Source: Eledone cirrhosa (Eukaryota). From it: a stretch of DNA of 64,000 nucleotides. The position numbers and the translations under genes were made by a program. Numbering within the stretch: the first letter of the stretch is position 1; every line of letters begins with the position of its first letter. The stretch covers positions 95,666,001-95,730,000 of the forward strand of contig OZ024746.1 in NCBI GenBank assembly GCA_964016885.1. Direction: 5' to 3'. The notes beneath the pieces were generated by a model. That model was not told where the DNA came from, did no database searches, and saw only the letters and a list, made by a program, of their open reading frames with translations. This document shows positions 1 to 64,000 of this stretch, in pieces.

Positions 1-31
<31 letters not shown>

Positions 32-180
32 ATATATATATATATATAAATGTAATTTAAGTTTTTCGAATATTAATAATAACATTCGATTTGTTTGCAA
101 TTATGCAAACAAGCCTCAATTTTATAGTCATGTCAGTAGAATGAACACTTCATTCTTGCTCTTATGTTGGCATGCGAACA

Positions 181-230
181 GAACTGCAGACACTAATGTT
201 TCTGGGTATCACCCTTCATCAGTACAGCTC
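181..230 (-). ncRNA. Type-I hammerhead ribozyme motif (Penelope-type, short stem III)
   Basis: Minus strand reads GAGCUGUA-CUGAUGA-aGGGUgauACCCa-GAAA-cauuagu-GUC-UGCAGUUC. Intact core, 8-bp stem I (two G-U), 4-bp stem II with an A-A mismatch at its base, GUC triplet; predicted cut between 189 and 188. Confidence 0.75.
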
Positions 231-494
231 ACTGTTCACCTGCCAAACTGTCAGAGCTAGTGAAAATATGTTTTTTTCAAAAATACAGTGACTGATCGGC
301 CTGATTTGCATATTAGCAGACTGGCTGATCAGTCAGATCTGCATATTAGCAGATCCACTGATCAATATATGATAGAACTTTTCAGTTTTACTGAGCACAT
401 AACAACCTGTGTCATGGTGGCATCAAGTTAAAATGCACCCAGTATACACTGTAAAGTAGCTGGTTATTAAACAATGGCAATATAAGATAAATGA

Positions 495-852
495 AGGCAC
501 ATTGCTTAGTGGTTAGTGCATTGGGCTTGCAATCAAAAGGTTGTGAATTCAATTCTCGGACCGGGTGATGTGTTGTTTCCTTGAGCAAGACATTTTATTT
601 CATGTTGCTCCAGTTTACTCAGCTGTAGAAGTGAGATGATAGGACTGGGGTCCCTATCATTCAATCACCCAAGACACCTCCATAGAGATATAACTTGGAG
701 GAGGCCAGCTAAACCTGCATAGGTGTGAGCTGTCACACACACAATATAAGATAGAGAGAACCCTTAGGTCTTACTGAGCACGTGACAACCTGTCTCATGT
801 TTGTGTCATGTTAAAATGCACCCAGTACACTCTGTAAAGTAACTGGTTATTA
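495..852 (+). mobile_element. tRNA-head SINE with CORE-like domain (family A)
   Basis: A-box-like TTGCTTAGTGGTTAG, B-box-like GAATTCAATTC, then GTTTCCTTGAGCAAGACATTTTATTTCA. Shares head and CORE-like region with the full copy at 26033-26411. Confidence 0.75.
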
Positions 853-985
853 ATCCTTTAGCATTTAAACTGGTCAGAATTCTCTCACCTTTTTCTGTTC
901 AAACCAGTCATAAGTAGCCACTAATACTGATGTTAAGGTATTGTTCTCAAAATAAATAATATCAAAATGTCATACAAAAAATTGG
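849..985. mobile_element. Truncated TTAA (piggyBac-type) MITE, family 1
   Basis: Starts TTAATCCTTTAGCATTTAAAC; body matches the full copies at 39323-39538 and 62635-62850. Confidence 0.65.
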
Positions 986-1606
986 AATATACAGCAAACC
1001 CCCTACCCCACAAAACTTTACATATCAAAGTTAGCTTGGTGCAAGTAATTGGAATTGAAAAGTTATACATACAGGTATTAAATTCAAACATTCTAACCAT
1101 CCTACAACTAAAAAGCCCAGCTGAGGGCATAAATAAATTGATATGGCTGTCATTGGTAGGGCTCCCATTGCAGGGGGCCTGGGGCAATTGCCTCCTTTGC
1201 CCTCCCTCCATGAATCCAGCCATGTTCACTGCCCCTAGACAGGTACTTTATTTATTGACCCAGAAAAAATGAAAGGCATGTTTGGATACAGTCAATTTCT
1301 CCCAGAGAGAAAGAGGGAAGAAGACAGAGAGAAAGACAAAATTGATATGACAAATTGACCGTAGTACCGGAGGACTGGGGATTTATTTGTCAATCCTGAC
1401 CTGAAGGGATGAAGAATAAAGTTGACCTTGGTGGAATGTGAACTTAGAGAACAGAGAGTCAGGACAAACACCACAGAGCATTATTATGCCCTAGCTACTG
1501 TGCCAATCTGTCATATAAGGAAGATCAAATAGAGTAGTGTCTCTTCTCAAAGACTCAACTGCAATAATTGTCACAAAATCTGATCCACTAAAGTATGATG
1601 AGCAAG

Positions 1607-3011
1607 CAGATCAACTTAGACTCCTTCGTCAAATCAGATTAACTTAGACTCCTTGGTCAAATCAGATTAACTTAGGCTCCTTGGTCAAATCAGATTAACT
1701 TAGACTCCTTCGTCAAATCAGATTAACTTAGACTCCTTGGGCAAATCAGATTAACTTAGACTTCTTGGTCAAATCAGATTAACTTAGGCTCCTTGGTCAA
1801 ATCAGATTAACTTAGGCTCCTTGGTCAAATCAGATTAACTTAGGCTCCTTGGTCAAATCAGATTAACTTAGACTCCTTGGTCAAATCAGATTAACTTAGG
1901 CTCCTTGGTCAAATCAGATTAACTTAGACTCCTTCGTCAAATCAGATTAACTTAGACTCCTTGGGCAAATCAGATTAACTTAGACTTCTTGGTCAAATCA
2001 GATTAACTTAGGCTCCTTGGGCAAATCAGATTAACTTAGACTTCTTGGTCAAATCAGATTAACTTAGGCTCCTTGGTCAAATCAGATTAACTTAGACTCC
2101 TTGGTCAAATCAGATTAACTTAGGCTCCTTGGTCAAATCAGATTAACTTAGACTCCTTGGTCAAATCAGATTAACTTAGACTCCTTCGTCAAATCAGATT
2201 AACTTAGACTCCTTGGTCAAATCAGATTAACTTAGACTCCTTGGTCAAATCAGATTAACTTAGACTCCTTCGTCAAACCAGATTAACTTAGGCTCCTTGG
2301 TCAAATCAGATTAACTTAGGCTCCTTGGTCAAATCAGATTAACTTAGGCTCCTTGGTCAAATCAGATTAACTTAGGCTCCTTGGTCAAATCAGATTAACT
2401 TAGGCTCCTTGGTCAAATCAGATTAACTTAGACTCCTTCGTCAAATCAGATTAACTTAGGCTCCTTGGTCAAATCAGATTAACTTAGGCTCCTTGGTCAA
2501 ACCAGATTAACTTAGGCTCCTTGGTCAAATCAGATTAACTTAGACTCCTTGGTCAAATCAGATTAACTTAGGCTCTTGGTCAAATCAGATCAGCTTAGGC
2601 TCCTTGGTCAAATAAGATTACCTTAGACTCCTTGGTCAAATCAGATTACCTTAGACTCCTTGGTCAAATCAGATTAACTTAGACTCCTTGGTCAAATCAG
2701 ATTAACTTAGACTCCTTGGTCAAATCAGATTAACTTAGACTCCTTCGTCAAACCAGATTAACTTAGGCTCCTTGGTCAAATCAGATTAACTTAGGCTCCT
2801 TGGTCAAATCAGATTAACTTAGACTCCTTGGTCAAATCAGATTAACTTAGACTCCTTGGTCAAATCAGATTACCTTAGACTCCTTGGTCAAATAAGATTA
2901 CCTTAGACTCCTTGGTCAAATCAGATTAACTTAGACTCCTTGGTCAAATCAGATTAACTTAGACTCCTTGGTCAAATCAGATTAACTTAGACTCCTTGGT
3001 CAAATCAGATT
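1607..3011. repeat. 28-bp minisatellite, ~50 copies (CAGATTAACTTAGRCTCCTTGGTCAAAT)
   Basis: Period 28 read directly (CTCCTT at 1621 and 1649); highly homogeneous, no unique spacers. Confidence 0.97.
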
Positions 3012-3499
3012 TTAAAAAATGTTCTTGTGAAAATTAAGAGGATGTCCTATTATCCATTGGGTCATTCAGAGATCACTGAAAACTTTTCTTTCTTTCAGAG
3101 TATCTATCTAGGACCTGGCATAGTTCATTCTTCTCCAAGATAGATTTATAAGAAGATTTAAGGAAGCTGTAGTGTTGAATCATTCCTTGCATAGTTATTT
3201 ATAAGAAAGGGGACTAGGCCACTAAGAGTTAAGTGTCTTTATCAGGGAATAGGTCATTTGGAACAGGCCCCTATGATGCACACTCATTCATGGAAGGCAT
3301 GGAATTTTGCATTCTGCAAAGCTTACCCAATTGGCACTTCAAATGAAACAACAGAAGACAGATGCCTCCCATGTCACTGTTACTTCCATATTGGAATCAG
3401 ACTCACCACCCATCTACAAACACATAAAGTCCAACCAATGATGTAGCAAAAATGATGGTGTTCATCAACTACCAATGGATGAACAACAGAACACTAGTA

Positions 3500-3720
3500 A
3501 TGGAAAACAAAAGCTCGATTCATCAGCCAGTAGGATGGCAGGCTATCACTTTTACCAACTGACTTTCTAATGAAAGATACCCAGTAAAACAATATTGACA
3601 ACCTGAGAAAGTGGTCCTCACGAAACCCTGACTTTCTTATGAAAGATACCTTATAAAATATATTAACAAACTGAGAAAGTGGTCCTCACCAGCTCCTGAT
3701 TTGTTTCTCTGGGACAAATA
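3500..3720 (+). mobile_element. Possible very decayed Tc1/mariner transposase remnant
   Basis: AAGTGGTCCTCACCAGCTCCTGATTTGTTTCTCTGGGAC translates KWSSPAPDLFLWD, resembling WPPxSPDL..DFFLWG; a QDG-like CAGTAGGATGGC lies upstream. Heavily degraded. Confidence 0.3.
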
Positions 3721-3829
3721 TATCTGACGATGACCATAGTTGTGGAAATAATCAACAGCTTTTCCTTCAATAGAACATCCTCCATTGAACTGAAGGTTGG
3801 ATATAAAATATCATATTAGTGTAACGTTG

Positions 3830-4250
3830 AACATTATCATAGAATGTGTAATGTTATTGTACATTATCATATAATAAGTAATGTTATTGTACATTATCAA
3901 AGAATGTGTAGTGTGGAACTATATAGTACAATATGTAATGTTATCATATGATATGTTACATTTTTGGTTATTATCATAGAATGTATAATATGGAACTATA
4001 TAGCACAATATGTAATGTTATTGTACATTATCATACAATATGTAATGTTGGACATTATCATACAACATGTAATGTGTAACATTATAGTACATGTAATGTG
4101 TAACATTATCATACAATATATAATATGGAACATTATAGTACAACATGTAATGTCTAACATTATCATACATGTAATGTATTGAAGATTATCATACAATGTG
4201 TAATGTAGGGAAAATTATAGTATAATATGTAATGTTAAATATTATCACAA
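3830..4250. repeat. Degenerate AT-rich minisatellite (ACATTATCATACAATATGTAATGT-like, ~27-32 bp)
   Basis: Recurrent CATTATCATA...TGTAATGT motif; source of the ORFs at 3964-4196. Confidence 0.85.
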
Positions 4251-4308
4251 TAGAAAACATTCTTGGCAAGAATGGGCTTACTGTAATAATTGAAAATGTA
4301 TTTTATTT

Positions 4309-4535
4309 TTAACCCTTTAGCATTTAAACCGGACATATCCGACCAGAATTCTCTTACGCCTTTCTGTTCAAACTGGCTGAAATCAGCCACTCATACTTAT
4401 GTTAAAGTATTGTTCTAAAAATAAATGATATCAAAACTTCATGGATTTGATATTATGTGAGGTAATTATGAAATAAAGTCTTTTCTGTGAAAATACAATA
4501 GTAAATTTAGAGTAATGTAAATACGAAAGGATTAA
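4309..4535. mobile_element. TTAA MITE family 1
   Basis: TTAACCCTTTAGCATTTAAAC ... GTAAATACGAAAGGATTAA terminal inverted repeats bounded by TTAA. Confidence 0.8.
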
Positions 4536-4819
4536 AAGTATCTGTATTAAAGATCATATCTAAAGGTTTTTCTTGTGAGATATGTTAGCATGTGTTGGAG
4601 TAATTCTTATTTTATTGCTATGAATTGATAAGATTTATAATAGTGGGGAAATAAGTTTATTACTGAGTGTTATCTTTCCTGAACCAATCCAGATATCTTA
4701 GAATAGTAATACAACCTGTCACTGAACTAAATAAATTGATGATTAATTTTGAGATATTGACTTATAAATACCAATTATTTTGTTTACTATTTCGTAAGAT
4801 TAACTAGAACTCAATATAA

Positions 4820-5027
4820 TGGTTTCTTATATAGGCACAAGGCCAGCAATTTTGGGGGAGGGTAAAGTCGATTAAATCTGCCTGCCTGGTACTTTATTTT
4901 ATCGACCCCTTAAGGATGAAAGGCAAAGTTAACCTCAGCGAGATTTGAACTCAGATCATAAAGGGTTGTAACTCTATGCTAGAAAGCATGGCGTCCAACC
5001 CTCTACCGATACTGCCAATCCTCCGCC
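4820..5027 (-). mobile_element. tRNA-head SINE family B (Meta/MESC-like central domain); about 20 copies in window
   Basis: Minus strand: TGGCAGTATCGGTAGAG A-box, GAGTTCAAATC B-box, CTTTGCCTTTCATCC..GGGGTCGATAAAATAAAGTACCAG domain, short (ATT) tail. Other copies at about 8850-9057, 9078-9293, 21755-21970(+), 22266-22453, 23503-23690, 23730-23850, 24998-25158, 25282-25465, 33570-33700(+), 42213-42426, 54985-55167, 55195-55390, 56212-56398, 56415-56633, 58760-58868(+), 62160-62310(+). The domain name is from recall. Confidence 0.85.
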
Positions 5028-5144
5028 CTTTAGTATAATTTAGTATAATAATAGATAATATTAAGCATAGGTCTGAGAGTGTTGGATTAAGATTATCATT
5101 GGACAGCATTTAGTTATGGTTCCTTATAATCTGAGTTCAAGTCC

Positions 5145-5796
5145 TACTACCACTATACCACCATACCACCAGTAACTACCATACCGCCATAGCACCACCA
5201 TATCACCACCATACCACCATACCACTATACCACCACCATACTACCATACTACTATACCACCATACCACTATACCACTATACCACCATACCACCATACCAC
5301 CATACCACTATACCACCATACCACCATACCACTATACCACCATACCACCATACCACCATACCACTATACCACCATACTACCATACCACTATGCCACCATA
5401 CCACCATACCACCATACCACCATACCACCATACCACTATACCACCATACCACCATACCACAATACCACCATACCATCACCATACCATCACCATACCATCA
5501 TACCACAATACCACCATATCACTATTCTACCATACCACCATCATACTATCACCATACCACAATACCACCATACCACTATACCACTATACCACCATACTGC
5601 TATACCACCATACCACCATACCAGCATACCACCAACATACCACAACCATACCACCATACCATTATACCACCATACCACCATACCACAATACCACCATACC
5701 ACTATTCCACCATACCACCACCATACTATCAACATACCACAATACCATCATACCACTATACCACTATACTACCATACTACTATACCACCATACCAC
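5145..5796. repeat. (ATACCACC)n-type microsatellite splitting a family-B SINE
   Basis: CCA/CCATA repeats; SINE head ends at ~5145 (GAGTTCAAGTCC) and resumes at ~5797 (TTTGACTTTCATCC). Confidence 0.9.
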
Positions 5797-5919
5797 TTTG
5801 ACTTTCATCCTTTCGAAGGTGATAAGGATGATGAAATAAAGTACCAACCAAGTACTGGTGCTGATTTTATCAACTTTGTCTTTCCCCTAAAATTTGGTGG
5901 CTTTTGTGTTCTTCTTTAC

Positions 5920-6360
5920 AGGGTGGGCTGAGCGCTTTTTGTCATGTCACACAACCACTTTACAGTGTGTGCCGGGTGCATTTTGTTGTGATACCTACAT
6001 GACCACTTTACAGTGTGTGCCGGGTGCATTTTGTTGTGATACCTACATGACCACTTTACAATGTTTACTGGGTGTTTTTTGTTGTGACACCTACAGGACC
6101 ACTTTACAGTGTTTGCTGGGTGTTTTTTGTTGTGACACGTACAGGACCACTTTACAGTGTGGGCTGGGTGTTTTTTTGTTGTGACACCTACAAGACCACT
6201 TGAAAGTGTGGGCTGGGTGTTTTTTGTTGTGACACCTACAGGACCACCTTACAGTGTGGGCTGGGTGCTTTTTGTCATGTCACTTACTTGATCACTTTAC
6301 AGTGCGGGCTGGGCACTTATTGTTGTGACACCTACATGACCATTTTACAGTGTGGACTGT
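5920..6360 (-). repeat. 48-bp tandem array (~9 units) amplified from the internal segment of the family-A SINE
   Basis: GACCACTTTACA at 6001, 6049, 6097. Unit is the reverse complement of the SINE motif AAAAAGCACCCAGYCCACACTGTAAAGTGGT. Confidence 0.9.
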
Positions 6361-6554
6361 GGACTTTTGGTAAATGATACTTGCCCAAGATACTATATAA
6401 TGGGATCGAAGGACCTAATGATTGTTAAGAAAGCTCACTAACAATGTGGTCATGCTGCATTGACATCTTCCTCTGCATTCAAATCATTTGCTGAAAATAA
6501 AACTCTTATATAAACGTTTTCAAGTTTTTTCACTCATATTGCTTGCTTCAAATT

Positions 6555-6926
6555 TTTAAAGTGAACATGTTTTGTTGGATGTGTAATGTTAGTGTGCATG
6601 AATGATATGTCATAGGTGAACTGAGGGAAAAACTGTATATTAGAGGAATCAGATGTAGTATGTAGGAGAGAAAATTGCATTGATACAGATATGTAATGGG
6701 CATGGAGGAGGATTTTGGGGTGAAGAAATGCCAGGAGTTCCAAGCGGAAGGGCAATGTGGTAGAGGTAGGCCATGGGAAACTTGGGCAGAAGAGGTGAAA
6801 GTGGATTTCAGAATACTGAACTTCCCAAAGGAATGCCACAAGTGGAGGGGCAGTGTAAGGGAGAGGACTCATTCAACCTATGTAAGCATGGTAAAATGAT
6901 GATGATGATGATGATGATGATGATGC
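6555..6926 (+). mobile_element. RTE LINE 3' fragment (family R1, SINE-partner), (TGA)n tail
   Basis: Translates ...VKKCQEFQAEGQCGRGRPWETWAEEV...; homologous to 29897-30306. Confidence 0.8.
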
Positions 6927-6949
6927 AAATCATTTTTATTTTGCTTTCT

Positions 6950-7065
6950 TTAACCTTAAGCATGCTAGAAACTTTTATGAATTGCTTCCCTTGACACAGC
7001 ATTATGTATTAAGGGGAGATTACTCTGTTGGTGACATAATACACCTAGAGCATGCTGAAGGTTAA
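6950..7065. mobile_element. 116-bp TTAA MITE family 2
   Basis: TTAACCTTAAGCATGCT...AGCATGCTGAAGGTTAA; second copy of the same length and body at 33055-33170. Confidence 0.75.
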
Positions 7066-7332
7066 TATCATAACAATATCTACCTGCCCATATCTAGCAT
7101 CATTACAACAAGCCCATAACCCAAGTACCTTCTCCACCCAGGGGTACATTCCTAGGATGAACAACCTGACATCTTATGTTACAGGGAACCAGACTTAACT
7201 AGGAGAGAAGCTACTTTGATATAAAACTAATGAAAGAGCTTGATATTTCTCAAGATAAATTCTCTAGTTCCTCAAGACTGCCTTCAATCAATGCTGACCA
7301 TAGTGCAAGTCAAAGCAAGGTATTTTGAGGAA

Positions 7333-7929
7333 CTAGTCTCCTCTGGCAGGAGACCAGCAGTTGTCCTTGCATGCTAGTCTCCTCTGGCAGGAGACCAGCA
7401 GTTGTCCTTGCATGCTAGTCTCCTCTCACAGGAGACCAGCAGTTGTCCTTGCATGCTAGTCTCCTCTGGCAGGAGACCAGCAGTTGTCCTTGCATGCTAG
7501 TCTCCTCTCACAGGAGACCAGCAGTTGTCCTTGCATGCTAGTCTCCTCTGGCAGGAGACCAGCAGTTGTCCTTGCATGCTAGTCTCCTCTCACAGGAGAC
7601 CAGCAGTTGTCCTTGCATGCTAGTCTCCTCTGGCAGGAGACCAGCAGTTGTCCTGGCATGCTAGTCTCCTCTCACAGGAGACCAGCAGTTGTCCTTGCAT
7701 GCTAGTCTCCTCTGGCAGGAGACCAGCAGTTGTCCTTGCATGCTAGTCTCCTCTCACAGGAGACCAGCAGTTGTCCTTGCATGCTAGTCTCCTCTCACAG
7801 GAGACCAGCAGTTGTCCTTGCATGCTAGTCTCCTCTCACAGGAGACCAGCAGTTGTCCTTGCATGCTAGTCTCCTCTCACAGGAGACCAGCAGTTGTCCT
7901 TGCATGCTAGTCTCCTCTGGCAGGAGACC
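7333..7929. repeat. 41-bp hairpin-containing minisatellite, 15 units, partly dimeric (82-bp) order
   Basis: CTAGTCTCCT[CTGGC/CTCAC]AGGAGACCAGCAGTTGTCCTTGCATG; period 41 (7333, 7374). Confidence 0.95.
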
Positions 7930-8102
7930 CAAGGATAGACCCCAAGCAAGATGGTTGGCTAACATCCACGAGCTTGGCTGGTCTCACTTGGGGATCCAGC
8001 CAGATCAGTTGCTTCTGACAGGATCTGCTGGAAGAAGTGTTTGAGGACTCTGTCCACACGAACCTCTCAGAAATAAGTAGGAGAAGAAGAAGGAGGAGAA
8101 GA
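7919..8102 (+). mobile_element. RTE LINE 3' fragment (family R2), GA-rich tail
   Basis: GRRPKDRPQARWLANIHELGWSHLGIQ; homologous to 11444-12295 and 25548-26003. Confidence 0.8.
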
Positions 8103-8529
8103 GCACAAAAGCCACCAAATGTTTGTGGAAAGGTAAAGTTGATAAAATCAAGAGAATGACAAGGTTTAATATAGTGTGACAAAGGTGTTGCTGCAATTCA
8201 TGTTTTCCAGCCAATTAGACAGGAACAATGTGAAATAAGGTGTCTTGTTCAAGGACACAACACACTGTCAGTCCTAAGAATCAAACTCACAGCATTATAG
8301 TTATGAGCCCAAGGCCTTAACCACTGAGCAACAAGCATTCTGGTGTCTATACAACAATAAATAAAGTTAGTTCACTGCTGGTAATTCATAGCAGGAAGGG
8401 TATTTAGTTGTAAAACTTTTAACATAACCAAATAGAATAACACAACAAAGTTTTTAAAATGGTAATATTGCAAAACTGCCTCACCCATAATAGCATGAAA
8501 AACAATAAAATCAATGTAACGATATAGTG

Positions 8530-8815
8530 AAAATTATTTTGTACAGTACTCAGGTGCACTACAATAATGCATAGAATAATGTACAAATGTCAGGAAAGTG
8601 AACAGTGTATGAGTCATGATATACACACACATGTGTGTACATGAATGGAGGGGGAATATCAGGTATAGTGTTGGGATATTTTGGGAAGCATGGAAGTTTT
8701 GAAGGATGCAGTGTCCTGACAGCTAACAACAGATGCAAGTAGTTTGTTCCATACTTCAGTAACTCTGAATATGAAAAAACGTTTCCGAAAATCGTGGGAG
8801 CTGTGCTGTTTTCTG
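8530..8815 (-). mobile_element. CR1/L2-like LINE 3' fragment
   Basis: RKRFFIFRVTEVWNKLLASVVSCQDTASFK matches the CR1-group C-terminal RxxFFxxRVxxxWNxLPxxVV...FK pattern; the same 3' UTR recurs at about 57595-57735 (+) with an (ATT)n tail. Confidence 0.75.
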
Positions 8816-10209
8816 ACGATGATGCAGCTATTTTTAGAAATATTAATTTCTAATTTAGATACAAAGCCAGGAAATTTAGTGGAAGGGCAAAGTTGATGAT
8901 TGTAGCAATCCCAGTACATGACTGGTACTTTATTTTATGCACAACAGAAGAATGAAAGGCATATTTGACTTTTAGGAATTTGAACTTAGAAAGTAAAGAG
9001 CTGGTAAAAATATTGCTAAGCATTTGTCTGAAGCCCTACAAATTCTGCCAATCCACAAAACTTACTTTGTAGAAATATTGGTTTCTGATTTAGGCACAAG
9101 GCCAACAATTTTGGGGAGGGGGTAAGTCGATTAAATCCACCCTAGTAGATTACTGGTACTTTATTTTATCGACCCTGTTAGGATGAAAAGCAAAGCTACC
9201 CTCTGCAGGATTTCAACTCAGATCGTAAAGGGCCGTAACTCTATGCCATAAAGCATGTTGTCCATGACTACTGATGCAGCCAATCCACCACCCTTCTTTG
9301 TAGAAATAGTAAAAATAGTTTTAGGTACATAATTTAAAACAAGTTAAAGTCTGCCCAACGTCAATGCTTATATTCCGGTTTTATTGGCATTGAATGAGAG
9401 AAAGTACAAGACTCCCTCCTGTACAGGATGTCAGTCCATCACAGGATCAACTTCCACTGGCTGCTACTGGAGCAGTGTAAAATGAAGGAGTATTTTGCCC
9501 AAGAACATGTGTCACTTGATATATGATAAAAACATGCTGCCATATATATATATATAAATATAAATCATAATAGAACCAGAGTACTTGATACGTTGTATAG
9601 TAGAGTATGACTATATTATAAACAGTGGGGACCTGATGACTGAGCTCTTGCTGTTTCAACAGCTAGTTCCATATATATATATATAGGAAAAAGTTTGATT
9701 TCGACGGCAGAGCTGAAGCCGTTTCGACGGCTATTTCTGGACTAGCTTGAGCTCTGCCGTCGGGGTTAAACATTTTCCTATTACCCACTCTACTACCCTA
9801 AGTATTGAGTACTCTGGTGCGTTATGGTCCATCTGGTTCCTTAACACACCGCCTTCATTATATATATATATTTATATATTTTTTTTTATATATGATCCTG
9901 TCTCTATTTTTTGTATTCCTGAAGAAGGGCTAAAACCCAACATGTCAAACTTGCTTTCCCCTTTTCTATATAAAGCATGAAACTAATAAGACTTTTTGTA
10001 CCTCTGTTTTGTCGTTTTCTTGAACTATATATATATATCATCATCATCATCATCATCATTTAACGTCTATCTTCCATGCTAGCATGGGTTTATATATATA
10101 TATATATATAGACACTTCCATATGACGGAGACACGGTCTCCCGACCAATCCTGCATCAAATGGAACAAAACTATCTAACCCATGCTAGCGTGGAAAATGG
10201 ACATTAAAC

Positions 10210-10251
<42 letters not shown>

Positions 10252-10325
10252 ATATGTATGTATGTATAATTATCTTATATCCTCCCCAAAGTGAAATTTG
10301 AACTTAAATTTAATATATGTATATA

Positions 10326-10358
<33 letters not shown>

Positions 10359-10858
10359 ATATATATGTATGTATGTATGTTCTTCTGGTTTTATAATTTC
10401 ACAAAGTTTTACCAATAGAGAGAGAGTCGGTTTCTAACATAGACACAAGACTCTCTCATTGGAATTTACACAACATCAACTCGGTAGATATGTATGTATG
10501 CATGCATGTGTAGATATGGATGTTATTGTATGTGTGGATGTGTATGCTTTGAGTTGTATGTGTGCATGTGTATATGCTTTGTATCTGTACATGTGTATAT
10601 GCAGTTATTAGATGCAACATTTTTTGGAATGTTTTACATATTTTTACTGTTCCATTAATGGATTGTACTTGTAATTTCCTAACTAGTTGTGTTATGTATG
10701 TACGTATGTATGTATGTTCTTCTGGTTTTATAATTTCACAAAGTTTTACCAATGTATGTATGTATGTATGTATGTATGTATGTATATTTAATATTGTTAT
10801 TTATCTCCTCAAACAAATTAAAATATAAAATATATAAATTTGTATATAAATTTCTTAC

Positions 10859-11110
10859 CTGTTTACTTTTCTTCAATGTTTTCTTCATACCTTTATACTT
10901 GAAATAACTTTTCACAAATCTGTCATTCTGGGAATTATAAGGTGGAATCACTTGACCTAGCTTGGGATTTAATTTAGAAAAATCACTTGAAATGCTACTG
11001 ACAGCTACACTGTCCAGTATAAAGCCATTTTCAAACCTTTTCAAATCTGCAGGAGATGGAGTTGGTGGTGTTTTATAAATTTTATTGTGTCGTTTTTTCT
11101 TCGAAGGCAT
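10859..11110 (-). CDS. SPMAP1: First coding exon (84 codons) of a C17orf98/SPMAP1-like sperm/cilia microtubule-associated protein
   Basis: ATG at 11110; ...LKRFENGFILDSVAVSSISSDFSKLNPKLGQVIPPYNSQNDRFVKSYF...KQ matches the recalled human C17orf98 N-terminus (LEKGFILDGVAVS...PKLWSAIPPYNAQQD...SYF). Ends at a canonical phase-0 donor CAG|GTAAGA (intron begins 10858). The ORF-track extension to 10736 is intronic. Confidence 0.85.
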
Positions 11111-11290
11111 TATTATATACTATACTATACACTAAGTAATTTATTATTTGTTGTAACTAACTGACTACTAGCACACAGCTCACTAAGTTTACTATATAGA
11201 TCTACTTAATGATTGCCACTATGATAACATTGGTAGTACTTCCACTAGTTTCTACACCCCTCACTGACCTTGGCTGTACCAACAGTTATT

Positions 11291-11305
11291 GTTGTTATGG
11301 GTAAC
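11291..11305 (-). promoter_or_regulatory. RFX X-box upstream of the SPMAP1-like exon
   Basis: Gene strand reads GTTACC-CAT-AACAAC, close to the X-box consensus GTNRCC(N0-3)RGYAAC, ~180 bp upstream of the ATG. Confidence 0.6.
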
Positions 11306-11443
11306 AAAGATTAAACTGCCTGGTCATTGATTTTCTTAGACTTTTTCTTTTTCTTTCTACTCTCTAAATTAATACTAGCTAAGTAACAGGTTAATTGGAT
11401 AGTTGAAATATATCTTACCCTCACCCATATCCCATATATTCCC

Positions 11444-12295
11444 TTCTTCTTCTTCTTCTTCTTCTTCTTCTTCTTCTTCTTCTTCTTCTTCTTCTTCTTC
11501 TCCCCCCCTCCTCCCCCATCCTCCTCCTCCTTGAGAGGGTTGTTGGGGAAGAGTCCTCAAACACTCCATCCAGCAGGTCCTGTCAGAAGCAACCATCTCC
11601 ACCTGATCCAGTTGGATCCCCAAGTGAGACCAGCCAAGCTCATGGATGTTATCCAACCATCTTGCTTGGGGTCTACTCCTGGGTCTCCTGCCTGTTGGTT
11701 TTCACCTTAAAATCTCTCCAGTGACATTCTAACCACATGTCCATAGTATCGGAGCTGTGATCTCTCAATTAGGAGAAGTAGCGGCTCTACCTGGAGTGAC
11801 TCGCTGATCTCCGAGCTACGCACTCTATCGAGTAATGTTACTCCAAAGACCCTTCGGAAGAACCCTATTTCGGCCGCTTGTATTCCCAGTTGTATACTTT
11901 CGGTCATTACCCAAGATTCATTGTGCCAGGTAAGGGTTGGCACAAATACCAAATTGAAGATAACAAGTTTGGCTTTTACACCCCCCTCTCTTCTGATTAC
12001 TGAATGTTGAAGCGAGTGTATTACTGCACCAGCTCCTGCAATTCTTGCTTTAATTCATCCTCCTGCCTTCCATCACTCATGAACACGGCTCTGAGATACT
12101 TGAACTTCTCTACCTGCTTCAGTGGACCTCCATTTACATGTAGAGTGTACTGTGCAGGCTTCCTTGAGAGGACGAGCATCTCAGTTTTCGCAGCACTGTT
12201 CTTCCTTCCAGCCATGCAGCACTCGGCATCAGACCTATCAAGTGTAAGTTAGAGATCACCTTCTGTTGAGTTAAGTAACACCATGTCGTCTGCAG
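11444..12295 (-). mobile_element. RTE LINE (family R2), 3' part of RT ORF, disrupted, (GAA)n tail
   Basis: ADDMVLL...KTEMLV...KQVEKFKYL...FVPTLT...ESWVM...QAAEIGFFRRV...ERSQLRYYGHVVRM...GRRP...RWLD; tail at 11444-11530. Confidence 0.9.
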
Positions 12296-12399
12296 ATTCC
12301 AACTGATTTTTACACCTGCCAGTCATGATACCACAATGAAGCAACAACAATAAGGTAGAAACAATTAAACGAATTACTCTTGTGGACGACTATTCGTAA

Positions 12400-12608
12400 A
12401 GTTGTCATGTAAAAGACACGGTAAAAAGCACCCAGCACACCCTGTAAACATGGTTGGCACTAGGAAGGACATCCAGCCATAGAAAACCAGCCAGAAACAG
12501 TCCTATATGAGCGAGGCACAGTCACCCAACACAACTTGCCTCTAAATGGGACAAACCCGTCTAACCCATGCTAGCATGGAAGATAGACATTAAACGATGA
12601 TGATGATG
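12400..12608 (+). mobile_element. Family-A SINE 3' half with RTE-type (TGA)n tail
   Basis: AAAAAGCACCCAG...GGTTGGCACTAGGAAGG...CTAACCCATGCTAGCATGGAAGATAGACATTAAACGATGATG. Similar pieces at ~14960-15260(-), 20900-21170, 22870-23122, 26673-26905(-), 29330-29790(-), 42497-42780(-), 60066-60175(-). Confidence 0.8.
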
Positions 12609-12752
12609 GGAGTAGTTAAGCTATGTTTTGCAAATGTTGCCAGTCTAACAAATTCCACTTTTTTTTTATTTAACTACAGAACATTACCTTTATATGTGGT
12701 TACAACAGAGAAAGGCTTTTTACCATCAAATTCAAAATATGTGCACTAGCAG

Positions 12753-12989
12753 GGTGATGATTATGATGATGGTGATGATGGCAATGATGATGATGATGAT
12801 GACGATGGTGATGATGGTGATGGTGATGATGATGACGATGGTGATGATGATGATGATGGTGGTGGTGATGATGATTGTGGCGATGATGATGGTGGTGATG
12901 ATGATGGTGATGATGGTGATGATGGTGATGGTGATGGTGATGATGATGATGGTGGTGATGATGATGATGGTGATGATGATGTTGGTGGG

Positions 12990-13036
<47 letters not shown>

Positions 13037-13170
13037 GTGATGATGATGGTGATGATGATGATGATCACACTTTCTTAAGGATGGACTTTATTTAAAGGAA
13101 GCTTGAAAAAAAATTACTAGTTTATTATTTTAACATTAAATGCTTGGTTAAACTAAATATTGACCATCAC

Positions 13171-13207
<37 letters not shown>

Positions 13208-13252
13208 TTCACCAACATTATCAACATCGTAAGCATTATCATCATTATCATC

Positions 13253-13287
<35 letters not shown>

Positions 13288-13320
13288 TATCCACCAACAT
13301 CATCATCATCACCATCATCA
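12753..13320. repeat. Opposed (GAT/GGT)n and (CAT)n microsatellites
   Basis: (ATG/GTG)n at ~12753-13064, then (CAT)n at ~13164-13320; the two tracts are mutually complementary. Confidence 0.9.
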
Positions 13321-13635
13321 TCTACCTGGAACTGATACAGCCTGTTGTTGGCTGCTACTCAAGATGTCTTCTCAATAGTCATTACTAATCTCTGTCCCCT
13401 GTCATCAGCAGAAAGGTCACAGCGGCGGGGGGGGGGGGATTTACATTGAAATAAAGAACAAAAGAAAACAAGTAACAACAATAAATAAATAACAACCAAA
13501 TTCCCGAATAATAAGGGGAAGCACTATCTAAGGGTAATTAAGAAACCCCACAGATCTGAGATCACACTGGTCCCTAGGGGCACCATAGGAAAGTGCTTCT
13601 CTTGTCTCCATTCTTTTCAGTCTACAGGAGCATGC

Positions 13636-13950
13636 TTAGAGTAGACCTATTCACTTAGAGTAAGCCCATTCACTTAGAGTAAGCCCATTCATTTAGAGTA
13701 GGCCCAATCACTTAGAGTAAGCCCATTCATTTAGAGTAGGCCCATTCACTTAGAGTAGGCCCATTCACTTAGAGTAGGCCCATTTGCATAGAGTAAGCCC
13801 ATTCACTTAGAGTAGGCCCAATCACTTTAGTAAGCCCATTCATTTAGAGTAGGCCCATTCACTTAGAGTAAGCCCATTCATTTAGAGTAGGCCCATTCGC
13901 TTAGAGTAGGCCCATTCACTTAGAGTAGGCCCATTTGCTTAGAATAGGCC
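13636..13950. repeat. 19-bp minisatellite, ~16 copies (CTTAGAGTARGCCCATTCA)
   Basis: Period 19 (13654, 13673); sits at the 3' end of the L1/Tx1-like remnant. Confidence 0.92.
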
Positions 13951-14582
13951 ATTTTTGCTATATTCGACAACCTTTTAACAAATATACTGAGGAGCAGCAC
14001 TTCCCTTGCAACCCTCACCTTCCTTTCCAAAGGGAACTTGAAATAGTTGATGAAGGATTGGCCAAAGAAGAATATATCTAGCTTCAGTTCTTTCAGCCTA
14101 GTTTAGCATAAAACCTCTTTCACTATAGCCACCAAACAGAGGAAAAACTGCCTGCCTTTACTGGGCAAAGAAAAGTGATGGGCTGATCTTCCACAAGGAA
14201 ATCAGCTTATAGACAGATCCATCCTACGTGTGCAAAACTCCAACTGTTAAACAAAACTCTACAAGTGAGATTGATCCAGCTATCAGCTGACTTCCTTGTG
14301 AAGATCTCCCAATTGTCATTGACCGATCTACAGGCACAAACTCAGAGTAGACACATTTATTCTTGCCATTTTTGCTACTTGAAAATGTTGGTTAGAGTTT
14401 GAATGAAGAGGAATGTCTGTCTTCAGCTCTTTTAGTCTTGTCTACTACACAACCTCTTTTCCCATAGCCACTAGACATAGGAAAACTACTCACCCTTCCC
14501 TGTTAACCTTTTAGCATTTACATGCCTCAAGTGGGACAATTCCCGTCTAAACCCATGCTAGCATGGAAAATAGACGTTAAAC

Positions 14583-14613
<31 letters not shown>

Positions 14614-15530
14614 ACTCTATATATACTATTATATTTTCATGGAAAAGGCTTTATCTCACATAATTATCTCGAGAATTTGATATTATTTATTTTGAGAACC
14701 ATACCTTAGCATAACTATAAGCAGCTGGTGAGAGAATTCTAACTGGATACGGTCAGTTTAAATGCTAAAGGGTTAAAGGAAAGTGGTAGGGTGATCTTCA
14801 TGATACACTCTGTTGATAGCCAGATCCAGTCTACATGTGACAACAGTTTTTCAACATAACCCCACAAGTCAGTAATATATGGGAACTGAATGAGGGCATG
14901 CAGAACAGTTTTCACTCTATACACATCTTTACAGCTGACAAGCTCATCTCACAGTATTTCTATCATCATCATCATCATCACAATCACCATCATTTAATGT
15001 CCATCTTCCATGCTAGCATGGGTAGGTCGCGCTGTCCCTTTGTGAGAGATCAGGTTGGGGGACTGTGATTCGCTCACACAGAACTGGTTTTGGTTTTGTT
15101 TCTACAGATAGGTGCCTTCCTAACGCCAACCACATTTACAGAGTGTGCTGGGTGCTTTTTGCTGTGTTGTCTACATAACCATTTTACAGTGAAGACTGGG
15201 TGCTTTTTGTCATGACACCTACATGACCACTTTATAGTGTGGACTGGGCACTCGCTTTTATGTCGTAGAATTAATCTCAAACTGGCTAGCCCCACCCCTT
15301 TCCCCATAGCATTGCAAGGCCAGAGATTTCTAGAAGTTCTCCATAACCCCCAAAGCAGAAGGTCTTCCAGAATAGACCATTTCATTCTCGGTGACACCCA
15401 GGACTTTCTCGAGAACATTGTCAAACTTTCCCACCACTAAATCCTCTTTAGGTCACTAATGTAGAACTTTCAATGACCAACAGGTAGACAGCTGTTAGGG
15501 CCTGACAACATTCTAGATGGCAGGAACCCT
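13950..15530 (-). mobile_element. Fragmented L1/Tx1-like ORF2 C-terminus, interrupted by a MITE and SINEs
   Basis: KTVLHALIQFPYITDLWGYVEKLLS resembles the CCHC knuckle (C..C...ETxxHxxxxC....W); downstream AVFLCLVAIVKEVL..TRLK...F.KR; upstream KSLALQCY. Many stops and frameshifts. Confidence 0.5.
14503..14776. mobile_element. TTAA MITE family 1 with nested SINE 3' end
   Basis: TTAACCTTTTAGCATTTACAT, then a SINE tail (~14522-14612), then TACTCTATAT...TTTAAATGCTAAAGGGTTAA. Confidence 0.75.
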
Positions 15531-15664
15531 TTGTTTCAAATTTAATCATAAAGCCAGCAATTTGGGAGCATGGAAAAGTTTATTATATTGCCCTCAGTAT
15601 TTAACTGGTACTTATGACCCTCTAACAAACTGAGACCCAAAACAGGCAGTTTCTGCCAATAATA

Positions 15665-15786
15665 ATAGCAGTACTAGTAGTAGTAATAGTAGTAGTAGCA
15701 GTAGTAGTAGTAGTAGCAGTAGTAGTAGTAGTAGTAGCAGTAGTAGTAGCAGTAGTAGTAGTAGTAGTTGTAGTTGTAGCAGTAGC

Positions 15787-15857
<71 letters not shown>

Positions 15858-15978
15858 CAGTACTAGTGGTCGTAGTAGTAGTGGTAGTAGTAGTAGCAGT
15901 AGTGGCAGTAGTAGTAGTAGTAGCAGTAGCAGCAACAGCAACAGTAGCAGTAGTAGTAGCAGTAGCAGTAGTGGTAGC
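15665..15978. repeat. (AGT/AGC)n microsatellite
   Basis: Direct reading; source of the poly-Leu ORF. Confidence 0.95.
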
Positions 15979-15999
15979 AATATTCTAAAAAAAGTGCAT

Positions 16000-16283
16000 C
16001 TGTCACGAGCCTGGAGCCTCATCAAGCCAGCGCCTGCCTGTCCTGGTTTTGGTGATGTTAAGCGACTGAGAGTACAAGACTCCCCACTGGACAGGACACC
16101 AGTTCATTACAGGGTTAAACCAGCTATTGCTGGTACTCATATATTTTTTCAGCTGAGTACATTGGAGCAACGTGAAATGAAGTGTTTTGCTCAAGAACAC
16201 AACACACAACCCACCCCAGGAATCGAACCCACGACATTATGATCATATCCAACACCCTTACCACTAGGCCATGCACCTCCACA
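16000..16283 (-). mobile_element. tRNA-head CORE-like SINE
   Basis: Minus strand TGGCCTAGTGGTAAG A-box, GGTTCGATTCC B-box, GTGTTCTTGAGCAAAACACTTCATTTCACGTTGCTCCA domain. Confidence 0.75.
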
Positions 16284-17127
16284 GTAGCAATATTACAACA
16301 ACAAAAAATATCTAGTATATTGTACTAAAAGTTTAGTTAAGCACTAACAACTTTTTCCCTTTTATTAAACTGTATTTAGTTAAGCTGTAAATAGTGGAGA
16401 TAGTTGCCAATAGTCTCACAAAGTGAGAGCTGAGACATTGCAAGCTAACTAAAATAACTCAATGGGTGGAATAAATTGAAACTAAATATTTTTCTTGTCA
16501 AAATATAATCATAGAAAGGGAAAGAATGTCTTTCTCTCTCTCATTGTAACAACTGGTATAAAACAATGGTAGTTCGCAGTGAAACATTGAAACATGGAGT
16601 TAACAGGAAACTTAACAACGCCCAAACTCCAATTATCTTATGCTAATACAGGGACCACAGAGCTAAGGGAAATATGGGGGCTATAGACGCCCTAAAAGTT
16701 TTCATAAAAAACAAAATAATAATAGCTAGGTATAGTGTAAAAAAAATATATATATTTTAGTGTTTTAACACCTTACATATATGGCTGTGTGGCTTAGAAG
16801 TTCACTTTTAAAGCATGTGGTTTAACCCTTTAGCATTTAAACTGGCCGTATCATCATCATCATCATCATCATCATCACCATTTAACATCTGTAATATCTG
16901 TTTTTCCACACTGCCATGGGTTAGATGAGTTATCCTGTTGTGAGCGATGCTAGGTCAGGCGACTATGTTCATACAGAACCGATTTTGGCTTGGTTTCTAA
17001 GTTAACATTTCTCGGTTTAATCTTTAGTTTCTTCAAAACAGCATGTCATAACTCTTAAACAAAACCCCAATTAACAAGAAATATATTAACCTGTTGAAAG
17101 AAACTTACACCAACCCTGCAATAAATT

Positions 17128-18180
17128 ATGAAGCAACAGAGCTAATAGATTGAGGCAACAAGAGCTAATAAATTGAGGCAACAGAGCTAATAGACTGAGG
17201 CAACAGAGCTAATAGATTGAGGCAACACAACTAATAAATTATGAAGCAATAAGGCTAATAGACTGAGGCAACAGAGCTAATAGACTGAGGCAACAGAGCT
17301 AATAGACTGAGGCAACAGAGCTAATAGACTGACGCAACAGAGCTAATAAATTGAGGCAACAGAGCTAATAGACTGAGGCAACAGAGCTAATAGACTGAGG
17401 CAACAGAGCTAATAGACCGAGGCAACAAAACTAATAGATTTTGAGGCAACAAAGTTAATAAACTGAGGCAACAAAGCTAATATATTGAGGCAACAAGGCT
17501 AATTAACTGGGGCAACAAAGCTAATAAACTGAGGCAACAAAGCTAAAAAACTGAGGCAACAAGGCTAATAGACCGAGGCAACAAGGCTAATAAACTGAGG
17601 CAACAAAGCTAATAGATTGAGGAAACAAGGCTAATTAACTGGGGCAACATAGCTAATAGACTGAGGCAACAGAGCTAATAGACTGAGGCAACAGAGCTAA
17701 TAGACTGAGGCAACAAGGCTAATTAACTGAGGCAACAGAGCTAATAGACTGAGGCAACATAGCTAATAGGCTGAGGCAACAGAGCTAATAGACTGAGGCA
17801 ACAAGGCTAATTAACTGGGGCAACATAGCTAATAGACTGAGGCAACAGAGCTAATAGACTGAGGCAACAGAGCTAATAGACTGAGGCAACAAGGCTAATT
17901 AACTGAGGCAACAGAGCTAATAGACTGAGGCAACATAGCTAATAGGCTGAGGCAACAGAGCTAATAGACTGAGGCAACAAGGCTAATAGACTGAGGCAAC
18001 AAAGCTAATAGATTGAGGAAACAAGGCTAATTAACTGAGGCAACAGAGCTAATAGACTGAGGCAACAAGGCTAATAGACTGAGGCAACAGAGTTAATAGA
18101 CTGAGGCAACAAAGCTAATATATTGAGGCAACAAGGCTAATAGAATATAAAGCAACAAAGTTAATAGATTTTGAGGCAAT
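17128..18180. repeat. 22-bp minisatellite, ~47 copies (GAGGCAACAGAGCTAATAGACT)
   Basis: Period 22 (17265, 17287); ends more diverged than the centre. Confidence 0.95.
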
Positions 18181-18229
18181 GAAAAAAAATATGAACCTCC
18201 TCAGGTTTGATGATGGGTGTTCTATTTGT

Positions 18230-18438
18230 TTGATCAATAAAGCAGCCTGCTCATGAAATTATCATGTAAGTTGTTGGACATTTCGTAAACATGTATACCC
18301 ATAATGTCAGGGAGATTCAGTGTAGAAAAATGTGTAACAAGGCTGGTCTTTTAAGTTACAGGTATAGTCCATCCAATGGGCTTCTAAACAGTTTCTGTCT
18401 ACCCAATTTAATTCACAAGGCATGCATCAACTCAAAGC
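18230..18438 (+). mobile_element. SINE-like repeat family C
   Basis: CAGCCTGCTCATGAAATT...GGGAGATTCAG...CAAGGCTGG shared with ~34875-35170 (+) and ~27955-28040 (-). Confidence 0.55.
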
Positions 18439-18670
18439 TTAATCCTTTAGCATTTACATTACTCTATATTTACTATTATATTTTAATGGTAAAGGATTTA
18501 CCTCACATAATTATTTCACATAATATTGAATCTATGAGATTTTGATATTATACATTTTGTTGAGAACAATACCTTAACAGCAGTATGAGTAACCAGTTAC
18601 AGCTGGTTTGAACAGAAAGTGGTAAGAGAATTCTGGCTGGATACAGCTGGTTTAAATGCTAAAGGATTAA
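18439..18670. mobile_element. TTAA MITE family 1
   Basis: TTAATCCTTTAGCATTTAC...TTTAAATGCTAAAGGATTAA. Confidence 0.85.
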
Positions 18671-18835
18671 GATGCCCAAGTGGAATAAAAATTAGGCCCT
18701 ATTGAGTGCAAAGCAGATTTCTAAACCATTCGGTTATGCTGCATCCACATAAGACAACTAAGAGTTGAGGTTTTTCTATGCTTAATAAATAAGCTATAAC
18801 TTTGCAATTGCAAATAATAACTTGAACAGATTATC

Positions 18836-19064
18836 TTAACCCTTTAGCATTTACATTACTCTATATTTACTATTATATTTTTACGGTAAAGGCTTTATCT
18901 CACATAATTATCTTATATAATATCGAATCTATGGAATTTTGATATTATTTATTTTGAGAACAATACCTTAACATCAGAATGAGTGGCTGGTTACAGCCGG
19001 TTTGAACAGAAAGAAGTGAGAGAGTTCTGGCCGGATACAGCTGGTTTAAATGCTAAAGAGTTAA
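18836..19064. mobile_element. TTAA MITE family 1
   Basis: TTAACCCTTTAGCATTTAC...TTTAAATGCTAAAGAGTTAA. Further copies at ~32207-32420 and 33293-33512. Confidence 0.85.
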
Positions 19065-19694
19065 TAATGTCTGTCTACCTTTCTGGGGCAATAGGCAATC
19101 ATTTCAATTATATGAAAATAGTTGTCTTTTCTTTGCCCAGCTTATTTAACCTTATATCCTAGTCACCACCAATAGCATCTCCCTGGCTGGAGAGTTATAA
19201 AACAAAACAAAATGAAAAGCCTCATTTGATCTATTAAGTGACAGGAATGAAAACAAAGAGAGAAACTATTCAATGAGGAAACCAATTATCTGAGGTCTTC
19301 TACAATATTAAACACCACAAATACAGGTCAGCCCTTGCAAGAACAACCAACTAACGAATAATCAATAAAAACTTTCTAAATATATCTGTAAATGATGGAC
19401 ATAATTAGATTTTCTTTCAGGATCAAAACTATTTGAAATTCTTTTGTATCTTTTCCCAGTCTCACATCTTCAATATACATCAGATAAGATTTTTGATGAA
19501 ATACTGAAAAGGGGATTCGCAGTAATTATTTTCTTACCACATGAGTAAATTTAATTGCCATAATATTTTAATCACACCAAAGAAATATAATAAAAAAAGA
19601 AATTACTATACTTCTGATTAGTTTCTTGAGGTGTGGCATTGGATATTATTTTTGTAACATTTGCTGTGTGTATCCAGGAGGTTGTATTGGTGTC

Positions 19695-20040
19695 ACCCAG
19701 CCCACACTGTAAAGTGGTCGTGTAGGTGTCATGACAAACAGCACCCAGCCCACACTGTAAATTGGTTGTGTAGGAGTCATGATAAAAAGTGCCCAGCCCA
19801 CACTGTAAGGTGTTCATGTAGGTGTCACAACAAAAAAGCACCCAGCCCACACTGTAAACTGGTCATGTAGGTATCACAAAAAGCAACCAGCTGACACTGT
19901 AAAGTGGTTGTGTAGGTGTCACAACAAAAAGTACCCAGTACTCACTGAAAATGTGGTTGGCATTAGGAAGAGCATCTCCAGCTGTTGAAACCAAGCCCAA
20001 ATCAGTTCTGTATGAGCAAAACATTGTCACTTGACCTGGC
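19695..20040 (+). repeat. Family-A SINE with internal ~48-bp unit amplified (~5-6 copies)
   Basis: Repeated GCACCCAGCCCACACTGTAA. A similar array at ~20758-21000 has period 48 (20761, 20809). Confidence 0.85.
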
Positions 20041-20044
20041 CTAG

Positions 20045-20308
20045 GAGAAGCAAAAGAGAAGACTGCATTGTTTTGGACATGTGTTGCACATGGACAGTGA
20101 CCATTGGGTGAAGAAATGCCATGAAATGCCAGTGGAAGGAAGTCACAGTAAAGATCGAGAGAGCTGACCTCAAATCACTAAGACTCACAGAGGCGATGAC
20201 AAAGAATCATGACATGTGGAGAGATGCCATGCTGAGAAGGACCTGTCCACCCCATGCAAGTGTGAAAAAGCAATCTTAAAAAGGATGATGATGATGTTGA
20301 TGATGATA
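20045..20308 (+). mobile_element. RTE LINE 3' fragment (family R1)
   Basis: GGACATGTGTTGCACATGGAC...TGGGTGAAGAAATGCCATGAAATGCCAGTGGAAGG...CCCATGCAAGTGTGAAAA(GAT)n. Confidence 0.75.
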
Positions 20309-20361
20309 GTACATTATATCAGCATACATATAGTATTGTATATCATCATATATGTCATCAC

Positions 20362-20396
<35 letters not shown>

Positions 20397-23300
20397 CTAT
20401 TTTACGCCTATAGTCCATACTGGCATAGGTTAGTCTGGTTGTCAAGTTCTGAGATATGAGAGGTCAGTTGACGATACCTTGCTCATATATTCTACTTTGG
20501 TATGTATCCTATAGTTGTATGCCCTTCCTAATATATAGTATTTTATATCATCATATATTTCCCTCCAAATGAAAGACAGATTGTATGAAGTTTGTGTATG
20601 AACAGCAATGTTTCATGGAAGTGAAACCTGGGCAATATGTGCAGAAGGCCTATGAAGCTTACATATTCTGGTGGATTTGTAATAGCAGTGGGCATGAACA
20701 ACAAAGCATCAGTGAATTGAGAGAGAAACTAGTCATAAGAGGCGTCAGATGCAGTATACAGTAAGGTGGTTGTGCTGGTGACATTGCAAAAAGCACCCAG
20801 TCCACACTGTAAGGTGGTTGTGCTGGTGACAGTGCAAAAAGCACCCAGTCCACACTATAAGGTTGTTGTGCTGGTGACATGGCAAAAAGCACCCAGTCCA
20901 CACTGTAAGGTTGTTGTGCTGGTGACAGGGCAAAAAGTGCCCAGTTCACCTTGTAAGGTAGTCGTTTCCGTGCCATGATAAAAAGTGCCCAGTCCACACT
21001 GTAATGTGGTTGGGGTTAGGAAGACCAGCCAGCTCTAGAAACCAAGCCAAAATACAGTTCTGTTTGAGCAAGGTATGGTGCAGCTAACTGGTCAGACTTG
21101 TATCATAATGTGGACAATCCGTGTAACCCATGCAAGCATGGAAAAATAGACATTAAATGGTGATGATGATAATGACAATTTTTATATATATATATATATA
21201 TATTTATAAGCAAGTATTGCACCAAGAAAAATATAAACATTGGGGAGAAAGGAGTTTAGGAATTTATTTGCTTTAACATATGTTTCTGTGTCTATTATAA
21301 TTGTCTACATATGCTGACTACAATATATATTGTTCAATCATATGCAATACTTAACTAATTATCACACTTCCTCAGACAGCCTATAATTGTGGAAGTGACT
21401 ATTCACTACGTGGTAGAATTCAGGAATGGGATTTTCATTATTTATATATATATATATATATAGTGTGCACTTACTTTCATTAGCCTGCTCATTTAAAAGC
21501 ATCCCTGTTGTTCCTGTAGTAGATCAGTGATTCCCAAAGTGGAATACCAGATCCATATGATCAAGATGCGGTCTCCAGACCAGGTTTATCTCATAATGTG
21601 ACAACCTGTCTAACCCATGCAAGTGTGGAAAATGGACATTAAAACGATGATGATGATGATTTAATATACCTGGCATAATGGTCAGGATGTTCAGTTGCTG
21701 GTTGTAAGGCCATGAGTTTTATCAGAGCCAATGTATTGTACTTCATATCATTTGTGGATAGGCAGTAGAATCGGTAGAGTGTCAGACAACATGCTTTGTG
21801 GCATATAGTTATGGCTCTTTATGTACTGAGTTCAAATCCCGCTGAGGTTAACTTAACCTTTCATCTTTATGGTGTCAATAAAATAAAAGTATCAGTAATG
21901 CACTGGGGGCGATTTAATTGACTTTTCCCCACCCCAAAATTGTTGGCTTTGTTCCTAAGTCAGAAATTGTTATATATTTAGTATTTTCATATTGATGTAG
22001 CTTTGGAATTCTAAATAGAAGTGTTTTTAATCCTTAATCTCTGTTTAACCTGCTTGCCTGTTGCTTAGTTGTGAATGACATACATACTGATAGTATTGTT
22101 CTTTAGCTATAAATATCAATAGGGTTCTAGTGGGACATCATCATCATCATCACCATCATTAGTTAAAGTCCATTTTTTCATGCTTGCATGGGTCAGACAG
22201 CTCGTCTGCATCCAGAGACAAGTCTGGCCAGGATTGAGTACTTTTTTAACTGTTGTATAAATAATTGTTTCTACTTTTTGGCACAAGGCCAGCAATTACC
22301 CAGTGCATTACGGGTACTTTATTTTATCGACCCCGTAAGGATGAAAGGCAAAGTTAACCTTGGCGGGATTTGAACTCAGAATGGCAAAGGCCGTAACTCT
22401 ATGCGCCAAAGCATGGCGTCTGACCCTCTACCGATACTGCCAATCCACCGCCATAACTGTTGTATAAATAATGCTACTGGTTGTCTATAGAAATTCCTGT
22501 ATGCCAATGACTAAATACTTATAGTTAAATCTGTGGAAAATTTAGAGAAGAAATTCTATACTTGGAAACAAAACCTAGTTTATAGGAAAGAATACAAGAC
22601 ACTGATACCACCAAAGAAATAGCTAGTCTTGATATCCAGAAAAGGAATGGGTTGGAATTTCATATGCTGTATTTAATCCTTTTAATACAAACCTGTGCAA
22701 AGCTGGTTCTGGTTCTCTGATACATAACCTCCTATTTTAATTGGTTCTTATTTTCTCCCCTCCAATTTACCTCCCTTACTGTAACCATCTCTCCCTTATA
22801 CATACGTCCTCAATTTCCCCAAGCTTCTTCTCCATCCTCCCAAGTTCCCATCCCACACCATGAGGTGGTCCCTCTGGAGCCATGACAAAAGTGCCCAGTC
22901 CACACTGTAAAGTGGTCATATAGGTGTCATGACAAAAAGCACCCAGCACACACTGTAAATGTGGTTGGCATTAGGAAGGGCTGTAGAAACCAAACCAAAA
23001 TCAGCCCTGTGTGAGCGAAACATGGTCCTCCGACCTGATCTCTCACAAAGAGACAGCCTGTCCTATCTATGCTAGCGTGGAAAAGGGACATTAAACGATG
23101 ATGATGATGATGATGATGATGATCGAAATTTAACAACTGCATGTTAAGTTACAAGATAAAATATTTTTATTCACTATTGTGAAAATAACATTATAAATTG
23201 TTTGCCATTTGTTTAGAACAACATTACAAATATAATGTTGTTGATAAACACATATAAACAAATAAAAGAGAGAAAAGAAAACAAAGGGGGAAGCAAAAAC

Positions 23301-23869
23301 AAAGACGAAAACAACCACCAATTCACCCTTTTCTTCTGTTCTCTCTTTCATGCGTTTATATTTGTAATGTTCTTCTGAAAGAATTGTGAGCAATTTATAA
23401 TGTTAAGTTACTATCTTAGTAATGAAGCAATTTATAATTTTAGTAAATCTCTTAAAATCTTTAATTAATTAATTGAAATTGAGTGCATTTCATTAGAAAT
23501 ATAATTGTTTCTACTTTTGGCACAAGGCCAGCAATTATCCAGTGCATTACTGGTACTTTATTTTATTGACCCCGTAAGGATGAAAGGCAAAGTTAACCTC
23601 GGCGGGATTTGAACTCAGAATGGCAAGGGCCGTAACTCTATGTGTCAAAGCATGGCGTCCGACCCTCTACCGATACTGCCAATCCACCGCTAGAAAGGTA
23701 TGAAGTGAACATGTTCCACTGTATGAATAATTGTTTCTACATTTGACACAAGGCCAGCAATAACCCCAGTGCATTACTGGTATTTTATTTTATCAACCCT
23801 GTAATGATGAAAGGTAAAGTTAACCTTGACAGGATTTGAACTTCAATGTCAAACTCTATACTGGCCATG

Positions 23870-24110
23870 AGCATTAAGAAACAGGTGAATTGAGAGAAAA
23901 AGTGGATATAAGAGAGATGAAATGTAGCGTGCAAAAGAGAGAAGATAGTGCTGGTACAGACATGTAATGTGGGTGAATGATGGCAATTGTGCAAAAGAGA
24001 GAAGATAGTGCTGGTACAGACATGTAATGTGGGTGAATGATGGCAATTGTGCAAAAGAGAGAAGCCAGTGCTGGTACAGACATGTAATGTGGGTGAATGA
24101 TGGCAATTGC
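23870..24110 (+). mobile_element. RTE family R1 fragment with a 60-bp segment triplicated
   Basis: GTGCAAAAGAGAGAAGATAGTGCTGGTACAGACATGTAATGTGGGTGAATGATGGCAATT x3 (23929-24108), the RRLRWYGHV-coding segment. Confidence 0.8.
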
Positions 24111-25547
24111 GTAATGAAATGCTGTTAATTTTACTTTGTATTTATCATATATTTCTTGGCATTAAAATGTTCATTATACTCTCTGTGACCTGGTCACTGA
24201 GACAGTTCCACTGTCACTTGAAATATGGTAACGGTTAATTTTTCTTGACACCAAGAAATAAATGATAAATATAAAACAATTTTTGTGTATTTTTAAACAA
24301 CTAAAATGACTCTTCCTCTCAGTAATAGTTTTAGATTCAACATACAATCTCAGACCAAGTCACTTGCTAGACAAGTACAAGTCTGAAACTAAGGAAAGTG
24401 TTTTCCATTAAGTGCTACAATAGTTCACAAGAATAGATGCTTGTTAACTGTGGTTAAATTTAGTAACAGCTCAATTTATATCTGCAGCAAATTATAAATA
24501 TTCACTTCACTGTGGGAGGAATAATTTGGAAAGAAAACTAAAAGTAAAAACAAACTGTGAGAAAGCTGATCTACAACTTTTTTGTTTTTACTTCATAGTT
24601 AACCACCCACTACACCTAATGATTATCTACGACAATTAGAAATCACCCTGTGTGTATACAATGAAGGAACGCCCGACAAATAAGCTTGGCAGTAAAATTT
24701 ATCACAACAATATAAATTTCTATTCTGACGCGTGCAACAAGTAACAACAGGTTGCAACGTGGGAAGAGTAATTCCAATCGTTGAGATGGAGTTTACAACT
24801 TAGAATGATTTACTGGTGACAGATGCTGTTAACTTGACATTTTAAATCTCTTTCACTTTCGTTCAATATATTTATGATAAAGAATAATATTTATTGAAGT
24901 ATATTATAGACTAACCATGGACATTTACAAATTATACCTCCTACGACTTTATATGGAAAAACAAATGATATGCAGAAACTATATCTAAAATAATTGTCGA
25001 TTAAATTGACCCCAGTGTGTGACTGGTGCTTTATTTTATTGACCCTGTAAGGATGAAAGGTAAAACTAACTTCAGCGGGATTTGTACTCAGAACGTAAAG
25101 AACCATAACTCTATGCCACTAAGCATATTGTCCAATGCTCTACCGATTCTGCCAATGGCATTTTAAATCTCCTTCACTTTCGTTCAATATATTTATGATA
25201 AAGAATAATATTTATTGAAGTATATTATAGACTAACCATGGGCATTTACACATGTTATGCAGAAACTATATCTAAAATAATTGTTTCTACTTTAGGCACA
25301 AGGCCAGCAATTAACCAGTGCATTACTGGTACTTTATTTTATCGACCCCGTAAGGATGAAAGGCAAAGTCAACCTCGGCGGGATTTGAACTCAGATCGTA
25401 AAGGGACGTAACTATGCTGGAAAGCATGGGTCCGACCCTCTACTGATACTGCCAATCCACTGCCCAACTATATCTAAAATAATGACTCCTAATTTCACAA
25501 GTTTTCCAAGTGCCATTTTGGGTTCTGATTTTTAGCCTCTAAAAATG

Positions 25548-26003
25548 TTTCTTCTTCTTCTTCTTCTTCTTCTTCTTCTTCTTCTTCTTCTTCTTCTTCT
25601 TCTTCTCCTCCTCCTCCTCCTCCTCCTCCTCCTCCCCCTCCTCCTCCTCCTCCACTCACTTATCCCTGAGATGGTCATGGGGGCAGAGTCCTCCAGCACC
25701 CCCTCCAGCAGGTCCTGTCAGAGGCAACCATCTCCAACTGATCCAGTTGGATCCCCAAGCGACACCAGCCAAGCTCATGGATGTTATCCAACCATCTTAT
25801 TCGGAGTCCACCCCTGGGTCTCCTGCCTGTTGGTTTTGCCCATAAAATTTGTCCAGTGATTCTTTCCTGAGACATTCTAACCACATGCCTATAGTTTCAG
25901 AGCTGTGATCTCTCAATTCGGAGAAGTAGTGGCTCTACCTGGAGGGACTCTCTGATTTCCGAGCTATGCAGCCTATTGAGTAACGTTACTCCCAAAACCC
26001 TTC
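25548..26003 (-). mobile_element. RTE LINE 3' fragment (family R2), (GAG/GAA)n tail
   Basis: HVVRMSQERITGQILWAKPTGRRPRGGLRIRWLDNIHELGW...; homologous to 11444-12295. Confidence 0.88.
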
Positions 26004-26032
26004 TAATCTGTTTTTGTATATATTATTATATG

Positions 26033-26411
26033 AAGGCACATGGCGTAGTGGTTAGAGCATTAGGCTTGCAATCGAAAAGTTGTGAGTTTAATTCTCGGAC
26101 CAGGTGATGTGTTGTTTCCTTGAGCAAGACACTTTATTTCACATTACTCAGCTGTAGAAATGAGATGATAGGACTGGGGTCCCTATCATTCCACTGCAAA
26201 GTGGACGTGGAGGTGCCACGGCAAAAAAAGCCCCCAGCACTCACTGTAAATGAGGTTGGTGTTAGGAAGGGTATCCAGCTGTAGAAATCAGGCCAGAATC
26301 AGTTCCCGTATGAGCAAGACAAGGTCAGCCGACCGGACACTGCCCACAACAATACAACCTGTCTAACCCATGCTAGCGTGGAAGAACGGACGTAAAACGG
26401 TGATGATGATA
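26033..26411 (+). mobile_element. Apparently full-length family-A SINE: tRNA head, CORE-like domain, internal unit, RTE-type tail
   Basis: TGGCGTAGTGGTTAG A-box, GAGTTTAATTC B-box, CCTTGAGCAAGACACTTT, GGTTGGTGTTAGGAAGGG, CCCATGCTAGCGTGGAAGAACGGACGTAAAACGG(TGA)n. Confidence 0.85.
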
Positions 26412-26637
26412 TTGGCAACATGACCCTCCCAATGTATAACAGTTTATAATTTCTACATTAAATAAAGAGAGAAAAGGAACGTCATTTGTTTAGAGAGAGA
26501 GGGAGAGAGTGTGTGTGACTGGAAGAGAGAAAAGATGTTGCCCTCATCTAGTGTGTATAAAAGTGAGAGCACTTTGATAAATCTCACCTATCTACTCTCT
26601 TTCTTTTTTCTCCCTCTTTCTCTCTCTCTCTCCCTCC

Positions 26638-26675
<38 letters not shown>

Positions 26676-27119
26676 CATCATCATCATCATCATCGTTTAA
26701 CGTCCATCCTCCACGCTAGCATGGGTTAGACGGGAGTTGTGCCACTTGAAGCAAAGTTGGTCAGGTGACCGTGTCTCGCTCATATAGGACTATCTGGCAG
26801 GCTTTCTACGGCTGGATGCCCTTCCTAACACCAACCACATTTACAGTGTGGAACTGGGAACTTTTTACCGTGTTACCTACACGGCCACATTACAGCGTGG
26901 ACTGAGTTTTTTTTTAAATTTTGTTTTTATTTTTTAATATATATATATATCTCACACACAGACACATCCCCATGAAAATACTCAGCATATAAATGTTAAA
27001 GTCTGTTTTGAACCTAAAAGTTCATCAGGCCACAGCTTATTCTGGTTTCATTAGTTCTACTGTGACTGAATGTGAAGGCTCATGGATTTGTGGTGAGGGT
27101 ATTTGGCTGACTTTTGTAA

Positions 27120-27955
27120 GGCTCTGCTGCACTTCAGACTAAAGAGGGTAAACTCTCCAAATATCAGTCTCTCTCTGACAGGTTTGCGGTTGAGCCCGTA
27201 GCAGTGGAGACTTCTGGTGTCCTTGGCCCTAGGACCACCTCCCTACTCACCACCATCAGCACCCCATAGCAGTGGAGACTTCTGGTGTCCTTGGCCCTAG
27301 GACCACCTCCCTACTCACCCCCATCAGCACCCCATAGCAGTGGAGACTTCTGGTGTCCTTGGCCCTAGGACCACCTCCCTACTCACCACCATCAGCACCC
27401 CATAGCAGTGGAGACTTCTGGTGTCCTTGACCCTAGGACCACCTCCCTACTCACCACCATCAGCACCCCGTAGCAGTGGAGACTTCTGGTGTCCTTGGCC
27501 CTAGGACCACCTCCCTACTCACCACCATCAGCACCCCATAGCAGTGGAGACTTCTGGTGTCCTTGACCCTAGGACCACCTCCCTACTCACCACCATCAGC
27601 ACCCCGTAGCAGTGGAGACTTCTGGTGTCCTTGGCCCTAGGACCACCTCCCTACTCACCACCATCAGCACCCCGTAGCAGTGGAGACTTCTGGTGTCCTT
27701 GACCCTAGGACCACCTCCCTACTCACCACCATCAGCACCCCGTAGCAGTGGAGACTTCTGGTGTCCTTGGCCCTAGGACCACTTCTCTACTCACCACCAT
27801 CGGCACCCCGTAGCAGAGGAGACTTCTGGTGTCCTTGGCCCTAGGACCACCTCCCTATTCACCACCATCGACACCCCGTAGCAGTGGAGACTTCTGGTGT
27901 CCTTGGCCCTAGGACCACCTCCCTACTCACCACCATCAGCACCCCGTAGCAGTGG
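27120..27955 (+). mobile_element. CRE-like non-LTR retrotransposon RLE fragment with a 68-bp tandem array (11 units plus a partial)
   Basis: Lead-in translates GSAALQTKEGKLSKYQSLSDRFAVEPVAVETSGVLGPRTTSLLTTI (KxxKY and FxPxAVETxG motifs). Units start at 27201, 27269, ... 27881. Confidence 0.8.
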
Positions 27956-28114
27956 GTACACATGTCTGTGGAATGCTCAGCCATTTGTACGTTAATTTCA
28001 CGAGCAGATTGTTCGGTCGTCGTAACCAATGGAATGCTGGGAGACAGTGTATGAAAGTACAAGTTGTTTTCCCTCCTCCTGGATGTGATTCCAGTCCATT
28101 GCAGAGTTAACTTC

Positions 28115-28610
28115 TTGCTGCTGTTGCTGGTGGTGGTGGTGGTGGTGTTGGTGGTGTTGGTGGGGTTGGTGGTGGTGGTGGTGGTGGTGGTGGTGGGGTT
28201 GGTACTAATTTCTTTTTAGTTGAGTAGACTAGAACAACATGAAATTAAAGAAGGAACTTATTTTCACTTGGTGGTGAGATTTTAGTCCTATAATATATAG
28301 GTATGGGGGGTGGGGTTGGTGGTGGTGGTGTTGGTGGGGTTGGTGGTGGTGGTGTTGGTGGGGTTGGTGGTGGTGGTGTTGGTGGTGGTGGTGTTGGTGG
28401 TGGTGGTGTTGGTGGTGGTGGTGATGGTGGTGGTGGTGATGGTGGTGGTGGTGTTGGTGGTGGTGGTGTTGGTGGTGGTGGTGGTGTTGGTGGGGTTGGT
28501 GGTGGTGGTGGTGGGGTTGGTGTGCATATATGTCTGCTTGTGCATATGTATGTGAATATGAGTGTGAAGATGTGTGATTATATGAGTGAATATTTGTGTA
28601 TGCATGTACA

Positions 28611-28683
<73 letters not shown>

Positions 28684-28960
28684 AAAAAAGAGTGACTGTG
28701 AGAATAATTAGAAAGATTGGTGATTACTGAGGTATAGGGTGAAAGAAAGAGGGAGAAAAAGAGAGGAAGAAAGCAAGAGGGCACAGAGAGGGGGGGCAAA
28801 GGAAGTAGGGGACATAGGAAGGGGGACGGGGGTGGGCAGAGGGAGAGGGGAGGACAGAGAGAGAGGAAGACTAAGAGATGAAGAAAAAGAAAGAAAAAGA
28901 AAGAAAAAGAAAGAAAAAGAAAGAAAAAGAAAGAAAGAGGAAGAATGAAAGAAAGAAGAA
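28115..28960. repeat. Compound microsatellites (GGT/GTT)n, (GT)n, (GA)n, (GAAA)n
   Basis: Direct reading. Confidence 0.9.
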
Positions 28961-29896
28961 GAAAGAGAAAGCCATCTCCCTGAAAAGTCATCAGATAAGT
29001 AAACAAATGATATCAGAAAATAAAGACCTCTCCCACCCCTCAGCAACCCCACACCCCAAGGGAAGGTGGATAGGTAGGTAGATACATTGTTTTTGTATGT
29101 TTATTTAGGTCTCCACCAGTAGGCTGTTAGGGAAGGCATTAAGCAGAAGAATCTGTAGAGCAAACATGCAACTAAGTGTAAGTGCCAATCAAATACTGAT
29201 TGAGTCAGAGCCGCCATTATACCTAAAAGCCATTAGTGGGAGTGGCGGCGGCAGTGGTGGTGGTGGTCATGGCGGTGGTGGTGGGATACAAAAAGAAGAA
29301 AAGGGAATCAAACATCAGCATCATATATTTATTATCATCATCATCATCATCATTTAATGTTCATTTTCCAATCTAGCATGGGTCTAGCATGGAGTTGTGT
29401 CCCATTGTGAGACAAGTCAGGTGACCATGTCTTGCTTATATAGAACTGTTTTTGGCTTGGTTTCTACAGCCTGGATGATGATGTTGCATGTGTCCATCAT
29501 CATCATCATCGTTTAATGTCCATCTTCCATACTAGTATGGGTAGAACGGGCTGTTCCTTTGTGAGGGATCAGGCTGGGGGACCATGATTTGCTCACACAG
29601 AACTGATTTTGGATTGGTTTCTATGGCTGGATGCCCTTCCTAACACTAACCACTTCGCAGTGTGGACTGGGTGCTTTTTGTCGTGTCACCTACACGACCA
29701 CTTCACAGTGTGGACTGGGTGCTCGGTTTTGTCATACCATCTACATGACCACTATAGTGTGGGCTCTTTTGTCATGGCTCCAGGGCTGATCACTTTATAC
29801 ACATATACACAGGGTGCGACAAAAAAAGCTCCCATATTTTATACGATCAACCTTTAAAATGTGGAAGGCATTTTTGCTGCACCCAACTGCAGGGGA

Positions 29897-30306
29897 TATT
29901 TGACGGCTGGAGAGAAATGATGCAAGCATGCTCCGTTGGATGTACAATGTCAATGTGCGTGAATGACCCAGCATGGATGTGTTGAGAGAGAAACTGTGTC
30001 TGAGAGGGATAGAATGTAGTGTGCGAAAGAGGAGACTGCGGTGGTATGGACATGCGATGCGCATGGAGGATGACCGATGGGTGAAGAAGTGCCAGGAAAT
30101 GCCAGTTGAAGGAAGACGTGGTAGAGGTAGACCACGAAAAACATGGGCGGAGGTGGTGAGAACAGAGCTCAGATCGCTGAAGCTCACAGTTGAGATGACG
30201 AAGGACCGTGATGAGTGGAGAGATGCTGTGCTGAATAAGACCCGTCCCACCCTTGCAAGCAGGGAAAAGCGGGCGTAAAAATGATGATGATGATGATGAT
30301 GATGAT
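29897..30306 (+). mobile_element. RTE LINE 3' fragment (family R1), well preserved, (TGA)n tail
   Basis: RLERNDASMLRWMYNV...LREKLCLRGIECSVRKRRLRWYGHAMRMEDDRWVKKCQEMPVEGRRGRGRPRKTW...DRDEWR, then stop and tail. Confidence 0.92.
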
Positions 30307-30369
30307 ATTTATATATGTACGTATATATATATATATATATACAAGCCATTAATACATATCTTTATATAG

Positions 30370-30407
30370 CTCTTACACGTGTTTCACCCAATAGGGCTCA
30401 TCGGAGA
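30370..30407 (-). ncRNA. Minimal hammerhead motif with a core mutation (CCGAUGA)
   Basis: Minus strand UCU-CCGAUGA-GCCCuauuGGGU-GAAA-CACGU-GUA-AGA; mirror copy of 30611-30648. Confidence 0.6.
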
Positions 30408-30610
30408 CAGATATTAAAAGCAAAGTTTTTAATTACAGACCCTAAGAGGGTAAAATAATAGTTTTACATCGCCATGCATAGTAATTTTAAATGTTAAAGG
30501 TATAAACACGGTGAAAGGAGTATACATTTAAAATTACTATGCATGGCGATGTAAAACTATTATTTTACCCTCTTAGGGTCTGTAATTAAAAACTTTACTT
30601 TTAATATCTG

Positions 30611-30648
30611 CCTCTGATGAGCCCTATTGGGTGAAACACGTGTAAGAG
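30611..30648 (+). ncRNA. Minimal type-I hammerhead ribozyme (Penelope-type, palindromic stem III)
   Basis: CCU-CUGAUGA-GCCCuauuGGGU-GAAA-CACGU-GUA-AGAG. Intact core, 4-bp stem II, self-complementary ACACGUGU, GUA triplet (cut after 30644). Stem I is only 2-3 bp. Confidence 0.75.
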
Positions 30649-31119
30649 TTATATAAAGATTGTTTTAACGGCTTGTAACTCTTTCATTAATTCTTTTGCT
30701 TATTACAGCTCTGCTTAACCTTTACACTAACTATTAACTTTCTCTAATATTTAACCCTGATAACCCAAGCATTGAGCACTTACGCATCCGCTTTTGGCAT
30801 GTAATATTCTGTATCACACCTCTTTATACCTCTTCTTTTTATCCTCTTTTACGATACTGTAACCTATTATATATATATGATGGTTGCAAACTTTGCTAAG
30901 AGTCTTGCAATTGCTTGGAGGATTATAGAGTTTGGTGCACTTTTAGGCTATGGCCAGCCACACAAACCTGTAACATATCCTGAACAGGCAATGCCTGTGC
31001 TTTGAAGGTTTTTTAAGTGGGGAAAGGCCTTGCACTCGACCAATCCCACTCTCTGAGCATTGTAAACACTACCCGAAAAGGATACATACATACATAAATA
31101 CACACATACATATGTATTT

Positions 31120-31213
<94 letters not shown>

Positions 31214-31234
31214 CTATGTAAACATATATATTTT

Positions 31235-31661
31235 ACCAAAACATTAACAGAGATTAAGAAAGTTGACGTCATTATAAATGTTCCGATAACTCTGATAATA
31301 CATTTCTATAACTCAATTTGGATAAGAAACAAATAGTCTCCACTGTGACATAAGCAGGGGGGTAAGTGATTCAGTGGATCTCAGAGAACTTATTGGTCTC
31401 CTTTTCCTCTTTGCCATTAAGGAATAATTCTCTAATGTAGATGGTGGTCTGTACCATGATGATGGTCTTTTGACTGTCACCATGTCCCAACCCCAAGCTC
31501 TAGATAAGATTATGAAGAAATTTATTGTTTTCTATAAAGGCTTCAAAGTTTCAATAAAAGAAAATGCAAACCTATCGGTGGTGCCATTCTTGAATGTGAC
31601 CCTAGATCTGTTTAATCGCTTATTTTGTTTATACAGAAAGCCCAATGAAACTTTGAATTGA
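31235..31661 (+). mobile_element. Penelope-like element reverse transcriptase remnant
   Basis: ...VDVIINV..TLI..FYNSIWIRNK...GVSDSVDLRELIGLLFL..IKE*FSNVDGGLYHDDGLL...PQALDKIMKKFI...VVPFLNVTLDLFN....YRKPNE matches PLE RT motifs (GSYDGAExCELVG, GLYRDDGL, FLDVTLDL, YRKPN). Confidence 0.8.
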
Positions 31662-31890
31662 CCAGGTCTTCTTTGGTCTACTTCTACTGTGGCTTCCCTC
31701 CACTGGGATTTCCTGTCACTTCTTCATCCAACAACCATCATCCATGCACATCACATGTCCGTCCCAATTCAGTCTTCTCTCCTGCACACTACTTCTGATT
31801 CCTTTTATACCCAGGTCATCCTTGGTCTCTCTCTACTGCGGTTTCCCTGCATTGGGATTTCCTTGCACTTCTTCACCCAGTGATTATCAT
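31662..31890 (-). mobile_element. RTE family R1 fragments
   Basis: Minus strand TGGGTGAAGAAGTGCAAGGAAATCCCAATGCAGGGAAACCGCAGTAGA and AGAAGACTGAATTGGGACGGACATGTGATG. Another remnant at ~61860-62100. Confidence 0.65.
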
Positions 31891-33054
31891 GAGATTAATA
31901 TGGCTGATGATTGATATCCAAACTGAATATTTACATTTCAATATGTACAGGTAAAATGTAGGTAAGGAGGAGATAAAGAGTTCTGAATACTTAAAGAAAA
32001 TTCCACTAAAGTCCTCCAAAGATCAGCTGTCATTGTTAAACCAAGTAATCTGTTAGATTTATCGCACATAACTCTTATCTGATCTTTTCACTTAACTGTA
32101 AATAAGTACTACAGCTTAGAACATGTCATTGGTGACAGATACATTTCAACACAATATATCTAGATTACTGTAATGTGTTTCACAAGTGGTTTTATGGAAT
32201 CATAAGTAACCCTTTACCATTTACATTTCTCTATATTTACTATTGTATTTTTGTGGTAAAGGCTTTACCTCACATAAATATCTCACATAATATTGAATCT
32301 ATGAGATTTTGATGTTATTTATTTTGAGAACAATACCTTAACATCAATATGAGTGACCAGTTAAGGCTGGTTTAAAAAGAAAGAGGTGAGAGAATCATGG
32401 CCGGATACAGTTGAGTTAAATTAAACAGCCTTGTATTATTGTATTATAGCACCTGGAGTAGTTTTGGCTGTTCTGAACCAAAAGGTTTAAGGTTCAGTAA
32501 TGTACCTTTCTGCAATGTGCACTCTAAGGGGCTACTGGCTGCCTTGATAGTAAAGGCTCTGTCACACGACTCTTATTTGGTCAGTTCATTTCACTGTAAC
32601 AACTTCAGCCTAGAACATATCACTGGTGACAGATAAATTTCAACATAATATATCTAGATTATTCTAAGATATTAAGACAAGTGATTTTATGAAGTCATAA
32701 TAAAACATGGCAACAATAAACACAGGTTGTGAGAGGTACATAATTACCTGCTGATAGGGGTGGTAGAAAGAATCAGAAGAATAATTTAGAATTAGTAACA
32801 AGGACACAACATTTAAATGTCTGTATTATGGACAATCTGTCTGCCTGTCTGATTCACCCTCACCATCACCCCTACCATGTATTTTATCCATGTATTTTAT
32901 TCTAAGAACGTTGACATGTTTTGACACAGCTGAAGAATCCTTTCTGCCCTTTTTTAGGAGGCAAGTTTTCTAAGGCTAGATGCCCTTCCTACCCCTAACC
33001 ATATTATAGAGTTTACTGGATATGTTTTATAGTCTCACCAACACTGATTGATCT

Positions 33055-33170
33055 TTAACCTTTAGTACACTGAATGTTTTTATGAATTGCTTCCTTTGAC
33101 ACTGCATTATGTATTAAGGGGAGATTACTCTATTAGTGATATAAGGTGCTTAGAGTGTGCTGAAGGTTAA
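33055..33170. mobile_element. 116-bp TTAA MITE family 2
   Basis: TTAACCTTTAGTACACT...AGTGTGCTGAAGGTTAA; body matches 6950-7065. Confidence 0.75.
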
Positions 33171-34023
33171 AATTAACAACTGACTACTTAGTTAATTTTT
33201 TTAAATTCTATTTTTTTTATCCTTTGCAAATTACATAAGATTTGGTAAGTTAATAAAGTTCTCATGATATAGTTTTCATTCTAGAAAATATTTAACCCAT
33301 TACCATTTACATTACTCTATATTTACTATTGTATTTTCATGGTAAAGGCTTTATCTTACAAATCTCACATAATATCGAATCTATGAAATTTTGATGATGT
33401 TATTTTGCATTTTGAGAACAATACCTTAACGTCAGTGTAAGCAACTGGTTTGAAAAGAGGGTGGTGAAAGAGTTTGGGATGGATATGGCCGGGTGAAATG
33501 CTAAAAGGTTAAGATGAAATTATATGTTAATAAAATTCAAAGCTGTAAGTCTTTGTTAATGAAAGGAAGAATTGACAGAGTTGTTAATATGCCAGTGTAA
33601 ATGTTTTGGTATTTGTTTCTGTTCTCTGTGTTCTGGGATCAAATCCCATCAAGGTCAACTTTGCCTTTCATCCTTTCAGGGTTGATAAATAAAGCACCAG
33701 TTCAGAGGTAGTGGATTGGGGGAATTTTTCAAGCATTGGTCCAGATGCTTTGAGGTGACTGTGCATTCTGGGTTCAAATCCAATCGCCTGTCAGTATCTA
33801 CAATGGAAAAACCAGTGGAAACAGTTTTTTTGGTTTGATCTGATAGTTAACATTATTCTGTCTTTCGATGAAAAGTAGTAATTAGAGATCTGTACAGCAT
33901 GAGACATCCTGATTTCTTTCACTGATCTAATAAAAAGACATATTACCTTACTATTGAATCAAGACAAGTAAATGTATTGGATTAGATCTTAGAAGATGGA
34001 CCTTAATGATGAATGTTCTAGAT

Positions 34024-34859
34024 CAGGCATGGGGAACCTTTTTTGAGCAGTGGATGTGGCTCATCATAAGGTGGACCACATAGGATGTGGCTCATCATAC
34101 GGTGGACCACATAGGATGTGGCTCATCACACGGTGGGCCATATAGGATGTGGCTCATCATAATTTGGGCCACATAGGATGTGACTCATCATAAGGTGGGC
34201 CACATAGGATGTGACTCATCATAAGGCAGGCGACATAGGATATGGCTCATCATAAGGTGGACCACATAGGGTGTGGCTCATCATAAGGTGGACCACATAG
34301 GGTGTGGCTCATCATAAGGTGGACCACATAGGGTGTGGCTCATCATAAGGTGGACCACATAAGATGTGGCTCATCATAAGGTGGGCCACATAGGGTGTGG
34401 CTCATTATAAGGTGGACCACATAGGGTGTGGCTCATCATAAGGTGGACCACATAGGATGTGGCTCATCATAAGGTGGGCCACATAGGGTGTGGCTCATCA
34501 TAAGGTGGACCACATAGGGTGTGGCTCATCATAAGGTGGACCACATAGGGTGTGGCTCATCATAAAGCGGGCCACATAGGGTGTGGCTCATCATAAGGTG
34601 GACCACATAGGGTGTGGCTCATCATAAGGTGGACCACATAGGATGTGGCTCATCATAAGGTGGACCACATAGGGTGTGGCTCATCATAAAGCGGGCCACA
34701 TAGGGTGTGGCTCATCATAAAGCGGGCCACATAGGATGTGGCTCATCATAGGGTGGGCTGCACTACTAAAAAATTCAAGGCAATTTTGATATTAGGGGTG
34801 CCATTCAGAAAACTAAATGGTCTGCATGTGGTTCAAGGGCCACATGCAGACCATGACTG
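34024..34859. mobile_element. hAT (Charlie-type) non-autonomous element with internal minisatellite
   Basis: Exact 8-bp TSD TTCTAGAT (34016-34023 and 34860-34867), matching the Charlie NTCTAGAN preference; ends CAGGCATGG / CCATGACTG. Confidence 0.85.
34052..34760. repeat. 31-bp minisatellite, ~23 copies (GGRTGTGGCTCATCATAAGGTGGACCACATA)
   Basis: Period 31 (34052, 34083); unit has ATGTGG...CCACAT inverted ends. Confidence 0.95.
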
Positions 34860-35183
34860 TTCTAGATATTCAATAAATTGAACAGCCTGCTTATAAAATT
34901 AATGTATAAGTGGCTGAGCACTCCATTGATATCCCCTTAACATGATTCACAGAGAGATTCAAGAGAACACAGGGTGTAGCAAGGCTGTTCCTTTGAATTA
35001 GAGACACAATCCATCCAACAGTCTGCCAGATAGTTCCTCTCTACCAAATTACACTTACAAATCATGGGTTGACCCAAGGCTATGGGAAATAACACTTGCT
35101 TAAAATGCCATACAGTGGGGTCAACATCGGCAGCTATTGATTGCAAACCCTTTAACCATTCAGCTGTGCTATGTCCTCTATCA

Positions 35184-36160
35184 CAGTGGTTGCCAACCTT
35201 TTTGACTTCACGGGCCACTAAATTCATAATTTTAAATCCCGCAGACCACTAATATAAATTTTTTTAAAAAGATAAATACATTTGTAAAATAATCATCAGA
35301 GAACTTCCATTTTATTAATTTGAAATGCACCTATTAAAACATTTTTAAGGAAGGGTTATAAAATATATTTTAACTGAATATTATTTTTGTTTTATTATTT
35401 ACTAGCAGAATGACCTGGCGTTGCTTGGGATTCTAAACATAGATTGGCATGTTTATCCCTCCTTTCTGAAACAGTACAGAGAAGTATGGAATACCTCCGC
35501 CTCAGGATGGTGTCTACATTTTGTGGTTATAAAAAAAATTTGTCGTAGATTACAAGGTTTTTTTTTCCGTCCGAAGAAAATCAATACTTTATCGTGAAAT
35601 AAAAACTTTTGTTTATATTTTGTGTATGCAAAAATATCTGTACACGGATATATAATTATATTTTAAGCAAAGAATCGCTGCTTTCACCCTTAACGGGATC
35701 TTCTGAAACTAAAAAAATCAATCTGTGAACGCAGAAGTAAATATTTCGAAAAACGTTACACACTATATATATATATATATACACACACTATATATACATA
35801 TATACACACACACATATATCGTCATAATGTTGTAATGCAGACAGCAAGATATCCAGACAGATATTATAAGGGCACAACGTTATATCTATCTAAAAAGAAA
35901 GACTAAGAATTATAGATAGAGATCGCTAAATCGCCTAATGCGGTCCCTAGGGCATTGAACATTTGAAATATCTTTTGCTCAAAACACTCACAAGACCTTA
36001 AGTATTACATGAGTAAAGTTTGAAAACAATCGGTTGGGTGGTTCTCGAGTTTTAGGGAGTCAGACAAACAGTCAGTTTTAGATATATAGATAAAACATAA
36101 AAATTGTTTTTCTGTGGACCACCAAAACCTTCTCTTGGACCACTAGGGGTCCACACGGCA
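35184..36160. mobile_element. hAT-like MITE remnant hosting a Helitron
   Basis: Left end CAGTGGTTGCCAACC; subterminal GGACCAC/GTCCAC motifs resume after 36090; right TIR not seen. Confidence 0.45.
35402..36090 (-). mobile_element. Non-autonomous Helitron-like element
   Basis: Minus strand begins A|TCTATATATC and ends ...GCAACGCCAGGTCATTCTGCTAG|T: 5'-TC, 3'-CTAG, A|T target, no TSD, degenerate subterminal hairpin. Confidence 0.7.
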
Positions 36161-36175
36161 GCGACTATGATGACT

Positions 36176-36209
<34 letters not shown>

Positions 36210-36499
36210 CTACGATTATGATGATGATAATAATGATGACTATGATGATGATGATGATGATTGTTTTCATGGCACCACATATACAAATGTTAATATTGTG
36301 ATTATTAAAAATATAAAAAAAAAAAAATCTTTAAATATTTATCTGTCATGTCAGTGATATTTCCCTTTTTTTTCTCAGGGCTTATTTAACCCTTTAAAGG
36401 GGTCATAATTGTTAGGGAGCAGGTGGTGTGGGTGAGGTGGGGGTTTCTGACAGATGAAAGAAGTTATTCTTTCAGAAGATGTATTATTTTATTACTTAC

Positions 36500-36870
36500 A
36501 TCACACACATATATACATACACATACATACACACATAAACATTCACATATACAATCATACACATACACTCACACACACATACATATTTGTATAGATAAAC
36601 ACATGCACACATGTACGCACATACATACACACATATATATACACACGTGCACACACATTCATATTTGTATAGACACACGTACACACACATATACACACAT
36701 ACACACACACATATATGTACATACACACATGTGCACACATACAAGCATGTACACATATACATATGCGCACAAAAACACACACATTCACACATGCACTCAC
36801 ATAAACACACACACACACATGCTCTCATACGTATGCACATGTGCACACACACACACACATCTGTATTCAC
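36500..36870. repeat. Degenerate (CA/TA)n tract
   Basis: Direct reading. Confidence 0.9.
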
Positions 36871-36876
36871 ATGCTT

Positions 36877-38920
36877 GTGATGGTGGTGGTGGTGGTGGTG
36901 GTGGTGGTGATGGTGGTGGTGGTGGTGGTGGTGATGGTGGTGGTGGTGGTGGTGGTGGTGGTGGTGGTGGTGATGGTGGTGGTGGTGGTGGTGGTGGTGG
37001 TGGTGATGGTGGTGGTGATGGTGGTGGTGATGGTGGTGGTGGTGGTGATGGTGATGGTGGTGGTGGTGGTGGTGATGGTGGTGGTGGTGGTGATGGTGGT
37101 GGTGGTGGTGGTGGTGGTGATGGTGGTGGTGGTGGTGATGGTGGTGGTGGTGGTGGTGGTGGTGGTGGTGATGGTGGTGGTGGTGGTGGTGGTGGTGGTG
37201 GTGATGGTGGTGGTGGTGGTGGTGGTGGTGATGGTGGTGGTGGTGGTGGTGGTGATGGTGATGGTGGTGGTGGTGGTGGTGGTGGTGATGGTGGTGGTGG
37301 TGGTGGTGGTGATGGTGGTGGTGGTGGTGGTGGTGGTGGTGGTGGTGATGGTGGTGGTGGTGGTGATGGTGGTGATGGTGGTGGTGGTGGTGGTGATGGT
37401 GGTGGTGGTGGTGGTGGTGGTGATGGTGGTGGTGGTGGTGGTGGTGGTGGTGGTGGTGGTGGTGGTGGTGATGGTGGTGGTGGTGGTGATGGTGGTGATG
37501 GTGGTGATGGTGGTGGTGGTGGTGGTGATGGTGGTGGTGGTGGTGGTGGTGGTGGTGATGGTGGTGGTGGTGGTGGTGGTGATGGTGGTGGTGGTGGTGG
37601 TGGTGATGGTGGTGGTGGTGATGGTGGTGGTGGTGGTGGTGGTGATGGTGGTGGTGGTGGTGGTGATGGTGGTGGTGGTGGTGGTGGTGATGGTGGTGGT
37701 GGTGGTGGTGGTGGTGGTGGTGATGGTGGTGGTGGTGGTGGTGGTGGTGATGGTGGTGGTGGTGGTGGTGGTGGTGGTGGTGGCGGTGGTGATGGTGGTG
37801 GTGGTGGTGATGGTGGTGATGGTGGTGATGGTGGTGGTGGTGGTGGTGATGGTGGTGGTGGTGGTGATGGTGGTGGTGGTGGTGGTGGTGGTGGTGGTGG
37901 TGGTGATGGTGGTGGTGGTGGTGGTGGTGATGGTGGTGGTGGTGGTGATGGTGGTGGTGGTGATGGTGGTGGTGGTGGTGGTGGTGATGGTGGTGGTGGT
38001 GGTGGTGGTGATGGTGGTGGTGGTGGTGGTGATGGTGGTGGTGGTGGTGGTGGTGGTGGTGATGGTGGTGGTGGTGGTGGTAGTGGTGATGGTGATGGTG
38101 GTGGTGGTGGTGGTGGTGGTGATGGTGGTGGTTGTGGTGGTGGTGATGGTGGTGGTGGTGGTGGTGGTGGTGATGGTGGTGGTGGTGGTGGTGGTGGTGA
38201 TGGTGGTGGTGGTGGTGGTGATGGTGGTGGTGGTGGTGGTGGTGGTGATGGTGGTGGTGGTGGTGGTGGTGGTGGTGGTGGTGGTGGTGGTGGTGATGGT
38301 GGTGGTGGTGGTGATGGTGGTGATGGTGGTGATGGTGGTGGTGGTGGTGGTGATGGTGGTGGTGGTGGTGATGGTGGTGGTGGTGGTGGTGGTGGTGGTG
38401 GTGGTGGTGATGGTGGTGGTGGTGGTGGTGGTGATGGTGGTGGTGGTGGTGGTGATGGTGGTGGTGGTGGTGGTGGTGATGGTGGTGGTGGTGATGGTGG
38501 TGGTGGTGGTGGTGGTGATGGTGGTGGTGGTGGTGGTGGTGGTGATGGTGGTGGTGGTGGTGGTGGTGATGGTGGTGGTTGTGGTGGTGGTGATGGTGGT
38601 TGTGGTGGTGGTGGTGGTGGTGGTGGTGGTGATGGTGGTGGTGGTGGTGGTGGTGATGGTGGTGGTGGTGGTGGTGGTGATGGTGGTGGTGGTGGTGGTG
38701 GTGGTGGTGATGGTGGTGGTTGTGGTGGTGGTGATGGTGGTGGTGGTGGTGGTGGTGGTGATGGTGGTGGTGGTGCTGGTGGTGATGGTGGTGGTGGTGG
38801 TGATGGTAGTGGTAGTGGCAGTGGCAGTGATGGTGATGGTGGTGGTGGTGGTGATGGTAGTGGTAGTGGTGATGGTGATGGTAGTAGTGGCAGTGGTGGT
38901 GGTGGTGGTAATGGTGAGGA
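36877..38920. repeat. ~2-kb (GGT)n microsatellite with GAT interruptions
   Basis: Direct reading; produces the poly-Gly, poly-Pro and poly-Val ORFs. Confidence 0.97.
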
Positions 38921-39322
38921 TAATGGGAGGTTTGGGCAGCAGTAATGGTTGGACATTTGCTTAAATTCTTATAAACCGGGTGGGGTGGGGGGTGGGGGTC
39001 AGTAAGTGTATGTTCGTAAATATGGGATTTTTTTGTAATGTTCTTTTTTTTGTCATATATAATGTTTTTTTAATGTAGATTCTGCAGCTGCTGTATCAAT
39101 ATAAATCACTTACAATAAAATTTTGCTGGAGACAGATTAGCAAAATTTAATAAGCTGGGGGGTCCCCGGGGGGGGGGGGGGTGTCGGAAAATATCTGAAA
39201 ATTTAATAAACAGGGGGAGGGCGTGTCGAGTATTCAAGACCTGAGAATATTTACCTTTTAAACATATGTCAATTTATCCTATATGTGTTAGTCATGGAGA
39301 TGGGTCAGAGTCCCTTTGTCTC

Positions 39323-39538
39323 TTAACCCTTTCGCATTTAAACCAGCCATATCCAGTCACAATTCTCTCACCTCTTTCTATTCAAACCAATAGTAACTGG
39401 CTGTTCATACTTATCTTAAGGTATTGTTCTCAAAATAAATAATATCAAAACCTCGTAGATTCCATATTATGTGAGGTAAAGCCTTTTCTGTGAAAATACA
39501 GTAGTAAATATAGAGTAATCTAAATGCTAAAGAGTTAA
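39323..39538. mobile_element. TTAA MITE family 1 (216 bp including both TTAA)
   Basis: TTAACCCTTTCGCATTTAAAC...TAAATGCTAAAGAGTTAA. Confidence 0.85.
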
Positions 39539-39635
39539 CAGGTAAATTTCATTCAAATCCCACCATGCCGTCTTAGGAAGATAATGACATCATGTTGGCA
39601 TGGGTTTGATGGATTGTCCTGGTCTTGGACTAGAT

Positions 39636-40828
39636 CATCATCATCATCAGGTCGAGCTTGCTCGGCTTTCTACGACACGCTTCCTCCATCCATCTCTGTC
39701 TCTCCTAGCGTTTGCCAGTTCTTTCGCAGTGCATCCAGTATCGTCCTCAAGTTGCTTGACGTATGTCTTCTTGGGACGACCAGCGTTTCTTGCTCCATGA
39801 GATGGACTCCATAACAACACATCACCTGCTATTTCCTCCTTGCGCCAACAGTGGCCAGCAAATCTGAGTCTCTGTCCACGTATTGCTGATAGGTGGTATA
39901 TTGCCATAGAGATCCTCATTTGTTGGGTGTTCCCTCCAAGACACGTTTAAAGCAGTGCGGAGCATACGTGTGTATGCCCCGTCTAGTTTTTTCTCCAGTT
40001 TCGACGTTAGCGTCCAAGTGATAGAGCCATAAACAAGCACAGATTCCACAGCAGCTCTGAAGAAATTCCTTTTCAGTTTGGCCGGCAGGTTTGATTTCCA
40101 TATCTTTTCCATTGCATTCAATGCTCCCCAGGCTTTTCCCAGTCTGATGTTAACATCATGTTCTGTGGAGGCGATATAGCTACCCAGGTATTTGAAGTCG
40201 TCAACTTGCTTGATTATAATCGCCGTTTAGACTTCGCATACCAACTGAGGAGTCTTGGTTCAGGCAAATATATTCTGTTTTGCCTGCGTTGACATAGAGT
40301 CCGATTTCCTTTGCAACTGATTCAATGCTGTGAAGTAGTGATGTTGCATCCTTAAGGTAGTCAGCGAGGACCGCTAAATCATCCGCATAGTCAGCATCGG
40401 TGATTTTCTGAGCTGCATGGCGTCTACACTTTCGCTTTGTGAGAGTGAAACCAAGCTCTAAGTTTTCGTTCAGGGCTTTTCTCAATACATAGTCGAGGCA
40501 GATGATAAAAATATATGGTGCAAGAGTATCCCCTTGGAGTACTCCTGCAATGATGTCAAAGAAGTTGGTATCTCCATCAGGTGAGCGCACCATTGCGCGG
40601 GTGTTTTTATAGAACATCATGATGGCATTTACTGTTTCCTTTGGCAAGCCATAGGCTAGAAGTATCTCTCTCATCCTCCCATGATGGATGGAATCGAATG
40701 TTTTTGAAAAGTCAATAAACATGAGAGTTGCTGGGAGGTTTTTGGCTTTTATGCCTTCCAAGATACGCCGAATAGTAAGTATTTGCCCTGATGTTGATCT
40801 GTTGGTGCGGAAGCCATTTTTTTTTTTT
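39636..40828 (-). mobile_element. Young 5'-truncated RTE LINE (family R3): RT domain plus C-terminus, few frameshifts, TSD-flanked
   Basis: NGFRTNRSTSGQILTIRRILEG...FIDFSKTFDSI...GVLQGDTLAPYIFIICLDYVLR...DYADDL...KTEY...FKYLGS...RLRFAGHCWR...GRP...DRDGWR; (TGA)n tail; TSD TTGGACTAGAT at 39625-39635 and 40829-40839; inserted into an older family-A SINE. Confidence 0.95.
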
Positions 40829-41187
40829 TTGGACTAGATGGTTTAGTGAACCACATCTTGCTTATACATTCCAGTTTGTCATCGTTTCTACAGCTGAATG
40901 CTGTTCCCAATGCCAACCACTTTACTGAGTATATTGGGTGCATTTTACCATGACCCCAGCACCACCATGTTACAGAGTGTAGTGCACTAAGCCTAAATTC
41001 GAGGTGATGGTCACTACTAGAATGCCTTTGATCATAGGTCTCCTTAATCATGGCTGATCCTGATAAAGGAAATACTGAAGGGGAAACATTCCTCACTTTT
41101 TTTAGTTGCCTCCTTCCCAACTTTAATCTTTGTTTGCCTCTGTTTCTTAAAAACCCATGTCAGGCATCTCTGGCTGACCTAGGGCTA

Positions 41188-41345
41188 CACAACAACAGCA
41201 GCAACAGTAACATCAACAGCAGCAGCAACAACAACAGAAATAACAACAATGACAGCAACAACAACAGCAGCAAAAGCAGCAACAACAACTATGACAACAA
41301 CAGCAACAACAGTAAAGGCAGCAGCAACAACAACAGCAACAACAT
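41188..41345. repeat. (CAA/CAG)n microsatellite
   Basis: Direct reading. Confidence 0.9.
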
Positions 41346-41515
41346 GTTTGTCATTAATTAACAATTTGTTAAAAATACCTTAGTTTCTCATGATCACCTG
41401 GTTGTAAGAATTGACACCTGTCACTTGATATTTCATATTCCAGCATGGGAGAAAAAAAAAATGAATAACCCCAACAAAACTCAGTTTTTACCTTCAGCAG
41501 CAGACTTAACTATAG

Positions 41516-42089
41516 TTAACCCTTTAGTATTTAAACCAGCTGTATCCAGCTAGAAACCTCTCACCTCTATCAGTTCAAACTGGCTGTAACTGGCCACTCA
41601 TACTGATGTTAAGGTATTGTTTTCAAAATAAATATGAAAATATGATAGATTCGATATTATGTGAGATAAAGCTTTTACCTTTAACCCTTTAGCATTTACA
41701 TTACTCTATATTTACTATTATACTTTAACCCTTTAGCATTTAAACTCGATGTATCTGGCCAGAATTCTCTCACCTATTTCTGTTCAAACCGGCCATAAGG
41801 CATCGCTCATACTGATGTTAAGGTATTGTTCTCAAAATAAATATCAAAATCTTGTAGATTCGATATTATGTGAGATAATTATGTGAAATAAAGTGTTTAA
41901 CATGAAAATACAATAGTAAATATAGAGTAATGTAAATGCTAAAAGGTTAACCCTTTAGCATTTAAACCAGCCATATCCAGACAAAATAAATAATAACAAA
42001 ATCTCATAGATGTAATATTATGTGAGATAAAGCCATTACTGATAAAATACAGTAGTAAATATAGAGTGATATAAATGCTAAAGGGTTAA
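41516..42089. mobile_element. Cluster of four tandem or nested TTAA MITE family-1 pieces
   Basis: TTAACCCTTTAG starts at ~41516, 41681, 41725 and 41947; the last two share one TTAA; the cluster ends AAAGGGTTAA at 42089. Confidence 0.85.
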
Positions 42090-43034
42090 GCAGCAGCCTT
42101 ACTATAGTTAAAGGAAATCTTGGAGTAGGATTAAATCTTAATGTCCTTTACCACGTAAAACCACATTAACAAGACATTCTTGTAAAGCAAAAAAAAAAAA
42201 AAAAAAAAAATGCTTTCTGATTTAGGCACAAGGCCAGCAATTTGGGGGAGGGGAAAGTTGATTAAATCGACCCCAGAGCGTGACTGGTACTTTATTTTAT
42301 CGACCACGTAAGAATGAAAAGCAAAGTTAACCTCGGTGGCATTTGAACTCAGAACATAAAGGTCTGTAGCTCTATGCTGCAAAACATATTGTCTGACGCT
42401 CTACCAATTCTGCCAATCCACCACCCTTGTAAAGCAAAAGTAATGCTATAGCTGCATCATATAAAACTTTAATACTGCAAATTTTCTCAGTAGATATCAT
42501 CATCATCATCATCATCATCACCGTTTTACATCCGTTCTTCCACGCTAGCATGGGTTAGACGGGTTGTCCTGTTGTGGGCAGTGTCCGGTCGGCTGACCAT
42601 GCCTTGCTCATATGGGAACTGATTCTGGTTTGATTTCTACAGCTGGATGCCCTTCCTAACACCAACCTCATTTACAGTGAGTGCTGGGTGATTTTTTTCG
42701 GTGGCGCCTACATGTCCACTTTACAGTGTGGACTGGGTGCTTTTATGCTGTGGCACCTCCACGACCACTTTGCAGTGGGAGGGTGAGGGGGCATATTGTC
42801 TATACTTCAGCTTCAGCTTGTACCGGTGGGGGAAGGGGGAGGGTCTTCTGGATTAACAAAGCTATTTTTAGATATTTTCTGCTAAATCATTACAGAATAT
42901 AAAGACTTAATATCCTGTACCACATGAAACCACATTAGCAAATCATTCTTGTAAATTACAAAATACGTAATTAAAGATTTTCTACAAGAATCTTTATGTT
43001 CCAAAAACCAACTTAATAACGAGAAAGTTAGTTA

Positions 43035-44927
43035 TACATACAAACACATACATTACATACAAACACATACATTACATACAGACACATATATTACATACAT
43101 TACATACATTACATACATTACATACAGACACATACATTACATACAAACACATACATTACATACAAACACATACATTACATACAAACACATACATTACATA
43201 CAAACACATACATTACATACATTACATACATTACATACATTACATACAAACACATACATTACATACAAACACATACATTACATACATTACATACAAACAC
43301 ATACATTACATACAGACACATACATTACATACAAGCACATACATTACATATAAACACATGCATTACATACAAACACATACATTACATACAAACACATACA
43401 TTACATACATTACATACATTACATACAAACACATACATTACATACAAACACATACATTACATACAGACACATACATTACATACAAACACATACATTACAT
43501 ACAAACACATACATTACATACAGACACATACATTACATACAAACACATACATTACATACAAACACATACATTGCATACAAACACATACATTACATACAAA
43601 CACATACATTACATACAAACACATACATTACATACAAACACATACATTACATACAGACACATACATTACATACAAACACATACATTACATACAGACACAT
43701 ACATTACATACAAACACATACATTACATACAAACACATACATTGCATACAAACACATACATTACATACAAACACATACATTACATACAAACACATACATT
43801 ACATACAGACACATACATTACATACAAACACATACATTACATACAAACACATACATTACATACAAACACATACATTACATACAGACACATACATTACATA
43901 CAAACACATACATTACATACAAACACATACATTACATACAAACACATACATTACATACAAACACATACATTACATACAAACACATACATTACATACATTA
44001 CATACATTACATACAAACACATACATTACATACAAACACATACATTACATACAGACACATACATTACATACAAACACATACATTACATACAAACACATAC
44101 ATTACATACAAACACATACATTACATACAGACACATACATTACATACAAACACATACATTACATACAAACACATACATTACATACAAACACATACATTAC
44201 ATACAAACACATACATTACATACAAACACATACATTACATTCAGACACATACATTACATACATACATACACATACATACACATACATTACATACAAACAC
44301 ATACATTACATACAAACACATACATTACATACAAACACATACATTACATACAAACACATACATTACATACAAACACATACATTACATACAGACACATACA
44401 TTACATACAAACACATACATTACATACAAACACATACATTACATACAAACACATACATTACATACAGACACATACATTACATACAAACACATACATTACA
44501 TACAAACACATACATTACATACAAACACATACATTACATACATTACATACATTACATACAAACACATACATTACATACAAACACATACATTACATACATT
44601 ACATACAAACACATACATTACATACAAACACATACATTACATACAGACACATACATTACATACAAACACATACATTACATACATTACATACAAACACATA
44701 CATTACATACAAACACATACATTACATACAAACACATACATTACATACAGACACATACATTACATACAAACACATACATTACATACAGACACATACATTA
44801 CATACAAACACATACATTACATACAGACACATACATTACATACAAACGTATACATTACATACAAACACATACATTACATACATTACATACAAACACATAC
44901 ATTACATACGAACACATACATTACATA
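43035..44927. repeat. 19-bp minisatellite (ACATACAAACACATACATT, with 9-bp subunit), ~100 copies
   Basis: Period 19 (43041, 43060). Confidence 0.97.
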
Positions 44928-44959
44928 TAAGTAAATAAATAAATAAATGTTGATGTTAT

Positions 44960-47900
44960 CTCCCTTTCACTCACTGCCTCCTTCTCTCTCACTCTCCCCA
45001 TCTCTCTCTTTCACTCACTGCCTCCTTCTCTCTCACTCTCCCCATCTCTCCCTTTCACTTACTACCTCTGTCTCTCTCACTCTCCCCATCTCTCTCTTTC
45101 ACTCACTGCCTCTGTCTCTCTCACTCTCCCCATCTCTCTCTTTCACTCACTGCCTCTGTCTCTCTCACTCTCCCTATCTCTCTCTTTCACTCACTGCCTC
45201 TGTCTCTCTCACTCTCCTCATCACCCTCTTTCACTCACTGCCTCTGTCTCTCTCACTCTCCCTATCTCTCTCTTTCACTCACTGCCTCTGTCTCTCTCTC
45301 TCACTCTACCCATCTCTCTCTTTCACTCACTGCCTCTGTCTCTCTCTCTCACTCTACCCATCTCTCTCTTTCACTAACTGCCTCCTTCTCTCTCACTCTC
45401 CCCATCTCTCCCTTTCACTTACTACCTCTGTCTCTCTCACTCTCCCCATCTCTCTCTTTTACTCACTGCCTCTGTCTCTCTCACTCTCCTCATCACCCTC
45501 TTTCACTCACTGCCTCTGTCTCTCTCACTCTCCCCATCTCTCTTTCACTCACTGCCTCTGTCTCTCTCTCACTCTACCCATCTCTCTCTTTCACTCACTC
45601 TCTCCATCTCTCCCACTCTCCCCATCTCTCTCTTTCACTAACTACCTCTGTCTCTCTCACTCTCCCCATCTCTCTCTTTCACTCACCACCTCTGTCTCTC
45701 TCACTCTCCCCCATCTCTCTCTTTCACTCACCACCTCTGTCTCTCTCACTCTCCCCATCTCTCTCTTTCACTCACCACCTCTGTCTCTCTCACTCTCCCC
45801 ATCTCTCTCTTTCACTCACCACCTCTGTCTCTCTCCCTCTCCCCATCTCTCTCTTTCACTCACCACCTCTGTCTCTCTCCCTCTCCCCATCTCACTCTTT
45901 CACTCACCACCTCTGTCTCTCTCACTCTCCCCATCTCTCTCTTTCACTCACCACCTCTGTCTCTCTCCCTCTCCCCATCTCTCTCTTTCACTCACCACCT
46001 CTGTCTCTCTCACTCTCCCCATCTCTCTCTTTTACTCACTGCCTCTGTCTCTCTCACTCTCCTCATCACCCTCTTTCACTCACTGCCTCTGTCTCTCTCA
46101 CTCTCCCCATCTCTCTTTCACTCACTGCCTCTGTCTCTCTCTCACTCTACCCATCTCTCTCTTTCACTCACTCTCTCCATCTCTCCCACTCTCCCCATCT
46201 CTCTCTTTCACTAACTACCTCTGTCTCTCTCACTCTCCCCATCTCTCTCTTTCACTCACCACCTCTGTCTCTCTCACTCTCCCCCATCTCTCTCTTTCAC
46301 TCACCACCTCTGTCTCTCTCACTCTCCCCATCTCTCTCTTTCACTCACCACCTCTGTCTCTCTCACTCTCCCCATCTCTCTCTTTCACTCACCACCTCTG
46401 TCTCTCTCCCTCTCCCCATCTCTCTCTTTCACTCACCACCTCTGTCTCTCTCCCTCTCCCCATCTCACTCTTTCACTCACCACCTCTGTCTCTCTCACTC
46501 TCCCCATCTCTCTCTTTCACTCACCACCTCTGTCTCTCTCCCTCTCCCCATCTCTCTCTTTCACTCACCACCTCTGTCTCTCTCACTCTCCCCCATCTCT
46601 CTCTTTCACTCACCACCTCTGTCTCTCTCACTCTCCCCATCTCTCTCTTTCACTCACCACCTCTGTCTCTCTCACTCTCCCCATCTCTCTCTTTCACTCA
46701 CCACCTCTGTCTCTCTCCCTCTCCCCATCTCTCTCTTTCACTCACCACCTCTGTCTCTCTCCCTCTCCCCATCTCTCTCTTTCACTCACCACCTCTGTCT
46801 CTCTCCCTCTCCCCATCTCTCTCTTTCACTCACCACCTCTGTCTCTCTCACTCTCCCCATCTCTCTCTTTCACTCACCACCTCTGTCTCTCTCACTCTCC
46901 CCATCTCTCTCTTTCACTCACCACCTCTGTCTCTCTCCCTCTCCCCATCTCTCTCTTTCACTCACCACCTCTGTCTCTCTCCCTCTCCCCATCTCTCTCT
47001 TTCACTCACCACCTCTGTCTCTCTCCCTCTCCCCATCTCTCTCTTTCACTCACCACCTCTGTCTCTCTCCCTCTCCCCATCTCTCTCTTTCACTCACCAC
47101 CTCTGTCTCTCTCCCTCTCCCCATCTCTCTCTTTCACTCACCACCTCTGTCTCTCTCACTCTCCCCATCTCTCTCTTTCACTCACCACCTCTGTCTCTCT
47201 CCCTCTCCCCATCTCTCTCTTTCACTCACCACCTCTGTCTCTCTCCCTCTCCCCATCTCTCTCTTTCACTCACCACCTCTGTCTCTCTCACTCTCCCCAT
47301 CTCTCTCTTTCACTCACCACCTCTGTCTCTCTCCCTCTCCCCATCTCTCTCTTTCACTCACCACCTCTGTCTCTCTCCCTCTCCCCATCTCTCTCTTTCA
47401 CTCACCACCTCTGTCTCTCTCCCTCTCCCCATCTCTCTCTTTCACTCACCACCTCTGTCTCTCTCCCTCTCCCCATCTCTCTCTTTCACTCACCACCTCT
47501 GTCTCTCTCCCTCTCCCCATCTCTCTCTTTCACTCACCACCTCTGTCTCTCTCCCTCTCCCCATCTCTCTCTTTCACTCACCACCTCTGTCTCTCTCCCT
47601 CTCCCCATCTCTCTCTTTCACTCACCACCTCTGTCTCTCTCACTCTCCCCATCTCTCTCTTTCACTCACCACCTCTGTCTCTCTCCCTCTCCCCATCTCT
47701 CTCTTTCACTCACCACCTCTGTCTCTCTCCCTCTCCCCATCTCTCTCTTTCACTCACCACCTCTGTCTCTCTCACTCTCCCCATCTCTCTCTTTCACTCA
47801 CCACCTCTGTCTCTCTCACTCTCCCCATCTCTCTCTTTCACTCACCACCTCTGTCTCTCTCCCTCTCCCCATCTCTCTCTTTCACTCACCACCTCTGTCT

Positions 47901-50900
47901 CTCTCACTCTCCCCATCTCTCTCTTTCACTCACCACCTCTGTCTCTCTCCCTCTCCCCATCTCTCTCTTTCACTCACCACCTCTGTCTCTCTCCCTCTCC
48001 CCATCTCTCTCTTTCACTCACCACCTCTGTCTCTCTCACTCTCCCCATCTCTCTCTTTCACTCACCACCTCTGTCTCTCTCCCTCTCCCCATCTCTCTCT
48101 TTCACTCACCACCTCTGTCTCTCTCACTCTCCCCCATCTCTCTCTTTCACTCACCACCTCTGTCTCTCTCACTCTCCCCATCTCTCTCTTTCACTCACCA
48201 CCTCTGTCTCTCTCCCTCTCCCCATCTCTCTCTTTCACTCACTGCTTCTGTCTCTCTCCCTCTCCCCATCTCTCTCTTTCACTCACCACCTCTGTCTCTC
48301 TCACTCTCCCCATCTCTCTCTTTCACTCACCACCTCTGTCTCTCTCCCTCTCCCCATCTCTCTCTTTCACTCACCACCTCTGTCTCTCTCACTCTCCCCA
48401 TCTCTCTCTTTCACTCACCACCTCTGTCTCTCTCCCTCTCCCCATCTCTCTCTTTCACTCACCACCTCTGTCTCTCTCCCTCTCCCCATCTCTCTCTTTC
48501 ACTCACCACCTCTGTCTCTCTCACTCTCCCCATCTCTCTCTTTCACTCACCACCTCTGTCTCTCTCCCTCTCCCCATCTCTCTCTTTCACTCACCACCTC
48601 TGTCTCTCTCACTCTCCCCCATCTCTCTCTTTCACTCACCACCTCTGTCTCTCTCACTCTCCCCATCTCTCTCTTTCACTCACCACCTCTGTCTCTCTCC
48701 CTCTCCCCATCTCTCTCTTTCACTCACTGCTTCTGTCTCTCTCCCTCTCCCCATCTCTCTCTTTCACTCACCACCTCTGTCTCTCTCACTCTCCCCCATC
48801 TCTCTCTTTCACTCACCACCTCTGTCTCTCTCCCTCTCCCCATCTCTCTCTTTCACTCACTGCTTCTGTCTCTCTCCCTCTCCCCATCTCTCTCTTTCAC
48901 TCACCACCTCTGTCTCTCTCACTCTCCCCATCTCTCTCTTTCACTCACCACCTCTGTCTCTCTCCCTCTCCCCATCTCTCTCTTTCACTCACTGCTTCTG
49001 TCTCTCTCCCTCTCCCCATCTCTCTCTTTCACTCACCACCTCTGTCTCTCTCCCTCTCCCCATCTCTCTCTTTCACTCACTGCTTCTGTCTCTCTCCCTC
49101 TCCCCATCTCTCTCTTTCACTCACCACCTCTGTCTCTCTCCCTCTCCCCATCTCTCTCTTTCACTCACTGCTTCTGTCTCTCTCACTCTCCCCATCTCTC
49201 TCTTTCACTCACCACCTCTGTCTCTCTCCCTCTCCCCATCTCTCTCTTTCACTCACCACCTCTGTCTCTCTCACTCTCCCCCATCTCTCTCTTTCACTCA
49301 CCACCTCTGTCTCTCTCACTCTCCCCCATCTCTCTCTTTCACTCACCACCTCTGTCTCTCTCACTCTCCCCCATCTCTCTCTTTCACTCACCACCTCTGT
49401 CTCTCTCACTCTCCCCCATCTCTCTCTTTCACTCACCACCTCTGTCTCTCTCACTCTCCCCCATCTCTCTCTTTCACTCACCACCTCTGTCTCTCTCACT
49501 CTCCCCATCTCTCTCTTTCACTCACTGCTTCTGTCTCTCTCCCTCTCCCCATCTCTCTCTTTCACTCACCACCTCTGTCTCTCTCCCTCTCCCCATCTCT
49601 CTCTTTCACTCACTGCTTCTGTCTCTCTCACTCTCCCCATCTCTCTCTTTCACTCACTGCTTCTGTCTCTCTCCCTCTCCCCATCTCTCTCTTTCACTCA
49701 CCACCTCTGTCTCTCTCACTCTCCCCATCTCTCTCTTTCACTCACCACCTCTGTCTCTCTCACTCTCCCCCATCTCTCTCTTTCACTCACCACCTCTGTC
49801 TCTCTCACTCTCCCCCATCTCTCTCTTTCACTCACCACCTCTGTCTCTCTCACTCTCCCCCATCTCTCTCTTTCACTCACCACCTCTGTCTCTCTCACTC
49901 TCCCCCATCTCTCTCTTTCACTCACCACCTCTGTCTCTCTCACTCTCCCCCATCTCTCTCTTTCACTCACCACCTCTGTCTCTCTCACTCTCCCCCATCT
50001 CTCTCTTTCACTCACCACCTCTGTCTCTCTCACTCTCCCCCATCTCTCTCTTTCACTCACCACCTCTGTCTCTCTCACTCTCCCCCATCTCTCTCTTTCA
50101 CTCACCACCTCTGTCTCTCTCACTCTCCCCCATCTCTCTCTTTCACTCACCACCTCTGTCTCTCTCTTTCACTCACCACCTCTGTCTCTCTCCCTCTCCC
50201 CATCTCTCTCTTTCACTCACTGCTTCTGTCTCTCTCACTCTCCCCATCTCTCTCTTTCACTCACTGCTTCTGTCTCTCTCCCTCTCCCCATCTCTCTCTT
50301 TCACTCACCACCTCTGTCTCTCTCCCTCTCCCCATCTCTCTCTTTCACTCACTGCTTCTGTCTCTCTCACTCTCCCCATCTCTCTCTTTCACTCACTGCT
50401 TCTGTCTCTCTCCCTCTCCCCATCTCTCTCTTTCACTCACCACCTCTGTCTCTCTCACTCTCCCCATCTCTCTCTTTCACTCACTGCTTCTGTCTCTCTC
50501 CCTCTCCCCATCTCTCTCTTTCACTCACCACCTCTGTCTCTCTCCCTCTCCCCATCTCTCTCTTTCACTCACTGCTTCTGTCTCTCTCACTCTCCCCATC
50601 TCTCTCTTTCACTCACTGCTTCTGTCTCTCTCCCTCTCCCCATCTCTCTCTTTCACTCACCACCTCTGTCTCTCTCCCTCTCCCCATCTCTCTCTTTCAC
50701 TCACTGCTTCTGTCTCTCTCACTCTCCCCATCTCTCTCTTTCACTCACTGCTTCTGTCTCTCTCCCTCTCCCCATCTCTCTCTTTCACTCACCACCTCTG
50801 TCTCTCTCCCTCTCCCCATCTCTCTCTTTCACTCACTGCTTCTGTCTCTCTCACTCTCCCCCATCTCTCTCTTTCACTCACCACCTCTGTCTCTCTCACT

Positions 50901-51003
50901 CTCCCCCATCTCTCTCTTTCACTCACCACCTCTGTCTCTCTCACTCTCCCCCATCTCTCTCTTTCACTCACCACCTCTGTCTCTCTCACTCTCCCCATCT
51001 CTC
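44960..51003. repeat. 44/45-bp polypyrimidine minisatellite, ~135 copies (~6 kb)
   Basis: CTCTCTCTTTCACTCACCACCTCTGTCTCTCTCMCTCTCCCCAT; produces the spurious 2029-aa ORF. Confidence 0.97.
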
Positions 51004-51019
51004 ACTATTATAAGCAAAT

Positions 51020-54000
51020 GGGAGTCCATGTGTTGACCACCCATGGCCCCGGTGGACAGAATAGAGAAGGTGTTTCCCCAGAGGATGGTGAGGGAGATGC
51101 GTTGGAAGGACCATTTCAGCTCGTGAGGTTCACACCTGTGGTAGCCAACTCCGTTCCGATGGGGGTGAGTAGGGAGGTGGTCCTAGGGCCAAGGACACCA
51201 GAAGTCTCACTGCTACGGGGTGCCGATGGTGGTGAGTAGGGAGGTGGTCCTAGGGCCAAGGACACCAGAAGTCTCACTGCTACGGGGTGCCGATGGTGGT
51301 GAGTAGGGAGGTGGTCCTAGGGCCAAGGACACCAGAAGTCTCACTGCTACGGGGTGTTGATGGTGGTGAGTAGGGAGGTGGTCCTAGGGCCAAGGACACC
51401 AGAAGTCTCACTGCTACGGGGTGCCAATGGTGGTGAGTAGGGAGGTGGTCCTAGGGCCAAGGACACCAGAAGTCTCACTGCTACGGGGTGCCAATGGTGG
51501 TGAGTAGGGAGGTGGTCCTAGGGCCAAGGACACCAGAAGTCTCACTGCTACAGGGTGCTGATGGTGGTGAGTAGGGAGGTGGTCCTAGGGCCAAGGACAC
51601 CAGAAGTCTCACTGCTACGGGGTGCCGATGGTGGTGAGTAGGGAGGTGGTCCTAGGGCCAAGGACACCAGAAGTCTCCCCTGCTACGGGGTGCTGATGGT
51701 GGTGAGTAGGGAGGTGGTCCTAGAGCCAAGGACACCAGAAGTCTCCACTGCTACGGGGTGCTGATGGTGGTGAGTAGGGAGGTGGTCCTAGGGCCAAGGA
51801 CACCAGAAGTCTCACTGCTACGGGGTGCTGATGGTGGTGAGTAGGGAGGTGGTCCTAGGGCCAAGGACACCAGAAGTCTCACTGCTACGGGGTGCCAATG
51901 GTGGTGAGTAGGGAGGTGGTCCTAGGGCCAAGGACACCAGAAGTCTCACTGCTACGGGGTGCCAATGGTGGTGAGTAGGGAGGTGGTCCTAGGGCCAAGG
52001 ACACCAGAAGTCTCACTGCTACGGGGTGCCAATGGTGGTGAGTAGGGAGGTGGTCCTAGGGCCAAGGACACCAGAAGTCTCACTGCTACGGGGTGCCAAT
52101 GGTGGTGAGTAGGGAGGTGGTCCTAGGGCCAAGGACACCAGAAGTCTCACTGCTACAGGGTGCTGATGGTGGTGAGTAGGGAGGTGGTCCTAGGGCCAAG
52201 GACACCAGAAGTCTCACTGCTACGGGGTGCCGATGGTGGTGAGTAGGGAGGTGGTCCTAGGGCCAAGGACACCAGAAGTCTCACTGCTACGGGGTGCCGA
52301 TGGTGGTGAGTAGGGAGGTGGTCCTAGGGCCAAGGACACCAGAAGTCTCACTGCTACGGGGTGCCGATGGTGGTGAGTAGGGAGGTGGTCCTAGGGCCAA
52401 GGACACCAGAAGTCTCACTGCTACAGGGTGCTGATGGTGGTGAGTAGGGAGGTGGTCCTAGGGCCAAGGACACCAGAAGTCTCACTGCTACGGGGTGCCA
52501 ATGGTGGTGAGTAGGGAGGTGGTCCTAGGGCCAAGGACACCAGAAGTCTCACTGCTACGGGGTGCCAATGGTGGTGAGTAGGGAGGTGGTCCTAGGGCCA
52601 AGGACACCAGAAGTCTCACTGCTACAGGGTGCTGATGGTGGTAAGTAGGGAGGTGGTCCTAGGGCCAAGGACACCAGAAGTCTCCACTGCTACGGGGTGC
52701 CAATGGTGGTGAGTAGGGAGGTGGTCCTAGAGCCAAGGACACCAGAAGTCTCACTGCTACAGGGTGCTGATGGTGGTGAGTAGGGAGGTGGTCCTAGGGC
52801 CAAGGACACCAGAAGTCTCCACTGCTACGGGGTGCCAATGGTGGTGAGTAGGGAGGTGGTCCTAGGGCCAAGGACACCAGAAGTCTCCTCTGCTATGGGG
52901 TGCTGTTGGTGGTGAGTAGGGAGGTGGTCCTAGGGCCAAGGACACCAGAAGTCTCCACTGCTACGGGGTACCAATGGTGGTGAGTAGGGAGGTGGTCCTA
53001 GGGCCAAGGACACCAGAAGTCTCCACTGCTACGGGGTACCAATGGTGGTGAGTAGGGAGGTGGTCCTAGGGCCAAGGACACCAGAAGTCTCCACTGCTAC
53101 AGGGTGCTGATGGTGGTGAGTAGGGAAGTGGTACTAGGGCCAAGAATACTAGAAGTCTCCACTGCTACGGGGTGCTGATGGTGGTGAGTAGGGAGGTGGT
53201 CCTAGGGCCAAGGACACCAGAAGTCTCACTGCTACGGGGTGCCAATGGTGGTGAGTAGGGAGGTGGTCCTAGGGCCAAGGACACCAGAAGTCTCACTGCT
53301 ACGGGGTGCCAATGGTGGTGAGTAGGGAGGTGGTCCTAGGGCCAAGGACACCAGAAGTCTCACTGCTACAGGGTGCTGATGGTGGTGAGTAGGGAGGTGG
53401 TCCTAGGGCCAAGGACACCAGAAGTCTCCACTGCTACGGGGTGCCAATGGTGGTGAGTAGGGAGGTGGTCCTAGAGCCAAGGACACCAGAAGTCTCACTG
53501 CTACAGGGTGCTGATGGTGGTGAGTAGGGAGGTGGTCCTAGGGCCAAGGACACCAGAAGTCTCCACTGCTACGGGGTGCCAATGGTGGTGAGTAGGGAGG
53601 TGGTCCTAGAGCCAAGGACACCAGAAGTCTCACTGCTACAGGGTGCTGATGGTGGTGAGTAGGGAGGTGGTCCTAGGGCCAAGGACACCAGAAGTCTCCA
53701 CTGCTACGGGGTGCCAATGGTGGTGAGTAGGGAGGTGGTCCTAGAGCCAAGGACACCAGAAGTCTCACTGCTACAGGGTGCTGATGGTGGTGAGTAGGGA
53801 GGTGGTCCTAGGGCCAAGGACACCAGAAGTCTCCACTGCTACGGGGTGCCAATGGTGGTGAGTAGGGAGGTGGTCCTAGAGCCAAGGACACCAGAAGTCT
53901 CACTGCTACAGGGTGCTGATGGTGGTGAGTAGGGAGGTGGTCCTAGGGCCAAGGACACCAGAAGTCTCCACTGCTACGGGGTGCCAATGGTGGTGAGTAG

Positions 54001-54368
54001 GGAGGTGGTCCTAGGCCCAAGGACACCAGAAGTCTCACTGCTACAGGGTGCTGATGGTGGTGAGTAGGGAGGTGGTCCTAGGGCCAAGGACACCAGAAGT
54101 CTCCACTGCTACGGGGTGCTGATGGTGGTGAGTAGGGAGGTGGTCCTAGGCCCAAGGACACCAGAAGTCTCACTGCTACAGGGTGCTGATGGTGGTGAAT
54201 TGGGAGGTGGTCCTAGGCCCAAGGACACCAGAAGTCTCCACTGCTACGGGGTGCTGATGGTGGTGAGTAGGGAGGTGGTCCTAGGCCCAAGGACACCAGA
54301 AGTCTCACTGCTACAGGGTGCTGATGGTGGTGAGTAGGGAGGTGGTCCTAGGGCCAAGGACACCAGAA
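51020..54368 (-). mobile_element. CRE-like retrotransposon 3' end with a 67/68-bp tandem array (~47 units)
   Basis: Array ~51160-54368 is the reverse complement of the 27201 unit. Unique part (minus) translates IGTELAT..RCEPHELKWSFQRISLTILWGNTFSILSTGA (CRE-type QRISLAIxRGN motif). Confidence 0.85.
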
Positions 54369-54495
54369 CTACAGAACTATGACTGTATCACAAATCTACT
54401 TTAGTTTACTGCTAATTGTTACAATAATCTTTGGTTTAACAAATCTGCTTTTAGTTATTTTCTGCTAAATCATTACAGGATGTTAAGAGTTAACA

Positions 54496-54706
54496 AGAAA
54501 GCAAAAAAACGAGTGTGTCAGCCATGTTCTGTTATGGAAGCCTGCACACAGTCATAGAAGTAGAGGTTGTCCTGGAACAACATATCCGGATATATTATAT
54601 GCTGACATCGGAGGAAATTTAATGGATTTTGGAGTGATAATGCTAGATCAAGACAAGTGGAAAGAGTACTGTTCATTGGACCAGGGAAACTTGACTCATG
54701 AGTGAG
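54496..54706 (+). mobile_element. RTE LINE 3' fragment, (GAGT) tail, 12-bp TSD
   Basis: CVSHVLLWKPAHSHRSRGCPGTTY..IL..D...MLDQDKWK; TSD TAAGAGTTAACA at 54484-54495 and 54707-54718. Confidence 0.75.
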
Positions 54707-55389
54707 TAAGAGTTAACAGATGTTATACCAGGAATATAACACTAGCAGTAGGACCTCACATAAACATACCATTTATAACATTATTCTAACCATTTTATAT
54801 CAAAACCATAATAGAACCAGCTACATTATTCAATATTCAACTCTGTCCAAATATAAGAATTTTTTCTCTGAGTTGATCTGAAGACTAAGTTAACAATAGA
54901 TTGCAAAGTAAAATAAACATTATCCCCCTCGTACCAATTCTCAAAAGCAACTAAAAATGATGCTAATGAGTTAAGGGTTATAATTGTTTCTATTTTTTCA
55001 CAAGGCCAGTAATTATCCCAGTGCATTACTGGTACTTTATTTTATCGACCCCGTAAGGATGAAAGGCAAAGTTAATCTCGGCGGGATTTGAACTCAGATC
55101 ATAGAGGGACGTAACTCTATGTTTCAAAGCATGGTGTCCGACTCTCTACCGATACTGCCAATCCACCGCTAATGAGTTAAGGGTTATAATGATTGCTAAT
55201 TTAGGTACAAGTCTAGAAATCTGGGGTAAGAGGAAAATCAATAAAAATAACCCCAGTAATTGACTGGTACTTTATTTTATTAATCCTGGAAGGATGAAAT
55301 GTAAAGTTGATGCCAGGGTGATTTGAACTCAGAGCATAAAGGCCTGTAATTATATGTTGCAAAGTATTTTGTTCAATGCTCTACCAATA

Positions 55390-56200
55390 CTCGAAAGAGT
55401 TGAATAGAGAGGAAGTAGACAAACAAAATACACACAAGTGGCTATGAAGCACTGGACTGAAAGCTGAGACAGAGGGATTTCTGGGTGCAGCACAAGACCA
55501 AAGCCTCCCAACCAGAAACCACCATACATACATAATGAAGCAGAACATAGTAACTAACTGCAGAAGATGTGAAAGTGGGGAAGAAACAATTAACCACATT
55601 ATCTGTGGCTGCCCAGTTTTACCCAAATAGGAATACATCCAGAGACATAATAGAGTAGGGACCTACATACACTGGATATTATGCCAACACTATGACATAC
55701 CAACAGACAAAAGATGGTACAAACACACACCAGAAAATGTATCAGAGAATGACAAAGTAGCCATTCTCTGGGATATGCCAATACACACAGACAGAGATCA
55801 AGGCCAACCGACCAGATATTATAATCAAGTACTACAAAGAAACAAAATATCTTCTGATTGATGTATTTAACCCCACAGACGACAATATATCTTCCAAGGA
55901 AATAGAGAAACTCTCCAAATATAAAGATCTAGAGATAGAAATCACTCGAATGTGGATGTTGAAAATAGAACCAATACCTATAACTACAGGTGCTCTGGGA
56001 ATGATAAAAAAAGCAGACAGATACTTAACCAATACTCCAGGACTTACAAATATATACAACATACAAAAAATAACAATACTAGGCACTGCACACATATTAG
56101 GAAGATCACTCTCAATACGATAGAACAAGCACCATCAAAAACCACACTGCACATACCCAAGGTGCACAGAGTTGTGCTTGGTAATGCAGTGATAATGTGC
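55390..56200 (+). mobile_element. R4/Dong-like non-LTR retrotransposon 3' fragment (CCHC plus restriction-like endonuclease), disrupted
   Basis: LKAETEGFLGAAQDQSLPTRN...NCRRCESGEETINHIICGCPVL...ILWDMPIHTDR..KANRPDII...LLIDV..P.D.NIS.KEIEKLSKYKDL..EI.RMW...IPITTGALGMI...IQK..ILGTAHI. Confidence 0.88.
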
Positions 56201-56660
56201 AAAATAATAATTGTTTCTACTTTTGGCACAAGGCCAGCAATTACCCAGTGCATTACTGGTACTTTATTTTATCGACCCCGTAAGGATGAAAGGCAAAGTT
56301 CACCTCATCGGGATTTGAACTCAGAATGGCAAGGGCCGTAACTCTATGCATCAAAGCATGGAATCCGACCCTCTACCAATACTGCCAATCCACCGCCCTT
56401 GTGCAAATAATAATGATTTCTAGTATAGGCACAAGGCCAGTAATTTGTGGGGAGGGGAAAGTCGATTAAATTTTTGACCCCAGTGCATGACTGGTACTTT
56501 ATTTTATTGACCCCGTAAGGATGAAAGGCAAAGTTAACCATGGCGGGATTTGAACTCAGAACATAAAGGGCCATAACTCTATGCTTCAAAGCATGGTGTC
56601 CGACTCTCTACCGATACTGCCAATCCACCGCCCTAATAATAATACTACTACTACTACTAC

Positions 56661-56691
<31 letters not shown>

Positions 56692-58370
56692 TAATAATGA
56701 TGAAATCAAAGGTTTACATGTCATATAGTAATAGGTGTGTGGAGAAATATTCTAAATTTTACTGTGAAGTGAGAAGAAGAAAGTGAATCTTCACTTGTGA
56801 CTCGTTGCTTACTTCCCCAACCTAGTCAACTAGTAGTAACTTCCTGTGTTTTGAAAACCACCTTCCCTGTCTTACATTTATAATATGTACACTTCACCTG
56901 GATAAGCAGTGTTGTGATGAGCAGGAATCTTGACAAGTGTAACTACCTGTACAGAATACAAGGTAGTAATGAAAGCCAATCAATATCGGAACAATTTAGT
57001 TATGAAAATTAAAAAGGAAATATGCACTGAAAACTAGGTTATTTTTGTGGATTCTTCTTTGGTTTGCTTTTCGCAATACTTTTTTATATTGAAGTTTGTT
57101 TAATAAAGGAAAAAAAAAACTGATATGGTTATTTCCCATATCAAGATGTTTCTTTGAAGTAGATGTGTTATTATGGGGCAATTGGAAACAGTAATTTCAT
57201 TCAATCACAGTAAGGAAAATATTGTCTGCTGGGACAGCAGTATAAATATATGCGGATATTTACCAAGAAAATAAAGTAACTTTTTATTCGTTCCCATTAT
57301 GGATATATATAAAATAATTTGAGGTAAGTAAAAAGCATGTTTAATATATTTGACATATATTGTCAGGGTTTATGATATATTTTTACATAACAATATGTTG
57401 TCTCCATTTATAAAAGTTTATCATATATTTTTACATAACAATGTTTGAGGAAAAGAAATGAAAGTAGCCATTAATTCATTAATTCTCAATATAAAATTAC
57501 ATCCTCTTTCAATGTAAATATTTTTCTGTTCTCTATCAGATTCTATTTAATAGAAAATTGGATCTGAATTGCTTATCAAATGTATCTGTGTGTATATCAT
57601 GACTTATACACTGTTCACTTTCCTGACATTTGTACATTCTATGTACTATACATGCAGCTTTGATGAGTTGTAGTGCACCTGAGCACTGTACACAATAATT
57701 TCCATTATTATTATTATTATTATTATCATTATTATCAAATGTCATATTCAATTTTAAGCAACAAATAAATTTAGTTATTTTTTAAGTTAAAGGAAAGGAA
57801 AAGTATGTTTATACATATTTCCATTTATTTTATTTTAACTCTTTTGATACTAAACCACCCGATTCCATTCTCTGGTTTTACTTTAAGAAGCTGTTTATTT
57901 TCAAGTGTTTATATTTATCAAAGAAACCTTCCACCACAATTTTACAGAAGAACCTTTGTCAAGTTAAGCTCTAAACACAGACTTAATAATGATGAAGTTA
58001 GTTACATAGTATTTCCCTCTAAATTTTCAATTATTTTCAAAATGATTTGAAAATTATAATGACTTTCATTAGAAATAATTTAACAAAAGAGTTAATTAGT
58101 TATACAATCAATGATATTGATATATCATTGATATTTACTATTTTTGGCAATATTAGGACAACATGTCCCTCCCCAAATATAGCAATATCTGTTTCAACAC
58201 ATGATTTTGTATCAAAAACCTTGCAAAACAAATAAATTGCCACCAGATATTGATACTGTGTTTTAAAATATATTTTTTATGTAATATTGTTTGTGTGAGG
58301 CACATTTAATATTTTCATCATAAACATTTGTAAACTACTAAGATTCTGTTGTAGATTTAATCATTTAGTG

Positions 58371-58702
58371 CACAGGTTCTCAAAGTGAGTACTACCCTCC
58401 CCCCCAGGGGGTTTTGAGAAGGTCCAGGGGATGTTGGGGCCAAAGGGGGTAGTAGGGATGATATACTAGTATATTAAATACCAAATGAAACATATATATA
58501 AATATAGTAAAATAAAAAATATATAATATCTATTTATACATAATATATATATTATTTATTATATATGAATTAACGATTTAATTTATTATATGTTATTTAC
58601 AATTTGCGTGTAGGTAGGTCTCTCTGGAAATATGGGTGGGGGGCGCTGAGGGTATTACATGACCGTGAGGGGGCGGTGGCCCTAAAAGTTTAAGAACCTC
58701 TG
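58371..58702. mobile_element. hAT non-autonomous element
   Basis: 8-bp TSD ATTTAGTG (58363-58370 and 58703-58710); TIRs CACAGGTTCTCAAA / TTTAAGAACCTCTG. Confidence 0.85.
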
Positions 58703-58866
58703 ATTTAGTGTAACTCCGTATAGTATAGTTTCAAAATAACTTATTTCCACATGTTATAATAGGTGGCAAGTTGGCAGTCATTAGAATAGCTTCCCAATAT
58801 TTGATTTGGCTTTCTACACTCTGATTTCAAATTCCTCTATGGTTAACTTTCATCATTTTGAGATCA

Positions 58867-59592
58867 GTAAACTCTCCAAATATTAGTCGCTCTCTGATAG
58901 GTTTGCGGCCAAGCCCTTAGCAGTGGAGACTTCTGGTGTCCTTGGCCCTAGGACCATCTCCCTACTCACCCCCATCAGCACCCCATAGCAGTGGAGACTT
59001 CTGGTGTCCTTGGCCCTAGGACCACCTCCCTACTCACCCCCATCAGCACCCCATAGCAGTGGAGACTTCTGGTGTCCTTGGCCCTAGGACCACCTCCCTA
59101 CTCACCACCATCAGCACCCCGTAGCAGTGGAGACTTCTGGTGTCCTTGGCCCTAGGACCACCTCCCTACTCACCACCATCAGCACCCATAGCAGTGGAGA
59201 CTTCTGGTGTCCTTGACCCTAGGACCACCTCCCTACTCACCCCCATCACCACCCCTTAGCAGTGGAGACTTCTGGTGTCCTTGGCCCTAGGACCACCTCC
59301 CTACTCACCCCCATCAGCACCCATTAGCAGTGGAGACTTCTGGTGTCCTTGGCCCTAGGACCACCTCCCTACTCACCCCCATCAGCACCCCTTAGCAGTG
59401 GAGACTTCTGGTGTCCTTGGCCCTAGGACCACCTCCCTACTCACCACCATTGGCACAGAGTTGGCTACCCGCAGGTGTGAGCCTCGTGAGCTGGAATGGC
59501 TCTTCCAATGAATCACCCTCACCGTCCTCCAGGAAAACACCTTCTCTATTCTGTCCACCGGAGCTGCAGGGTTGTCAGCACTTGGGCCCCCA
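58867..59592 (+). mobile_element. CRE-like retrotransposon 3' end with a 68-bp array (8 units)
   Basis: KLSKY*SLSDRFAAKPLAVETSGVLGPRT.. [array 58920-59450] ..TTIGTELATRRCEPRELEWLFQ*ITLTVLQENTFSILSTGA; ends in (TA)n. Confidence 0.85.
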
Positions 59593-59678
59593 TATATATA
59601 TGCAGGATGTATATATATCACTCTACACATGTATTGAGCTTTGTTTTTCCCGTTTGTACAACTACACATATATATTGT

Positions 59679-59721
<43 letters not shown>

Positions 59722-60186
59722 TATACATATATATACATATATATATTTCAAAACATATCAAATGTTTGATTTTTGTGCTTCTCAATAAAAAAGCTCAATA
59801 GATTTTGTACAGAGCTATAATAATTCAAAGTAAAACATATATGTATATATATATAGAGAGAGAAAGGATATATGGTCTTTTCTCTCTCTCTATATATACA
59901 ATATATCTTTTACTTTTGAAATATATATATATATTAAAAGTCGATTGACATATATATAAAAAGACATATCAAGCATTGACAGGGGATAATTTGTAAAGAG
60001 TGTAAGAACACATAGTTACAGAGGTATAATATTAAAATTTTTAACGAAAACTTCATATATATATATCATCATCATCATCATCATCGTTTAACGTCCATCT
60101 TCCACGCTAGCATGGGTTAGACGGTTTTGTTTCCTTTGATGCGGGAATGGTCGGGAGACCATGTCTTGCTCACATATATATATATG

Positions 60187-60280
60187 AAATAATTAAGTCA
60201 AATATGTAAAATTTGGCTTCGTTTATTATAAATTATATATTTAAATGAAGCCAAATTTTACATATTTGACTTAATTATTT
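60187..60280. repeat. Inverted repeat, 39-bp arms, 16-nt spacer
   Basis: AAATAATTAAGTCAAATATGTAAAATTTGGCTTCGTTTA versus TAAATGAAGCCAAATTTTACATATTTGACTTAATTATTT (one G-T). Confidence 0.9.
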
Positions 60281-60421
60281 TACATTACTCCGGAGTAAAC
60301 AAACCAACCTACGTACTTCGTCGAGTGCTCCAATCTGCATACTGAGGTGTCGGTAAACAACCAACATATACTCAATATATATATAATATAAGATCAAAAG
60401 ATGGTTAAAAGAGTTCCATGT

Positions 60422-60490
60422 ATTTTATTATGCGCATTTCAAAAACAAATATCATCATGGGATGATATTTGCGTTCTCATCAGATAAAAT
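60422..60490 (-). ncRNA. Type-I hammerhead ribozyme with long stem II and palindromic stem III
   Basis: Minus strand AUUUUAU-CUGAUGA-GAACGCAAAUAUCAUC-ccau-GAUGAUAUUUGUUUUU-GAAA-UGCGC-AUA-AUAAAAU. Perfect 7-bp stem I, ~15-bp stem II, self-complementary AUGCGCAU, AUA triplet; predicted cut between 60429 and 60428. Confidence 0.85.
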
Positions 60491-60553
60491 AGGGAGACAT
60501 GATATGAAGCTTAAAAAACACTTGCGAGCAGTGAAGTGTTAAATCAACATATC

Positions 60554-60615
<62 letters not shown>

Positions 60616-60911
60616 AGGGTTGACGGACCCAGCATATTTATCAATGCCAGTACCGGTTGTATCTCAGCACACTCATATATATATACCTGGCGATAATAAT
60701 CATCATTTTCCTTCATACATATTCCATTATATCTGAAACATATTTCACCATTTAGAATATCAATGTTTGATATATCTTGTTATACATGTGTCAATCAACT
60801 TTTAATTTTTAATAAATGCTTGAATCTATTCATTAGAATCTTTGAGCTTTGTCTTCAGGTGATATGGCGCAAGTCTGATTTTCTCAGACATGACTTCTAT
60901 AAGTTTGTTAG

Positions 60912-60949
<38 letters not shown>

Positions 60950-60951
<2 letters not shown>

Positions 60952-61212
60952 TTGGACAGGGTGATGTGTTGTTTCCTTGAGCAAGACACTTTATTCCACA
61001 TTGCTCCAGTTTACTCAACTGTAAAAATGAGATGATTGGACTGGGGTCCCTATCATTCCACTGCAAAGTGGTCGTGGAGGTGCCATGGCAAAAAAAGCAC
61101 CCATCACTCACTGTAAATGAGATTGGTGTTAGGAAGGGTACCCAGCCAGAATCAGTTCCCGTCCCACCCTTGCAAACAGGGAAAAGCGGACGCAAAATGA
61201 TGATGATGATGG
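60950..61212 (+). mobile_element. Family-A SINE (head missing) ending in the RTE-R1 LINE tail
   Basis: Collinear with 26095-26309 up to CCAGAATCAGTTCCCGT, then continues as LINE 30241-30290. Confidence 0.8.
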
Positions 61213-62634
61213 TGATATATCATCATATATATAATCAGGATAGAATCAGTCTCGACAGGGACCACCTTCTATCGATATAACAACATATTGGCAGGCTGTC
61301 CCTGAATCAAATTTTCTATTTTCTGTCTACTATTTCTTTCTCCATCTCCTATCTTCCATTATATGTTTGGGTTCAACGTAATCCTGTTACATAATTCTGC
61401 AAATAACACCTGATGAAATCACCTAGTCTTGCATCATAATTGGATGATGGAGCTGGGCTATCTAAATATATATAGTGTTTTCATGGAATTAAGATTCTGA
61501 AGTAAATTTTCCAGTCCGGACTTCTGTTGTTGTTTTAATGAATATTTTACTCCGTTCCTACATCAACCACTGGATACCAAATCTACGTTGGAAGACTTAC
61601 ATAACGTTGAGTGTTTTAGTTAATTTGTTGCATCATCATATACCAACCCGAACCACTGGTTTTACTCATTGGAAAACAAGCCTAACATAAATGATATATA
61701 TATTATATATATATATCTTTATATCTCTCTCTCTCACTATCTATCTATCTATTTATCTCTCTCTATATATATTTATCTAGCTATATATTTATATACATAT
61801 GATGATGATCATCATCATCACTGTTTAAAGTCCATTTTCCACACTAGCATGGGTTACCCTTCAACATATCATCTCAAGTTTTCATGAGTTCCACCAACTT
61901 CGAGTGTGCAGTATTTCTTTATGCAGTTGTCATCTTCCATATACATTACATGTCCATACCATTGCAGCCTCTTCTCCTGCAAATGCTGCACCTAACCCTT
62001 CTTATACCCAGTTTATCTCTCAGTTCAGTGATGCTGAGTTCTTTATATATATATATATTACTATTACACATCAATCAGAGCATGCATGCCTCATTTCTTT
62101 CCGATCAAACTAATCAACAACTGTTATTCTAGAAATGTAATACAGTAAAAGGCATCGAACTGGCAGAGTCGTTAGAACTTCAGATAGAATGGTTTGTGCT
62201 ATTCATTCCAGCTCTCTGCTCTCTGAGTTCAAATCCCGCCGAGGTCAACTTTGCCTTTCATCATTTCAAGGTCGATAAAAAAAGTACCAGTCAAGTACTG
62301 GGGTCGATTCTTCCTCCATATCTCTTTCTCATTTCCTCTCTCTCACTTTCTATCTTTCCCTGGAAGAAATCTGCTGTACTCAGGTCTGGAGAGGGATGGG
62401 CTCTGCCGGGCTTAAAATGTCCAAGAAACGCCAGGTTACTGGACAAAAAAAAAAATACAGTAAATCAAAGAACATGACAGACTCATATACAACATAAGAA
62501 ATTCATCAGACATCTCAGTTCTTAAAAATATACATGACACACATTAACTGTATGGTATTGAACCAAATGTATGTTAACTAGGCCCCAACACTAGGAAGAT
62601 CATAATGTCCTCAACAGGGTAAAAGGAAGTCCCC

Positions 62635-62850
62635 TTAACCTTTTAGCATTTAAGCCAATTGTATCCGGCCAGAATTCTCTTACCTCTTTCTGTTCAAACC
62701 GACCATAACTTGCTACTCATACTGACATTAAGGTATTGTTTTCAAAATAAATAATATCAAAATCTCATAGATTCAATATTATGTGAGGTAAAGCATTTAT
62801 TGTGAAAATATAATAGTAAATATAGAGCAATGTAAATGCTAAAGGGTTAA
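62635..62850. mobile_element. TTAA MITE family 1 (216 bp)
   Basis: TTAACCTTTTAGCATTTAAGC...GTAAATGCTAAAGGGTTAA. Confidence 0.85.
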
Positions 62851-63419
62851 ACCTATGTTGTCCCTCTCTTATTCTTATTCCCCTTTCTCTCTTCCTCCCT
62901 CCCTCCATACATATATGTGCGTATGCACCTGTGCACCTGTGCACCTGTGCGCATGTGTATGTGGTCAGTTGGCAGAGTTATTAAATCTTTGGATAAAATA
63001 TATTTTAATATCTTTTCTAACTCTTCACTTTGAATTCAAATCCTTTAAAATGTCAACTTCGTCATTTATCTTTTCTATGGTGGGGGTGGTGCCGGTGGTG
63101 ACTGTGGTAGTGATGGTGGGGGTGATGGTGGCGACAGCAGTAGTGGTGGTGACAGGGTGGTGTTGGTGGCAGTGGCAGCAATGACAGCAATGGCAGCTGT
63201 AAATAAAGTACCAAGCCAGTGCTAGTGCAGCCCTCTCCCCTTCCAGTGGTCATATCCTGGATGATCTGCTAGGTGAAGGGTGGCAGACATATGAAGGACC
63301 TTGTAACTGCTTGTGACCACATGGACAATAAAACCATTAGGGAAAGTATGGCACATACTACCAAGTCATGTTTGATTGTTAGTGATGGATGTAGTTACAG
63401 TGGACACTATACCAATATA

Positions 63420-64000
63420 TTGACCATTCCATGAGATTGACCACTATATCAGATTGACTACTATATCATCCCACACAACACTGTGCCATTGTATTGACCA
63501 CTATCTCAGTGATTGCTACACCATCACACTGACCACTATACCATTACACCATCACACTGACCACTACACTATCTCAGTGATTGCTACACCATCACACTGA
63601 CCACTATACCATTACACCACCAAACTGACCACTACACTATCCCATTGATTGCTACACCATCACACTGACCACTACACTATCTCAGTGATTGCTACACCAT
63701 CACACTGACCACTATACCATTACACCATCACACTGATCACTACACTATCTCAGTGATTGCTACACCATCACACTGACCACTATACCATTACACCATCACA
63801 CTGACCACTACACTATCCCATTGATTGCTACACCATCACACTGACCACTGCATGACTACACTGACTACTACACTATCACACTGTCCCCTCTGCTATCACA
63901 TGGATAACGCCACCATCAGTGACCACTGCACCATTATACTGACCACTACATCATCACACTGACTGCTACATTATCACACTGACCACTAAGCTATCACCAT
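63420..64000. repeat. Minisatellite of alternating 28- and 40-bp units sharing CCATCACACTGACCACTA
   Basis: CCATCACACTGACCACTATACCATTACA alternates with CCATCACACTGACCACTACACTATCTCAGTGATTGCTACA from ~63521; degenerate flanks; runs off the window end. Confidence 0.85.

What the first reader, a model, noticed from the sequence alone, without database searches (positions are those of the whole stretch)
30341..31661. Palindrome with two opposed hammerheads beside a Penelope RT remnant
Seen: ~154-bp arms, 29-nt spacer; one arm has an intact core (30611-30648, +), the other a U-to-C core change (30370-30407, -). Both have the self-complementary stem III ACACGUGU. A PLE RT remnant lies ~550 bp away. 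Established: PLE pseudo-LTRs occur inverted, and their minimal hammerheads are reported to cleave better as dimers. Inference: on either strand the antisense arm is transcribed first, so a read-through RNA would fold into a long hairpin that masks the ribozyme and could be an ADAR or Dicer substrate.
Basis: partly seen in the sequence, partly recalled or inferred. Interest (0 to 1): 0.7.

Follow-up and report, generated by a model that had tools for sequence, protein, structure and literature searches.

The report
Hydra retroelement stub, drifted hammerhead core
The palindrome is real and is an ordinary leftover of a known jumping gene, two cut-short ends joined head to head in a TA repeat; the one oddity is that its family has swapped a normally fixed letter of its self-cutting RNA motif while keeping the rest, which likely weakens cutting.

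Summary
The palindrome is confirmed: 155-column arms, 7 differences, two opposed type I hammerheads. It is a 5'-truncated insertion of a Hydra-clade Penelope-like element (PLE): a pseudo-LTR with its 190-nt tail, plus an inverted, shorter copy joined head to head in (TA)n. The arm is linked to the family's RT and endonuclease in 19 of 20 RT-selected loci, and 16 of 30 independently sampled copies also carry an inverted 5' piece. This layout is published, and this scan noted it before on other DNA. The RT remnant 550 bp away belongs to another, older family (34% amino-acid identity, no DNA match). And the 'intact' CUGA core is the exception: the family reads CCGA (37) or CAGA (36) against CUGA (6) of 79 matches, the U likely being CpG decay. 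Older sister subfamilies have U4. Across nine subfamilies the other 25 core and stem positions are invariant while loops vary, so the fold looks selected after U4 was lost. I found no report of a U4A hammerhead lineage. Hairpin masking is a sound prediction, but nothing shows this locus is transcribed.

The parts
30340..30524 (-). Left arm: inverted, 5'-truncated pseudo-LTR of the Hydra-clade family, including the 29-nt 'spacer' (30495-30523); its 3' end stops early at a TA and runs into the (TA)n tract
30374..30404 (-). Type I hammerhead core with C4 (CCGAUGA), the subfamily's usual form; predicted cut after GUA
30524..30524 (.). Head-to-head junction; one base fits both arms
   Evidence: sequence compared with family copies
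30524..30703 (+). Right arm: 5'-truncated pseudo-LTR up to the family's short 3' end point
30614..30644 (+). Type I hammerhead core with U4 (CUGAUGA); the U at 30615 is private to this arm (16 of 16 close copies have C), a CpG transition
30704..30868 (+). One-sided tail (the element's 5' leader, which precedes the ORF in tandem copies) up to the long 3' end point, then (TA)n
30708..30779 (+). Predicted GCUC...GAGC-AC hairpin just behind the short end point, kept across subfamilies
   Evidence: lead from earlier scan notes
31225..31661 (+). Decayed RT fragment of a different, older Hydra-like PLE family; a neighbour, not part of the insertion

Best explanation
The palindrome is a stub of a Hydra-clade Penelope-like retrotransposon, likely made in one insertion event in which two short, 5'-truncated copies of the element's ribozyme-bearing end were joined head to head in a TA repeat. 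Shown: the arm is the pseudo-LTR of a family whose full form is pLTR-tail-ORF(RT, linker, GIY-YIG-type endonuclease)-pLTR; the right copy ends at the family's long end point and the left one at an earlier TA; inverted 5' pieces occur in about half of the family's copies, with or without the hammerhead. Inferred: the element's protein nicked the TA tract and primed reverse transcription at two places inside one RNA, both copies stopped early and were joined over one shared base. The two hammerheads are passengers: they lie on opposite strands, cannot form a double hammerhead with each other, and would be locked in a 150-bp duplex in any read-through RNA. In the parent element the hammerhead likely works as a tandem dimer through stem III. 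The family's core position 4 changed from U to C and then to A while the other core and stem positions stayed fixed; the ribozyme is likely attenuated but still selected.
For: Arm family: 43 scored matches at 80-96% of 627 candidates; 221 matches to a 33-nt core pattern, 0 for the reversed control. Six of seven loci read far upstream lead into linker and endonuclease coding sequence, one on into the RT. Of 20 loci picked by RT DNA alone, 19 hold the arm: 7 as a same-strand pLTR before the ORF, 13 after it, 8 as an inverted 5' copy (L081 and L083 look like duplicates). Hydra motifs RWK, DKT, CxCx5C, CxxC and CxH in the translations match PMC8557442 section 11. Of 30 loci picked by a pattern outside the ribozyme, 16 have an inverted family piece within 40 bp of the 5' end, several with the hammerhead cut away. 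The two arms share two variants found in only 2 of 16 close copies each. Published: inverted 5'-truncated copy and one-sided tail (PMC8557442, PMC3846280); Penelope-13_HM has both hammerhead orientations; dual hammerheads 100-700 bp apart on opposite strands (PMC4209133); internal RT initiation (PMC11167929). Position 4: C 37, A 36, T 6, G 0 of 79; 25 of 25 constrained columns invariant over nine subfamilies against 2 of 7 free columns and 18 of 99 upstream columns; within the six C4/A4 subfamilies 25 of 25, 3 of 7 and 32 of 96.
Against: No target-site duplication can be read in the TA tracts. The joining mechanism is not shown; PMC3846280 favours self-priming on an antisense template. One-template origin rests on two shared variants, and the window's arms pair with only weak support in the tree (99/20); gene conversion would look the same, and some other inverted pairs (L009, L065, L117) are not sisters. 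The 50 nt downstream of the ribozyme are also well kept (40 of 51 columns), so the block may be conserved for protein binding rather than cleavage. Subfamilies were drawn by hand from a 199-column tree, and several were found with a core pattern, which favours core invariance. Pfam and PDB gave no match for the family protein, so the clade call rests on motifs.
Confidence: 0.9

Rival explanations
1. The palindrome is a functional hairpin RNA locus: read-through transcription gives a long duplex that masks the ribozyme and feeds ADAR or Dicer, silencing the family.
For: The predicted duplex is very stable on both strands (-237 and -241 kcal/mol). PLEs yield antisense small RNAs in rotifers (PMC3846280, passages). 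Inverted stubs are common in this family, so some will lie in transcripts.
Against: Each arm has gathered 3-4 private changes with no compensation, as neutral decay would. The same structure arises at many loci with variable arm length, often without the ribozyme. The 64-kb window is mostly repeats, and the only host exon I found is 19 kb away and reads away from the locus.
Confidence: 0.07
2. The palindrome is a mobile unit of its own (MITE-like fold-back or retrozyme) that spreads as a whole.
For: Near-perfect terminal inverted arms in a TA context.
Against: No second locus has this junction or these ends among the loci examined; junctions differ at every inverted copy; the right arm has a 190-nt one-sided tail; the arm is the end of a coding PLE; no tandem array of 150-450-nt units as in retrozymes.
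Confidence: 0.02
3. The family's hammerhead is dead: U4 loss killed it, and the remaining conservation reflects recent descent or an overlapping protein-binding or promoter signal.
For: In a deep mutational scan all single changes in the CUGA turn had low activity (PMC9901934, passage). Ribozyme-dead mutants of the anole PLE still insert in vitro (PMC11167929). Stem I is only 2-3 bp next to the core, and the monomer hammerhead fold is far from the minimum-energy fold. C4 and A4 lineages kept amplifying.
Against: After U4 loss the positions that changed between subfamilies are the ones a hammerhead leaves free (N7, loop II, loop III), while 25 of 25 constrained ones did not (Fisher p about 0.001 against free columns). 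A natural U4C viroid variant keeps enough activity in vivo (PMC3088659, passage).
Confidence: 0.35
4. The RT remnant at 31225-31661 and the palindrome are parts of one element.
For: Same strand as the right arm, downstream of its tail, same PLE clade motifs.
Against: 34% identity to the family RT over 74 aa, 27-44% to 20 family loci; no DNA match in 20 family loci; its best relatives in the genome are about 70% identical against 88-96% for the arm; 0 of 19 of those relatives match arm, leader or family RT DNA; TA tracts and another repeat lie between.
Confidence: 0.01

Closest known systems
Hydra clade of C-terminal-endonuclease Penelope-like elements (Craig et al. 2021, PMC8557442; e.g. Hydra-1_Obim, Penelope-13_HM)
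   Same: RWK, DKT, YRDD, CxCx5C linker, CxxC and CxH motifs; (TA)n target; type I hammerhead with 4-bp stem II and short palindromic stem III in the pLTR; inverted 5'-truncated copy with a second, opposed hammerhead in Penelope-13_HM.
   Different: All 26 Hydra rows of their File S2 have CUGA; this family's younger subfamilies have CCGA or CAGA. The unit is about 3.8 kb (theirs under 3 kb) because of low-complexity Asn/Ser/His-rich stretches between thumb and endonuclease; the tail is about 190 nt, not 30-40.
Inverted-pLTR insertions with one-sided tail in Penelope, Poseidon and rotifer Pen elements (PMC3846280; PMC8557442 Fig. 2 legend)
   Same: Head-to-head arrangement, shorter inverted copy, tail on one side only.
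   Different: Here both copies are cut to under 400 bp with no coding sequence.
PLE hammerheads of Cervera and De la Pena 2014 (PMC4209133)
   Same: Palindromic helix III, predicted dimer use, dual motifs 100-700 bp apart on opposite strands.
   Different: Not the helix-III-less minimal form with long stem II; the core variant they report is U3-A8, not a change at position 4.
Natural U4C hammerhead variant of a viroid (cited in Perreault et al. 2011, PMC3088659)
   Same: Same core position changed to C, with reduced but sufficient activity reported.
   Different: A single viroid variant, not a multi-copy retroelement lineage; no U4A is mentioned in the parts I read.
Poseidon element PAc of the green anole (Frangieh et al. 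2024, PMC11167929)
   Same: Two 3' end points downstream of the hammerhead defining a tail; AT-rich targets.
   Different: End points here are about 165 nt apart and lie before the ORF; PAc's hammerhead has a canonical core and overlaps the start codon.

Membership tests
Hydra-clade PLE | Single ORF with RT and C-terminal GIY-YIG-type endonuclease | tested here: met
   Order RT, thumb, linker, VIY..YIG endonuclease in L032, L081, L093; all copies seen are broken; longest open stretch 504 aa (L088). No Pfam hit.
Hydra-clade PLE | RWK motif and DKT in place of DKG | tested here: met
   VRWKAY and SDKTK in L078, L088, L093
Hydra-clade PLE | CxCx5C linker; CxxC and CxH around the conserved E and N; no CCHH | tested here: met
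   CNCRNPVxC, CQLC-LME, N...CGH/CSH; absence of CCHH judged by eye only
Hydra-clade PLE | (TA)n insertion preference, pLTR tandem and inverted structure | tested here: met
Hydra-clade PLE | Canonical CUGANGA hammerhead in the pLTR | tested here: inconclusive
   Met in older sister subfamilies; position 4 is C or A in 73 of 79 matches of the window's lineage
Hydra-clade PLE | RT phylogeny groups with Hydra references | not tested
   No reference RT was available as a tool sequence
Type I hammerhead ribozyme | Core C3 G5 A6 G8 A9 G12 A13 A14, A15.1-U16.1, three stems | tested here: met
   stem I is 2-3 bp at the core, stem III needs a partner
Type I hammerhead ribozyme | U4 | tested here: not met
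   Left arm and most family copies; met only in the right arm
Type I hammerhead ribozyme | Self-cleavage | not testable with these tools
   Needs an in vitro assay
Minimal hammerhead (min-HHR) | No helix III, helix II of 7-8 bp | tested here: not met
   Helix II 4 bp, 8-nt palindromic helix III (PMC4209133)
Non-LTR retrozyme | Head-to-tail tandem of 150-450-nt non-coding units | tested here: not met
   No direct repeat of the arm near the locus
MITE / fold-back DNA transposon | Many copies with the same two ends and inner junction | tested here: not met

The most novel reading that the evidence does not exclude
An autonomous Hydra-clade lineage replaced the near-universal U4 of its hammerhead with C (twice) and then A (twice), kept amplifying with its protein under selection, and still preserved every other core and stem position. 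Either these are natural U4C/U4A ribozymes rescued by dimer formation or by the element's protein, or the hammerhead fold is kept for a job other than fast cleavage. The U, C and A subfamilies form a ready-made allelic series to test what PLE hammerheads are for.
Probability: 0.4. Interest if true: 0.55.

Novelty: new variant of a known kind. Interest (0 to 1): 0.3.

Why it matters
The palindrome itself matters little: it is a described by-product of PLE insertion. The family's drift at core position 4 bears on an open question, whether PLE hammerheads must cleave for the element to move (PMC8557442 calls their role unclear; PMC11167929 found cleavage dispensable in vitro). If C4 and A4 ribozymes cleave only as dimers or with protein, the accepted core is too strict and CUGA-based searches miss whole families. 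If they do not cleave, a hammerhead fold is being selected for another role.

Tried and rejected
Rfam found no hammerhead at E<=1; its miRNA hits are hairpin and microsatellite noise below gathering scores. Pfam found nothing for the RT remnant pieces or the family protein; PDB nothing. Single arms do not fold into the hammerhead as their minimum-energy structure (z 0.4 to -1.4). Expression: no RNA holder listed; the two listed runs are contigs of unknown kind, and none spans the palindrome, so they say nothing on transcription or editing. MITE, retrozyme and one-element-with-RT readings were rejected (see rivals). My scripted long/short end classifier matched too loosely and is not used; by eye, one search gives 15 short ends, 12 long, 3 other of 30. 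A 12-nt match of the sequence behind the ribozyme to coral Hydra-2_Amil appeared in 1 Hydra entry of the supplement only and is not pursued. Literature searches for U4C/U4A or CAGA/CCGA cores found only the viroid U4C remark; subscription papers and bioRxiv supplements were not visible, so absence from print is not established.

Full report
Observation. The inverted repeat is there: 137 nt at 97% without gaps, 30340-30494 against 30524-30677 with one gap, 7 differences in 155 columns. It folds into one hairpin at -237 kcal/mol, z -33. A hammerhead descriptor over both strands of the window returned two hits only, 30614-30644 (+) and 30374-30404 (-). Both read stem I, CNGAUGA, a 4-bp stem II with a 4-nt loop, GAAA, ACACGUGU, cut site GUA. 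Both 3' ends point outward. The window lies in a 3.0-Gb animal genome that earlier scan notes call octopus; I did not determine the organism.

What the arm is. The arm is a dispersed repeat: 43 scored matches at 80-96% among 627 candidates, and 221 matches to a 33-nt pattern with 0 for the reversed control; these are lower bounds. In the 30 best loci the sequence upstream of the arm shows that the 29-nt 'spacer' is simply the left arm reading further into family sequence, and that the right arm goes on for about 190 nt of family sequence to about 30868. The junction has one base that fits both arms. Six of seven loci read further upstream give linker and GIY-YIG-type endonuclease coding sequence, and L032 goes on into an RT. 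I then picked 20 loci by RT DNA alone: 19 hold the arm, 7 as a same-strand copy with tail directly before the ORF, 13 after the ORF, 8 as an inverted copy at the 5' end (L081 and L083 look duplicated).

Clade. The translations show RWK, DKT, YRDD, a CxCx5C linker and CxxC and CxH motifs, the features listed for the Hydra clade in Craig et al. 2021 (PMC8557442; I read section 11, passages, and parts of the supplement). Pfam and PDB gave nothing, and I had no reference RT for a tree, so the call rests on motifs.

The RT remnant. It has the same clade's motifs, but is 34% identical to the family RT, has no DNA match in the 20 family loci, and its best relatives are about 70% identical. None of 19 such relatives matches the arm, leader or family RT DNA. 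It is an older, separate insertion.

How the palindrome likely arose. In 30 loci picked by a pattern downstream of the ribozyme (first 30 of 121 matches), 16 have an inverted family piece within 40 bp of their 5' end; two ran off the locus edge. Arm lengths and junctions differ at every locus, and some fold-backs have lost the ribozyme altogether. Copies end mostly at two points, about 30703 and 30868 in window terms (15 short, 12 long, 3 other by eye; loose TA ends at 30703); the window's left arm ends earlier, at a TA. The two arms share two variants seen in 2 of 16 close copies each, and have 4 and 3 private changes, which fits one template and later neutral decay; the tree supports their pairing only weakly. 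The layout is published: inverted 5'-truncated copy with one-sided tail (PMC8557442; PMC3846280, passages), Penelope-13_HM with hammerheads in both orientations, dual hammerheads 100-700 bp apart on opposite strands (PMC4209133, parts 1-2 of 4). Internal RT initiation at two sites explains the tail in the anole element (PMC11167929, parts 1-2 of 4). That two short cDNAs were primed in the TA tract and joined is my inference; PMC3846280 proposes antisense self-priming instead. Earlier scan notes reached the same verdict on other palindromes.

The masking idea. It is correct as geometry: on each strand the antisense arm is made first, and the duplex is predicted at -237 or -241 kcal/mol. The two ribozymes are on opposite strands and cannot dimerise with each other. 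No RNA holder was listed, so transcription, editing and dicing are untested. The window is mostly repeats; the one host exon I found (SPMAP1-like) is 19 kb away and points away.

The core. Among 56 aligned arms position 4 is A in 29, C in 24, U in 2 and a gap in 1. A genome scan leaving that position open gave C 37, A 36, T 6, G 0 of 79 (my count). In 29 C4-subfamily copies position 4 is T in 3 and the comparable CpG at 11.1 is T in 2, so the U copies, the window's right arm among them, look like CpG decay. Sister subfamilies with true CUGA exist and lead into related coding sequence (endonuclease 54-72%, RT 72-80% in the linked loci). A tree of 89 ends (13 of 102 rows dropped as misregistered, truncated or folded back; midpoint root for drawing only) puts U4 groups at one end, C4 in the middle, and A4 nested with two origins. 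U4 groups are more diverged (mean pairwise 0.16) than the A4 and late C4 groups (0.08-0.11), and all 26 Hydra rows in the published table have CUGA, so U to C to A is the likely order. A4 and C4 subfamilies had their own coding elements: against L088, six other copies differ mostly at third codon positions, for example 28, 31 and 76 for another A4 copy.

Is the ribozyme still selected? Over majority sequences of nine hand-drawn subfamilies (73 copies), 25 of 25 constrained core and stem columns are invariant, against 2 of 7 free columns (N7, loops), 18 of 99 upstream and 40 of 51 downstream. Within the six C4/A4 subfamilies the figures are 25 of 25, 3 of 7, 32 of 96 and 44 of 50. One further sister changes stem III to ACAUUAUGU, still self-pairing. 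Caveats: some groups were found with a core pattern, though two core-blind samples showed the same cores; the downstream flank is conserved too; subfamilies are related, so the p-values are rough. Against activity: all single CUGA changes were low in a mutational scan (PMC9901934, passages), and cleavage-dead PAc still inserts in vitro. For it: a viroid U4C variant keeps enough activity in vivo (PMC3088659, section 8 and passages). I put attenuated but selected at about 0.6 and dead at about 0.35. Four paper searches found no U4A lineage; PMC7229834 and PMC3376415 (passages) and the 2026 retrozyme preprint (part 1 of 5; supplements closed) added nothing on it. The scan has noted a U4C subfamily in another genome.

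Tail hairpins. Following earlier notes, I checked and found a GCUC...GAGC-AC hairpin just behind the short end (30708-30779; 67 matching rows across subfamilies, selected by that motif) and a short GCUC-N9-GAGC stem behind the long end in tandem copies (clear in L088, L093, L096, L086; decayed in L078, L091, L092). I did not test covariation.

Verdict. The family-wide loss of U4 is a modest new variant that makes the role of PLE hammerheads testable. Interest 0.3.

Noticed in passing
window 10856-11119 (-): Host coding exon matching Pfam SPMAP1-like (PF15075, E 2e-19), reading away from the palindrome.
   Followed up: partly
window 30708-30779 (+); L088 about 2920-2940: Twin GCUC...GAGC hairpins just behind the family's two 3' end points; a similar motif is visible at the end of coral Hydra-2_Amil in the published supplement. 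Agrees with earlier scan notes.
   Followed up: partly
L032 5900-6870, L081, L093: Long low-complexity Asn/Ser/His-rich stretches between RT thumb and endonuclease make this family about 1 kb longer than described Hydra elements; N-rich inserts are described for rotifer Penelope (PMC3846280).
   Followed up: no
L037 5916-6516; L143; L147: Inverted 5' pieces that come from the element body upstream of the direct piece, like twin-priming inversions of L1 (comparison recalled).
   Followed up: no
G000 C5:106941953-106942213; C5:63311914-63311973; C4:189649213-189649317; L134: Perfect fold-backs with no spacer and no ribozyme, one of them doubled in tandem; L134 is a rarer tail-to-tail pair.
   Followed up: no
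window 29800-30308 (+): 3' fragment of a LINE with a (GAT)n tail directly left of the palindrome; RTE-like by recalled motifs, not tested.
   Followed up: no
window 30880-31080: Another, far more abundant repeat between the tail and the RT remnant (contig depth about 50,000 against 100-4,000 over most of the arm).
   Followed up: no
L044 (-) about 2874: A relative of the window's RT remnant has its own canonical CUGAUGA hammerhead with a different stem II and III.
   Followed up: no

Follow-up and report, generated by a model that had tools for sequence, protein, structure and literature searches.

The hammerhead ribozyme motif near the right end of the window, the whole stretch of 64,000 nucleotides of Eledone cirrhosa DNA analyzed here, is very probably the pseudo-LTR (pLTR) hammerhead of a Hydra-clade Penelope-like element (PLE), present as a 178-bp 5'-truncated copy that likely arose by target-primed reverse transcription into a (TA)n tract. 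As judged from sequence, the pLTR hammerhead is of a known kind and its host is a new family of Hydra-clade PLEs. PLE hammerheads, as well as Hydra-clade PLEs in an octopus, have already been published.

Structure of the window hammerhead

A descriptor scan placed a type I hammerhead on the minus strand (60491-60421), combining a CUGANGA and GAAA core with an NUH cleavage site. The core and topology described in an earlier note on this DNA, with CUGAUGA, GAAA, a palindromic stem III, and an AUA site, were all located, and the predicted cut agreed with the one given there. Stem I is perfectly paired as that note had stated, but its length is 8 bp rather than 7 bp (60491-60484 with 60428-60421). 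Similarly, the 15 pairs claimed for stem II are present, but they are spread over 16 positions that include one C.U mismatch. The motif and its surroundings comprise the following features:

60421..60491, minus strand: type I hammerhead motif with an 8-bp stem I, CUGAUGA, a long stem II, GAAA, a palindromic stem III, and an AUA site
60484..60491, minus strand: 5' strand of stem I in the descriptor, pairing with 60428-60421
60477..60483, minus strand: CUGAUGA core
60441..60476, minus strand: stem II, 36 nt, with 15 pairs in 16 positions
Within stem II, minus strand: 3 bp, the C.U mismatch 60473/60444, 12 further bp, and a 4-nt loop at 60460-60457
60440-60437, minus strand: GAAA core
60437-60430, minus strand: self-complementary stem III octamer AUGCGCAU; GAAA and the octamer together span 60430..60440
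60431-60429, minus strand: AUA triplet, with the predicted cut at 60429/60428
60421..60428, minus strand: 3' strand of stem I, with the U of position 1.7 at 60422
60378..60555, minus strand: 5'-truncated 3' end (pLTR) of a Hydra-clade PLE, 93-98% identical to pLTRs in the loci L075, L079, and L085
60557..60612, no strand assigned: (TA)n tract on the truncated 5' side, the likely insertion target
60181..60377, no strand assigned: abutting remnant of a different PLE family, made up of two inverted arms, the left one short and the right one tailed, and lacking its own hammerhead through truncation

The hammerhead motif is real, and self-cleavage at its AUA site is a prediction. In stem II, G.U pairs occur at 10.1-11.1 and at position 5, and the C.U mismatch occupies position 4. 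The R10.1-Y11.1 pair is thus a G.U wobble in the window motif, and it is A-U, G-C, or G.U in 11 of 12 representative hammerheads. Weak 10.1-11.1 pairs can be active in hammerheads (PMC3088659). The octamer AUGCGCAU gave -10.5 kcal/mol as a self-duplex and +4.7 kcal/mol as an isolated hairpin, and closing stem III in the monomer costs 3.5 kcal/mol (-10.3 vs -13.8). Because the monomer stem III has only 2 bp, the ribozyme would be weak by itself; as predicted, it would cut RNA weakly, likely in pairs or with the help of protein. To call it "best-formed" was therefore an overstatement, considering G10.1.U11.1, the AUA triplet, and the 2-bp monomer stem III.

The host element

Since the pLTRs of pLTR-ORF-pLTR units match it at 93-98%, the module in the window is a 5'-truncated 3' end of such a unit. 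Its 3' terminus is of the "short" type, some +45-51 nt past the cut, and the tail of ~85 nt is absent. The module was common to the first 30 copies, which were selected by a match to the 5' half of the hammerhead, with 5' ends ranging from a few bases to ~1.5 kb, and the longer copies extended upstream into GIY-YIG and RT coding sequence. The earlier observation that the module contains no ORF is correct locally, but the window copy is 5'-truncated and full elements are coding. Accordingly, the proposal of a small non-coding retroelement failed at this locus, where the module is the pLTR of a protein-coding PLE of 3.7-3.9 kb.

Full units measured 3.67-3.92 kb and contained a single RT and GIY-YIG ORF, the ATG of which is 212 nt downstream of the predicted cut. 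The locus L034 displays an inverted 5' pLTR, a 713-aa RT-EN frame, and a 3' UTR of ~1 kb, followed by a window-type hammerhead in sense. In a protein search, an 821-codon open frame was found in 26 of the 150 matches scored among 20,034 candidates. Of 20 regions around such matches, three (L067-L069) included three hammerheads in head-to-tail orientation, spaced by 3,893-3,918 bp and separated by ORFs, and because the units sit head-to-tail, every unit boundary has a hammerhead. The seven array ORFs compared were mutually 96.8-100% identical. The subfamily that bears these arrays is a young sister with 85-88% identity to the window module. A pLTR-ORF-pLTR of the window's own subfamily was found in L075, with a broken frame and 83% protein identity to the ORF product P0001, and the window subfamily is older than its array-bearing sister.

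P0001 spans 800 aa from the ATG and includes YRDD and YECKV...TYFGST, the single RT and GIY-YIG ORF of an EN+ PLE. Other properties of EN+ PLEs were also observed, namely pLTRs from partial tandems, inverted 5'-truncated copies, and an optional tail. The 13 database homologues of the ORF were 32-42% identical to it. In Pfam, no family was returned for the 713-aa RT-EN frame of L034, and two of the three frames tested were blank. The only named homologue, the Argonauta "GATA zinc finger domain-containing protein 14-like" (P0007), shares 37% identity with the PLE ORF across 70% of its length; it is probably a mis-named Hydra PLE.

Placement in the Hydra clade

The placement in the Hydra clade is suggested by motifs and comparison by eye rather than by a tree. 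Traits described for this clade include a C-terminal EN, DKT, a CxCx5C linker, the lack of CCHH, and (TA)n targets (PMC8557442). In P0001, the EN is C-terminal, an N-terminal CxC is absent, and GxKF/Y is not conserved (by eye). The RWK position reads RRLRWT or RRLRWI, with RW kept and K changed, while DKG is replaced by DKT (SDKTNNLY), as in Hydra-1_Obim. The linker is CxCx5C (CNCRIKNKC), CCHH is absent, and CxxC and CxH surround E and N (CNLCLNEK...INRR...CLH). The (TA)n preference was also apparent, as 3' ends enter TA tracts in nearly all copies shown. The size of 3.67-3.92 kb departs from the tendency of Hydra elements to be "generally <3 kb", which is not diagnostic. Naiad membership was rejected on the C-terminal EN and the lack of CxC, and Neptune and Nematis were rejected on the lack of CCHH and the presence of the CxCx5C linker.

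Like Hydra-1_Obim and Penelope-13_HM among the Hydra-clade PLEs, the element has a single ORF of RT and C-terminal GIY-YIG, and a type I hammerhead with a palindromic stem III near its 3' end (PMC8557442). The G10.1.U11.1 pair is also found in Penelope-13_HM and Penelope-17_HM (PMC8557442). In contrast, the first 44 residues agree with Hydra-1_Obim at ~18 positions (by eye), and the two ribozymes have different sequences, indicating another family. Unlike the Hydra elements described, this one has a unit of 3.7-3.9 kb, a 3' UTR of ~1 kb, and an Asn-rich insert before the EN. Its cleavage site is AUA, in contrast to the GUH of each of the 26 Hydra rows in File S2 (PMC8557442), and its 15-bp stem II, in which the C at position 4 is unpaired, compares with 3-7 bp in the same file (PMC8557442). 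The pLTR location, palindromic helix III, and predicted dimers are shared with the minimal hammerheads of metazoan PLEs (PMC4209133), which occur mostly as solo copies from truncated PLEs and in some cases as inverted pairs 100-700 bp apart or tandems ~3 kb apart (PMC4209133).

Copy ends and the reverse transcription template

Of the 30 copies picked on the 5' half, 21 had short 3' ends (+43-51 nt past the cut) and nine had long ones (+121-136); none of these copies, selected on the 5' half only, ended at the cut. Another 30 copies, picked on the downstream flank and thereby blind to ends at the cut, included 14 short ends, 15 long ends, and one at +53. Each of the 10 divergent pairs found within 5.2 kb combined a short arm with a long one. 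Nor were 5' truncations at the cut in excess, with 79 matches vs 102 at a control position ~22 nt downstream, in a crude comparison where the pattern lengths were unequal and only AT-rich junctions were scored. With 0/30 ends at the cut and no excess of truncations, neither end of the copies records cleavage.

A published parallel is PAc, a Poseidon PLE of Anolis, which shares the tandem units, AT-rich targets, and two discrete 3' ends that are located downstream of the hammerhead and define an optional tail (PMC11167929). PAc initiates internally at two sites, its template in vitro is uncut, and its hammerhead cuts only with protein (PMC11167929). Unlike PAc, the element belongs to a different clade, its tail is ~85 nt instead of 30-40 nt, and its hammerhead is 212 nt upstream of the ATG, which the PAc hammerhead overlaps (PMC11167929). 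At the scale of the genome, the two fixed ends at about +45-51 and +134 nt past the cut, the single tailed arm per inverted pair, and the lack of a cut footprint support the view that a second PLE clade also begins reverse transcription internally on RNA that has not been cleaved. Such uncut RNA is the likely template, but a circular RNA of unit length, if primed internally, would leave the same ends.

Circular RNA is the basis of a reading that we consider rather unlikely, and which departs from the preferred one in mechanism alone: the ribozyme would cut efficiently in vivo, ligated circles of unit length would serve as templates, and internal priming would generate copies that exceed one unit and span the junction. 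The core and helices are under strong selection in families whose proteins share only 35-60% identity, as would be expected under such a model, which has been proposed for metazoan PLEs (PMC4209133), and the head-to-tail arrays would also fit it. However, copies that start at the cut, as expected from linear cut RNA, are not in excess, and in PAc, core mutants left insertion unaffected and no reads ended at the site (PMC11167929).

Under the preferred reading of an uncut template, a read-through RNA from tandem units would be the starting transcript. The EN would nick a (TA)n target, followed by reverse transcription by the element's protein, which, by analogy with PAc, would start internally at about +45 and +130 past the cut on uncut RNA, with frequent early termination or inversion. 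The ribozyme would cut only when two copies pair via the palindrome, or when assisted by the element's protein, and such cutting would separate the units of multimeric transcripts or free a 5' end ahead of the ORF. Pairing in cis would demand that hammerheads 3.9 kb apart meet, and AU-only palindromes self-pair at just -2 to -3 kcal/mol. The lone truncated copy in the window is likely a passive relic.

Conservation of the fold and a stem II signature

The fold was compared among 12 representatives, hand-picked from distinct but related families. Paired helix cells numbered 166 of 168, against 132.4 +/- 3.3 (sd) with shuffled partners, a level reached in 0 of 20,000 shuffles by a statistic that ignores kinship. 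Two-sided changes were seen in stems I, II, and III, the three helices of a hammerhead with an open stem I. Every one of the 12 had a self-complementary stem III, as expected under the dimer model (PMC4209133). The earlier note had named a single copy, together with no covariation and no cleavage, as the outcome that would count against it; thousands of genome matches and the paired cells above were found, and its expectations of a PLE or retrozyme hammerhead architecture, of abundance, and of covariation were borne out.

Position 4 of stem II was unpaired in every representative, and its 5' side was always C (C.C in nine, C.U in two, and C.A in one). A census without the stem II condition yielded 114 distinct sequences in 21 clusters, of which 20 had AUA. 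Among the AUA clusters, 18 of 20 displayed 3 bp, an unpaired C, and a longer helix, a count that does not represent 18 independent events, since the census loci were enriched for the scaffold and a part of the clusters represents damaged versions of a single family; the two exceptions were single rearranged copies. The unpaired C was common to families with a wholly different stem I. Position 1.7 was U in 11 of the 12 representatives, and U1.7 forms a contact between stems I and II in other hammerheads (PMC11875169). Several sister families were linked to Hydra-type ORFs, and in L112 two hammerheads 3,676 bp apart surround an ORF at 44-60% identity. No description of the stem II signature was found in a search of the accessible hammerhead literature.

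We tentatively suggest, with more doubt than confidence, that the AUA-site hammerheads of the Hydra PLEs in this genome may form an undescribed structural sub-class, in which the unpaired C, the R-Y/Y-R/A-U helix, and the mostly conserved U1.7 would make a new contact between stems I and II or an RT docking site that switches cleavage on. If so, the ~36,000 copies and the near-identical intact arrays would be a ready system for the function of PLE hammerheads. The conserved stem II signature in itself offers a one-base test of what PLE ribozymes do.

It is also conceivable, though improbable in our view, that the fold no longer cuts and has been maintained to serve the RT as a signal for protein binding or packaging, with the unpaired C as its specificity mark. 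Such a role would be consistent with the sub-optimal R10.1.U11.1 and AUA, with an unpaired C that is invariant yet distant from the core, and with the family of the motif at 30611, which mostly has CCGAYGA instead of CUGAUGA (12/19 arms); moreover, Naiad PLEs thrive without canonical hammerheads (PMC8557442). In contrast, the catalytic positions were kept in 12/12 representatives, where N7 alone varies (the search required the core), and among the 30 copies picked on the downstream flank, all 26 that reach the 5' core read CUGAUGA.

Comparison with retrozymes

The element resembles non-LTR retrozymes in its type I hammerhead, low GC, and pLTR ancestry (PMC7229834; 10.64898/2026.07.22.740005). 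A reading of the window module as a small non-autonomous retrozyme, spreading via circular RNAs of ~170-400 nt, draws on its short TA-bounded extent, the absence of a local ORF, the type I hammerhead, a retrozyme-like family in the same window at 181-230, and the derivation of retrozymes from pLTRs (10.64898/2026.07.22.740005). This reading is very improbable and was largely refuted by the genomic copies. The 5' extent of these copies is anywhere between a few bases and >1.4 kb, reaching into RT/EN coding sequence, no regular short tandem arrays were found in 59 loci, and the actual repeat unit is 3.7-3.9 kb. Non-LTR retrozymes are non-coding tandem units of ~300 bp (PMC7229834; 10.64898/2026.07.22.740005), whereas the window family has a coding unit of 3.7-3.9 kb, and short non-coding tandem units with a hammerhead in each were not its organization. 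Within 1.5 kb, copies of the window family had inverted neighbors in 10/30 and 14/29 loci and same-strand neighbors in 3/30 and 1/29, so that this family is not a retrozyme. The tandem units of 150-400 bp that had been anticipated were not seen as a regular array in any of the 59 loci.

The family at 181-230 is a separate case. It occupies approximately 40-364 of the window on the minus strand (hammerhead at 230-181), is non-coding with a GUC site and TA flanks, and had 2,914 genome matches. Direct units 404-470 bp apart occurred in 7/32 loci and inverted partners in 12/32, eight of the 32 loci having been chosen for close pairs, and no linked ORF was found in the 32 loci. It looks like a PLE-mobilized non-LTR retrozyme and fits those described (PMC7229834; 10.64898/2026.07.22.740005). 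The interpretation as small non-coding retroelements thus survived only for this family, with its direct units of ~440 bp (404-470 bp), but not for the locus under study or for the motif at 30611.

Abundance in the genome and statistical support

The genome searched has a size of 3.0 Gb and is divided into 1,796 contigs. With at most one mismatch, a 23-nt pattern derived from the 5' half retrieved 3,368 matches of the window subfamily and none with the reversed control. The shared scaffold with a free stem II had 35,967 exact matches and its reversed pattern had 0, while a pattern from the downstream flank had 17,972. The presence of several hammerhead families in this genome, anticipated from the window alone, was substantiated by 3,368, 35,967, and 2,914 matches. 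The family was also present in contigs of four other organisms and in other sequence of the same species. In O. vulgaris, 31 recently active Penelope-like families have been annotated, and ribozymes and Hydra go unmentioned in the accessible part of that report (PMC13282606). Together, the ~36,000 scaffold matches and the young arrays at 99.6-100% identity represent a large Hydra-type expansion that was probably active recently.

Two type I motifs (60491-60421 and 230-181) were identified by the descriptor in the 64-kb window, and 100 local dinucleotide shuffles of the window gave an expectation per 64 kb of 0.11 motifs under loose settings and 0.01 under strict ones. The fold z-score of the window hammerhead was modest (-2.8), and no hammerhead was among the 64 matches of an Rfam scan at E<=5. 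Although the z-score and the Rfam result would suit a chance fold in AT-rich DNA, the probability of that reading is negligible, as it was refuted by the shuffle null with its 0.01 strict matches per window, by the reversed-pattern control (35,967 matches against 0), and by covariation.

Other elements in the window and the genome

The three hammerhead families of the window had been regarded as unrelated. Their helices are indeed unrelated, but the family at 30611, too, sits in elements with Hydra-type ORFs. In the window, the corresponding region (30360-30870) consists of two inverted pLTRs from another element, the ORF of which is of the Hydra type. The descriptor, which demanded a stem I of at least 4 bp, missed the motif at 30611. 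Pieces of an ORF that were 27-61% identical to P0001 were found for this family by tblastn, upstream in five and downstream in one of 14 other loci. Its core reads CCGAYGA (U4C) in 12/19 arms, and the plus arm in the window has CUGAUGA, which may be a secondary change, possibly due to CpG decay. Two patterns of the motif retrieved nothing beyond the arms in the window itself, since CCG is the reading in most relatives, whereas a DNA search did find the family.

The PLE family of the remnant at 60181-60377 had 1,665 genome matches of a 30-mer. In its full copies, the hammerhead has a CUGAAGA core, a stem I of 5 bp, and an AUA site, and its stem II contains the same unpaired C. At 31347-31655, the window contains a degenerate Hydra-type RT fragment with 31% identity to the family RT (E 3e-9) and no linked ribozyme. 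Long, strongly skewed tracts of low complexity or satellite sequence occupy approximately 36400-54000, as well as 58778-59591 and 63431-63997, and they include a repeat with a 68-bp period and one with a 20/28-bp period.

Elsewhere in the genome, other type I families with GUA or GUU sites were observed in ten loci (L001, L029, L106, L110, L111, L113, L159, L176, L177, and L179), where the stem II regions are 48-55 nt long and apparently branched. A PLE of another clade was found at L037:745-2998, with a KGLKF motif, a CxxxxCxxC linker, and a Pfam match to GIY-YIG. We take it to be Neptune-like by these motifs, and the same locus also includes a short GUA hammerhead.
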